The position numbers and the translations under genes are program-made. The notes beneath the pieces are model-generated. The model had not been told where the DNA came from and made no database searches. It worked only from the letters and a program-made list of their open reading frames with translations. From assembly GCF_006345805.1 (NCBI RefSeq), contig NC_043004.1:66774001-66838000 (forward strand): a DNA stretch of 64,000 nt, given 5' to 3'. This stretch comes from Octopus sinensis. Taxonomy: Eukaryota. Positions within the stretch are counted from its first letter, which is position 1, and the number at the start of each line of letters is the position of its first letter. Shown piece after piece: positions 1 through 64,000 of the stretch.

Positions 1-50
1 TATATATATATATATATATATAATTATATATATATATATATATATATATA

Positions 51-215
51 CGACGGGCATCTTTCAGTTTTCCGTCGACCAAATCCACTCACAAGGCTTT
101 GGTCGACCCGAGGCTAAAGTAGAAGACACTTGCCCAAGGTGTCACGCAGTGAGACTGAACGCGGAACCATGTGGTTGGTAAGCAAGCTACTTACCACACA
201 CCCACTCCTACGCCT
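51..215 (-). mobile_element. tRNA-derived SINE family A, 5' half
   Basis: Reverse complement of the head at 2155-2320 (TGTGTGGTAAGTAGCTTGCTTACCAACCACATGGTTCC...CCTTGGGCAAGTGTCTTC); abuts a (TA)n tract. Confidence 0.85.
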
Positions 216-396
216 ACACGCACGTACATTGTTAATATCTCGCCAAAATATACTTTGAGAACAAAACCGCTGTCCAACAACTATACATCACAGCAGTGTT
301 GCCATTACTGAGGTACCACAGAAGAAATTCACGTCAGTATAGTAATGTAGAGACGGCAGCAGAATCAAAAACTAACAGCGAGAACAACAGACATAG

Positions 397-403
397 TAAT
401 AAT

Positions 404-479
<76 letters not shown>

Positions 480-490
480 TAAATAATTAT
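397..490. repeat. (TAA)n microsatellite
   Basis: Read directly. Confidence 0.95.
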
Positions 491-1924
491 ATAAAAATAA
501 GTAAAACATAAAATTGTAACGACACAAAACGGATTTTGCAATAAGTGATAGTTGATTGTTTATTTAAAGGGGACTATAACAATATGGCAAGTGCAACATG
601 TCTTCTTTCTACACGGAGAAGCACGGTAAAATAATATTTACACACCAGCCTTAACTGGTTTAGCCTACATGAGCGCTGCAATTTTCATGTCAAAGTTGAT
701 TTAATGACTGGCGATGGCAAATCGTTTGCAGTGGCTGCGATGGATGAGTTGGCGCTGGTGTTAGTATAGCGAATGTTTTAAGTGGTGGTGGAAGAGTGGT
801 GGTCGTTTTGTTATTGCTATTATTATTGGCGCTAGTGGTGCTGCCAGCACTGGCGTTGCTGGTGGTGAAGGCAATTCAGCTGCTGATCGTAATCCTCTTC
901 TTCCTATACAGTGTACTGTGTAGGTAGGTAGTTGTTTATAATTATTGTTACACGTATCTAAAACCGTACTTTTAGTAGTGTACTTTTAGTAGTGTAATTG
1001 ACAACTAGAATTCATAGAGAACTAACACAATTTTCAATGCAAATTGCTATATTCTAATTCTATCCTTATCATACCTTTTAAAACATTCAGCTGTTGCCAA
1101 CTTGCATAGAAATAGCTTCTGTTTATTTAATTTTTCCATCTTATTTTCTAGGCCATTTTTTTTTGTATTTTTTTACTGTTCATGTAGATTTTATTGTTTT
1201 AGTAATCCCTAACTTTATTGGAATGGCAGCAATATTAGAGTGACTAATTTGTCTGCGAAACACCATTCTGCCTCGTAGCTTCGTAAATTTTCCCAGCTTC
1301 GTAAATTTCCTGCTATCTTGAAACACCTGTTTAAATTTATTGCTCTGAAAGCTAATTAGGAGCGAACGCTATCTCACCATCATTTCACCTTCATTTGTGC
1401 CAGCTCATTCCAAGAAATAGATCAAAATGTAAGACTACACCGTAAACTTCTAATCTCTCTCTGTCTAAAATCAAGATGACATCCTACGAACGCTTAAATT
1501 AACTAAGATATCGTTGAAGGGCCTGAAGCAATGAAGAAATGTTTATGTGCGTGATTATAAGACGAGTAAGAAAACTTGGCTGCGCATTACTGATGAAAAT
1601 AATTCAAATCTAAATGACGAGCATATCTGCATATTTACTTTTAATTAAATCAGCAAAGATGCGCCAAAACACAAATTATAACAAAAAAAATTCCAATAAA
1701 ATTTTTAGTTGAATGGCAAATTACATGAGATATTCGGAAATTATATGGATGATACTTGGGGAATGGATATTTGTTGTCAATAAAAGAACTCACCAACGAA
1801 AGATTTAAATATTGGGAGATTCGAAGCTTGTGGATGTAAAAGGAAAAAGAAAAATATCAGCTATTCCAGTGATGTTTGAGCAAAATATGGGATAAAATTA
1901 ACAAACGATGAATTTATATTTTCT

Positions 1925-2130
1925 TTCATTCTTTTAATTTTTTTTCAGTAATTTGACTGCGGCCATGCTGGATTACCGCCTTTTAGTAGAACAAATCGAC
2001 CACAGGTCTTATTCTTTGTAAGCCTAGCACTTATTTTATCGGTCTCTTTCGCGGAACCTCAAAGTTATTGGCACATACTCACCAACATCGGTTGTCAAGC
2101 GACGGTGTGGGAACAATCACAAACACACAC
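1925..2130 (-). mobile_element. SINE family A, 3' half
   Basis: Matches the reverse complement of 24530-24735 (GACTGCGGCCATGCTGG...CAACATCGGTTGTCAAGCG). Confidence 0.85.
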
Positions 2131-2154
2131 ACATAAATATATATATATATATAT

Positions 2155-2320
2155 AGGCGTAGGAGTGGCTGTGTGGTAAGTAGCTTGCTTACCAACCACA
2201 TGGTTCCGGGTTTAGTCCCACTGCATTGTACCTTGGACGAGTGTATTCTACTATAGCCTTGGGCCGACCAAAGCCTTGTGAGTGGATTTGGTAGACGGAA
2301 ACTAAAAGAACCCGTCGTTA
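2155..2320 (+). mobile_element. SINE family A, 5' half
   Basis: AGGCGTAGGAGTGGCTGTGTGGTAAG head with A/B-box-like motifs; many copies in the window. Confidence 0.85.
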
Positions 2321-2339
2321 TAATGTGTATATATATATC

Positions 2340-2370
<31 letters not shown>

Positions 2371-2377
2371 TATAATA

Positions 2378-2800
2378 TGTATATTGGCAGGGCTGGCCTG
2401 CTAGGTAGCCGCCAGAATGCTAGAAGAAGATCATCAACGATCAAACTACAAGGGAAGATATTTCAAATTTTATTCCCGATGTAATCAGTAAGACTAAGCA
2501 CGTGTCTGTCTTGACACAAGAAGCTGGGGTTAGTCTTCCAGTTTGCATCTCGAGGACCGAATGTACTGATGAAGTCACGGACACTTGAATTATGCAAGTA
2601 ATTCTTTTGTTAAGACCGAAACCGAGGTATGCATTTAAGTCTGTTTTTTATTTAATTTTTCATATGTTCCTGCCGCCAAATTTGGTTCTGGTGTTCGCTG
2701 AATTCTTCCTCTAGAGAATTTCCCTTGTAGTTTGATCGTTGATGATCTTCTTCTAGGCATTCTGGCCGGCTACCTAGCAGGCCAGCCCTGCCAATATACA
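2378..2800 (+). mobile_element. Fold-back non-autonomous element (~80-bp inverted arms) enclosing a hammerhead; probably Penelope-like (PLE) derived
   Basis: Arms 2378-2456 and 2720-2800 are near-perfect reverse complements; begins at a (TA)n tract. Confidence 0.75.
2559..2636 (+). ncRNA. Type I hammerhead ribozyme
   Basis: AATGTA-CTGATGA-aGTC...GACc-GAAACC-GA-GGTA-TGCATT: stems I, II and III all pair; predicted cut after GUA (2629). Confidence 0.85.
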
Positions 2801-2897
2801 CATATATTGAATTTCCTCTGACTCCTCAGATTTTTTGAATGCTGGACTACTGGTTTAAAATTTATTTAAAATTAATATTAATTTATCTCCCTCAATT

Positions 2898-4011
2898 TTT
2901 TATTTTTAATTCTCTCGCAGGAAGGCCCATTGGATGAGTGTTCTGTATGCCTTCAAACTGCCTGACTCCTCTAGCGACAGCTGATGACGGGGGTTTTGTC
3001 CTTGTGTAACCTGTCGGTATTTGGTTTTCGTTTTCCGTTTTCTTGTTTTTGTTTTTTTCTGTTTCTACGTCTTATTGTGATGTCCTGTACTTCCGTATAA
3101 TTATTTTATATATGCATGTATATATACATGTAATGTAGGTACGTACATATATGTTTGTATGTATGCATATATTTTTATTTATCTCCTTATTGTCTGACAG
3201 CGCCCGCGCATCAGGTTCGTTCCGATTCGTCGTTTCGATCCACTTCTTGGTCCCTTTTTTTATATTAATATTATTATATTGAAGATGCGGTACTCTCTCC
3301 CTTTGCTTTAACCTCTTCAATCTTTCTCCCTCCCCCTCCTCCTCTCTCTTCGCGCGTGTCCCCCTCCTCCTTCCCTCTTCCTTGCCTATAAAACAAATTC
3401 CTTTACACGTGGTTACCACTATTGAAAAGACTGCCTCCACGCGCTGCTACTACACTTTCGTCCTTGCCAGCAAAAGGCTTCTTCGTTCGTCCCCTTGTGT
3501 GGTTAATTTCCTGTATAGTATCCTTGTTATTTTCTCGTTTTGTAACTAATTGTACTTTTTGTACATGTATTTTATTTTTGCAGTTTTATTGTTTGTCTAT
3601 GCCAGAAAAAGGCTTTTTTCGTTCGTCCTCTTGTGTTTGTTTTTGTACATGTATTTTAATTTTGCAGTCTTATTGTTACGTCTTGTTTGTGTTCGTACTC
3701 ATTGTGCCCGCTGCTTGAAATTTTATTTTAATTCTCTCGCAGGAAGGCCTATTGGATTAGTGTTCTGTTTATGCCTTCGAACATGCCTGACTCCTCTAGC
3801 GACAGCTGATGACGGGGGTTTGTCCTTGTGTAACCTGTCCTGTATTTGGTTTTCGTTTTCCGTTTTCTTGTTTTGTTGTTTTTTCTGTTTCTACGTCTTA
3901 TTGTGATGTCCTGTACTTCCGTATAATTATTTATTATGCATGTATATATACATGTAGATGTAGTACGTACATATATGTTTGTATGTATGCATATATTTTT
4001 ATTTATCTCCT
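2898..4011 (+). mobile_element. LTR-retrozyme-like unit: two ~290-bp direct repeats (2898-3187, 3721-4011) around a ~530-bp non-coding core
   Basis: The repeats align throughout and each contains GACAG-CTGATGA; no credible ORF; ends in (TA)n. Confidence 0.7.
3760..3818 (+). ncRNA. Candidate non-circularly permuted hammerhead (sister copy at 2938-2993)
   Basis: Order GTGT-T-CTGTT / CCTTC-GAA-CAT / GACAG-CTGATGA-cGGGGG; stems I and II pair, but one A of GAAA is missing. Confidence 0.4.
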
Positions 4012-4088
4012 ATATATTAATATATATATATATATAATATATATATATATATATAGATTGATAGATTACATACACACATATATATGTA

Positions 4089-4134
<46 letters not shown>

Positions 4135-4902
4135 TCACAATGTGTGTATATAATGTTTGTATTATATATCTTTTCATGTATGTATACAAATGTGATTGTC
4201 GTGTTTTAAAGTCAGATAACCGTTTAAAAAATAACAGTAAATGAATTATTATACGCAACTGTGTAAGTTATTCATGAAATAATGCTTTTTCACGTGTCAA
4301 TGGCGTAAAATATGCTGACATATAGGTTACAGATGATAATCTTATATATTAAGATAGTTACCAATAAATAGAATAAAGAGGTGAATGTCAGAAAGTGTAA
4401 ATCACTGACGAAATGCATTTCTGGGATTTCGATAAGTTCTTTTATTTCCTCGTTGCATTGCTGTTAACAATGTATTCAAAGTTACTAAGTATGATCGTTG
4501 TCGCTAAGATTGTATGAGCGTTTCGTATAGAATCTCTCATACAATTGTAGAGACTTAATCTAATATATGCGACATTTTACTCGTTTACCCATTTGTTAAC
4601 TGTCAAATAAACGTAACTCTGGATTGTTTTCTTTTTCTTTTTATTTTTTAGTAAAGCTTCACATTTTTGGATAAATAGAAATATATTCGGTAAATTTGTG
4701 GAGAACTTAAATGGAAAAGAAACAAGTTATTTTACAACTAGAAAAAATATTCCACTTCACATTATATATGTATATATATACATATATAATGTATATATGA
4801 TGTATATATAATGTATATAATGTATATATTCTGAGTTACTTTTAAACAAACTGAATGTAACACGTATTCACGTAATTTTGTCGTAGAACAAGTTAACACG
4901 GT

Positions 4903-4990
<88 letters not shown>

Positions 4991-5060
4991 ATTACTACTA
5001 CTACTATTACTACTACTACTACTACTACTACTACGACGACGGCGACGACAATAACGATAA
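4903..5060. repeat. Compound trinucleotide tract (TAC)n(TGC)n(TAC)n(GAC)n
   Basis: Read directly. Confidence 0.95.
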
Positions 5061-5189
5061 TGAAAATGATAATAATAGTAACAATGATTTCTTTATTAAC
5101 CACAACGGTATACCTTAAGAAAAACAAAGAATATATTGTGTGTGTAAACAAGTAAACAAGACTAACAAAATTATATACAAAAAATAAAC

Positions 5190-6235
5190 GATTTGAAACT
5201 TCAATAGGAAGGAGAGCTGCTCATGGAAAAACCCCATAAAAGTCCCTGGGTGCCATGACTTACGGAGAGGTGCCAGTTTTGCTTTCCTTTTTATCCAGCT
5301 ACATGCGTATGCTCAGGTCAGGCCAGTTCACTGGCACCATTCTGGCCACTTTCATCCACCTTTCAGTAAACTGGCTGGAAGACAACACCTCCTTCTCTAG
5401 CCTTAATTGTCTTTCAATCTGGCCCGAATGTTCCCTGGAAATGAGCAGCTAACTGATCATCAACGCCCAAGGTCTCTCCAAGAACGTGATCACAATTTTC
5501 CTCCGCTAATTCTCTATAAAAGGCTAAAGTGGACGCTCCGCCTGTCGTAGTGACTGACTGGCTGAGTACTGTGAGGGCTTCAAGACATTCCTTTTTCCAA
5601 ATGCTCCCTCTCGATCTCTGTTTTACCTAGAGCTGCAGTTCTGCTAAAGAAACTAGCTGCGGAAATACGTCTCTGGTGAACGGCGACCACACCTGTTCAC
5701 TGTCAAAGGAACACTGGAGATGCCGTGGCCTCAACGCATGTCTACGCATCCCCAACCACGGCATATTTGATCACCACGCAGTGGGTGTTGACAGCAGACA
5801 GACCACCTGATCATCTTCCACAAAAAGCGGAAATGTATACACTCCAGCGTCATTAGACGGTGCCCGGGAAAAGGCACGACGGTCCAGTGATAGTAGATGA
5901 CGAACGCGATATACGCGTTAGCCACCTCTGCTATGCCTTTCTGGGATAGCTTTCGCTCGATCCATTTCTAGTCCGGTTCGAATCAGACCCCCAACAATTT
6001 AACTGGTCCATCCTTCCAGCGCCCAATGATACTGTTGGATGGCATGTACTTACTTCTCCAGGTATCGAGCCGCAGGCCTACTGATTTTTAATGGTTAATC
6101 GACGCTCTTGAAGCTGCCTCGTAGTGCCTGAGAGCGGTGTTTGTGATCCGATAGCACACGAATCTTCCCTAACCAAGGTCATGACAATAAAAGCCTCTAG
6201 TATGTGTAGACGTGGCTTGAGATTCAGTACATACA
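5190..6235 (-). mobile_element. Degraded Tx1/L1-clade LINE ORF2 fragment
   Basis: Minus strand reads KSVGLRLDTW...RWKDGPVKLLGV*FEPD...RKLSQKGIAEVANAYIAFVIYYH, typical of the RT thumb region of Tx1-like elements; stops and frameshifts present. Confidence 0.75.
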
Positions 6236-6259
6236 AGAGAGACGAGAAGAGGAAACTTA

Positions 6260-6652
6260 CTAAAGGCACAAAGCATGAATTTGTGGGGAGGGGACTAATC
6301 GATTAAATCGACCTCGGAGAAATTTGAACACAGAACGTAGCGACGGGCAAACTGTCCCTAAGCATTTCCTTCAGCGCTCTAACGTTTCTTCCAGCTCGCC
6401 GCTTTAGTAACAATAACAATATTAACAATGATTATAATGGTTTCATATTTTTCCACACGGGCAGCAATTTGGAGAAAGGAGATGAGTCAATTACATTGAC
6501 ACCAGTGTCCAACTCGTACTTATTTTATCGACCCTGAAAGGATGAAATGTAAAGTCGACCTCAGTGGAATTTGAACTCGGAACGTAGCGACGGGCGAAAT
6601 ACCGCTAAGCACTAAGTCCCGTATGCTAACGATTTAGCCAGTTCGCCGCCTT
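6260..6652 (-). mobile_element. Two tandem copies of SINE family C (6260-6405, 6440-6652)
   Basis: Head AGGCGGCGA(G/A)CTGG...CGTTAG...GAGTTCAAATTCC...GAGGTCGACTTT; further copies at 8690-8780, 21870-22100 and 40930-41135. Confidence 0.8.
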
Positions 6653-6690
<38 letters not shown>

Positions 6691-6696
6691 TGATGA

Positions 6697-6741
<45 letters not shown>

Positions 6742-6772
6742 GTGGTGGTTTTGGTGGTGGTGGTGGTGGTGG

Positions 6773-6826
<54 letters not shown>

Positions 6827-6881
6827 CGATGATGACGATGATGATGATGATGATGATGCTGATGATGATGATGATGATGAC

Positions 6882-6912
<31 letters not shown>

Positions 6913-6922
6913 CTGATGATGA
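6653..6922. repeat. (TAA)n(TGA)n(TGG)n(TGA)n compound microsatellite
   Basis: Read directly. Confidence 0.95.
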
Positions 6923-7530
6923 TGTAACTGAGGGAGAAAATGTAACTATGTTTTGGGTTTTCCCAGTATGTACAGACCGGAACATCAAAGCAAATAAACC
7001 AGATGTTGTAGTGAATAAGCAAAACAATAAAGTCTGCTTCTTGATTGACATGAGCATAGTCTATGGCAATAATATCTCGGCAAATGAATTTGATAAATAT
7101 AAAGATTTGCTAATCGAAATCGGAAAGATGTGGTTACAGAAAGACGGTTCCAGTACCAGTGATTGTAGGAGCACTTGGAACGATCAAAAGTGAAACTGAA
7201 AATTATTTAAGAAGGATCCCTGGCTTCACCATCTTAGCGGGAGGTGCAAAAGATTGTATTAACTGGTAACTGGTAACACGTATTGAGAAGAGTCACGTCA
7301 CTGTGAATGTTCCTTCCTTTCTCCATCCTTTCTTTTATTTATTTACTTTTTTATATTTATCTTTTTTCTTTCTCTCTCTCTCTCTCTCTCTCTCTGTCTT
7401 CCCCTTTTTTGATTGTAAATGAACAATCTGGTGTATTTATTTTAATGGCTTACCAATGTATACAGTACGTTTCTCTGCCCTAGGTGTCAGGAAGACACTC
7501 GGCAAAAATAGAAACAGAATTGAAAGATGC
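6923..7530 (+). mobile_element. 5'-truncated R4/Dong-like (RLE) non-LTR retrotransposon: endonuclease plus 3' UTR
   Basis: FWVFPVCTDRNIKANKPDVVV...CFLIDMSI...KYKDLLIEI then VPVIVGALGTI and EVQKIVLTG give a PD-(D/E)xK restriction-like endonuclease; flanked by TGA/TAA tracts. Confidence 0.85.
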
Positions 7531-7603
7531 TAATGAAAATAATAATGATATCATGATAATAATAACATTAATAATAATAATAATGATGATAATAATAATA
7601 ATA

Positions 7604-7722
<119 letters not shown>

Positions 7723-7749
7723 AATAATAATTAATAATAATAATATAAT

Positions 7750-7995
7750 AGCAAGAAGTGCAAAAGATTGTCTTAACTGGTACAACCATCCCTGCAAGAA
7801 GTGCAAAAGATTGTCTTAACTGGTACATCACACGTATTGAGAAGAGCATTGTCGATGTGAGAACTGTTGCTGCTCATGAACGAACTATTGAGTTTGGTTT
7901 AATGGCCTACCAATGTATACTATGAGTTTCTTTGCCCTAGGAGTCGGGAAGACACTCGGCAAGAAATGGAAGCAAATTTGAAAGAAGAAAAAAAA
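7750..7995 (+). mobile_element. Second R4/Dong-like 3' end
   Basis: LQEVQKIVLTGTSHVLRRALSM* with the same 3' UTR (GCCCTAGG...GGGAAGACACTCGGC) as 7430-7530. Confidence 0.8.
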
Positions 7996-8019
7996 GTATA
8001 ATATTAATAATAATAATGA

Positions 8020-8180
8020 TAAATTGGAAATTGCTCTACTAGGCACTGCACACATCTTACGCAGAACACTTTCCATACAATAACCATCAGAGCATCACAA
8101 CAAATCACAGCACATCCCCAAGGCACACAGAGCTGCGCTCGGTAGTGAAGTGAAAGCACGCTATAAAAATAAAACTACTG
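8020..8180 (+). mobile_element. Third RLE-type LINE 3' end (different subfamily)
   Basis: IALLGTAHILRRTLSIQ* then a short UTR, embedded in (TAA)n. Confidence 0.75.
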
Positions 8181-8238
8181 AATGATAATAATATAATAAT
8201 AATAATAATATAATAATAATATAATAATAATAGTAATA

Positions 8239-8283
<45 letters not shown>

Positions 8284-8285
<2 letters not shown>

Positions 8286-8495
8286 GACCACTTGACCTGA
8301 AGAAAATTCTAGGTGGACCCCACCCGCAAGATCATGCATGTTTATCTTGATATGAGATCACCATGTCGACCACATATATGGTTGTGATGTTGTGACTTGT
8401 CTACCCTTATCAGACGGTAGTTATAATGGGTATACTGGGCTTCGTATATTTTAGCCCATTGTCACTTTGATGGCATGCACTTCTCTCTCACTCAA
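8284..8495 (+). mobile_element. Probable retroelement 3' UTR fragment in (TAA)n
   Basis: Complex-sequence block bounded by TAA tracts like its neighbours; no coding motif seen. Confidence 0.4.
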
Positions 8496-9498
8496 CAACA
8501 ATAATAATAATTGTTCTTCACTGACGGAAATAATAATAGATCTTAATTGATTGGAAGTGTTATCATGTGCATTGTTTTGTCTTGGTATAAAGAATGGGCT
8601 ACAGCAAATATTCTGCTCAATGCCAAAGATTTGCTTGTCATTTGTTTGATCATAACCTGTTGAGCTTATCCCATGGTTGCTGAAGATGTTGGCGGAATTT
8701 GAACTCACAACGTGAAAACGGACGAAATACCGTTAACCATTTCGTCCAGTGTGCTAACGATTCTGCCAGCTCGCTGCTTTAATACTAATAATAATGGTTT
8801 CAAATGTTCCCACAGGGCTCCTACTGAGGGGCAACTTCATTCTCTACCATACTGTTTGCACTTCGGTACACCCCTTGCTGCCTGGGGTGAAGGCCCAGAC
8901 AGGCAGTCTGGTGAAGACAATTTCAAATGCCTTGCCCCTGGTGTAAATGCGTTTTGTTCTAAACTGATCACTCGAAGTCGACGAACGACGGACTGTCGAC
9001 GACAACGAAGATATTACTAAAAGATTTGGTTCCATATAAATTAACAACAGAAAGGTGACCATCAGTATGTACCAGCGGTTCTTCATAATCAGAAAGATCA
9101 ACGAAGTTTGTCGTCAGTATAGCACATGGATTATTAAGATCTCGAATGAAGGAATTTATTAGTTTTATTTCGAAATAAGTCCGATGTATTCTTGTCGTTG
9201 CTCATCCTGTTGTTTGTCCTTTTGCTCTTTTTTTCGTATTTATGATTGATGGTTTGTTGTTATTAATGTATTTCTTTATCCTAAATTGAACTTTCTTAAA
9301 ACGGTCTACCAATATCAATCGTGTCGATATTCTAGACGAAGTAACAGATCTACAACTTCCAGTGTCCTCTGTATATTCTCTGACATGAGTTGGTGTGCTT
9401 TCATGGAAAAGTAGGTTGCTTTTTATTGCATTCCCTCTCTCTTAGTTGCGTCCTTGGTAATTACTAATTACGATGATTTTCAAAATATACTACTCATA

Positions 9499-9886
9499 TC
9501 TATTATATAAAATCCGTTCTGTCTGACCGTGTGTATGCCTTCTAGGATCTCGAGCATCCTCCATCCGACTGCGCTCAAATTTCATATGTATTTCATACAT
9601 ATGACGGTATCAGGGCGTGTATAAATCTTGAAAATATTACAGAAATCGATTCCAGGTGAGAATGCAATCTATAAAGACGTGGGAACGTGCATTTGTACAA
9701 TCGTTTTTCTTGGAATAGAAAAAAGTCTATCTTTATTTCTTCTTTTGCTGGTGTCTCAAATTTAGGTTAAATCAATGTTTCTCAAAGGGAGTCCTATGGG
9801 ACGGTCAGACAAGTTGTTTTGAGAAAAATTGGTTTAAATGTTTCACAACACAGCATCGTCCATTGGACGGGGTGGGGGGTTGCTCG
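9499..9886 (+). mobile_element. Non-autonomous Helitron-like element
   Basis: Starts A|TC-TATTATATAAAA; ends with hairpin CGTCCATTGGACG shortly before CTCG|T (degenerate CTAG); no TSD. Confidence 0.55.
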
Positions 9887-10273
9887 TAATATATATGTAA
9901 CCGTAAAACTCAATACAATTGAATGAGATACGATAGACTACATTTGCTTTAAGAAATGTAAGCTGTATTTCAGAAACTCAAGGCCTATTCCTATAGCAAA
10001 TGAACGAAAGTATGAATGAATTTCTGTAAAACATTATATACTGCAGATGTAGGAGAATTTTGAATCATGTCATCTTTCAAAAGACATGAGCATTATATTT
10101 TCAAGAATAAAACTCATAAGCGATTATAGCACTAATAAAATCGTCAGTACATAGAGTTTGTTTAGATATATCAAATAATATCGAATACATATTGAAATAT
10201 AGGTATGTTTTTTAAATACATTTAGACTTCCACCCTCCCATCTAAAACATACACGCACACGCACATATATATA

Positions 10274-10331
<58 letters not shown>

Positions 10332-10397
10332 GTAGTAAAGCATATATAACTGTTTGCGTAACTAGCACAATAATATCATTGGAACATAATACTAATT

Positions 10398-10430
<33 letters not shown>

Positions 10431-11041
10431 TCAATGCACGTCATAATGATTGTATTGACAATGCGGTAATATAACGTCAATAAAAATATTAATATCATTT
10501 AAGTCTGTACATATCCAAAGCGCTTTGTAATAAATGATAAAACGTATATCAATAGAGAGCTCTCAATTACTGGAGGGAGGTAAGTGTGCTGTGCTGCATG
10601 GAATAAAGTAGAATAGTATTTCTTTATTTTTTCTCTTCTATTATATTTTCTTTGCTTATTTGTATAAATGCAGTATGCAAACTTTTAATATATAATACGT
10701 ACATATACATGCATATATATATATTATATATATATATATATTATATATATATATATATATATACACACATGCATGCATGCATTTATATATATATATATAT
10801 ATATATAATATAATATAATAATGTATTATATTATATTGCATGTATCATTTTCAAAGAAATATTTCAAACATAAATTTGTTTCAGAGACTCTTGGCAAATG
10901 AAATAATGCACACATACACCACACGTACTCGCACGCACACCCACAGACATACATACACACACACAGACACACACGCACACACACACACACACAGAGGCAC
11001 ATGGATATATATCTGTATCTATATATCTATATATCTATATC

Positions 11042-11075
<34 letters not shown>

Positions 11076-11224
11076 TAATAAAAAGAATTCCAACCTTGTC
11101 TGATTTTCACGTTTTATTTACAATCTTATAATGATATATTATAAGATAATATTATAATTGAATCATGTAGTAGTGTTGACAGTCATGCTTCACAATTTTG
11201 ACTGTAGCAAGATGATTGATTCTG

Positions 11225-11345
11225 TGCTATAAATACAGCTGGGTAGGCTCCAGAGTGCTAGGTTTTGCAAACTGTATTCTGACCAATCAGTGTGTAGTAT
11301 CACTCAATTACTTAAGCTGATTGGTTGGTTGAGCTGATTGGTTTA
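11225..11345 (-). promoter_or_regulatory. Candidate pLTR promoter (CCAAT boxes + TATA-like)
   Basis: Minus strand has two CCAATCAGC boxes and an inverted CCAAT followed by TATTTATAG, downstream of the PLE ORF. Confidence 0.35.
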
Positions 11346-11668
11346 GGCATCACGCTTTGTTGGACATGTCAAGAGTCCTGTATCTTGACCCTGGCCGAAG
11401 CAGCAATTGTTGGGTTATTTAGAAATGTTGTAAATATCCTTTGTCAGAGATTTTTATATTTTTTATTTCAATTGTCATCATCATCATTGTCAGCACCTTA
11501 ATTATTGTTGCTAGTGGTGATGGTGGTGGCAATAGAACTTTTAACCCTAAATAAGATAATTTTCCTGCTATCTTCGTCTTGATCACCTTTAGTATTGTTG
11601 TTGTTGTTAGTGGTCATGGTCGTAGCAGTGGAAGTAATACCTCTAAGTATTATTATTATTATTATTGC

Positions 11669-12768
11669 TTATTTAGCTGGGTTCGAATTTATCAATAAAA
11701 TTCTTTTCTCTGATTTTCCTCTCGATTTCACTTGGGCTGTGTAATTGTAGAATGGAAATATTATATATATTTTCCGACCACATGTTGCTAGGTGGTTACT
11801 CAAAGGTATCTGACGGACCTCTGGGTCTCTAATCTGTTGCCGGTGTACACGTGAGCGTTCTAATAGTGCGTTCCCGTCTGACCTACATATATTTCTTCAC
11901 AATTTGGCATTTGATGCAGTAAATTAAATTTCTGCTTTTGCAGTTCATATTCGCGTTTGTGAATATTTTCCCGGTTTTTGTGTTTATATATTGACCGGTA
12001 TGTATGAATTGGCATGTGCCACATCGGCTATCATTGCATTTAGATACCGTGAATGTTTGGTCTTTGTTGCTGAGGTCAAATTTTGCCTTTGTTAGTAATG
12101 TTTTCAAGTTTTTAGGCTGTCTTTTACTAAGCACCATAGCTCGATCCGTGATTATGTCTTTTAATTCATTACTTTGGGCAATGATTGGTAGGTTTGCTTT
12201 GGCAATGTTGAAGATATTCTGGTGACATGGGTTGTGTGTCACTATGAATGGTATGACTTGTTCTTGTTTTCCTCTTCCTTGGTTGTCCTAAGTTGTTGTA
12301 TAGGTATTTTTATAGCCCGCTGTATGCCATTTTCTATAAGTAGAGATGGGTATTTTTGTTTGAGCAAAAATTCTCTTAGTTCTATTAGGCGCGTTTGTTC
12401 CTGATATTTGCATCTTCTACAATAGTACAAATTCTTCTGGCTAGGCAGTATGGGATGTTACGTTTTGTATGTGGTGGATGGCACGACTTAAAATTTAGGT
12501 ATTGATGTGTGTCTGTGTGTTTATAGTATATATCTGTGGTGATGGTGGTGTCTTTTTTAATTACCATTATATCCAGGAATGGTAATTTGGTACTACTCAT
12601 CTCCTTTGTAAATTGGAGAGATGGGTGTAGGTTGTTCAGGAGGATATTGAACTCTCCAGAGTATTTAGAGATTCTGTCCAGATTATGAAACAGTCGTCTA
12701 GGTATCTCTTCCATGCCTTTTCAATATACTTTCTAAACCCAGTGCCATAGTTTACCTCCACCTCTTGG

Positions 12769-12770
<2 letters not shown>
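11669..12770 (-). pseudogene. PLE reverse transcriptase thumb + Cys linker + GIY-YIG endonuclease, frameshifted
   Basis: LNNLHPSLQFT, LPFLDIMV, TDIYYKHTDTHQYLNFKSCHP, QPKNLKTLL, KCNDSRCGTC, NLIYCIKC, YVGQTG, HRQQIRDP, FIDKFEP spread over several frames. Confidence 0.9.
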
Positions 12771-12812
<42 letters not shown>

Positions 12813-13321
12813 ACAAACAAGCAGACATGTAAACTATAACAGATTTTAAACAAAATCACACAATACAGAATCGAATCAAACGTAAATACCTACACAATGG
12901 AATTTATAGACAATCATCATTCAAAACAAATATATACTGAATGGTATACAAAGACTGTATCGCAGTGAGGATGTAGGAAATTAATTCACTGTTGTGAATA
13001 GGCAGAAAAGAATACTTTGAAAAGATTTACGGCAAATTGCATTTCGGAAGTACTGTGTTCTGTGTGTTCTCTACATACACACGGTTTTTCTCTGATTCTA
13101 AAAGTTCTAAATCATGTATAGGTATATCTATAAATTTATTTGTTTAGTTATTCATATATAATGCTTTATATACTTTATATAAGATATTGAATATATCTAT
13201 AGGTTTTCATTCAACATTCTACGTAATAAATAGTTGTTAACATCCTTTCTTTGTACAGTATATAGGTAGATATGTCATTCACTCGTTCTCTCCCTTCTAC
13301 TATTTATTTCTTTACACATGT

Positions 13322-13353
<32 letters not shown>

Positions 13354-13396
13354 ATATATATTCATACATACATACAAACACACACACACACGTGTG

Positions 13397-13440
<44 letters not shown>

Positions 13441-13506
13441 GTATGTTTATATATCAGTATATATAAACCTATATATATACATATACCCATACATGCAGTC
13501 AAACAG

Positions 13507-13557
<51 letters not shown>

Positions 13558-13568
13558 CACACATATAC

Positions 13569-13604
<36 letters not shown>

Positions 13605-13634
13605 ATATGTATATATGTATATAGGCAAAAACAG

Positions 13635-13636
13635 AC

Positions 13637-13700
<64 letters not shown>

Positions 13701-13735
13701 GGATAGGTTGATAGATAGATAGGTATATAGATAGT

Positions 13736-13809
<74 letters not shown>

Positions 13810-13810
13810 T
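13635..13810. repeat. (GATA)n microsatellite
   Basis: Read directly. Confidence 0.95.
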
Positions 13811-14166
13811 GTATGATACATAGATTGAGAGATATATAGCTGTTTCATTGTTTAATATTTGTATAGAAAATATATATCGATCCAACAATCTCTTACAAAA
13901 CACGTGCACACACATACATTACTGCGCTCGCATACACATACACACGCAAACACTCGCACATACACACCTAGACATACACACATACGTCGCCGCTCTGAAT
14001 ATTTCTCTCTCTACTTCGAATTATTACTGTTCCAATATTGAAATATGAAAGAATATACAGTAATTAGCTAGTAAGTTGATCGTCTCGGTTCTTTAGGATA
14101 TGAATGATCTATGCGTGTCTGTCTGGGTCTGCAAATGTGTGTTCGTGTCCGTATATGTAGAGGGAT

Positions 14167-14208
<42 letters not shown>

Positions 14209-14314
14209 TTGTGTGTCTGTGTGTATTTGTATGTGCTATAAAACATGAAGCAGACATTATATATATTTATATTTTATATAACGTTTCTGTTTCATGTTTC
14301 ATGCATACACACAA

Positions 14315-14372
<58 letters not shown>

Positions 14373-14529
14373 ATTTTAATTCGTTTAAAATGAAATCTAT
14401 ATTTTTCTGTGAAGATTTGAAGCAAAAATTTACAAATAAATGCGTATTTACATCGACCTGTACATGAGAATTTGGTTCAATTCTTGTCATTTACATTTCA
14501 CACTTTATCTCACATAAAAAAAATAATAA

Positions 14530-14775
14530 ATGCTCCCTTTTAAAGCCTAGCCAGGCTCATAGGCCCGGTTTCCCGGTTTCTATGGCGTATGTGTTCCTCA
14601 GCTGGATGGGACGCTAATCCACCACAGCGTTACTCATTTTTGCTAGCTGAGTGGACTGGAGCAACGTGAAATGAAGTGTTTTGCTCAAGAATACAACGCG
14701 TCGCTCGGCCCAGGAATCGAAACCACAATCTTACGATCATGGTGCTGACACGCTAACCACTAAATCACGCTCCTT
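14530..14775 (-). mobile_element. SINE family B, tail type 1
   Basis: Head TAGTGGTTAG...GGTTTCGATTCC, core CTTGAGCAAAACACTT...CCACTCAGCT, tail ATGAGCCTGGCTAGGCTTTAAAAGG. Confidence 0.8.
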
Positions 14776-15439
14776 TCCCTTTATCTCACATACACGCTCT
14801 TTATTTTTGCATCATCTGAATGATATCGATATTATTCAAAGTGCTAACACCTTACGTACGGTATCCATGCTCTTTCTTCGCAGTCTCCATTTCTTTCTCT
14901 ACTCCAGTTTTTTTCCCGCTGTAATGCGGTCCCATTGAAATAATTCTCTGCGGAAGATTTATCTTCAGTACACACATAGATTGATGCTAAAACCTAATAT
15001 CAGCCGCAATACTTTCACAGTTTTGAAAATGGTATAGACAACTGTCTCTCGATTCCCCATAGGTTTTAAAACTTATGGTTTAAATTTGTATGTTGACGCA
15101 GCATTTTATGTATTACAGCTTTTGCAAGGGTTATTAGTACTGTTGAAAAATTTCAATATCAGGAAAAAAAAATCAACGTCTTTATGTAATTATTTTTTTT
15201 CTTTCTCTATATCTGCGAAACGAACCATGACCGAAAATAAATACTAAATTATTAGTATAACTGATATTGCAAATTTATTCCTCTTATATAAATACTGTTT
15301 TACAGTAAATTAAACAAGTTATTTTCTTTCATTATATGGAGTCGGGTAAAAAGAACGCTAGACTACTTTGAACATGAGACGATATGGCGATTACAATTCT
15401 CGGTTAAAAAACAGCTCAGTGTCTTAATAACAAATCCTA

Positions 15440-15690
15440 TACAGATCAGGAATGAGGGTATCCTAGTGGATCAGGCGTTACGTTGTGTTCTTGAGCAAAA
15501 CATTTCATCTCAAGTTGATCCGCGACCACTTCGACAACTGTCGTGTGGTATAGCATGCACCACTTCAGGCAATGTAGATTAGTTGGATCGATTCAGTTAA
15601 TGTACAGCACGAACATTTGTTCACTATAAATACATCAGTTGTGCAGGTTGTAGAACCATCTTTCTCGTACTTCGAGAGTCTACCATCACC
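15440..15690 (+). mobile_element. Degenerate SINE family B copy
   Basis: GTTGTGTTCTTGAGCAAAACATTTCATCTCA core. Confidence 0.5.
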
Positions 15691-16290
15691 TTTATCTCGA
15701 CTTAATTTAGCGGACAGTCATTGCTACGTTACTGGCACTTAAGCTATTACTTCCGTTTCCTCCATTCGGCTTTTACATCCATTCCTCAAATTACAAAAAA
15801 CTGTATTAAAATATGTGGGTTTACATTATACATTTTGTACTAAAAATTTACTCCTGGAAAATTCCTCACGTTTCCACTGATTATTCAGTTACAATACATA
15901 TTTTCGTGCTGAACATCAGGAATATTAGCTTCACCAGTATGTTAAGTCTTGAACTGTGTTGTCTACAACAAACTAAAATGAAATCTAGCAAGAAAATCCA
16001 GTGTACTTAAGGTGTAATTGACCGAAGGTTATAAAACTCTAAAGACGTTTGTCCAGGATTTTTCACTGAGCAGATTAATAAGAATCCTATTGGTTGGAGA
16101 GGTCAATTTCCCAGTCATTGCATTCAACAGTATAGAAAATATCTGGATAAACCTCCTCAATATGTAAAACGATTACGGTTGCATTGCATTGATAAATAAT
16201 AATCGAGTAAAATAGAAATCGGTGTCGTATTCCATATACAGGCTTTCAGAAACATTGCCCTATCATACATATCTATCTATCTATCTATCT

Positions 16291-16351
<61 letters not shown>

Positions 16352-16809
16352 CTATATATATATATATATATATAATTTTTTTTAGGAAATATTAATCCAA
16401 ACTTTCAGGGAAAAAATTCAATTTAGAAATACTAAATCAAATTTCACACAATATAATATATATGTTATATTGAATATTATATATTTATATATATAAAATG
16501 AACCCCAGTCCGGACCCATAGTAACTTCGTTTATCGTCAATTGTCTGCATAATAGATCTGTGGTACTTTCGATTCAAAAGATGTAACCTAAACACACGCA
16601 TTGTCTAACGCGCATTCTGCATGAGTATTGTGTTAATCTATAGAACACGTACTTCTGGTATACCCTGTCACATTCATGGTAATTCAGAAGCAGTTAGTTT
16701 AGTCGATCGAACAATATATCTCAATGGGGTTCCACAAAACAAATATCAACTGGTAATGCAACTTTTGGGCACACCACCATATGTGTGTGTGTGTGTGTGT
16801 TTGTGTGTG

Positions 16810-17065
16810 TGAAGGCTCAGTGGATAGAGCGTGGGGCTCGCAATAACGAGGAAGTGAGTTTACATAGTGACACTTTATTACACGTTGCACAAGTTCTGTC
16901 AGCTGCAGAAATGAGTGCGATGTCACTGGTGCCGAGCTGTATCGGTCTTTGCTTAAACAACATCGGTGTGTAACAGCTGATTGTCCATAAAAATCCTTGA
17001 CTTGGAGGGTAACTTTCGAGGTGCAATCCCATGAGCATTCATGACTAAAGGGTGTCTTTTCCCAT
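16810..17065 (+). mobile_element. SINE family B, tail type 3, internally deleted
   Basis: Aligns to 58793-59136 (GGCTCAGTGG...GGTGCAATCCCATG...CATTCATGAC). Confidence 0.8.
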
Positions 17066-17256
17066 CACCCTATTACTCTTTATATATATGCGCAGAAGTA
17101 CAACGTAGATATAAAATATATAATTATGTATGCTCGGTATATCATGTTCCGCATCAAGGTTTTAGAAATCTCTTAATAAATGTACTTACATATTACATGA
17201 ACATATTTCGTTACTTTCCCTACTTATTTAAATTCAGGTGAACTTTGATTGTTTTA

Positions 17257-17454
17257 TACGAGGGCGTGCTGAACAGTTCCTGGCATTGACTAAAACAAAA
17301 TATAGGAGAATCAATTAATTATGATTTGTTCAACATTTTACTCTCTCACACACTTATTGCAGCGTTCCTTTAGTTTTTCTAAGACCTGTAAAATAATTCG
17401 AAAGTTTGGGCCTCGATACACTTAAAACCAGAAACTTTTCACCATGCCCTTGTA
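17257..17454. mobile_element. Mariner-derived MITE
   Basis: Imperfect TIRs TA-CGAGGGCGTGCTGAACAGTTCCTGG / CCAGAAACTTTTCACCATGCCCTTG-TA with TA TSD. Confidence 0.75.
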
Positions 17455-18619
17455 TTTGATAAAATATTTCCTGTTTTGAACATTCATTTTCTTTCTTTCT
17501 CAGTGGGTATATTTTTCTACGTATTATATTATGTTTAAAGACAGTTTCGTATATTTTCAGATAGATCTGGCGGTTATTACGAGAGGATCAAACGATCATG
17601 TAGCTGTTACGATAAGCGGTAATTAAATAATTATTTATATACATGAAAAAAGTATTCCCTAGGTAGTTGTAAATCGTTTGTCATATTGGATGTCATGTTC
17701 GTGCAAGTTATTCCCTTTCATGTTCCTGCTCACTTGCCTATATTTATTTATTTGAAAATAACGGTTGTTACAGGTGATAATTGTAACACATTTACTTTAT
17801 CGCTAAGTAAAAAGAAGAAATATAATTGATAATATGTTTGCAGTATTTCTCATACTTCACGAAAGAAAAAATTTCATGATTTAGTTTAAGTGATTATAAA
17901 TTTTTTGTATGTATTAAACTTATATAATATATGTAAACATTTAAAGAATAAACTCATTTTATTTTCAATTATATTAAATCGTGTTGATAGAAGAGAAATA
18001 AAAAATAAACAGTAAAGAATAGAAAATATATGAAAAACTCATAAATGTCTGTGATATGAAAAATATGCATATATTTACTCTCACCTACATCAATTTTTAT
18101 GTTATACATATAAATTATTCACGTAAGTTTTGTGTGATGATTAAATATTTTAAACATTTTGTTAATTTTCCAGACGTCTGAGATAAATTTGTTACTTTAT
18201 CTGTCGGTGCGATCGATAAACGAAATATATAATGCAAAATATACAGCACTCCCGTAGAAACGACTGCTTTGTAAGTATACAAATTTAACCGAGAAAAAAA
18301 ATAGAAAAAACTAACTACATTACAAAGAGCAACCAGATACATTTGTCTAGCCAAACATGATTGAAAAAGTGCTGCCGGGTTTTATTGATATTCAAATGCT
18401 AAATCTATATTCAGTTTATAAACTTTTTAGAATTAAGTAATACGAGATATTAAGTTAGGCTTTTCTTGCTTTATATATCACATTATTATTGACATTCCAT
18501 GAGCAAATATTGAAGCAGAAGAATATTAATAGCACTGATAACAATATATCTCATACGCCATATGTGTATACCGCGGATTTCTCATTTTAGAAACAAATTT
18601 TTAAGCGGTTATTTTTCCA

Positions 18620-19560
18620 TAGATTAAAAACATTTTCATCCTCAACCATAACTATGCGTCATCGAGTTTGTTAGCTAGGTTTTTAGAACGAAAATTTCAA
18701 TTTGTAACGTTTTCGTTGTAGCAAAAACAAGCATTAGAAGTTTTAAATTCAGTTATGTTATTCACTTCTGTCTTCATCGAAATTCATTCTTTTTCTCATC
18801 ACGAAATCAAAAATGCTTTGTACAATAATTTCCACTTCTCTTCAAAACGAGAGTCATTTGCCGGTGGACTGTATACAATATTCAGGTTGATGAAGCATCC
18901 CTATGTGAAGCACACCCATCTGAAATATGGCTCCAAGAATCTGTAATATGTTCAAGGTTTAAGTATAACAAATACCGGATATTATGCACTTATTGCTTCG
19001 CGTTGTTTCCATCCTCAGACATGAAAATCGATTCTGGCCGACTGAGCGAATGGGATAAATAAACCGTTTAGGTTTCCATTGTCAAAAGTGCGGGCTCAGT
19101 AAGCATTATGGAATGCTAAGAACATATTGAAACATTAGAACAATCCTGGTCATATAATCCATCGATAAATATTTGTACTTACATTCAACATCTATAGGAA
19201 AGGATATCCAAAAAAGGATACTAGGAGGATTGCGCTACACTCTCTGAACAGGATCAGCTTATGCGCAGTTAATGCCGTCGTAAAGTTTACTTCCGACACT
19301 TAAGATGGACAAGCGCAAATAAGCATGGGAAAATCAATGGAAGCAGTAGTCACCTTTACAAGTGAAACAGGGATGGATTATCATGCGACGACTCATTGCG
19401 TCGTTTGAAGAAGAACCCAGCGCTAAACTCCATTTCATGTGTAAGATGTTAAAATTGTCCTACACACTGTCTGTCCTCCTCATTCAGGTCAAGTTTTTCT
19501 TGTAGATGCGATGCATTCTCAATCTAAAATTTTGTCATATTCATATGGGCATAGCTTGTT
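18620..19560 (+). pseudogene. Very old MULE-type transposase relic with SWIM finger
   Basis: Ordered broken motifs LCVIEF, NALYN, ICRWTV (cf. LCxWHV), GIN..GFH, and C..C..C...FSCRCDAFSI*NF(C)HIHM (cf. CxC...CKHIH). Confidence 0.5.
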
Positions 19561-21230
19561 AAAGTTCTCTCTTTGACAAATCATAACCTAAATGACGTCA
19601 ACAACATTTTTGCCAAAACCAGAATAGCTTTCAATAGATATCATCAGAACGTGAAGGCGAAATGCTGGCAACACTGCAAATTGCAGAGAATATGGCATAT
19701 ATATTGGTTGGTCGTGGTCTCAAACAGAGAGGATCGAAAATAGTCGATTTTCCTGACTTTTCCTAGTTGTATACAGCTGCACTTGAACGCAGATATTTAC
19801 AGAAAGGCGAAAGATTTATCCGCAAACCCTACGATGATTCTCAATGCCTCTACAAATAAGATTAGTAACACGCTAGGGTCACAGGAGAGCTATGTTTCTA
19901 AGATTCTACACCAAAATATCTCACAAGAGACGAAGCTACATTAATATCAAACTGATGAATAGAAAAGGGATATCAGAAAGTCCAGTGCAAACGAATTGAT
20001 TCGACTCCCTGTTTGATTCGTTGGACAGGCAACAGAATATTTCTTCCCTGTATTGCGCATATCCCACTCTTATACATCAGTAAACTTTGGGTTTCGAATA
20101 AAGTTGGTTTAATAAACAATTAGTGCAACTGTGTTTATTTTCCTGCTTTTGCCTTAATTTTGCTGAAGAAAAACAAATCAAGCAAGATGCATTTGATATT
20201 TGAAAGATTCCGCACTACCTAAGAAAAAAGTTGCATCGGGAAAAAATTTCTTGAATTTTCCTTGTCCTCTTTCGACTCACGCTATCCTCCAGCCACTTAA
20301 AACTAAAATAACAAAATCTGAACAAATCAAAAGATCGCCATACACTATATCGCAATAGTTGGTGAGGCTTTAAAATATTTTATGGATAATTGTCCTCACA
20401 ATGGCGTCCGTTAGTGTACAGGAGACATGAAACTTCATGTGTTTATCACGAAAGACAGTTTTATGCTATTTTTTTCCTCGAGAATTCAATGTACGTTAAT
20501 AAACGTGCCGTCAGGAGGGGTTCTTTCCATGTTTGTTTGAACACAAAATTGAAAATGCTAAATACAAGTTCATTTGTAAAAGCAAAAGAAAAAAGATATT
20601 TTTTCTTTCAGGTGACACGCAACCAACATTTCAATCGACAAATGTTGGAACACCAAACCAATCGAAGAATCGATAGGCAAGAACGTGCTGTCATGTCGAA
20701 GAAACTGGAAACCAAAAAGTAGAAACTAATTTCTCGAATGCATGAAAACCCAGTATTGAAAACAAAGTTTGGTGCATCATATAATATGGCATGTCTAATA
20801 GGCCGAATAATATTGATTGACTATCTGTGAAAGAGAGTCGTAGGTCTCGTTACTTACAGTATATCTCGGACAAAGACCATGTGTAGAAAAACCAACTGAA
20901 AAAAATGAAAATAGTACGATAGTCCTTTGTGGCACTGCCACGTTATTTTGGCGATTAAACTTTAATATATATATGTGTGTCTGTGTATGTGAGTGTGTGC
21001 GTGTGTGTGTGTTATGTGTCTAAATTATACAAGTATATATATAATATATGTATATATGTGTGTGAGGGTATATATATATATATATATAAAATTAGTGCAC
21101 ATTTATACACAAAAGAGGTAACCCCTAACAGGATACCGTACATGATAAAAGGAAGTGTATACATATGTATGTAGATAGCTAATTGTAATACATTATTTAA
21201 GCAAAAACAGCATACATATATACATATATG

Positions 21231-21610
21231 AGTAATGAGAGAGAGTCCACATGTGGTCACTCTAACGCTAGATATAGATGCACGAAGGGAATCCACCACT
21301 AAAGAAATGTTCTCCAGAATTAATTCAACGCGCCAAGAATGTAGGCGAGCAGGACTCTATACAATTGTTTCACCGTTAATAGATTGTGTAATTTTACTTA
21401 CATAATCATTTTCGGATCTTCAGTAGAGTATATCAAAAAAATATAATTTGCTGAGTCGAACGCGTTAGAGTGACCACATGTGGACACTCTCTCATTACTT
21501 GTATTAATAATTTTTACTGTATCCCAGTCTTTATACGCTAGGACACTTGGTGTTTTAAATTGATGTTATTAATTAATATTCAATTTTTTTCAACCTTATT
21601 GTGATTTATA
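21231..21610 (-). mobile_element. Fold-back HHR element
   Basis: 38-bp inverted arms 21231-21268 / 21462-21499 enclosing a hammerhead; TA tracts on either side. Confidence 0.7.
21354..21429 (-). ncRNA. Type I hammerhead ribozyme
   Basis: ACTCTA-CTGAAGA-tCCG...CGGt-GAAAC-AATT-GTA-TAGAGT; perfect 6-bp stem I and palindromic ACAATTGT. Confidence 0.88.
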
Positions 21611-21684
21611 TGTATATATGTATATATATATTTATATGTATATATGTAGGTATATATATACGCACATACACACACACGTATATA

Positions 21685-21734
<50 letters not shown>

Positions 21735-21737
21735 TAT

Positions 21738-21799
<62 letters not shown>

Positions 21800-21869
21800 G
21801 TATGTATGTCTCTCTATAATTTGTCTGTGAGTATTAACAACAGTGTTTGCAGTATAGACTTCGACAATT

Positions 21870-22100
21870 TACTATTTCTTTACTGCCCACAAGGGACTGC
21901 ACACAGAGGGGACAAACAAGGACAGACAAACGGATTAAGTGGATTATATCGACCCCAGTGCGTAACTGGTACTTAATTTATCGACTCCGTAAGGATGAAA
22001 GCAAAGTCGACCCAGGGGAATTTGAACTCAGAACGCGAAGACAGACGAAATACGGCTATACATTTCGCCTGGCGTGCTAACGTTTCTGCTAGCTCGCCGA
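21870..22100 (-). mobile_element. SINE family C
   Basis: Full-length-looking copy of the 6440-6652 family. Confidence 0.8.
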
Positions 22101-22524
22101 TTTATATGATTTGTGCTATATATGCAGCTGCGAAGCAGAAGTAATGTGATTACGACTATGTAATATTAGTTATTATACGCGTTAGCAAGGCTGATTTCAG
22201 TACCAAGTGATCAATGTGACACCTTAGTCTTCTTCATAAAGCACAATATCGCTACATGATTCTATAATAAATCTCATATAAATAATAAACAGAGTAACCA
22301 AAATAATCGATGTAGAATAAAGAGAAGAGTACAAAACTAGTAGCGTCAGTGTTGCTGTGATTAAACATTTTGCGTGTTTAAGGCGTCAAAAATTAATATA
22401 CTAGTAATTATGTTCGCATTATTACCTATGCACATTGTGGACTCTACGTTACCAAAAACATGAATAGCTAAGAGTGAGTGTTTGTATGCATACATAAATA
22501 CATGCATAATATCTATATGTATAT

Positions 22525-22569
<45 letters not shown>

Positions 22570-22580
22570 ATATATATGCA

Positions 22581-22800
22581 AAGTACAGCGTTGCGGGTTC
22601 ACTCTCGCAGCGTGGCAGCTTGACCAACTATCTGCCATTATGGCTTCTTCCGATGAACAATATATATGTATATAAGTGAACAGGATTCTTTCAAATCCCA
22701 TATACCAAATCCAATCATAAATGTTCATCGAAAGAAGCCATAATGGCAGATAGTTGGTCAAGCTGCCACGTTGCGAAAATGGACCCGCAACGGTGTACTT
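22581..22800. repeat. 79-bp inverted repeat with 62-bp spacer inside (TA)n
   Basis: Arms 22581-22659 / 22722-22800. Confidence 0.9.
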
Positions 22801-23089
22801 GGGAATCAAGTTTCTTAACACACGATCGAGCCTGTTTACGTTATATATATATATATATTATATATATATATATATTATATATATATATAATATATATTTC
22901 GGAGATGTACTTGCATGGCAAGTGATTTTATCTGAGATCGTGTGCTGGAAGGAACACTATTGCAGCGTGGAAGGTGTTTGTAAGCCATTTAAGAAACACA
23001 CAAAAGCCGTTCGACTCACTTAAACATTGAAGTTTAATTTGTCAAAATATTTTCGTCGCTATAAGTTGCTTGATGCTACCTTAAGGCAC

Positions 23090-23828
23090 TGTTCTCCCGA
23101 CTGGCGTCGTTCATTCTTTCCATACTGCTACATGACGTGTCTTTCTTTTGCAATGCTTCTCTCAGGTTCGTCGATTTTTGCGATGGCTGAACCGAAGGAA
23201 CAGTATTTTCTCGTGAAATTCTGCTTCGAAAGACGGCGGCCGAAAGATTTATCATGATTAAAAAAGCTTACAAGTACGCTGCCATGAGAAAATCAACAGT
23301 TTATAAGTGGTCCTTTTCACGCTTTACCAATGGCTCTTGTTTGAGGAGCAACCTCGTTCACGAACTGATCTTGGAGGACCGTCACCGAACAATTGACGAA
23401 TGTGTTAATATGACTGGTGTGTCTGGAGCTCTTGCCAAAAAATTATAAACGAGGAATTTCAAAAGATAAGTTTTGCAGCAAATTTTATGCTCCGTTTGCT
23501 CATGGAATATTAAAAACAGTCACGACTGAATACTCGTCGTGTACTGAAAGAACAGTTAAAATATGATCCGGATCTTTTTCGAATATCGTCACTGGTGATG
23601 AAATCTGGTAGTACGGAACTTGCAGATGTCGAAGAAATGGATAAAACGATGGAGGCGTTAGAAGGCAACACTTCGCAAAAGTCCCGGCACTGCTTCGAAA
23701 AGTGGAACACGCGCCTGGACAAATGCATTGCTTGAAATTGAGTATATTGTGAAGGCGATAACAGTACAAACATGTAAAACTAAATAAAGTAATATTGTAA
23801 ATTTCCTGTTTCTTTTGGTATCCCCTAG

Positions 23829-23830
<2 letters not shown>
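23090..23830 (+). mobile_element. Internally deleted mariner element
   Basis: MAEPKEQYFLVKFCF, AYKYAAMRKSTVYKW, EDRHRTIDE, IVTGDEIW, CFEKWNTRLDKCIA; right end runs into (TA)n. Confidence 0.85.
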
Positions 23831-23880
<50 letters not shown>

Positions 23881-23883
<3 letters not shown>

Positions 23884-24202
23884 GTAAACAGTAAAATAAT
23901 TACAGACATGGACAAGAACATGAACACCACAAGAGACGACACAAGAACCACAGGACGGGCATTCAAGCCCTCATTCATCAGTCAAGAACCAGATCATCTT
24001 AGCAATTTCGGCTGATTAATCTTGAGATTGCTCCGATATGGCCAGCCGCCAAGGGAATCTAAGCCAAGCGCATTAGATCCCCTGGAGAAAGCTTCGAATG
24101 TATATCAACGAAAGGACGGAAAACGATCGAAGTACACAAACAAAATACAGAATACGTGACCACCAATAAGAATACAAAAACGTAAAAACATAACGGTAAA
24201 AA
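23881..24202 (-). mobile_element. (TA)n-embedded non-coding element with a permuted hammerhead; truncated sister at 33469-33545
   Basis: Bounded by TA tracts; GCATTAGATCCCCTGGAGAAAGC..CGAATGTATA...AAGGACGGAAAA recurs at 33474. Confidence 0.7.
23971..24032 (-). ncRNA. Candidate non-circularly permuted hammerhead
   Basis: AGCAAT-C-TCAAGA / ttaatcagcc-GAA-ATTGCT / TCTTGA-CTGATGA: perfect 6-bp stems I and III in exact register with intact core; stem II weak. Confidence 0.6.
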
Positions 24203-24529
24203 TAATATATATATATATATAATATATAATATATATATTATATAATATATATATATATATAATAATATATATATACTATATCATATATACAATGTATTTA
24301 TATATATACATTATATATATACAGTATATACCTATATATATATAGTATATATACACACACACACCATACATATATAATATATATATATATAATATATATA
24401 TATATATACAACTTATAAACAAGGGAAGAGAAAAACATTTCTAATGCCAAATATGCCGAATAGACACATCATCAATAACCATATAAGTCATCACTATATA
24501 TATATGTGTGTGTGTATGTATGTCAGTGT

Positions 24530-24735
24530 GTCTGTGTTTGTACCCCCAACATCGTTTGACAACCGATGCTGGTGTGTTTACGTCCCTGTAACTTAGCGGT
24601 TCGGCAAAAGAGACCGATGGAATAAGTACTAGGCTTATAATGAATAAGTCCTGGGGTCGATTTGCTCGACTAAAGGCGGTGCTCCAGCATGGCCGCAGTC
24701 AAATGACTGAAACAATTAGAAGAGTAAATGAGTAA
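24530..24735 (+). mobile_element. SINE family A, 3' half
   Basis: GACAACCGATGCTGGTGTGTTTACGTCCC...CCAGCATGGCCGCAGTCAAATGACTGAAAC. Confidence 0.85.
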
Positions 24736-25210
24736 TATATCCAATAATAGGGTCGATTTAGAGCTATAGAAGAATTTTCTTTATGCGTGGTTGTATATAT
24801 TTACTTATATTTTCTCGATCTCTGCTTCAGTTATTACATAAGCCGTATACCATGTTTTTCAATTGTATTGGAGAGCCTCAACTTTCCAAACACATATGTA
24901 GCAGTATGAGATTTCTCAGGTAAGACAATACGATATCATAGCATGACAAGGCTTTTGGATTTAAAACCAATACATTCATCAGACTTCTATACACTTCCCG
25001 TCTCCTGCAGATATAGGGTAGTTGCGAAATAACTTCATATTTTTAGGTTAATGCCCCTACACATGCATAGAGCTTTTCATACACATATAGATAAATTTAC
25101 ATACACACAGTCATACACACACATACATACGTACATATATGTGTGTGTGTATGTGAGTGTGTATGCATGTATATATCTATGCATGTATTTATTGAATGTA
25201 TGTACATATG

Positions 25211-25250
<40 letters not shown>

Positions 25251-25276
25251 ATGTATATACATAACATGTATATACA

Positions 25277-25307
<31 letters not shown>

Positions 25308-25330
25308 ATATGTTATAATATAACATGTAT

Positions 25331-25375
<45 letters not shown>

Positions 25376-25447
25376 ATAGTAATGCAATACGAGAGTATTG
25401 CTCTCGAGTAAAGGATAGCCCGTGAGGGTAAAATTATACATAAAAGT

Positions 25448-25509
25448 AAATAAATGGTACAACGAAGCATTTTCCAGTAAATATCGGTGCTTCGTTGTAC
25501 CATTTATTT
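25448..25509. repeat. Perfect 22-bp inverted repeat ending a TA-embedded insert (25371-25510)
   Basis: AAATAAATGGTACAACGAAGCA / TGCTTCGTTGTACCATTTATTT. Confidence 0.85.
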
Positions 25510-26126
25510 TATATATATATACATATATATATATATTTATAGACATGCGTTTTTTGTGTGTATATATTTATGTATGTATTCGCATGACGTGCTAGTTTCG
25601 TAAAGATTCCGTATTTCAATATCCAAATTGCTTGAAAAAGGCATTAGGCAAATATATTGTATAGCAGAAAATATTTAAACGTTTCCTCATCTTTCATTCG
25701 AAACAGAAATTACACGTTTACAAAGAACTCGTCTCGCCTTTACATCAAATGCCTATGTTCATAATAACACCATTTGCAGCTTCAAGTTTATATTCACACT
25801 GGTGTATTAACTGTATTTATGCAAAATACGTAAACCAAAGCAACAAACGCATTACATGGTTCTCAAGAGCAAACCGATTTATTATGAGCATCAACTTCAA
25901 CAATGTCATATTCAATTTTAACATGCAACTTTAAAAAAATTTCTTCCTGCAACACGATTTATATTTGAATATGCTAATATTATGGTTTATTATATAACAG
26001 TTATTTATTAATGCTATAACCAATGGGATTTTATACATTTGATGTTTTACTATCTTATTTCTATTTATGTATATACATATATATATATATGTATATATAT
26101 GTATATATAATATATAATATATACAT

Positions 26127-26180
<54 letters not shown>

Positions 26181-26197
26181 TATATAATATATATATA

Positions 26198-26230
<33 letters not shown>

Positions 26231-27004
26231 TCATATACATATAACTGAATATTAAATTCAAAAGGTTATAAAAATAATTCAGATATAAATTATAATATCA
26301 TTTTGCGCTGCCACACATGCGAAATTGGTAAAAGCACTCAGACGGTGTATATACAATATGTAGCCATTTATGGACAAAAACAACACTTTATCACTCTTTA
26401 TCATCCACTTTATCTTACATTCACAGATATTATATATGTAATGGACTTCACGTGTTTTTCAAATAGAGGTTTCTATAGACCAATTTCTATGTAACAATAT
26501 TACATCAGAATTATTCTTTAAAATCATGTAACTCGAATAAGATTCATCATTTCTCTACGCTCTCCTTCCGACAAAGTGTGTTCCCCACGCTCTTTAACAT
26601 TTTTTTCTGTTTTCCTTTCAAACATCTTGCTGAAATTTCTAGGAAATAAAATGAAATGTAGGAAGACAATTTTCATATTATGAAAAACCCATTATCATCT
26701 TGATTGAAGTAAATGATATAATTTTCGTATTTCCGTATTCTGTTACATAGCGCAATTGTACTATACTAACGATTGTGTGATATTTGGAGAAGCACTGCAT
26801 GTAAACATATTCAGCATTTCGCCTCTCCAAAAGATCATTGAATTTTATAAACAAATCAATCAATAAGTGAGATGATACGTCTAAGCTGAAAATCATGCCT
26901 TATAATATTAATCGATTGACTAAATTAATTTATCCTTTCTAATAAATGGAATTTTTTATTGTAATAAGTTTAACACTATTTCGCCTGTGTGTCGACTAGA
27001 AAAC

Positions 27005-27195
27005 ATCTACAGAGTTGCTCTACTTGCTAAAGATATCAACCAGATCTCTCTCAAATCATACGACGGTCTTTGAAATAAGAGGAAAATCTAAGTTCATTCA
27101 TTGTTATCTGGTGAAATAGGTGATGGTGACAGAACCGTCTTTAGTCAATACTTTGTTCTATCAGAGTTGAAACAGGAATGAAGCAACAACGATAA
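27005..27195 (+). mobile_element. Old ~200-bp interspersed repeat (relatives at 46790-47040, 56085-56270, 56360-56460)
   Basis: Shared degenerate CT(A/G)CTAGAAATAGCAG...CTCAAATCA(C/T)AC motif. Confidence 0.4.
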
Positions 27196-27573
27196 CTTGA
27201 AGAAAACAAACATAAATCATCATCAAAATATTAAAATGACTGTGACATGGATAAATTTCGAAGTTTGCGGTGTATAGACACCATAGACTGAAGTTTAGTC
27301 TTTATGGAACTAAAGTGACCGAGAACGAATTCTTGCTCCGTAATAGACATTGAAGGTCGGAGCTTCTTCGATCCAACAACGACATTAGGCCTAAGCTTAT
27401 CTCGGGTTCTGTATCACTTCGGTCGCTGAACGTGCAAGACTACAACTTTACGTAACGCAAGTGCGTTACAAGTTAACCATCACATAGTTGTCGATAGCAG
27501 TCATTTTCCACATGAAGTACCTGAGCTGAATGTACATTGCTCAAGGACATAGAATACCAACCAATTCGGATAT

Positions 27574-27781
27574 CGCCATGTTGATTCGTTAGCTACTGCA
27601 CGCATTTTGTTTCTCTCCTTCTTTCTGTGTTTTTCTCTCTCTGTGATCTTTCTGTTGAAGAGCGTAGGCTCGAAACGTTAAAGACTTGTTTATTTATATT
27701 TCCTGAGCGCCATACTAATACAATTGTTCGTTGTTTTCCACCTGCCTTCGTCTTTTGTTTATTTTCATAAAGCTTCCCGTT
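27574..27781 (+). mobile_element. ~200-bp TA-tailed element with compact HHR variant (family also at 31808-32015 minus, 33263-33455 plus)
   Basis: Three alignable copies, each running into (TA)n at its 3' end. Confidence 0.8.
27647..27684 (+). ncRNA. Compact hammerhead variant
   Basis: TCTTT-CTGTTGA-A-GAGC-gtag-GCTC-GAAAC-GTT-AAAGA. Confidence 0.6.
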
Positions 27782-27782
27782 T

Positions 27783-27818
<36 letters not shown>

Positions 27819-27819
27819 A

Positions 27820-28330
27820 TTTTAATCCAAACGGGAACAAAAAAACACACAAACAATGGAACATTACAGTATTATTATTAATAGGCGCTCAGGAAATGGA
27901 AGCAGGGAGGTATGACGTTTCGAGCGGAGCTCTTCGTCAAAAACATAAAGAAGGAAGGGAGAGGAAAGAAAGATCCCAGAGCGGGTAACAGGGATAGAGA
28001 AAAAAACGACTGGTGTTTACGAGTTACACATGGTGAAAGGCGGATGTTTACGATAACAAGAGCAAAGTAGGTTTTTAAAGGCAAAAGAGTGGAGACAAGG
28101 TTGTAACGCAACAGATGTGTGTGTATGTGTGAGTGTGGCGTGTGCGTGTGTGTATGTGTGTGTGTGTGTGAGGCGAGATAAAAAAACAAAAAATATATGT
28201 ATGTGTTAGTGTGTGCGTCTGTGTGTAGGCGTGTGAGGTAGGGCGAGACAGTGGTCAGCATAGCAGACAAAGGTCAGTAGTAAGAAAAAGAAGGAAGGAG
28301 GTCAGTTGCGTTGTGTTCTGTTAGGAACGT
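27820..28330 (-). mobile_element. Related TA-tailed element with compact HHR at 27910-27944
   Basis: Minus GTTT-tTGACGA-A-GAGC-tcc-GCTC-GAAAC-GTC-ATAC; shares TTTCCTGAGCGCC with the neighbouring family. Confidence 0.65.
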
Positions 28331-28584
28331 ATTAGAGTACAAATAGAGCTCGTTCACCCTTAAAATTCCCAAATAGACGGTAGTATTCTTATGGTAAACT
28401 GCCAATTCTAGACTTAGGTTATCCTCGTGTGTGAAAATAAAAAGTAAAAAGTAAAACAGTCAAAAGGAAAAGTAAGAACGGTTAGCCAGCTTTTTCATAA
28501 TCTCTACAAATGTTTCGATACATACAGATCCACGTATATACAGGATTTAAAGTTAAATTTAAATGTAGCTTTAAATCCTGTATA

Positions 28585-28800
28585 TACTCCAACCAAAAAA
28601 TCTTAAAAGACTCCTCACAAGGGCAGAATTCAAATCAAAGAATGAATCAGAGTTCTTAGTAAAACAATGCAGAGATAGTAGATGTGGATCATGCAACGAC
28701 AGCAACAACATTACATACTGAGAAAGTGAGTGGATATCTTTTACAAAATAAATGCAGATATGAACTGCAAAAAGCAAAACATCATATAATGTATTACCAG
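28585..28800 (+). pseudogene. Second PLE endonuclease-linker fragment
   Basis: QPKNLKRLLTRAEF...VKQCRDSRCGSC...KINADMNCKKQNII*CIT, homologous to 11883-12242. Confidence 0.85.
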
Positions 28801-29143
28801 TTTAAATAGTCTGTTGAACTTGCTGGATAAATTCAGGTGCTCTGATGATTTAAGAGCATTTAGAAAGCTTCTGATGCTTTGATACTGGTGATACATTTCC
28901 AGCTTCAGTCTCTAACTCCTTACAAACTTTGTAGAAGAGAGATCAAGTAACTTTTAAAAATCGAGATATTACTAAATCGCTATGCGCAGCCTTTATAACC
29001 ACAACAGCGAGCTTCTTCATTTCTTGAGTAAGCTGAGTATGTGACATTATTATTTTCTGAAACAAAGATTATACAGAATTTGCAAAAAAAATGCTCCAAT
29101 GACCCCCAAAAGATATGTGCTAAAATACCTTACGCACCCTGTA

Positions 29144-29188
<45 letters not shown>

Positions 29189-29189
29189 T

Positions 29190-29600
29190 TACTCTCTTTT
29201 ACTCTTTTACTTGTTTCAGTCATTTGACTGCGGCCATAAGGGAGCACCGCCTTTAATCGAGCAACTCGACCCCGGGACTTATTCTTTTTGTAAGTCCAGT
29301 ACTTATTCTATCGGTCCCTTTTGCCGAACCGCTAAGTAACGGAGACATAAACACACTAGCATCGGTTGTCAAGCAATGCTAGGGGGACAAACACAGACAC
29401 ACAAACAAACACACACATATATATATATACATATATACGACAGGCTTCTTTCAGTTTCCGTCTACTTAATCCACTCACAAGGCATTGGTCGGCCCGGGGC
29501 TATAGCAGAAGACACTTGCCCAAGATGCCATGCAGTGGGACTGAACCTGGAACCATGTGGTTGGTTAGCAAGCTACTTACCACACAACCACTCCTGCGCC
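29190..29600 (-). mobile_element. SINE family A, full length
   Basis: Both halves joined by an internal (CA)/(TA) tract. Confidence 0.9.
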
Positions 29601-29752
29601 TATATATATATATATAAATATATATATATATTTCAGTAAAAACAATTAAGATTCAAATGAATTCCAATGAATTCACATGAATGCGGTACTTAATTTAGAT
29701 GCACCAGAAATCTATATGGTATTAATAATAAAATAATGTGGGGTGATTATAA

Positions 29753-29887
29753 ACAAGAAAAAAGTAACAAGAATGGATTAGTTGTTCAGTACAATTGTTT
29801 CATACGAAAAACAGATTTATTAATAAAACTGTTCTTCGTATGAAACAATTGTACTGAACAACTAATCTATTCTTGTTGCTTTTTTCT

Positions 29888-29890
<3 letters not shown>
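29753..29890. repeat. ~138-bp near-perfect hairpin containing half a hammerhead
   Basis: Arms carry TACAATTGTTTC / GAAACAATTGTA; no CTGANGA partner. Confidence 0.85.
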
Positions 29891-29922
<32 letters not shown>

Positions 29923-30420
29923 AGTAAACATCCTGACCAACTACAAAAGAAACCAGCAAAAGAGTTTTTCTTCTTCCCTCTCTCCTTTTTCTTCCGTTTC
30001 TTCTTTTTCTTTAACAGACTTTTCAGATACAAACACACACACACGCGCGCACACACACGTACACACACATAAACACATGTTCTCGATCACTTTTCCCCAT
30101 TAATCACCCTCTTGTACTATCTTATATCCCTCCCCACCACTACACACTCAATAACACTATAAAATAGTCAAAATTTTTCCACAAGAACTTAGTTTAATTT
30201 GAAACCCCCCACTACAATGGGCGAAAGCACTAATATATGATATATGATATATGTTATATGTTATATGATGTATAAAAACATGTAATATACAAATAACTAT
30301 CTGTAAATATAAAATCATCCGAATTTCAGAGTACCTCATTTCTTCTAATATAAAATACATAATCTCAAAACCTTCTAATATATATATATATGTGTGTGTG
30401 AGTGTGTGTGAGAGTGTGTA

Positions 30421-30458
<38 letters not shown>

Positions 30459-30774
30459 TGCTTGTGTATGTATGTGTGTGTGTGTGAGAAAAGCATAAAA
30501 TGAGAAGACAAAAGGAAAACAACCGTATTTTCGATCAAATTTCCTGCGTGTGCCCTTCGTTTGGGTAGTAACTACTTCCGAGGTTCTGCTAGCAAGGAAG
30601 GATATGTAGACTGGGTTTTATCTCCTCCATTCCCCGTATTTGGATTTTTATTCTCTTTCAGAGCAACCCCTGTTGCTAACCGCGAAGAATAAATTGCCGA
30701 TTTTCAGTATATCGAACTTCGATATATGAAGAAATTTATGGTTTATGTCAACAGAGCACTATTGACTCTGAAAG

Positions 30775-31030
30775 TGTATGTGTTTGTTTATGTATGTGAG
30801 TGTGTAAGTGTGTGTGTGCGTGGCTTTGTATGTGTGTGTGCTTGTGTGCATGTGTGTGGTTTTGTATGTGTGTGCGTGTGCATGTTTGTGTGTATATGTG
30901 CATGTGTGGTTTTGTATGTGTGTATGTGTGTGTCTATGTATGTGTGTATGTGTGTGTGTAGATCTCTGTGTGTGTGCATGTGTGTGTCTGTGTTTATATG
31001 TGTATGTATGTGTGGGTGTATGTGTGTGTA
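30775..31030. repeat. Degenerate (TG)n tract
   Basis: Read directly. Confidence 0.9.
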
Positions 31031-31289
31031 TAAACATTTTAATATATAAGGTTCTTATCTTTTACTTTTTTCAGTTATAAGATTACGTTGATGATGAGAC
31101 ACTTCCTTAAAGAGTTTCTGTTGAACAAATCGAGCTCAATACCTATCTTTACAAAACCTGGTACTTATTCGTTTGTATTGCCGAAGCATTAAATTAGGGA
31201 GACAACCACATACCAACACCGGTCGTCAAACGGTGGTTGGTGGAGGGGACAAACACAGGAAACAAGACTCACGCAAACTTTAAGGACGT

Positions 31290-31560
31290 ATCAGCGATGA
31301 ACAAGACTTGCATTTAGTTCTCATCAATCTACTGTGAAACCTCCTAGGGGGTCAAGTAAATTACTGTACCAGTTTGTTCCCTGGCGCTCTGAACTTTGGA
31401 ATTCCATTCCACAGTCTTGTTTTCCTCTTCGATATGAGCTCCAATCTTTTAAGTCTAATTTACATCGTCACCTACTGACATCTGTTTTATTCTAGCAGCT
31501 CTTATGTTTTCAGTGGTCTGAGGATCTTGTAACGAGCGAATGCTTTAAGATGAAAAAAAA
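31290..31560 (+). mobile_element. Jockey/CR1-group LINE 3' end
   Basis: SELWNSIPQSCFPLRYELQSFKSNLHRHLL followed by a short UTR and A tract. Confidence 0.65.
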
Positions 31561-31619
31561 AAACGCACACACGCGCACGCACAAATACACGCATACACAC
31601 ACAGACACATACAAAATGT

Positions 31620-31770
31620 TTGGCTCTCAATCACATGTTCCCGAGTTTCAGTTCCCCTGTATGGTGTCATGAGCAAGTGTCTTTCACTATAGCCCCGGCC
31701 CAACGAAATCTTTGTCATTGTCCCCGGATTTAGTAGAAATTAACTAGAGAAACAGTATCTATATATACTG

Positions 31771-31813
<43 letters not shown>

Positions 31814-32290
31814 GGAGAGTTTACGAAAAGAACAAAAGACGAAGACAAGTGGTGTACAAAACAGACAGATGTATTAGTATAACGCTAAGGAATAGGAAAA
31901 AGTCTTTTACGATTCGAGCCTACGCTCTTCTACAGAAAGGGACACAGAAAAAACAAGGAGAGAAACAAAGAGAGAAATAATGTGTGTAATGGCTAACGAT
32001 CTATCATGGCGACTGATATATATATATATGAACATATTTATTTATCCATGAACGCGTGTGCCTTGGTGAAAGTGCTTGTACACCACCGCCACTTGACAGC
32101 CTGCATTGGTAAATTCGCAACCCCATAAATTAGCTGGTCGGCAGGTGACGGTAGAATAGATACCATACTTCAGAATAAACAAAGATAATAAAACAAAAAC
32201 TGGAGTAGATTTATTCGATTAAGCCCTTGTAGGCGGTGTCCCAGTATATCCGAAGTTCAATGACTTAAACAAGCAGATAATAAGAAGTAA
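31620..32290 (+). mobile_element. Old SINE family A split by an HHR element (31808-32015) inserted in its internal TA tract
   Basis: Degenerate 5' half 31620-31750 and 3' half 32085-32290. Confidence 0.6.
31902..31943 (-). ncRNA. Compact hammerhead variant (mutated)
   Basis: GTCcCTTT-CTGTAGA-A-GAGC-gtag-GCTC-GAATC-GTA-AAAGAC. Confidence 0.5.
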
Positions 32291-32633
32291 AAGTTAGTTA
32301 TACGACAACAGGAGTTTTCAACTAAATCCTCTCACAAGCCCACACAAATTTTTGATCGGCCCGAATCTACAGAAAAAGACAATTGCCCAAGATATTATGC
32401 AGCGGAAGTGAACCCTAAGAAGTAGACATCTTGCTACAAAGCAACGCCAGTGCCTATAATGCTATATGAAAGGAATCCATCAGTTTCTGCCAGCCAGATT
32501 CACTAACAAAGGTTTGGTCTCCCTAGATATTTGCTTGTGAAGCATAAATCACGACTACTTGCAAAACCGCATATTTGTTAAGCGAATTTCCGAAACATGC
32601 AGCCGCATACATGCATACATACATACATACATA

Positions 32634-33120
32634 AACTAGAGTCTATAACATTTATTTGAAAATATAAGTGAGAAACATTCCCTCTATAGTTAAGTAAGTA
32701 GATCAGAAATTACTCATTCGTAGAGGGAACGACTCTAAAACCTCTCTCACTTATCCTTTCAAATAACCGTTATAGCCTTTAGTTAATACCTAATTCGACT
32801 CAGACATATCTTCCTTTCTCTTAAGGATAAATATGAATCTCCTACATCCTATTCAGCTATTTCCTTTCTCAAGTCCTTTGTAAAAATTTTGTTTATAGTT
32901 CTTGCACTGAAGATTTCAGTGATATATAATTCATTTAATTTACTCTAATTAATTTAATTAATTCTATTTAACCATGAATTTGCATGATTTTTATATATAT
33001 CACTGTACGAAACGATCGTCTGCATGAATTAAAACTCTCTTATATATTTTAACACCTCTCTTCTCTATATCAAAATTGTTGAGATTTGTGGGATTCTTTC
33101 CATAAATTCACAACACACCT
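32634..33120 (+). mobile_element. Element with 5' fold-back (32634-32784) and a hammerhead
   Basis: Imperfect inverted arms followed by an HHR; microsatellites on both flanks. Confidence 0.6.
32897..33030 (+). ncRNA. Type I hammerhead ribozyme with long stem II
   Basis: TTCtTGCA-CTGAAGA-tttCAGTGATATATA...TATATATCACTGtac-GAAAC-GATC-GTC-TGCAtGAA; predicted cut after 33020. Confidence 0.85.
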
Positions 33121-33157
33121 AAATATATATATGTGTGTGTGTGTGTGTATGTGTGTA

Positions 33158-33241
<84 letters not shown>

Positions 33242-33326
33242 TATATATGTGTATATATATATGCATGATAGATTGGTAGCCACTACACACATTTTTCTCT
33301 CCTTGTTTCTCTCCTTATTTTTCTGT

Positions 33327-33368
33327 GTCCTTTTCTGTAGAAGTGCGTAGGCTTGAAACCTAAAAGAC
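33327..33368 (+). ncRNA. Compact hammerhead variant (decayed)
   Basis: CTTTT-CTGTAGA-A-GTGC-gtag-GCTT-GAAAC-CTA-AAAG. Confidence 0.4.
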
Positions 33369-33614
33369 TTTTTCTATTTCTGAGCGTTTTACGAATACAT
33401 CTGTTTGTTTTGTGCACCACCTTTCTTCGTCTATTGTTGTTTTCGTGAACTCTCTATATATATATACAGGGAGCATTAGATTCCTTGGAAAAAAGCAACG
33501 AATGTATACGAAACAAGGACGGAAAAACAGACGATGTTACACGAATATATATACACATAAAGCGGCGTACGTACACTTTGTTATGTTATATATATTATAT
33601 ATATATATATGTGT

Positions 33615-34339
33615 GTCGAAGTCACAAATGAGTGTATTTGGCATATTTTGATTTTATGAGTTCAATAAAGGCAACGAAGCAATGGAAAGTGCGATGAATA
33701 TTAATGCAGTATATGGGAATCGGACAATAAGCGTAAACCAGTGTCAACGGTGGTTCCAGAAATTCCGAGCCAGAAACTACAGCCTAGAAGACATGTATCG
33801 TCTTCGAAGATATGTAGAGCACGATGAGAACGTCCTGCGAACCCTGGTGGAAGAAAATCCCATTGTAACTGTTCAGGAACCAGCAGAGGAGCTTCGAACT
33901 TTCATTCAACCAGTCATTCAATTCAGCACTTAAAGAAAAACGACCTCTTTGGTTTCAAGACGAATGATATTCATTCATCAGGATAATGCTCGCCCACACA
34001 CAGCGAGGATGACATTCCAAAGGCTGCAGCAATTTGGATGAGAAATGATGTCCCACCCGCCATATTCGCTGAACATTGCCCCATATGATTATAATTTATT
34101 CCGCAGTCTTCAAAACCATTTAGACAGAAAAAAATATGAATTCTGTACACGAAGTCAGAAGAGTGATTGGAGGAGTATTTTTGTCAGGGACAAGAGAATT
34201 TTGGAAGAGGGGCTTTGCAAGCCTACCAAATAGATGGAAGAGCATTGTAGAAAACGAAAGAGAGTATGTCTTAGATTAAGAAAGAAGTAAAAAATTAAAA
34301 GATTTCTAAAAAAACGCATTATTATGGGATGACTCAATA
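33615..34339 (+). mobile_element. Internally deleted mariner (Mos1-like) element
   Basis: YEFNKG, CQRWFQKFRARNYSLED, HQDNARPHTA, HPPYSLNIAPYDYNLFRSLQNHL; TIR-like end GCATTATTATGGGATGACTCAA-TA. Confidence 0.9.
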
Positions 34340-34829
34340 TATATGTGCTTTGTATGCATGTATATATGTATGTGTGTGTAACATTGTATGTATGTATGGT
34401 TCTATGTATGTATGCATGTTTCTATCTGTAATTCATTCATCTCGCTGATCTCACAGTTTAGTGTAGGGCTGCATTTGGACAATATTTATATTTACAATAT
34501 ATATACGTTTAGTTAGTTACGTTCCATTTCTATTACCTACCCTTATACCAATGATTACCATCCTGGCCGTGCAAATAAAATACATTCAAATCATGTACCA
34601 ATGTCGGTTTCATCGGTCGAAAACATCTTACCACAGAGAAAGACGGGTGACCTTGAATATATTTTAAAATCCATATATTTTTTTATCTTCCGCCCACACG
34701 AAAAGACATGCAATCACACACACACACACACACACACACATAGCCCATATATTTATAATAAAGCATACATATTTATATGCAGACAACTATATATATTTAG
34801 ATAAATATATATATATATATATACATGCT

Positions 34830-34879
<50 letters not shown>

Positions 34880-35564
34880 TATATATATACACACACACAC
34901 ATATATATATATATGTGTGTGTGTGTGTCTCTATGTGTATACATATTACATGAGTTTCTAAATGCGCATACGCATATATACCTACATATATTTTCGAGGA
35001 AACAATGCAAGCGATTGCGCTTTTCAGCGCGGTATATTATGCATAATCAATAATGAGTACGAGAAACATGTTTCCCAACAATATCATGAGTCAGAGAGGA
35101 AAGATTATGAACGCGATACATGTTTGCTTTAATAATTTACAATGATTTAAAATGTTCCTAACCTCCGTTTATATACAATGATTGGGGCTTTAGTTGGTTA
35201 ATTAATTCCACCAAAAGTTGCTGAATTTGCATACAACAATGTTTGACACTGTTGTAACCAATGAAATCAAGGCTTTCGCTATGAATAAAATGCAAAAGCG
35301 TAAATGGAGGAAGAAACAAATAAACGAAAGGAGAAAATTAATAAAGAAAAAACAAACAAAAAAACAGAAATATATAAATATGTTAATGAACATGAAAAGA
35401 TTTATTATATAGCTGCATGTATACACAAGCACATACATTCACACAGGTCGAGCAGAAATATTTGCATGCTTCACATACACAAAACACTAAGCCGCAAAAG
35501 CACACGTACATATATACATTTACATTAATATATATATATATATGGGTGTGGGTGTGGGTTTATA

Positions 35565-35694
35565 CAGGTGGAGGGGTGGCTGTATGGTAAGAAGTTTGCT
35601 TGCCAACCGCATGGTTCCGTGTTCAGTCTTCCATATACTTGGGTCACCCAAGCTTTGTGGGTGGATTTGCAAGACGAAAACTTAAAGAACTCCG

Positions 35695-35760
<66 letters not shown>

Positions 35761-35990
35761 GTGTGTATGTGTGTGTGTGTGTGTGTGTGTGCGTGCGTGT
35801 GTGTGTTTATCCCCGCACCATCACTTGGCAACCGATCATGGTGTATTTACATCCCTGTAACTTAGCGGTTCGGCAAAAACTTACCTATAGAACAAGTACT
35901 AGACTTACTAAAAATAAATCCTGGAGTCCATTTGTTCGACTTAAGGTTGTGTACCAGCATGGCCGCAGTTAATTGACTGTAACAAGTATA
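35565..35990 (+). mobile_element. SINE family A, full length, diverged
   Basis: Head, internal TA/TG tract, tail CCAGCATGGCCGCAG. Confidence 0.8.
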
Positions 35991-37068
35991 AACATTATAC
36001 ATATATAAAATAATATATCAAATATATATACATATATATATAACATATATTTAGCTACGTTAATATATGTATGTATATAGGTTTATATGTGTATATATAT
36101 ATAAAGTTATATTATTTATATATATACACATGCGTACACACAGAAATGTACACGCGCTCACGCGCACGCACGCTCATGCCATCCTATATACCCGCACGGT
36201 ATATATTTTTCATTATGAGAATGTACGCGTTTTTCCATGTGCGTTTGGGTTGGAAAGGGTATGTCTACATAATTGCATATGAATATTTTGTGTATTTGCC
36301 TGTTCAGAATGTGCTGACTCATAAAGAATTATGTAGAATTGAATTATGTAAACTTGTAACACGACGAAAATTATGTAATTAGAAGCATTACGAAAATGTT
36401 GGCTCAGACACTGAATAAATATGAATGATTATGGAGCTATATTTTGTCTGTTCTTGACATAATACATATTCAAGGCCACTCAAAAATTGTTTCGCATCAG
36501 TTATATCTTCAATGGAAATTATCAGAGTAAATAGGGATGTGTTCATGAACGTTCATTTGTTTTTTTGTTTTTTTGTATTTTTTTATGTTTTGGTTTGTTT
36601 TAATTTATATTAATTTGTATATTGAGAGAAGGGGTTTGTGTTATAGCTGTGATCCTTTTGAAATGCAGCAGTTAAAGGCTGCGGAAAAAAAAACAAAAGA
36701 GAGGAGCAGAGGAGGTAAAAAGAAATGCACCGACTTTATGCAAAAGTATTATTTGATGTGGATCAGGATGAAGATAATAATATTGTTGAAACAAGAGGAG
36801 AGGGGTGGGTTTAAAGTGCTTGACTAGGTTTGGCACGATACCAGGCTGCTTCGAAGAACGCGAATAGATTGCATCACTCCACCCAGATCGTCGTTTATGT
36901 AAAAGTCCGATTTGGAACTTTTTTTTCTCTTTGTGAACCGTTATAGTTTCTATCAAATTCTTCTACAATACATTTAGTAATTTTGTAGTGCTTTCATCAC
37001 CTTGTTTTCCGTCTATACCTTCCTATAGATATGACTTTATGATAATGATCGTGGTGATAATAATTATG

Positions 37069-37121
<53 letters not shown>

Positions 37122-37160
37122 TATATATAATATATATTATATATATATGTATATATATAT

Positions 37161-37528
37161 AAGTTTAACAATTAAGGATAACCTCTTAATAAGGGATCTT
37201 AACAAGAAATTATCGGGTAGTTAGCGTGAAAACCTCATAAAAGAAAACTGATTTATAAACATTCCATGTGCTTGGCCGGAGTGAGCAGTTGTCTGTTCGT
37301 CTTCGCTACGTAAGGTTGGTAGTTTATTTATGATGTGTTCAGAATCAGTTCTGCTGAGGATCATAAGACGTAAGTTGAATGTGAAATCACGGTGATACAG
37401 AACTAATTCATGTTTTAAATGTCTTGCTTTGAAAAACTGCATTTAGGTATGATTAGTATAATTTTGGTAGTAATGACTTTGTCCCTCTTAGTGTGAGGCA
37501 TTTATGTGTAATAATGCCCTCTATACAA
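37161..37528 (+). mobile_element. (TA)n-embedded HHR element
   Basis: ~370-bp complex block between two TA tracts, containing a hammerhead. Confidence 0.7.
37347..37404 (+). ncRNA. Type I hammerhead ribozyme
   Basis: AGTTCTG-CTGAGGA-tCAT...ATGt-GAA-ATCAC-G-GTGAT-A-CAGAACT; perfect 7-bp stem I, 5-bp stem III, predicted cut after AUA (37397). Confidence 0.9.
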
Positions 37529-37545
37529 TATATGTATATATATAT

Positions 37546-37590
<45 letters not shown>

Positions 37591-37634
37591 TATGTATATT
37601 GTGTGTGTATGTGTATATGTGTATGTGTGCGTGC

Positions 37635-37790
37635 ATATTGGCTGTGTTGTAAGTAGCTTGTTTATTAACCGCATGGTTCCTAGTTCGGTCCCATTGCGTG
37701 GCACCTTGGGTAAGTGTCCTCTATAGCTTCGGGCCGACGAATGACTTGTGAGTGGATTTGGTAGACGGAAACTGAAAGAAACCCGTCGTG
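37635..37790 (+). mobile_element. SINE family A, 5' half
   Basis: Aligns to 2155-2320. Confidence 0.8.
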
Positions 37791-37841
37791 TGTATATATA
37801 TATATATATATTATATATATACACACATACATATATATATA

Positions 37842-37876
<35 letters not shown>

Positions 37877-40773
37877 GCGTGTGTGTGTGTGTGTGCGTGT
37901 GCGCGTGTGTGTTTGTGTGTGTGTGTGTGAATATATAGGATCAAGTCTTTCTCGTTCTCAAAATGCGTAGCCCCTTACTTTTGCGCAGATTGCTTTCAAT
38001 TTTTCTCTATCGATGCCACTCTGAACATTGGTTACGATCAACCAATTACTTGATCTCGTAAGTTTAAGATTCTGATGATATTTGGAATTAATGTTGGGAA
38101 ATCTGGGTATTTTTAACCAATCAACAGAAAGTGAGGCAATATCTGCTTGTTACGATGACAACCGCACGCTGTGACGTGGTGCACTGTTGTCTGTGCCGCT
38201 GTTGATTTTTCATGAGATTCTTTTTAGCCGCGTGTTTTGTTTTAATTTTTCTGTGTTTTAGTAAATTACATATCTTTCTGTGTGTTAGTATGTTTCTGTA
38301 TTTTTTCTGTTTGTTAGTATTTTTACATATTTTTTCATTTCACATATTTTTGTGACTCATTGACTCAGATTGCTAACCAAAGACGTGAATCAAAAACTGG
38401 GATTTGTCTTTTTACTTGTATGATTCTGCTCGATTTTTCCGAGTTAAACTTTGCGTAGCGTGTTCGCTTCACTGGAGTTCCGGTTGGGTTGACGGATCAT
38501 GTTGGTCGATCACACGTTACAGTAGTAATGGCAGATGAGAGGGTATCTCACAGAATTCGAGAGTGACTGGTGCTCTGCTTAAGGCATCGACTAGGATGAC
38601 TCGGGCCTATATCGACAAATGGCCAATGCTTCAACGCCTGGCAATGACGAATGCCTACGCACCTGACCTGACATCTGTATTTGTGCGTATGTGTCAGTTA
38701 CCTGCGTTTGTGTGTATGTGTCAGTTACAATTCCGCCGTGTTCGACTTAGTTTTTTCATCTTTGTGAGGTCGATGAAGTAAGTACCAGTTGATCAATGGG
38801 ATCCATGCAAGGGGGGGGGACCTGTTTGTATGTATGCCTGTGTATGTATATACGAGACTTACTTTGTTATCATAAACTACATATGCGGTTTCCAAACTTA
38901 TTGGTGGAAAACTTGAACAGATTTTCTGTTTATAGTAATCAAATGGTTGTGTTGTATAATAGTCCCCTTCGGCCATCAGATCGACATTGCCTCTATAGCT
39001 GTACGGTCTGTCACACATCCGATATCGAAGTGTTCTCAGTGCAACATGAAATGGATTGCTTTGCAAAATGTGCGTTCCTCTCCGTCGTTCTAAACCATAA
39101 TACGATCGTGTCTACTACAATCCCTTAAGCACTAGGCCTCTCACAATTATATATACACATAGGTGTTTGTGCAAATGTATGCGTACCTCTGTGTGTGTGT
39201 GTGAGCAGAAGATTGTGAGTGCCAACGTTATTTCCTGGTTTCATCGGTCTAGAACCAGGTGTTTTTCATTTGTGTTGAGACATTTTGTTTCCTGCACAAT
39301 AGTGAGTCGGCTTCCTCAGCCAAATAACTCCCAAACTTATATGTCTTGAGATTCCTGTGACAGAGAAAAATATTTAAAAGTGCACTCTGCTATGACCTCT
39401 GTTTGTAGAGGCCACTTTATAAAATATCATATACATGGCACTCTTTCTACACTCTTTTTTTCTTGCCACGTGAAATACTGCAAAAGGGATGGAAGTGATG
39501 ACACGGTGTCTGCCAATTAAGTGGAAAGGATAATACAGAAGTAGAAATAACCATAAACATCGATACTAAAAGTGGTTGGGTTAAATATAGTGTATGTATT
39601 ACAAAATGTACTCGTTTACGATCCTGCTAATTTTATTTAGCCTTGAAATTGAGGGCAGCATATACTTTTACTTCTATTTTTTCTTTTATGCTTTCTCCAT
39701 AAAATAAATAGTGATCATTCATTAATATTTGACAATAAAGTTTTTATTACGATATAAACTAGATAAGTTTCAAAAATAATAATTTTATGAGTTGAATAAA
39801 ATACTTTATGGGTATCCATAATCTCTTAAATGAAAGGCAAGGAGACAGAATGTTATAATGATGAGGATGTATGTGGTGTTGGTGAAGTAACATCGACCTT
39901 TCCGAATCGGAAACGAGGCACGAGCTCGTCTCCCAGTTACTTACAAGTTTCAATGTTCGCCATAATACAAGACGAATATAAAGCGTAGAATTCACTGATT
40001 CCGTTAATACTTTTAATGCATAAATGCTTATTCTTAAACTCGAGAATCGGAAATGACATTGTTGAAACCAATTTCCGCAATCGCTTCATAAAAGAACACT
40101 TCAAATTATGAAGATCTCTCTCACATTTTGTACTTAATAATGCAGGTAAAGTAATTAAAAGTAATTTGTTATATTTGAATCAATGCAGTCACTGAAAAGA
40201 GTGTTTTATATCAAATAAGTGGTTTGTGTAGATATATTTCCTGACACTTTATACTGAAGTAAGTATAGATTTATAATACAGAATATCATGACTGCTGCAC
40301 GCAGTGAAACAATCATATAAATATTAATGAAGTAATTAGCTTTTCGCTTTATTTTAAGGCCACTGTCAGTCTATTTGCTATTGGAACCCAAACCAAATCT
40401 TTTATCTATTGTAAAAGTCATTCTAGCTCCAAGGAACATGTATTTTGCTTATTATATTATACGTTTTCGATGCTTTGTATTGGGTCTCGTTGTTCACCAA
40501 TAAGTTTGTATTGAAGATCGGTTAAAGTATGACTATCCGATTATACTATCAGTATTTCCTTATTGAATGTGTATTTCTAACATCATGGTTCGACGAGGTT
40601 TAAGAGGAACTCTGCCACCATTTTAAAACAATTCTTTACTTGTATTCCAGTGAAAGAAACATTTTAAAACCGTAGTATAGTCTATTTAATTTGATATATA
40701 TTTCCATAATTGTTACATTATTAATTCCATATATCATAGAGTTGAATAAGTTCATACATACATACGTGTGTGT

Positions 40774-40820
<47 letters not shown>

Positions 40821-40929
40821 GGCACATTTTGAAATACGGAGGGGTGGATAGATAAATACTTACGATTAAATGCAGATAGACACCTATTTAATGCCACATT
40901 CTTATAATCGTATATATCGATTTGTAAAC

Positions 40930-41135
40930 TATTGGTTTCAAATCTTGGCACAAAGCTAGCAATTTCGGGTTTGGGTTAAGTCGATTGCACCGACCCATTG
41001 ATTAACTGGTACTTATTTCATCGAACTCATAAAGATGAAGAGCTAAGTCGAACACGGCGGAACTGTGCCTCAAAGTGTAAAGGCAAACAAAATGCTGCTA
41101 ACCATTTCTCCCGATGGGCTAACCATTCAGCCAGT
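40930..41135 (-). mobile_element. SINE family C, diverged
   Basis: CGACCCATTGATTAACTGGTACTTATTTCATCGA core. Confidence 0.65.
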
Positions 41136-42245
41136 ACAAGCTTCTCATATACTATATCTGTTTCAACAAAAAAAGCATTAAAATATAACATATGCACGTG
41201 GATAATGAATATTCCCGCGATTTAAAATGCTTGGAGTCACATTCAAGCTTAGACAAGTTTTGCATTTTCATCCACAGCTTAATATTTAAATAAATCATAA
41301 AAATTAAAAGAATTCAAATCATACATGACAGGTTACTGTATTTTCATGGGCATGTTATTAGAAGATGCTGCGGAGAAATAGAAAACAAATATCCAATATC
41401 AGATATGTAACAGTTACAACAACCAGTAAAGATTCCCACATTCATAAAGCAAATACGATCCAGTTATTCAGTTTCGTTATTGAATAGATGAAACAGGCAT
41501 TCAGAAATACATAAAACTGAACAGATTCGTTCCCACGAATATGAAACCAAGAGCATGAATATATGGAGAACAATACGAGAGTTAATGAAACAACAATACC
41601 ATTAACGCAAAACTAGAAACCAGTAAAGCTATAAAAGAATTTTAGATAACTTGTAAAAAATATAAAAACAATCCCTTAATATAAACATGATAGATGGAGA
41701 CTTCATTGCTGAATCTGTCATATAGAAAATACAAATATGACGCCTTGCTACTTGTTATATAAGTATTTATTACTAACAACCATAGCATTATATTTGCTCT
41801 GTCTGCTGTATTAATAACAATAACCAATGGGATACAGATCCCCTTTAATGCATTAAGAACAGCTGCCTGTCGCTGAAACTATAGTAACTTGGTGTTACGC
41901 TTCAACATTTTAAAACGACTGATGATTTTGTAATTTTGTTTCGTTTTGTTGTTTTTTTGTATTTTTTTTGTATTTTTTTTGTATTAGTTACGTCGTTACA
42001 ACTCTGCACAATGACAAACCTTTTACAAAAGCGAAGCAATAAAACAAATGACATTTTCATCCACTTCCTACAAAAGATTAGACGGAGAAGAATTGGAAAT
42101 GTTCATATAGGCAGTTCCAGACTAAACAGGATATACTAACAGGGAAATATTTGCAATTACTAATATGCATGAATAAACATTAACTTATTCTTCATATGAG
42201 TATCAAAATTTGAAAGGAAATGCTTTCACTTTGAACCAACTATGG

Positions 42246-42284
<39 letters not shown>

Positions 42285-42288
42285 GGTG

Positions 42289-42346
<58 letters not shown>

Positions 42347-42356
42347 TGTGTGTATT

Positions 42357-42402
<46 letters not shown>

Positions 42403-42431
42403 ATATGTATATATATATGTATATATACATA

Positions 42432-42936
42432 TCAGCTACTGGGAAAGACTGAAAGTATTAAAAGTCTTCTCCCTGGAGCGAATGCGGGAGAGATATGCAG
42501 TGATATACAAATGGAAAATCCTGGAGGGTCTTGTCTCGAATTGTGGCATTGAAAGTTAACCCAACAGCAGAACGGGGCGCCACTGCATGGTGCCAAAGGT
42601 CCCAACATCACCATCAAAATACAGTACCAGATTCTGCAACAGCTTGGATTTCAGGGGACCACAGCTCTTCAATATCCTTCCTAAATGCCTGAGAGGCATG
42701 CATGGTGTGGATGTGGGTTTCTTTAAAATTGAACTGGATCTCTTCTTGTCAAGGGTTCCAGATAAATCTATGGAACACATATGCGGACAGCGGCGTCGAA
42801 CTCCCTTGTTGACCAAATGCCACGTATGAGAGGTGGTTTCACATACTAGTGTTTCACATACTAGTGTAGCTCATTCAACAGTAGTCCCCCAGCATGGCCG
42901 CAGCTTTCGGACTGAAACATTTTTAAAGATTTAAGG

Positions 42937-42940
<4 letters not shown>
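42432..42940 (+). mobile_element. CR1-like LINE 3' fragment inserted in (TA)n
   Basis: [33 protein letters not shown]...RGPQLFNILPKCLR...FKIELDLFLSRVPD. Confidence 0.85.
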
Positions 42941-42996
<56 letters not shown>

Positions 42997-43091
42997 CTAC
43001 TGATATGCAAGACGTGATATGAGCTTGAGATCATGGTGGTGTGTGTTTATGTATGCACACACACACACACACAACACACACACACACACAC

Positions 43092-43126
<35 letters not shown>

Positions 43127-43245
43127 GTTTACACACGTACTCACGCATATATATATATATCTGTATAAGTACATATGCAAGTGTTTGTGATTGCCAAATA
43201 CACATGCATATAATCATATCATATATCTTCACACATACACACACA

Positions 43246-43304
<59 letters not shown>

Positions 43305-45153
43305 GCTCTTTCATATCGATTGAAATGGTATAAATAGTTCAGAAATATATATACACAACGCTGATAATATTAATATAACAACAAGTGCTTAAACATTTAG
43401 TTTTTCTATTAAAGTGTATTTAATTCGTTTGCTTGAAAGCTAAACGATCAAACACACTGGCAACATCTATTCGATATGTTAGACGAGATTTATATATGAA
43501 ACATACTTCTATATTTAATTATATACGTGTAAATTAAAATTCTGCTGCTCAAAGAATTTTCCACTTGGTTAGCTACACCGAAATAGAAACTGCTCCATAA
43601 AATATTTGAAATATATGTGTAAACTTTGACATCAAAGATTGTTTCGTTTGTCCCTAGTTTAATGTATTCTTCGATTGAATTAACTTCAAAGCTGACGGAT
43701 ACTCGTTTATTTTCTATAATCACTTTGAGATAGGAGGCCTTTTTGTGCCTATCGGAGCTCGGCCGTCTGAAGAAATCGTCTAGTTTATAGTTGATACATG
43801 ATCCAATTATTTCATTAGTTCAGCTTGCTAATTGAGTTTACTAAGAGCAGATTGGTGTGACCGTTATAGATTGTAATAGTTGTTTGTAAGTCTAGACATC
43901 AAGATAAGACTGTTATGTTTTATTTTGTTACTTTTTTTCCGCTTGAATTGACAATATGTTGAATAATTAAACAACGGAATATATTTCCTTGTCAAAATAT
44001 ACATTTAACCTAAAAAAGAAAACAGTCAAGGGCACTATTCAATTTTATGTGTCAAGTGCTTTCATGATACATACACCCACACATAGCCACACTTACACAA
44101 ACACCCATATTCGTTCGTCTATGTATGTGTGTGTACATACACGTCTAGCTGTGCGCGTGCGTATGTGTAAACACACCAAAATATATGCGAAAGCAATTAT
44201 AAACACCTACTCACTCGGAAGCTTTGGTTGACTTCACTGAAATTGATTTTTTTTTATATACATATATATGAACAAAAGATAGATACAACAATTTGTTCAA
44301 GCTGCAGTACTTATATGGACTCATCGAATAGTTACCAAACTGCTTCTTAAGCTATAAACATTATAATTTCTTAGTTAACTTATATTAATTTTCTATTGGT
44401 TTTTCAGTATCGATTCATATGCTGTTATATATTTTCAAAACTATCAACTATTCAAAATCCAAAAATCTTAATAAACTAGTTTGTGGCGCTGAATTTTTAG
44501 GTACCAAAATGATATACATACAGTCGTTTAATGTGGTTTAAGTGTGAATTAGTAAAATTAGTGCCTTCAAATATTCTACAAGGATGCGTGAATTAATAAT
44601 AATAATAATAAAAATGCAAATTCTTAAATGCCTTTAATACCCAGCATTATATAGGGAGCCAATATTCTACTATTATTGTTATAATATTAAACTGCAATGT
44701 TTAAAATAACGGGTTATCTTAAATATAGTTCTGGTGAATAAAGGCAGAAACATAGATACAGATATACATGTGTAGACAGCACTGGTGAATGAGCCTTATG
44801 CTTGAAAGTAATTGTACATCACCGTTTATACTAAAGTATCCCTTCAGCTCATAAGAAATGAATATCTTAATCGCTCCTGTTGGATCTTAGAATGGCACGA
44901 AAGAAAAAGTAGCATTTTCCAAAAATTTTTGTGATAAATATTCCGCTGCTCAAACAACAGATTCATATTTGTGAAGTTAACATGTAAGCAGGTTAATACA
45001 TAACCGGCTGATTTATAACCAGTACATTTTAACTTGAGTCAGTGACGTAAAATACATTACAAGTCTGCCCGTTTACGTTATAAATCAAAACATTAGACGA
45101 CGGTTGGTAAGAGAATAAGAAAGAAGCAATGCGATTGGAGCCTAGTTCTAGAT

Positions 45154-45499
45154 CATTGGTTCTGAATCGAGGTTCATATGGCCCATGAGAGTCCATATAC
45201 AATTTATGGAGGTCCACGCAACAAAGTACCTAATTGGGCATTAACAATAGTATTTTAGGGGACCCTGAAAACATGTTGCTTTAGATATATATGTTGGATA
45301 TATAGCAAAAAATAGCTGGGTTTCTTTCTCTAACGTTTTGCATAGTTCAAGCTATACAAGTTAAAGTGCAAAAACAAAATAAGAATTTTAAAAGAAGTTT
45401 CTATAAAACTAGTTTTAAACATGAAAAGGCGATGGAGGTCCGGCAGAGAAAATAATAATCAAAGGGGTCCGTAGATAAAAAAAAAACTGAGAACCCCTG
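45154..45499. mobile_element. hAT (Charlie-like) MITE
   Basis: Ends CATTGGTTCT... / ...AGAACCCCTG with 8-bp TSD TTCTAGAT / TTCTAGAC. Confidence 0.8.
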
Positions 45500-45764
45500 T
45501 TCTAGACTGTTATCCATCGTTACATAAGTAGATGATTGGCAAAGTTGACTTCAACTTGGTGTGATCTTAGGCATGTTAGAAAGACCAAGCGCTACTCACA
45601 GTATTTGTGTCGTTGGCATCGACATATCTTCCTCCTTCTCTTCAAAACTACTGGCCTGGTGCGTGAATCGGAAACCATTACATATTAGTATCTTCTCATA
45701 AAATCCAAGTCAACAAACCGTAACCAAATAACTGATATTTCCGTTTGCTTACAGTAAGGATGTA

Positions 45765-46063
45765 AAAAAAAAACGTCACCCTTTTCAAGCCTAGCCAGGC
45801 TCATGAACCCGGTTTCCCGTTTTCTGTGGCGTATGTTTTCCCCCAGCTGGACGGGACGCCAGCCCATTACAGCGTTACTCAAGAAACAGGAAGAGAGAGT
45901 GAGAGAAAGTTGTGGCGAAAGAGTACAACAGGGTTGCCACCACCCCCTGCCGGAGACTCGTGGAGCCTTTTAGGTGCTTTCGCTCAATATACACACACAA
46001 CGCCCGGTCTGGGAATCGAATCTGCGAGTTCGCTGCCCTAACCACTAGGCCATTGCGCCTCCA
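45765..46063 (-). mobile_element. SINE family B relative, tail type 1
   Basis: Head GGAGGCGCAATGGCCTAGTGGTTAGGG; TSD TACAGTAAG(G/T)ATGTA on both sides. Confidence 0.85.
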
Positions 46064-47382
46064 TACAGTAAGTATGTAGATCCTGTAAATTTCAAAACTG
46101 TTCTAATGTTATATTTCCATGTAAAATACACTTTTCTGTTCCATGCACATGTCTAAAACAAATAGAAACGAAGGGAATATATCATTATAAAAAAGAATAT
46201 ACCTAGACGTTTTGTGTAATTACAGCAATAGTTCTTTCTGCAGACAGGAAAGTGAACGACTGGAATGCCTTTGTTCAATGCAGATTATGTTTTATTTTGC
46301 AGAATATGCTGAAAATTTTGTTTGATATAAAAGTAAAGCGTTGACAATAACGTAAATTAATTTAGATAATGGAGTAATGTCACGTGTAGAGATTAATACC
46401 TAATGCCAAAACTTATTTATCTAATATTGAATTAGTGAGAAATATACTACGTATAAAAATCTCAAACTAAACCATGCAAGAGAATAAGAAAAAGTACAAA
46501 TCCACGAATGCTTCACAAAATAAATACGTAAAGCAGGTTATTATAATACAGGAATCTAACAAACATACATTAGTCATAGATGAGAGAAAAATATATTCCG
46601 ATCTGAAGGTAAACAGTTTGGGGATTACGATAGACTGTACACTTTGATGTAGCAGTATTTTGACGCTATATTTGCCATATCAATAATTACATATTTATAC
46701 GGATACCTCACCTCATATCGCTGTGAACTCAACATGGTTTACGAAACGTTTGCACGCATTGATATATGCAAATACTTGTCCGACAAGGGAACCATGGCTT
46801 GGTCGTTTGACCTACTAAAAAGAGCAGAACACTCCCGCTCGAATCACATCCTATCTTTTCAATAGAGAACTGCGCACTGAATTATATTATTCTGTTTTTA
46901 TTGTTCCGATCAAGAATACTGCTATTCCTGACTAGTTTACCATCCTTACTCACCGTGATTTAAGCAAAAATATGATCAAAGACCCTCCTATCTTTGATCA
47001 TATGCTTGTTTGAACCACACTGCATACGGATGCTAAACTAGAAAAAAATACTTTATACATATTTACATTTGAAGAGTTGAGAGTCTCACCGACAATCCAT
47101 TTATACCTCGGTTCTTTTTCACTTCCAGACATTCTAATTACAGATTATTCCTTATTTATGCATTAGTAAAACAATACGTCGTATATCGTCCCTTCTGCAT
47201 AACACAAACGCATCCATTCCTCCGGGAAAATATCGTAACAAAAGTGTATAACAATGATAGTATAGCAAAAGTATGGAAACAACCTGCAGAAACAGAAGTA
47301 TTATTTAATTCTGGCCTTTTAGGTACTGCAAAAGTTGCTACCAGAAACCGTATATATATATATAATATATATATATATATAT

Positions 47383-47414
<32 letters not shown>

Positions 47415-48921
47415 GTGTATGTGTGTGTGTATGTGTGTGTGTGTCTGTGTGTGTGGTGTGTGTGTGTGTGTGTGTCTGTGTGTGTGTGTATGTGTGTGTG
47501 TGTGTATCTGTGTGTGCGCGCGTGCGTGTGTTTAGGAATTGATTATATTCAGTGCTAGTTCAGCAGAATTGAAAGCATTGCAGTATATGTTAATCTGAAA
47601 TGAGTGTCCGTATGAGGTATTTTGACAGAATATTAGAACATCAGCAACGCCGGTTCCAAGTAAGTGTTAACTAAGCCTAAAGGGAGACATCCACATCGTT
47701 TCAATATTCTCCAATGCCGAGACAATTATTCACAGACGCATAAATACAGGCATATGAAAACAAAACTCCAAATAAACTGTATGTGAGTACTTGCATGTAC
47801 GCGTTTATGGAGTTTGGCGAGTGTGCGAAAAATTAGTAAGTGTGTGGGTGTAATTAAGCTTCTGGATTTAGAAAAAATTCTGCAATGATGTAATACTACA
47901 ACGTTTTGCATATACATTTTCAAATATCATGCAAATTATTAGTAGTGAATGTATCATATTGGTGCTTCTTCCAGTTCTCCGTGAACAGGATATTGTCTAT
48001 GATCTATATTTCATAGTGTTCTGCTACACTGATGGTGAACTAGTCACCTTCTACTTCTGCCCTACCTGTTTATACATTTAAAAGATATTTGACGATTGCG
48101 AGTTTATGCCCCGATGTAATCTAAAATGCATCAATAAAACTCTACCGAAACAGCTGTTGAGAATTTTGAACCCCAGTTGTATTGTTCTCTATACATACAG
48201 TTACATATAAGTATATATGTGTGTAAGTATTTGTATATGAGTGCGTGTGTGTGTATGTGTGTCTGTAGGTATAGGTGTGTGGAGGTATGTTTTTGTATAT
48301 GTATATACATATGTAAAAGAATTTTAATATACTGAATGGCTTAAATTCTTCATACTATGTTGAAAACTACTAAGCTAATCGCCATAACGCTTTGTGTATT
48401 CTCTGCACACATACACTATGTATATGACATTATATCCAGGGCGTTTGTTGCTATATACTTCACTTCCTGTGAGACGGAATCAGTCCTCTTTTTCCAACAC
48501 ATAAAATATTTATACCATTAAAGGATTCTAATGAGCTACATAATGAACGGCACAAATTACTAGTAATGCATCTTTGGAGTTCTGCACATTGTCTATAATC
48601 TTAAAACACGTCTAAACAAAATATGTTAACGTGAAAGCGTATTAATAATGAATTACATCACATCAATATTAAAGAAATTTCTTAACTGTAAATCATTTTC
48701 TCATCGATAACAATTAAGTTATTTGATGTTTGGTTCATATTTGTATTGTCTGCTCATTAAATCTTAGATTACTATAATATTATTCGCTCCGTGTACACGA
48801 TATTCATTTGTCATTATTTGATATATTACCCGATGAGAAAGTGACTGCGTTGTTGCATGAAGAATCCCTAATGAAAGTAAACAAATCTTGAACTTGCATA
48901 AAGATGTATTATATGAATACA

Positions 48922-48955
<34 letters not shown>

Positions 48956-49150
48956 TATGTGTTGGTGTGTGTGTGCATGTGTGTGTGTGTGTGTCTGTGT
49001 GTGTGTATGTGTTTGTGTGTATATATATATATATATATAGCCGCCTTCGCTATTTTGTATCTTACACATTACCATTTTGCTGAACCTGCTTCTACTGATA
49101 CACACATACATACTTGCATAGATACATACATACATATACATACTACATAC

Positions 49151-49183
<33 letters not shown>

Positions 49184-49186
49184 CAC

Positions 49187-49298
49187 ACAAACTTAAGAGG
49201 AATGACCACCAAGGTGGACTCCTAATATGCTAAAGATAGACGTGAAATCGCCTTACCACGAAGAGTGAGTTCTTAGTGATCATTCCTCTTAATTTTGT
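49187..49298. repeat. 27-bp-arm fold-back at the start of a TA-embedded insert (to ~49395)
   Basis: ACAAACTTAAGAGGAATGACCACCAAG / CTTAGTGATCATTCCTCTTAATTTTGT; layout resembles 21231-21610 without the HHR. Confidence 0.75.
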
Positions 49299-50239
49299 AT
49301 GCAATATAATTTTTAATCTTCGGAATTTTCAAATATGCTGAGCTACCGGTTTTAATTGATTAATATCAATTTCTACACTCATTATTTAATTTTTACACAC
49401 ACACCACACACACACACACATTGGTCGTCTCTCAATATATACATCATGACTTTCAAAAGTTAGCATGATTCAATTATCGACATTTATCTTTTGTTGCTCT
49501 TTTTTCTATTTAGTCGAAAATTTTCAATTTCTCTTATTGCTAACCTTGCACACTACATTATATTTAATGTAATATTAAATACTGAATCGACTGCTACTTT
49601 AGTTCGATAGAATATGTCTCAGTTTTCAGCAAACAGCGCATACGAACATTAATATTAATTAAATGTCCTGAACAGTCAAAAACAACTGTCTTTCCCTGTC
49701 CAGCCATTTCTCTATAAATGCACAGTAGATTCAAATTAACGTCATTTATTTTGTGTTGGTTAAAATTTTAGATTTACTCTATACTCCATTATAATAATTT
49801 TCATGTCCTGAATTATACGTATATTTTGCATGTTATATTGGTGATAATTCTTTTAACTTTTACTTATTTGACATTCGATTGCGCCTATGCTGAGGAACAA
49901 CCTAATGGTTTTAGACGAATGAATCGCCATTTGCTCCTGAATTTAAGTTTGACATCGGTTTATTCTATGAAACTAATTTGCGGAACCGCTAGGTAACTGG
50001 AACAAAAAGAAACCGATGTATTATATCAAGCGGTGGTGAGAAACATTAAAAGCAAGAGCATATGTACACATATATCGTCCGGGTTTATATGCAGTTTCCG
50101 TGAACAAAATTCGCTCCCTATTCATTAGTTGGCCGAAAAGGCTCACTATCTTGTCACGCTGTAACACCGAATAAGAAACTATATGCAAGGCCAACTTCCT
50201 AACAACCCTGGCATGACTGTGTCATGGTACTATTCTTTT

Positions 50240-50950
50240 GTTCTTTTATTTGTTGCACGTATTTTGGTTGCGGCTATGCTGGGGCTATGCTTTTAGTCGA
50301 GTAAATCTACCCCAGCACGTATTCTTAGTAAGCCTAGTACTATCAGTCGCTTTTGACTAACCATTAAGTTACGGAAGCATAAATTAAAAGACTCGCCGGT
50401 TACGACGACGAGGGTCCCAGCTGATACGATCAACGGAACAGCTTGCTCGTGAAATTAACGTGCAAATGGCTGAGCACTCACAGACCGTGTACCCTTAACG
50501 TAGTTCTCGGGGATAATCAGCGTGACACAGAGAGGACAAGGCTGACCCTTTGAAATACAAGTTACAACTCATTTTTGCCAGCTGAGTGGACAGCAACGTG
50601 AAATAAAGGTCTGAAGGACACAACGCGTCGCCGGGAATCGAACTCACAAACCTACGATCATGAGCCGATGCCCTAACCACTAAGCCACGCGCCCTCACAC
50701 GGAAGCATAAATACACCAGCATTGGTTGTCAAGCGATAGTAGGCGCGACAAACACAGACATACAGACATACACACATATATACGACGGACCTCTTTCAGT
50801 TTCAGTTTCTACCAAATCCACTTACAAGGCTTCGGCAGGCCCGAGGCTATAGTAGAACACACTTTTCCGAGATGCTACGCAGTGGGACTGAACACGGAAC
50901 CATGTGGTTGGGAAACAAGCTTCTTACCACATAGCCACGCCTGCTCCTAA
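50240..50950 (-). mobile_element. SINE family A interrupted by SINE family B
   Basis: The A halves resume across the insert. Confidence 0.8.
50385..50698 (-). mobile_element. SINE family B, tail type 2
   Basis: Perfect 14-bp TSD ACGGAAGCATAAAT at 50371-50384 and 50699-50712; A box TGGCTTAGTGG, B box GAGTTCGATTCC. Confidence 0.9.
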
Positions 50951-51360
50951 TATAATTACTATATTGGAATGCTTCAATGCTCGAATAATCATGGCATATA
51001 CTGATGCGATTTAAAAATCTTTTGCTATTTTCTTTTTTAAATAGAATCTACAAATTTAAATTACACATGACTATATCAGAAGACCTAGGTTTCTATTATA
51101 TGCACCATTTTATACATCTTCATTGCATTTGATCATACACATGTTGGGACGATTTTTACCAGAATCTAAAAAGCAACGGTAACGAATGCAATCTACATAG
51201 AAATTACGGCAATTTAAAGCAACTAATAAGTGTTCTTTTCATCAAGGTATTTTTCTATAAGCCATGTAAGTATATATGTACGTATATCGAAGCATATGAA
51301 TGCATTTTCATCAAAGTATTCATCCACACAAATAGATATTCTTCATATGCATATTTCTTC

Positions 51361-51449
51361 ATTTCCCTGAAGAGAAGATTACATTGTTTTACACCATTTT
51401 ATTCCTTTCGAATCATACCAGTGATATCCTCGAAACATGTGTCGGAAGT
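51361..51449 (+). ncRNA. Type I hammerhead ribozyme
   Basis: ATTTCC-CTGAAGA-GAaGAT...ATCcTC-GAAAC-ATGT-GTC-GGAAGT; predicted cut after GUC (51443). Confidence 0.88.
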
Positions 51450-51488
51450 AAAAGAATTTGAATAACACCTGCGTTTAACTCCATTCAT

Positions 51489-51523
<35 letters not shown>

Positions 51524-51752
51524 TATCATACAAAATATTTCACGTAAACTCGGAGTTTCTAACTTTAAAAACAAAGATTTACAGACTTTTTGCTTGTGTG
51601 ATTTTCTGCTACCCTGGTAAGTACTTATCTATTTTTTCCGTGCTAATTCTTAACAAGGGAAAAATACACACATCTATCTATCTATATATCTATCTATCTG
51701 TCTGTCTATCTCTCTGTCTCTCTCTGTCTGTCTGTCTGTCTCTCTCTCTCTG

Positions 51753-51787
<35 letters not shown>

Positions 51788-51907
51788 GTATGTATGTATG
51801 TGTATGTGTGTGTGTGTGTGTGTGTGACAATCTGCTTACATATTTTGTTTTATTGCATATAACTGGTATTATTTAGATATAGCCATAGAGCTCTCTGTAT
51901 TCATGAC

Positions 51908-51955
<48 letters not shown>

Positions 51956-52071
51956 CATCAGTAGGTGTGTGTGTGTATGCGCGTCTACATGTGAGTGTCT
52001 ATGTGTGTGTGTTTCAGTATGCATCTAGAAACATAAGTAGATTGAAAACTAGATAAATTAATACACATATA

Positions 52072-52125
<54 letters not shown>

Positions 52126-52780
52126 TGCGTGTACGTGAATAGATATGTAAATTCTACACGCACACAATATATATATATGTTTGCGTGTGTGTAGAATTTG
52201 CATATCTATTCACTTACACGCACGCATATAAAATCAATTACATGCTCCTACAACTCTACGTTTGAACGTGCGTCGGCGTGTATGTCTATATGTGTGTGTT
52301 TGAATGTATTTATGTGTGTGTGTGTGTGCATGTGTACGTGACAAAACGCCTGCTCGCGCGCCCGCTTGAATGTTAAAATTTTCTAGATGAGGATCAATAC
52401 AAAATGTCTGCCATAGAAGCTCTCAAGTAGTTCAACATCATATCATTAGGAGTGTCTGCCAGTAAGTTGTTTTAAGGAGATACTTCAATTAACGATATAA
52501 ACTGAGTTCTCCAGTAGTGTTGAAAATATCTTTATTTCTGAAAATCAGATTATCTGAAGTGGTTACAATATTCATTGATTCGTTTACACTATATTAAAGC
52601 TATAGATTCTTATATCAGATAAATATCGTCCTTCAAAATATATTGTGTAATCGTACATAAGTATAGATAAACACAGACACCAAAAAATATTACTTGAAAA
52701 AAATAAAATTGTATGTATTCTTATGCTTCATCGGATGATTAATTCCCACCCTTTCTCTCCTTCTCACAATCTATTTCTTT

Positions 52781-52817
<37 letters not shown>

Positions 52818-52964
52818 ATCTCTCTCTCACTCACTCGTTCTTCCAAAATAACTGCGTGCATCTATCTGTCTATCTATCTATCTATCTTTCTCAACACACG
52901 CACACACAGACACATACACACACATACAAACACACATATATATATATATGCATATATAAACACT

Positions 52965-53010
<46 letters not shown>

Positions 53011-53060
53011 CATATATATATACATACATATATATGCATATATATACATACATATATATA

Positions 53061-53107
<47 letters not shown>

Positions 53108-54179
53108 GGTGTTTATATATTCATATATATAAATATATATGTATCTGTGTGTATGTGTGTGTGTGTGTGTCTATATATGTATTTGTTTGTGGAGGTGTGT
53201 GCAATCGGCAATGAGTATGCGTGTGTATGTGAGTACATGACCTTGCGTTTACTGCATATAAATTGTTGCATTTACGCACATGTCCCCTTCCTTCTACACT
53301 TCAAAACCACTAAAAATATAAAAAAATAATAAATGTACCATATTATACAACTGATTTATATATGCATATGCGCACATAAATGATTATATACACATTATAT
53401 GAGTACTCGAGTGTGTCTGTATGTTTGTGAAAATGCGTGTGTTTGTCTGAGCTTTGTGTTAACAATCAACATTCTGGTAGAGTGATGTTGGCTTGAGTCT
53501 GAAAAACTCTATTTTGGTGAAAATGAAGTTTCTTAAGTTTATAAACTGTTTAGAAAAGTTTGTGACTTGTCTTGTCGGACAATGTCCGTTTCTGGGTAGT
53601 CAGTAATATTTTTGTTTCTGTTTTGAATATGGAAATGATGAAAATTTACCGGACATTGCAATTGTAGACTTTGCCAAAAGTTGTTTGTGTTAGAGAAGAA
53701 AATTAAGAGAAAATAGAACCGATAGAACGGGATGAAAGATCATAGTAGCTACTTTAGGGAAGAGAGAGAATTTCTTGGGAGTGGTCATCAACGGTTACGC
53801 CATGAAGGTTTGAATTAGCGAGGATTCCCATTGTCCACACACGTATACACACACATCTATTCCAAAATATATGAATGCTCACCGTTAGACTGTTTTTGCT
53901 GGCAGAAACTATTACGAAAATGTAGGTGGTGTGAGGACAAATTCGGATCTATATACATGTAGTTCAATGTTGAAATTGTGGAAATTACGCTTCCAGTTCG
54001 ATGTAACTGAATTTAATACGTGTCGAGACATATATGCCTCGCGTAAACGGTGTCGTGAAATTCACACATTGGCTTCTGAATGTTTGTCAACTCAAACGTA
54101 AACATGGATGAAGCGTTCGTCCTTATATATTCATAAAAATATTTAAAATATATTAGTATTAAAAGGGTAACCAGTATAT

Positions 54180-54545
54180 TCTTTTACTCGTTTCAGTCTT
54201 TTGATTGCGGCAATGCTGGAGCACCGTTTTTAGGCGAGCAAATCGACCCCAGGACTTATTCTTTTGAAGCCTAGTAATTATTCTATCGGATCTCGTTTGC
54301 TGAACGGCTAAGTTACGGGGACGTAAACACACCAGCATCGGTTGTCAAGCGATGTAGGGGGGCGGGGCGGACAAACACACACATATATACAACAGGCATC
54401 TTTCAGTTTTCGTCTACCAAATCCACTCACAAGGCTTTGGTCGGCCCGAGGCTATAGTAGAAGACACTGGCCCAAGGTGCCATGCAGTGGGCCTGAACCT
54501 GGAACCACGTGGTAGATAAGCAAGCTACTTACCGCACAGCCACAA
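54180..54545 (-). mobile_element. SINE family A, near full length
   Basis: Aligns to 29190-29600. Confidence 0.9.
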
Positions 54546-56779
54546 TAGAAAGAATTTCAAACGTAAATATAAATGCATTCTGAATAACAGAAATACAAAA
54601 AATCAAGTGGAGAGCGACATGATTAAGCGGGAAATGAAGAGAAATTTATTCAGTATTAAGGGAGAAATTCCGTGTAATGCTGCACGGTGGGTTGAAATGT
54701 CAAAGGTCAAATTTGGAAAATGTTCTCATGAAGTGTGTTGAACTGGGTCCTTAAAGAGTTGCTCATAGCAGAAGGGAAGGAAGAATATATACAGCGAACA
54801 ATGACCCAGGTGATGAAAGATTTGCAAATTTAGTAATAGGCGTATTTGGTGCACAAACGGTAAGGAAAGTGGCTAGAAATATATTCTGTGAAGTAATCGT
54901 TCAAAGTCTGTGCTACACACCATAAGATGTACTTATTTCGGTGAAATGCAGCACAATTATGCGAGATCTATTGAAGCATTGTTCACAAAAGTGTGTAAGT
55001 AGTTGCTAAATGATATAAATACGGGATATGGTAGAAGTCTGTGTGAATTCAATAAGTGGTCGAGTCCAATCTACAAAATACATGCATACATACATACATG
55101 CATACATGTATACATATATATATATATATCTGTGTGTATGTGCAAGCATGTAAGTGTGTGTGTAAGATTATATATGCATCCTTATGCAAATGCATATATA
55201 CAACTCCGCATCTACGTGATCATATACAACGAAAAGAAAAATTATATAAAAAAATAAAACGAAATGACTGTCAAAGAAGCTGGCGAATATATTTTAGAAG
55301 ACTTCGAATAGGCAGATAGTAGAGAATACGATATTTTCTTCTTGTTTTTTCTTTGTTTTTTTTTTGTCCGTGTTTTGTGCAATACCTTGTAAAATGTTAA
55401 TCGTCAGTAATTTCCTTATCACAATTAGATTCTAACCAATATATGAAGACATCAGAGATCGGAGCATTTCGTTGGAACTAAATATAGCTGAAGTAATCGC
55501 ATTAGAAATAATCGTATCAAAATCAACCAGAACTATAACACCATCACTGACAACAACAACAACAACAAGAACATCATCATCAACAACAACAACAATAGCA
55601 GCAGCATCCACAATAAAAGCTTGTAATAAAATCAGGTATATCAAAGGGAGGAAAAAATCGAATATTGTGAGTGTATAAAATGAATTTGTCTTTTCCATGG
55701 AAGTACGTTAGAATTGGCTTTCTTTGTCATTATATTTATGTTGTCTCTCAATTATTTCCAATTCTATGAATGTCATCGATTAATAATTTCCAATGTTACA
55801 GTAACATCCATCGAATTTACGTCAGTGTGTAAAAATGGAACATCTACAAACAAAACCAATTAGAAAGAAAAAAAGTATTATAACAAAGGGAACTTATAAT
55901 ATCAAAATATTGATATATTTTGTTAAAGAACAAAGGATCTATTCGTTTCAGAAAGGAAAATATGATTTTGTCACATTCTTGTCATCCTTAATATAATTAG
56001 AGCTGTAAGAGGAATAACAATAGTGGAGAGCAGAGATTCTATACGCACAGTCTTATCAGAATAGTCGTTATTGAAGAGGACTGACCTCCATGTACTCGAT
56101 CGACCAGATAGAAATAGTATCTAATTTAGCTACTAATCATACTTTAGCATCTAGCTGGAAGGATGCATCAAATGATATAGTTGTTGTTTTATTATGGCTA
56201 AAAGGAAAAGGCAAGAAGTCCATCTTATCACGTGCCTGAGTTAGAAATCACAGTGAAAATCAACAAATCATATTGTAATAATTGATGTCGAATATACGGA
56301 TTTTGTAGAATAAGTTCCTCATATGATCAGTGTTGCTGTTAAGACCCTGAGTTGGAGCCTGGATATGGTCGTTCTTTGTGCCAGAAATAAGAGCTATTCT
56401 TCTCTAAACTCACAAACTACAGTCTTTGCCAAAATAGGAAATGATGAATAGGAATGCCTTTTATTTTTACTTGTCAAGCACAACGTCGAAGGGTCTTAGA
56501 CGAGTCAGTCGTCCCAGCATTTACTTTTTAAGTGCTGTACATGTTTTATCGGTCTCTTTTGCACAGAGATATAGCACATATACGTTTAGTGATAAACGCA
56601 TGTAAACATGGGCATGATATTCCCCTTCTGACTACACTGCTTGAGCCCTTATTCAACAATTCAAAAAGTATTCTATAAACATTTTATTAAACGTGGTACA
56701 ATATTTCTTCGGCCAGTATCACTTTAGTAATCCACACATTCGGCTTTCTTTTTGATCATCTCCAATATTTATTCGTTTT

Positions 56780-57600
56780 ACGAGACAAATACGTTCATCA
56801 TAACACATTTTTTTTGTCTCTATCAGTCTTCATGTGGGTTTTAAATTCCGTTTCCATAATTCTACCTCACTTGTCTCTTCTAGTCCCTAATATAAAAGCT
56901 GTGCCAACATTTCCAATATATCTTCTATTACATTTCATTCTGGATTTCCCTCCAGCCATTCTGGTAGACTTATTCCTTATGTCGTGCATCTATTCCTTGA
57001 CTGTTTTTGACACATGAATGCTGCAGTTAATATGTTCGCGGATTAAATATTCTCCCATTTCTTCTCTAATACAGAGCAAGGTACTCGTTTGCAACAGCTG
57101 ATGGGACTCATGCTGTTCTGCCTTCCTTTCAGCCACCCTCACCTAAAATAACCATTCCCTGTATCATACATCACCTGACTCATCTTCTTATGTTCAGCTT
57201 CACTGGTTCAAATTTCCTGGCTCAAGAGCAAAAGTCGTGAAGTCCATCGAAGTTAAATTGCGTCTCATTAGTAAAAAGAAGTTTGGTAAAAATCAACAGA
57301 AATAGTCGACCACAATTTTGCGCAGTCTAACCTTGTCCTCTTACGTCATTGCGGAAATGAATTTTCCTCTTGGCCTTTTCATACTTGTATCCAATTTCTT
57401 TCAGCTTTCTTTGAACTTTTCGAACATTTACATTTATTTTATATTTCTGCTTCACCTTCACTGTTATCTCTTCTCCAGCTGCGAGTACATAGGACACATT
57501 TACGTTCATTTGCCTTCATGTTCTCCACTCAAGAGACCTTTTGTTCCCTCTTTTCTCCTCTTTCCAGTTATAGTTATTTTATAACATACATTCCACGATA
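56780..57600 (-). pseudogene. Tc1/Tc3-like transposase relic
   Basis: INVNVRKVQRKLKEIGYKY (HTH), LLFTNETQFNFDG (cf. FSDEKKFNLDG), NCSIHVSKTVKE, EWLEGNPE*NVIEDI (cf. WPARSPDLNPIENL). Confidence 0.75.
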
Positions 57601-57796
57601 GAGATCGAAAACCTCCAATTAACGGCTATTTTTCTTAGGTTAAGATCACCCCTCTTCCTTCTCTGGTGTCTGAAAAGCTAGTTCACTTCTTGTACATACA
57701 CACACATACACATCCAAACACACACACATAAACACGCACGCACAAACACACAAACACACACATACACACACAAACACACACACACACATACACACA

Positions 57797-57840
<44 letters not shown>

Positions 57841-58792
57841 TATATATGAACAACTCCGTGAACGTGGTCTGCGATGTGGTGCAATAGCAGCGACAGAAGT
57901 AGCAATAACATTAGGATACATACACAGAAATATGCTGAAGCAATTGATACGAATTTTGCTGTCACTAAATAAGCAAAAGTACTCTTTTAACATCCTAAAG
58001 AGGTGCAACATTGCATCTATTGCGGAATACATATAAGGTTTAAAAGAAGAGAGAACGCTACACAGATTTAAATGGAAGCAAATGGAAGCTCGGGGGCACA
58101 TGATCCAAAACTTTGGGTAAGGAATTTAAATAAACGTTTGATCCGAGTCTCTTAAATTCGAAAAGTCAGGCATTTAGTAGGTGTCATCATGAGAGAAAAT
58201 TCACATTCAGAGAGAGTCATGAAACTTCCCGCTTGCTGACTAGTGAACGAAAATCGTACGTAAACTGAGCCATTTTTAATACAGCTGGAACCGTTTAAAG
58301 GGAGTTAATTCTGTCTCGTCTAAGGAGAGTATCGTCCCGAAGAATTTCGGTTTTTCACAAGGTTTTTTCAAAAACCTGCTGGAAAGGACTTATTTTTGCC
58401 TCTATTAGTACGGAGGTCATGTGCCTACGGCCAGTAGGTCTACTGCTCATCGAAATTGATAAAATAAATAATAGACATCAAACCAATGGTAACTTCTTGA
58501 CTGGTCCAAACAAGCGTCTACAAAATATCATATACATATATATATATATATTTGTGTGTGTATACAAGGCCCTTTCACACAGCTTCTGTCTGCCAAATTC
58601 ACTCACAAGGCATCGGTCAGTTCGGATTTATAGTGGAAGGGATGCTATTTACTCCTAGGCTGCCGCACAGTAGGATTCAAAGCATTTTTATGCAGCGAAC
58701 TTCATAACAACACATCTAGTGCTGAGAAAAACCAAAAGTGCAGCTGGATTTACTTAGACCGTAAATCTTGTCTGCGTATTCCCTATCGCCAT

Positions 58793-59136
58793 GGGAAGGC
58801 GCCTGGCTCAGTGGTTAGAGCGTCGAGCTTACGATCGTGAAGTTGTGAGTTCGATTCCCGGATCGGGCTGCGTGTCGTGTTCTTGAGCAAGACACTTTAT
58901 CTCACGTTCCTCCAGTTTACTCAGCTGTAGAAATGAGTTGCGACATCACTGGTGCCAAACTGTATCGGCCCTTGCCTTTCCCTTGGATAACATCGGTGGT
59001 GTGGAGAGGGAAGGCTGATATACATGGGCGACTACTGGCCTTCCACGAACAAACTTGCCCTGACTTGTACCTCGGAGGGTAAATTTTTAGGTGCAATCCC
59101 ATGGTCATTCATGACCGAAGGGGATCTCCTCCTCCT
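58793..59136 (+). mobile_element. SINE family B, tail type 3, full length
   Basis: A box TGGCTCAGTGG, B box GAGTTCGATTCC, TSD TATTCCCTATCG(C/T)CAT on both sides. Confidence 0.9.
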
Positions 59137-59544
59137 TATTCCCTATCGTCATAATAGATAACATCAAAATCATAATATCGACACGAATAAGGGCCACTAC
59201 ATCAATTATTGTTTCTTTGTCGCGCATTCTTCATGATTTCTTTATTTTCATTTAAATGTTTATAAATACTTTAATTTTCAGTTAATTTTCTATTAATCTC
59301 GGTCGTTTCGTGGGGCAGAGTGCCCCTCAAAATATTGCTTCTTCTCAAAATGATCAAGCTGGATTTCCAAGCTCAGGGCTGTTACCCAACCCTCTTGTTT
59401 ATGGACTCCCCCTGTGTCTCTTTTGATTGGTTTTGTCCAGCGGTTCTTTCCCGATACGTTCTTACAGCATGTCCGAAGTATCGGAAAGGCACCTCTTAAC
59501 TCGAAGATGAGATTTTAAGAATAAGATATCAGTCAATTTACACA

Positions 59545-60237
59545 TATATAGGTCAGGCTGTTTTGCATGAAGTTTACTTCCCAATCACATGGTTCCGGGT
59601 TCAGTCCCATTGCGTGGCACCCTCACCAACCAAATTCGTGTGAGCGAATTTGGTGGATGGAAACGCGCGCGTGTGTGTGTGTCTGTGTGTCTGTCTTTGT
59701 GCCTGAGGATGTCTCCTACCAAGCATTGGTGACCAATGTTGGTGTATATGCGTCCCTGTAACCTTGCGGTTCGGGAAAACTGGCAGACAGAATAAGTACT
59801 AGACTTTAAAAGAAATAAGTACTGGGGTGGATGCATTCAACTAAAAATTCAACTCGGTGCCCCAACCTGGCCACAGTCTAATGATTCTACTTTGAACTTT
59901 GGCAAAGGCTTAAGTGAGCTGTGGCAAAGGTGGATCAGCGCCGTGAGCTGTTGCAATTCACGGAATGGACTCCGGTACGTGTTTTCAAATGCCTGGTACT
60001 TTGCCGAAACGCTAGATTATGGGGATGTAAGCAAACCGACACCGCTTATCAAGCGATGGTGGGAGATAAATGCAAAGACTAAGTTACACGCACACGCATA
60101 CACATACACACACACACTCACACACACACACACACACACTCACATATATATATATGCATACATGCATATATACATATATAATATATATGCATATGTGTGT
60201 TTTATATATGTACATATATCACGTGATATATGCATAT

Positions 60238-60324
<87 letters not shown>

Positions 60325-60480
60325 ATATACAGAGAGAGAGAGACGGTCTTTTAGTTTCTGTTTACCAAATCCACACAACAAGCTCTGGGGTGAGCTACTT
60401 GCCCTATGTACTGAACCTGCAACCATGTGGTTGGGAAGCAAATTTCTTACTTCGCAACACCTTTTTGCCTCTTCAAACCG
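59545..60480. mobile_element. Two diverged SINE family A copies, tail to tail (59545-59890 plus, 59930-60480 minus)
   Basis: CACATGGTTCCGGGTTCAGTCCC head and AGAATAAGTACTAG core on plus; GCCGAAACGCTA...TCAAGCGATGGT...AACCATGTGGTTGG on minus. Confidence 0.65.
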
Positions 60481-61741
60481 TTGCTTATTTTCAACGTCCC
60501 GTATTACATGTTTTTTTCTATCATATTTGATATTATGGATAACTGAAAAGGAATTACGTCGACTAGAACACATAAAGGCAAAGCCTACTTTTGATATAAT
60601 GATATCCTTTTTTATGAAGAATCATCTCTGCCCTCGCGATATAACAGAGCAAAACATTGTGGCTTTTGCAGCAGATAAAGCTTGTAGATTATTGATACAA
60701 TAGATCACGTTACTTGCTCGGAAGAAACAGTTATAGTTTCCACAATCTGATGTATCTAATTGAAGGCACACACATTATAAACATTAATCAATACCATCTA
60801 GGAACGAGTCAATGTTTCATAGCATAATACAGAGTAAGGGGATCGATATCAGCATGAACTGTAACCCTTCATTTGAAAAAAGGCTTCCGCTTTGTGACTT
60901 AGGTATTACGAAGATCTTTATCGAAGCAATTCATAGACATTATAAATAGAGTTCAGTTTCGGACATACCAATTTACAGGGGTAATATAGATCATGGAAAC
61001 AAGCATAATATCGATTTGAGAATAATTCACTTATTCCTGTTATGATGTTTCGTGTATATTGCAACACTTCCGCTTTCCGAGCTTGCATATGATAGCGATA
61101 TGATAGCATTGGTGTAAGGAAAAACTTGCCTGCCAAACCTAGCAGGTTGAGCACACACATAAACGGTTACGTACGTAACTCTACATATGTACATGCATAT
61201 ATCTTCTGTATGATGTAAAAGGATAAAATCTCTTTATATATGTATATGTATCAGTGAATGTTTTTACTCATGTATGTATATGTATATACATGTATTTGTT
61301 ACCTGTGTGTATATATATGTATGCAGATTAAGACTGAAGTTTCGATTTTGATTGTATGATATATGAATATAATGGCATTATTTGTTACACTATTTGTTGA
61401 ACTAATGTGCTTGCATCTTCCATAGGCATCTATCTATATATTATGTTATACTATATTATATATGTAATATACAATATATTTTATTATATTATATTACACT
61501 ATATTGTATTATACTATATTTTTGTGGTATTTTCCATCTACTATGTATTGTGAATAGCAGAATGCACATATTCCATTATTGGTATTAATAATAATAATAA
61601 TAGTATTAATAGTTTTGGCAATGTAATATAATGAACTTTGGACTTTGTATATGAACCCATTGATGTGGATGTATATGTATACTCCAGTATATATATTTGA
61701 TTATCTGAAACCATATGTGTATGTATATTATTATATATATA

Positions 61742-61776
<35 letters not shown>

Positions 61777-61786
61777 ACACACACAC

Positions 61787-61844
<58 letters not shown>

Positions 61845-61846
<2 letters not shown>

Positions 61847-62388
61847 TTGTGTATGTGCATTTTGTTTCATATTTATATTTGCATTTTTATATCTTTATCA
61901 TTGTACGTTTTAATCTCTGACGAGGCCTTGAGGTATATATATAAGTAACTCATTTTTAAGTGCATATTACCTCAATACATATGACTAATATAGGCACAAC
62001 GAGATACCTTTATCTACAGGCAGAAACAGCTGTAAGAGTCATTTTATGTGTATTATTTTTATGGTATTATCTTACTTATTGATGTATATTGTTTGATTCT
62101 GTTTTATTCTGTTGGATTTGGATGTTCCTATTTAATTAGTTAATAAACAATATGAATTGGTATTATCTGTAAGTTGATGATTGAAAGGAATCTGTTCCTC
62201 CATTTTCTTATTTGTTTAATGATTTTGAGGTAAAATATTTTACCTTCGCCCATCTTATACAATAAATGAATTAATTGCATTGTAATTATAAGCTTTTATG
62301 TATTTGCCTTTTGGGTACTTCACTAGCAGTATATTGGATAACTGATATCCCATAGTGGGTTACACTCATAACCCCTATCTCACTTTGT
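61845..62388 (+). mobile_element. (TA)n-embedded HHR element
   Basis: ~540-bp complex block between TA tracts, containing a hammerhead. Confidence 0.7.
61912..62039 (+). ncRNA. Type I hammerhead ribozyme with branched stem II
   Basis: TCT-CTGACGA-gGCCT...AGGCa-GAAAC-AGCT-GTA-AGA; internal hairpin TTGAGGTA/TACCTCAA; predicted cut after 62034. Confidence 0.8.
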
Positions 62389-62847
62389 ATATATATATAT
62401 ATATATACGTTGAAACGTTCCCTCTGTGAGTTTATTTTATTCAAGAGCAAAGGGAGTGATTTTTTCGGAGAGAAGTATGATTGGTACGTTCAAAAATAGC
62501 AATATAATACGTACTTGAAAAAGCAGAATGTATTTGTTGCATGCTTACCATGTAAGACCACTCTGAAATAGGCTTCATATATGGGTCTTAGGAAGTTTTC
62601 CGCCAATTGATTGAGACAGCTGTAAAAACGAATAATAGGAATCAAGTCGCTGCTTACTAAGAACGAACCATGCATTTGCGCCATTGCACAGAAAGGCAAA
62701 ATTATTCCTGTAAATATTTTTTCGAGATATAGAAAAACTGATAAACGCATAACAATTTGGTAGCGAAAAATGTATAGCGCGTTTCACGGTTAAAATATGT
62801 TCGTGTATGTATAAACACTCATATATGTGTGCGCATACATACATATA

Positions 62848-62931
<84 letters not shown>

Positions 62932-64000
62932 AGCATATATGCATGCATATATATATATATATATGCATATATATATATATCAATATATATGTATGTATGC
63001 GCATATATATATATGCACTCACATAGACACAATGACAGGGAGAGTGAGAGAAAAAAGGAGGGAGAGAAAGAAGAGATTGCAATTGATTACGGCGGATCCT
63101 TTTCAAACTTATACTGGACTTATTCTTTGTCGTCCTGCCGCTTCGTTGGACAAATTAAACTACATGACAAATAAAAGACTATTTCATATTATGATATGTG
63201 AACGTAAGCATCCGATCGTTTGTTCGATGTACGGCGAGTGGACGAAAGTGTATGATACGCCATCCGTCCCCTGTCATTTCAAAATATAATACAATTCGGC
63301 ATGTATGCACAACTCGGCAGTAAAGACGATAAATGATATAAGTCGATAAAGAAAATAATAACAAAATAGACTAGACGTGTATAAATGGGAAGAGAGACGC
63401 TGGCGGGTTGGGCAGGGCGATGCAGTGGGAATGTTCTATCAACCTTCAGAAAGTTTCTACTTTAATCTGGTAGTTTGTTAAATATAATAGCAAATGGAAG
63501 CTGTAGACCATATAGACTCTGATAGATATGAGATGGTAAAATGACTGATAGATATGAAATGGTAAAGAAATACAAAGGAATCAAGCGAAGAAGTCAGGTG
63601 AAGATGTGTACAATAGTGCCAACAGTTTTGTCCGTTTCAAATATCAAAACAACAAAAAAACTCAAGAATCAAACATAACAATTCAATACTTTTGAAATAT
63701 AATTGGCGTCGGCGTTATTAGTGATATCAGTTCACCTCTGTGTGTGCGTGTGTGAGTGTTCGTGCATGTATGTGTGTACCGAATCTGTGCACCAGCTGCG
63801 TTTACATATAAATCAGTTGTGTGCTGCATGTGTGTATATGTCTAGTGCATATGTAGGATGTGTATACGGTGCATATGTTTGCGTTTGTGTGCCCGTGAGC
63901 ATATCCAGTATACAACGGTTTGTGTTTGCTATGCTAGTGCGAATTGATGTGAGATGGGTTGTGTGTATGTATGTATGTATGTTATTATTCAGTTTATTTT

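What the first reader, a model, noticed from the sequence alone, without database searches (positions are those of the whole stretch)
2898..4011. LTR-retrozyme-like unit: two ribozyme-bearing direct repeats ~822 nt apart
Two ~290-bp direct repeats flank a non-coding core, and each repeat has a CUGAUGA core at the same position. This is the architecture of retrozymes, where cleavage in both repeats releases a monomer that circularises. The predicted monomer here is about 822 nt (2943-3764). A tandem pLTR arrangement of a PLE is an equally compatible reading.
Basis: partly seen in the sequence, partly recalled or inferred. Interest (0 to 1): 0.75.

Follow-up and report, generated by a model that had tools for sequence, protein, structure and literature searches.

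The report
Knotted split-core hammerhead retrozyme family
This stretch is a damaged copy of a small non-coding jumping element, present in hundreds of near-identical copies in this animal genome, whose repeat unit carries all the parts of a self-cutting hammerhead RNA in a scrambled order that is predicted to fold as a knot and likely cuts the RNA into unit-length pieces for copying; cutting has not been tested.

Summary
The two ~290-bp repeats and both CTGATGA motifs are real, but they are not LTRs. The locus is 1.33 units of an 838-nt head-to-tail element (374 exact motif hits in the genome) with a fixed 3' end, scattered 5' ends, occasional 5' inversions and (TA)n targets: Penelope-like, non-autonomous. 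The ribozyme is not type I or III. Its blocks run cleavage site, GAAA, CUGAUGA (the non-circular 'SGC' order). Unlike published SGC hammerheads, the 5' strand of stem II lies upstream of the cut, and A9 is rejoined to G10.1 through two extra helices. Stems I and III and both extra helices show compensatory changes across 70%-identical relatives; three other families keep the order with different stems. 5' ends of insertions pile up just 3' of the predicted cut (21 of 96). Cleavage, circles and the partner enzyme are untested. I found no paper on this fold; the scan had already noted it on other DNA, including this genome.

The parts
2898..4011 (+). Family A insertion: 1.33 units of an 838-nt head-to-tail non-coding element, 5' end at unit position 1-2, 3' end at the family's fixed position 301
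2898..3187 (+). First repeat (unit 1-301); terminal redundancy, not an LTR
3721..4011 (+). Second repeat (unit 1-301), followed by (TA)n
2917..2992 (+). Ribozyme copy 1, damaged: stem II 5' strand 2921-2926, GTT triplet 2940-2942 (predicted cut after 2942), stem I 2943-2946 with 2977-2980, CTGATGA 2981-2987; G12 missing; upstream strands of helices X and Y lost by 5' truncation
   Evidence: sequence; model
3707..3817 (+). Ribozyme copy 2, one core A missing: X5' 3707-3710, Y 3711-3714 with 3739-3742, stem II 3743-3748 with 3773-3778, stem III 3760-3762 with 3782-3784, GTT 3762-3764 (predicted cut after 3764), stem I 3765-3769 with 3801-3805, GAA 3779-3781, CTGATGA 3806-3812, X3' 3813-3817
   Evidence: sequence
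3813..3845 (+). Conserved competing hairpin and a second GTC-CTGT that can pair with the stem I strand; candidate inactive conformer
3897..4011 (+). 3'-terminal segment, about 90-93% identical in subfamilies that are about 71% identical elsewhere; includes an AT-rich hairpin; candidate reverse-transcriptase recognition site (inferred)
   Evidence: (unit 177-296)
3387..3393 (+). TATA-like motif in the core; possible internal promoter (untested)
2376..2897 (+). Family B element (546-nt tandem unit, inverted 5' part) joined to family A at a T-run with no (TA)n between them
2559..2636 (+). Canonical-order type I hammerhead of family B with a long stem II (CTGATGA 2566, GAAA 2618, GTA ending 2629, 7-bp stem I)
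4012..4130 (.). (TA)n target microsatellite 3' of the insertion; (TA)n also at about 2325-2375, 5' of the B+A composite

Best explanation
This is a 5'-truncated, damaged copy of an 838-nt non-coding tandem retroelement with Penelope-like insertion structure, whose unit carries the hammerhead core letters in the order cleavage site, GAAA, CUGAUGA, predicted to fold as a knotted split-core hammerhead that likely cuts multimeric transcripts into monomers. Shown: the tandem family, fixed 3' end, variable 5' ends, (TA)n targets, conserved core letters, complementary and covarying helices. Inferred steps: (1) arrays are transcribed; (2) five helices form: stems I, II, III, with the 5' strand of stem II upstream of the cut, plus helices X and Y that bring A9 back to G10.1; (3) the RNA cuts after GUH; (4) monomers would close into circles; (5) a Penelope-type reverse transcriptase likely starts at the fixed internal site (unit 301), primed in (TA)n, and copies 0.3 to more than 3 units, falling off at random or at a cleaved 5' end. 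This locus itself would probably not release a monomer, because both cores are damaged.
For: Architecture. Core: in 130 aligned relatives G16.2 121, U16.1 126, H17 not G 127, though this block was in no search pattern used to collect the divergent relatives. Stem I pairs 1-5 are 94-98% paired with C-G/U-A swaps (slid controls 25-52%); stem III pairs 1-3 93-96%. Of 6716 column pairs, 7 were Watson-Crick in 85% or more with two pair types; 3 are stem I, 1 is stem III. On 44 representatives: 90.4% paired, 59 double-change cells, 0 of 500 shuffles as high. Upstream stem II: 92-98% paired at each of 5 positions, G10.1-C11.1 in 120 of 130. Helix X innermost pair T-A 86, G-C 35 (family A); helix Y CTGC/GCAG, CCGC/GCGG, CTAC/GTAG; 87% and 92% paired in 144 sequences. 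Families D, E, F keep the order with other stems; after CTGATGA, E has CCCC and F has TGTC, which cannot form stem II. G..C pattern 2528 hits against 0 control. 5' ends: 21 of 96 lie 1-14 nt upstream of G12 (cut at 13-14), 18 in the next 96 nt past a 16-nt bin, p about 8e-9. 348 exact copies with intact GUU..GAAA; 46 of 56 family A motif instances have all three blocks.
Against: No cleavage or RNA end was observed. Family A has a GUU triplet and a 3-bp stem III with one G-U (recalled: GUU is a weaker site). Stem II is nearly invariant inside the main family, so it covaries only between families. A rival downstream pairing is also conserved (82.9% paired, 18 of 500 shuffles), and nested folding prefers it over stem I and helix X (that program cannot form knots). 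Mutual information alone is dominated by ancestry: the stem I pairs rank only 4th and 5th. Relatives are subfamilies, not independent samples. A flush X/Y junction was found automatically in 3 of 3 A, 6 of 7 relatives, 3 of 4 F, but 2 of 7 D and 0 of 5 E loci. The 5'-end pile-up could partly reflect TA microhomology or stalling at structure; in family A only 2 of about 22 insertions start in that window. No autonomous element sharing the 3' end was found. In a Penelope element tested in vitro, hammerhead cleavage was not needed for insertion (PMC11167929, passages).
Confidence: 0.7

Rival explanations
1. The fold is a real conserved structure descended from a hammerhead but is catalytically dead or dispensable in family A; it serves as a binding or pausing signal, and multi-unit copies come from uncleaved multimeric transcripts.
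For: GUU site and short stem III; copies run through the cut site for 3 or more units; conserved competing hairpin; cleavage was dispensable in vitro for another Penelope element (PMC11167929, passages).
Against: Core letters conserved while N7 varies (T 91, A 39); H17 avoids G (3 of 130); the same core recurs in four families with different stems; 5' ends stop at the predicted cut.
Confidence: 0.17
2. It is a regular type-SGC hammerhead: stem II is the G-rich strand right after CUGAUGA pairing with CCUUC, and the upstream helix is only a switch.
For: That pairing is possible in the main family (G-C, G-U, G-U, G-C; 84-99% at 4 positions with one inserted base).
Against: Half G-U, no double changes (helix 1); at most 28% paired in family D with 0-2 inserted bases; impossible in E and F; the same G-rich strand covaries with the upstream X strand.
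Confidence: 0.07
3. It is a minimal type I hammerhead with GUAA in place of GAAA, or a type GCS form, cutting at the downstream GUC (after 3839).
For: Local fold gives stem I and a hairpin around CUGAUGA; downstream GTC is conserved.
Against: GTAA in only 10 of 132 (GTAG 30, GTTG 26, ATTG 19); rival stem I 81-93% with A-C at the first pair in 19 sequences; third stem III pair 11%; 18 double-change cells against 59.
Confidence: 0.03
4. It is an LTR retrozyme with two true LTRs and a type III hammerhead, mobilised by a Gypsy element.
For: Repeat length about 290 bp and 0.82-kb spacing resemble plant retrozymes (PMC4918200, passages).
Against: Variable 5' ends, arrays of 3 or more units, 5' inversions, (TA)n flanks, no PBS/PPT, no type III core.
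Confidence: 0.02

Closest known systems
Type-SGC non-circularly permuted hammerhead ribozymes (HRIMA-1; Eckert et al. 2023, PMC10085705; read parts 1, 3, 4, 5 of 8 and passages)
   Same: Order cleavage site, GAAA, CUGAnGA; knotted stems I and III; short linker from stem I to stem II; all core letters.
   Different: Stem II 5' strand lies upstream of the cut rather than after A9; block C, assumed there to be uninterruptible, is split and rejoined by helices X and Y; found in an animal genome in thousands of retroelement copies, whereas that paper found no such RNA in genomes of known organisms apart from one bacterial GCS candidate; untested here.
Non-LTR retrozymes of animals (Cervera and de la Pena 2020, PMC7229834, passages; Li et al. 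2026, 10.64898/2026.07.22.740005, part 1 of 5)
   Same: Non-coding head-to-tail units with a ribozyme in each; no LTR, PBS or PPT; proposed Penelope-derived and copied through circles.
   Different: Unit is 838 nt, not 150-450; ribozyme is not type I; circular RNA not shown here.
Penelope-like elements and their non-autonomous partial tandems (Craig et al. 2021, PMC8557442, passages and supplement rows; Cervera 2014, PMC4209133, parts 1-2 of 4)
   Same: 5' truncation, partial tandems forming pseudo-LTRs, inverted 5' copies, (TA)n bias; Naiads lack a canonical hammerhead and some have 'half cores' on either side.
   Different: No ORF; no sequence match to the 3' ends of the Neptune-type elements sampled here; a link to Naiad was not tested.
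Plant LTR retrozymes (Cervera et al. 2016, PMC4918200, passages)
   Same: Similar repeat length and monomer size by coincidence of truncation.
   Different: No true LTRs, PBS, PPT or type III hammerhead; tandem arrays.

Membership tests
LTR retrozyme | Two LTRs of fixed length with defined ends | tested here: not met
   5' ends at unit positions 1-803; arrays of 0.3 to more than 3 units
LTR retrozyme | Type III hammerhead in each LTR | tested here: not met
   No type I or III descriptor hit on the doubled unit, either strand
LTR retrozyme | PBS after the 5' LTR and PPT before the 3' LTR | tested here: not met
   Read: 3188 onward has no TGG start; 3707-3720 is not a purine tract. No tRNA comparison was run.
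LTR retrozyme | 4-bp target-site duplication | tested here: inconclusive
   Flanks are (TA)n, so a duplication cannot be read
Non-LTR retrozyme (animal) | Non-coding head-to-tail units, ribozyme in each | tested here: met
Non-LTR retrozyme (animal) | Type I hammerhead | tested here: not met
Non-LTR retrozyme (animal) | Monomer of about 150-450 nt | tested here: not met
   838 nt
Non-LTR retrozyme (animal) | Linear and circular monomer RNA in vivo | not testable with these tools
   Only assembled contigs were available
Non-autonomous Penelope-like element | Fixed 3' end, 5' truncation, partial tandems, no poly(A) | tested here: met
   3' end at 301-304 in 26 of 26 visible and 297-304 in 26 of 30
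Non-autonomous Penelope-like element | Inverted 5' copies and microsatellite targeting | tested here: met
   Inversions flagged in 2 of 30 loci and in several relatives; (TA)n flanks in most loci
Non-autonomous Penelope-like element | 3' end shared with an autonomous partner | tested here: inconclusive
   No match to 30 Neptune N1 loci or 30 GIY-YIG loci; no N-terminal-endonuclease element among them; one direct Neptune-to-relative junction (L377)
Type-SGC hammerhead | Block order S, G, C with covarying stems I and III | tested here: met
Type-SGC hammerhead | All conserved core nucleotides | tested here: met
   46 of 56 family A instances, 348 exact S-G copies; not met in the two window copies
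Type-SGC hammerhead | Stem II directly after CUGAnGA (0-2 inserted bases) | tested here: not met
   0 of 189 descriptor hits have 4 Watson-Crick pairs there; upstream strand pairs instead
Type-SGC hammerhead | Extra helix joining the far sides of stems I and II | not tested
   No such helix stood out in the screen, but it was not tested as such
Type-SGC hammerhead | Site-specific self-cleavage | not testable with these tools
   Indirect only: 5'-end pile-up

The most novel reading that the evidence does not exclude
A seventh natural hammerhead topology: the knotted S-G-C order opened inside the catalytic block between A9 and G10.1 and braced by a two-helix junction. It is active, used in thousands of copies by both Penelope-type non-autonomous elements and restriction-endonuclease-type non-LTR elements in an animal genome, and gives this family an 838-nt self-processed circular RNA that is reverse-transcribed rolling-circle fashion from a fixed internal start.
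Probability: 0.5. Interest if true: 0.88.

Novelty: new variant of a known kind. Interest (0 to 1): 0.78.

Why it matters
The hammerhead is thought to exist in six possible strand orders, with non-circular ones known only from environmental sequence. A form with the catalytic block itself interrupted would extend that rule and would have escaped every standard descriptor, so ribozyme counts in animal genomes may be large underestimates. It offers a testable answer to why some Penelope-like elements seem to lack a hammerhead yet form tandems. This family is young, short and non-coding, with hundreds of intact copies, so cleavage, circularisation and the circle-template model can be tested with one construct.

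Tried and rejected
Rfam at gathering and E-value thresholds: no ribozyme, only AT-rich miRNA-like noise. Type I with GUAA: looked plausible in family A, failed in relatives; a pattern for a GAAA-bearing type I relative gave 1 unrelated hit. Type GCS: rejected on covariation. Type II using the GUH between GAAA and CUGAUGA: no stem I hairpin (read). First tree-based pair screen was too permissive and was replaced. Mutual information with correction did not isolate the helices. Metagenome pattern scan: 15 hits, none fits the descriptor, they read as bacterial coding chance matches. Sequencing runs: no RNA holder listed on record; contigs of 869 and 846 nt carried the whole laid stretch, which fits a tandem or a circle and says nothing on expression or ends. 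Partner search: no similarity to Neptune N1 or other GIY-YIG loci; the Naiad link stays open because no Naiad sequence was searched. Pfam gave nothing for the Neptune fragment or the family E ORF end. Lunse et al. 2017 on Penelope hammerhead variants was not held; recalled only. Scripts stopped part-way; the missing parts were rerun. Literature searches listed no paper on this fold; subscription journals, bioRxiv supplements and the supplementary figures of Eckert et al. were not seen and could bear on novelty.

Full report
Observation. The repeats are real: 2898-3187 and 3721-4011 align end to end at 94%, each with CTGATGA (2981, 3806). Rfam finds no ribozyme in the window or in a cleaner copy. 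The genome G000 (2.7 Gb, animal; octopus-like by my recall of its repeats, named by no call) holds many copies: 1094 first-look candidates of which 40 were scored, and 374 exact hits of a 28-mer against 0 for the reversed control.

The repeats are not LTRs. The 30 loci show an 838-nt unit in head-to-tail arrays. The 3' end is at unit position 301-304 in 26 of 26 loci where it is visible (4 run off the locus; some loci are the same insertion); 5' ends fall anywhere from 1 to 803. A second sample of 30 loci gave 3' ends at 297-304 in 26, lengths from 0.3 to more than 3 units, and 2 flagged inversions. Flanks are mostly (TA)n. The window copy happens to be truncated at position 1-2, which makes a 290-bp redundancy. 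These are the features described for Penelope-like elements (PMC8557442, passages), and tandem units with ribozymes are the layout of animal non-LTR retrozymes (PMC7229834, passages; 10.64898/2026.07.22.740005, part 1 of 5), not of plant LTR retrozymes (PMC4918200, passages).

Finding the ribozyme. No type I or III hammerhead fits the unit: there is no GAAA after CUGAUGA; instead CCTTC-GAAA-CATG lies upstream. Relatives were collected by patterns and fetches; the GAAAC..CTGAWGAAGG order occurs 2528 times against 0 control. My first two models, a type I core with GUAA and a type GCS form using the downstream GUC, failed: GTAA is kept in 10 of 132 sequences and the downstream stems pair poorly. 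The cleavage block lies upstream of GAAA. Of 215 motif instances, 176 were unique, and 44 were dropped as truncated or low-complexity upstream, leaving 132 (mean identity 0.71). In the 130 with a letter at U16.1, G16.2 is kept in 121, U16.1 in 126, and H17 is G in only 3; N7 varies. Stem I pairs 1-5 are 94-98% paired with C-G/U-A swaps against 25-52% for slid controls; stem III pairs 1-3 are 93-96%. Of 6716 column pairs, 7 are Watson-Crick in 85% or more with two pair types; three are stem I and one stem III. On 44 representatives this model gives 90.4% paired and 59 double-change cells (0 of 500 shuffles), the rival 82.9% and 18 (18 of 500); the shuffle test ignores relatedness. Mutual information alone ranks the stem I pairs only 4th and 5th.

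Comparison with SGC. The order S-G-C is the non-circular permutation of Eckert et al. (PMC10085705; parts 1, 3, 4, 5 of 8 and passages), who assumed CUGAnGA stays attached to stem II and found no such RNA in genomes of known organisms apart from one bacterial GCS candidate. Here stem II is different. The strand after A9 gives only a G-U-rich pairing without double changes. An upstream strand, GAAGG, pairs with CCTTC at 92-98% per position with G10.1-C11.1. Family D (67 hits, 0 control) has other stems and an upstream GGCC strand (79% paired over six pairs; downstream at most 28% with 0-2 inserted bases). A generic pattern (13,447 hits against 1,784 control, overlaps counted) revealed families E and F with wholly different stems, followed by CCCC or TGTC after A9. 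A descriptor hit 28 of 30 A loci, 98 of 163 relative loci, 24 of 30 D and 18 of 30 generic loci, and 0 of 65 control loci; none of 189 hits has four Watson-Crick pairs after A9 (the upstream search range was wider, so the fixed-position counts are the fairer test).

Extra helices. After seeing earlier scan notes that mention a junction, I screened a longer alignment of 144 sequences. The top helices were stem II, stem I and a helix X between an upstream CCCC(T/G) and the bases directly after A9; a helix Y sits between X and G10.1. The innermost X pair is T-A in 86 and G-C in 35 (family A); Y occurs as CTGC/GCAG, CCGC/GCGG and CTAC/GTAG. A flush X/Y junction was found automatically in 3 of 3 A, 6 of 7 relative, 3 of 4 F, 2 of 7 D and 0 of 5 E loci; in E I can read X and Y only by eye. 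A kink-turn was not tested.

Footprint of cutting. Among the first 100 hits (99 loci, 3 left out for low similarity), 21 of 96 insertions begin 1-14 nt upstream of G12, where the cut is predicted at 13-14, against 18 in the 96 nt beyond a 16-nt bin (p about 8e-9). TA microhomology and stalling are confounders. In family A, 2 of about 22 insertions begin there.

This locus. Copy 1 lacks G12 and the upstream X/Y strands; copy 2 lacks one A of GAAA. The window copy differs from a clean unit mostly by deletions (20 deleted, 5 substituted in the first unit), so part of the damage may be assembly error. In the family, 46 of 56 instances keep all three blocks and 348 exact copies keep GUU through GAAA.

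Mechanism and partner. I infer transcription of arrays, self-cleavage to 838-nt monomers, closure to circles, and reverse transcription from the fixed internal site, as internal initiation was shown for another Penelope element (PMC11167929, passages, which also found cleavage dispensable in vitro). Uncleaved multimers would explain long copies equally well. The partner is unknown. Neptune-type elements with open frames of 775-781 aa and (TA)n ends exist but share no sequence with family A; one locus joins a Neptune 3' end directly to a relative (L377), and in the window family B, which has a canonical type I hammerhead, is joined directly to A; both fit template jumping or nested insertion. 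Naiads lack canonical hammerheads, some have half cores, and an octopus Naiad is listed with (TA)n preference, but I did not test that link. Families E and F lie behind ORF ends whose homologues carry reverse transcriptase PF00078; the HERO label for them is recalled and echoed by earlier notes. RNA evidence is absent: no holder on record as RNA, contigs only.

Novelty. Eight literature searches listed no description of this fold; 'type-SGC' returned only Eckert et al.. The scan had already noted the same split-core motif in other windows of this and other genomes; those are unchecked notes, not independent support. I reached the S-G-C order and the upstream stem II before reading them, and took the X/Y lead from them. 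Verdict: a real, young Penelope-type retrozyme family with a probable new hammerhead topology; this locus is a damaged member; not an LTR retrozyme.

Noticed in passing
   Followed up: partly
window 2893-2900: Family B runs directly into family A at a T-run, with (TA)n only outside the composite: possible template jump between two non-autonomous RNAs.
   Followed up: partly
window 23975-24050, minus strand: A family D copy with the permuted core in place; its first stem III pair is U-A instead of C-G, giving an AUC site.
   Followed up: partly
window about 11075-12770, minus strand: 5'-truncated Neptune-type Penelope element with frameshifts; it lacks the minimal hammerhead that fuller copies carry (CCGAAGA core, palindromic GTAC).
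   Followed up: partly
L296, L302, L304, L323, L324 and L297, L308, L318, L322: The same split-core hammerhead with different stems sits in the 3' UTR of two families of restriction-endonuclease-type non-LTR elements.
   Followed up: partly
L377 about 2680-2690 (minus strand reading): Neptune-type 3' end fused without microsatellite to a 5'-truncated relative of family A.
   Followed up: no
L363, L371, L372, L379, L384, 3' of the endonuclease: A second Neptune-type family shows no canonical or permuted hammerhead under my patterns.
   Followed up: no
window 69-216 and 2154-2301: Two inverted copies, 90% alike, of a short abundant SINE-like repeat.
   Followed up: no
window 3730-3742: Pyrimidine tract ending in CAG just before stem II resembles a splice acceptor, but the AG is not kept in all subfamilies and the bases serve helix Y.
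   Followed up: partly
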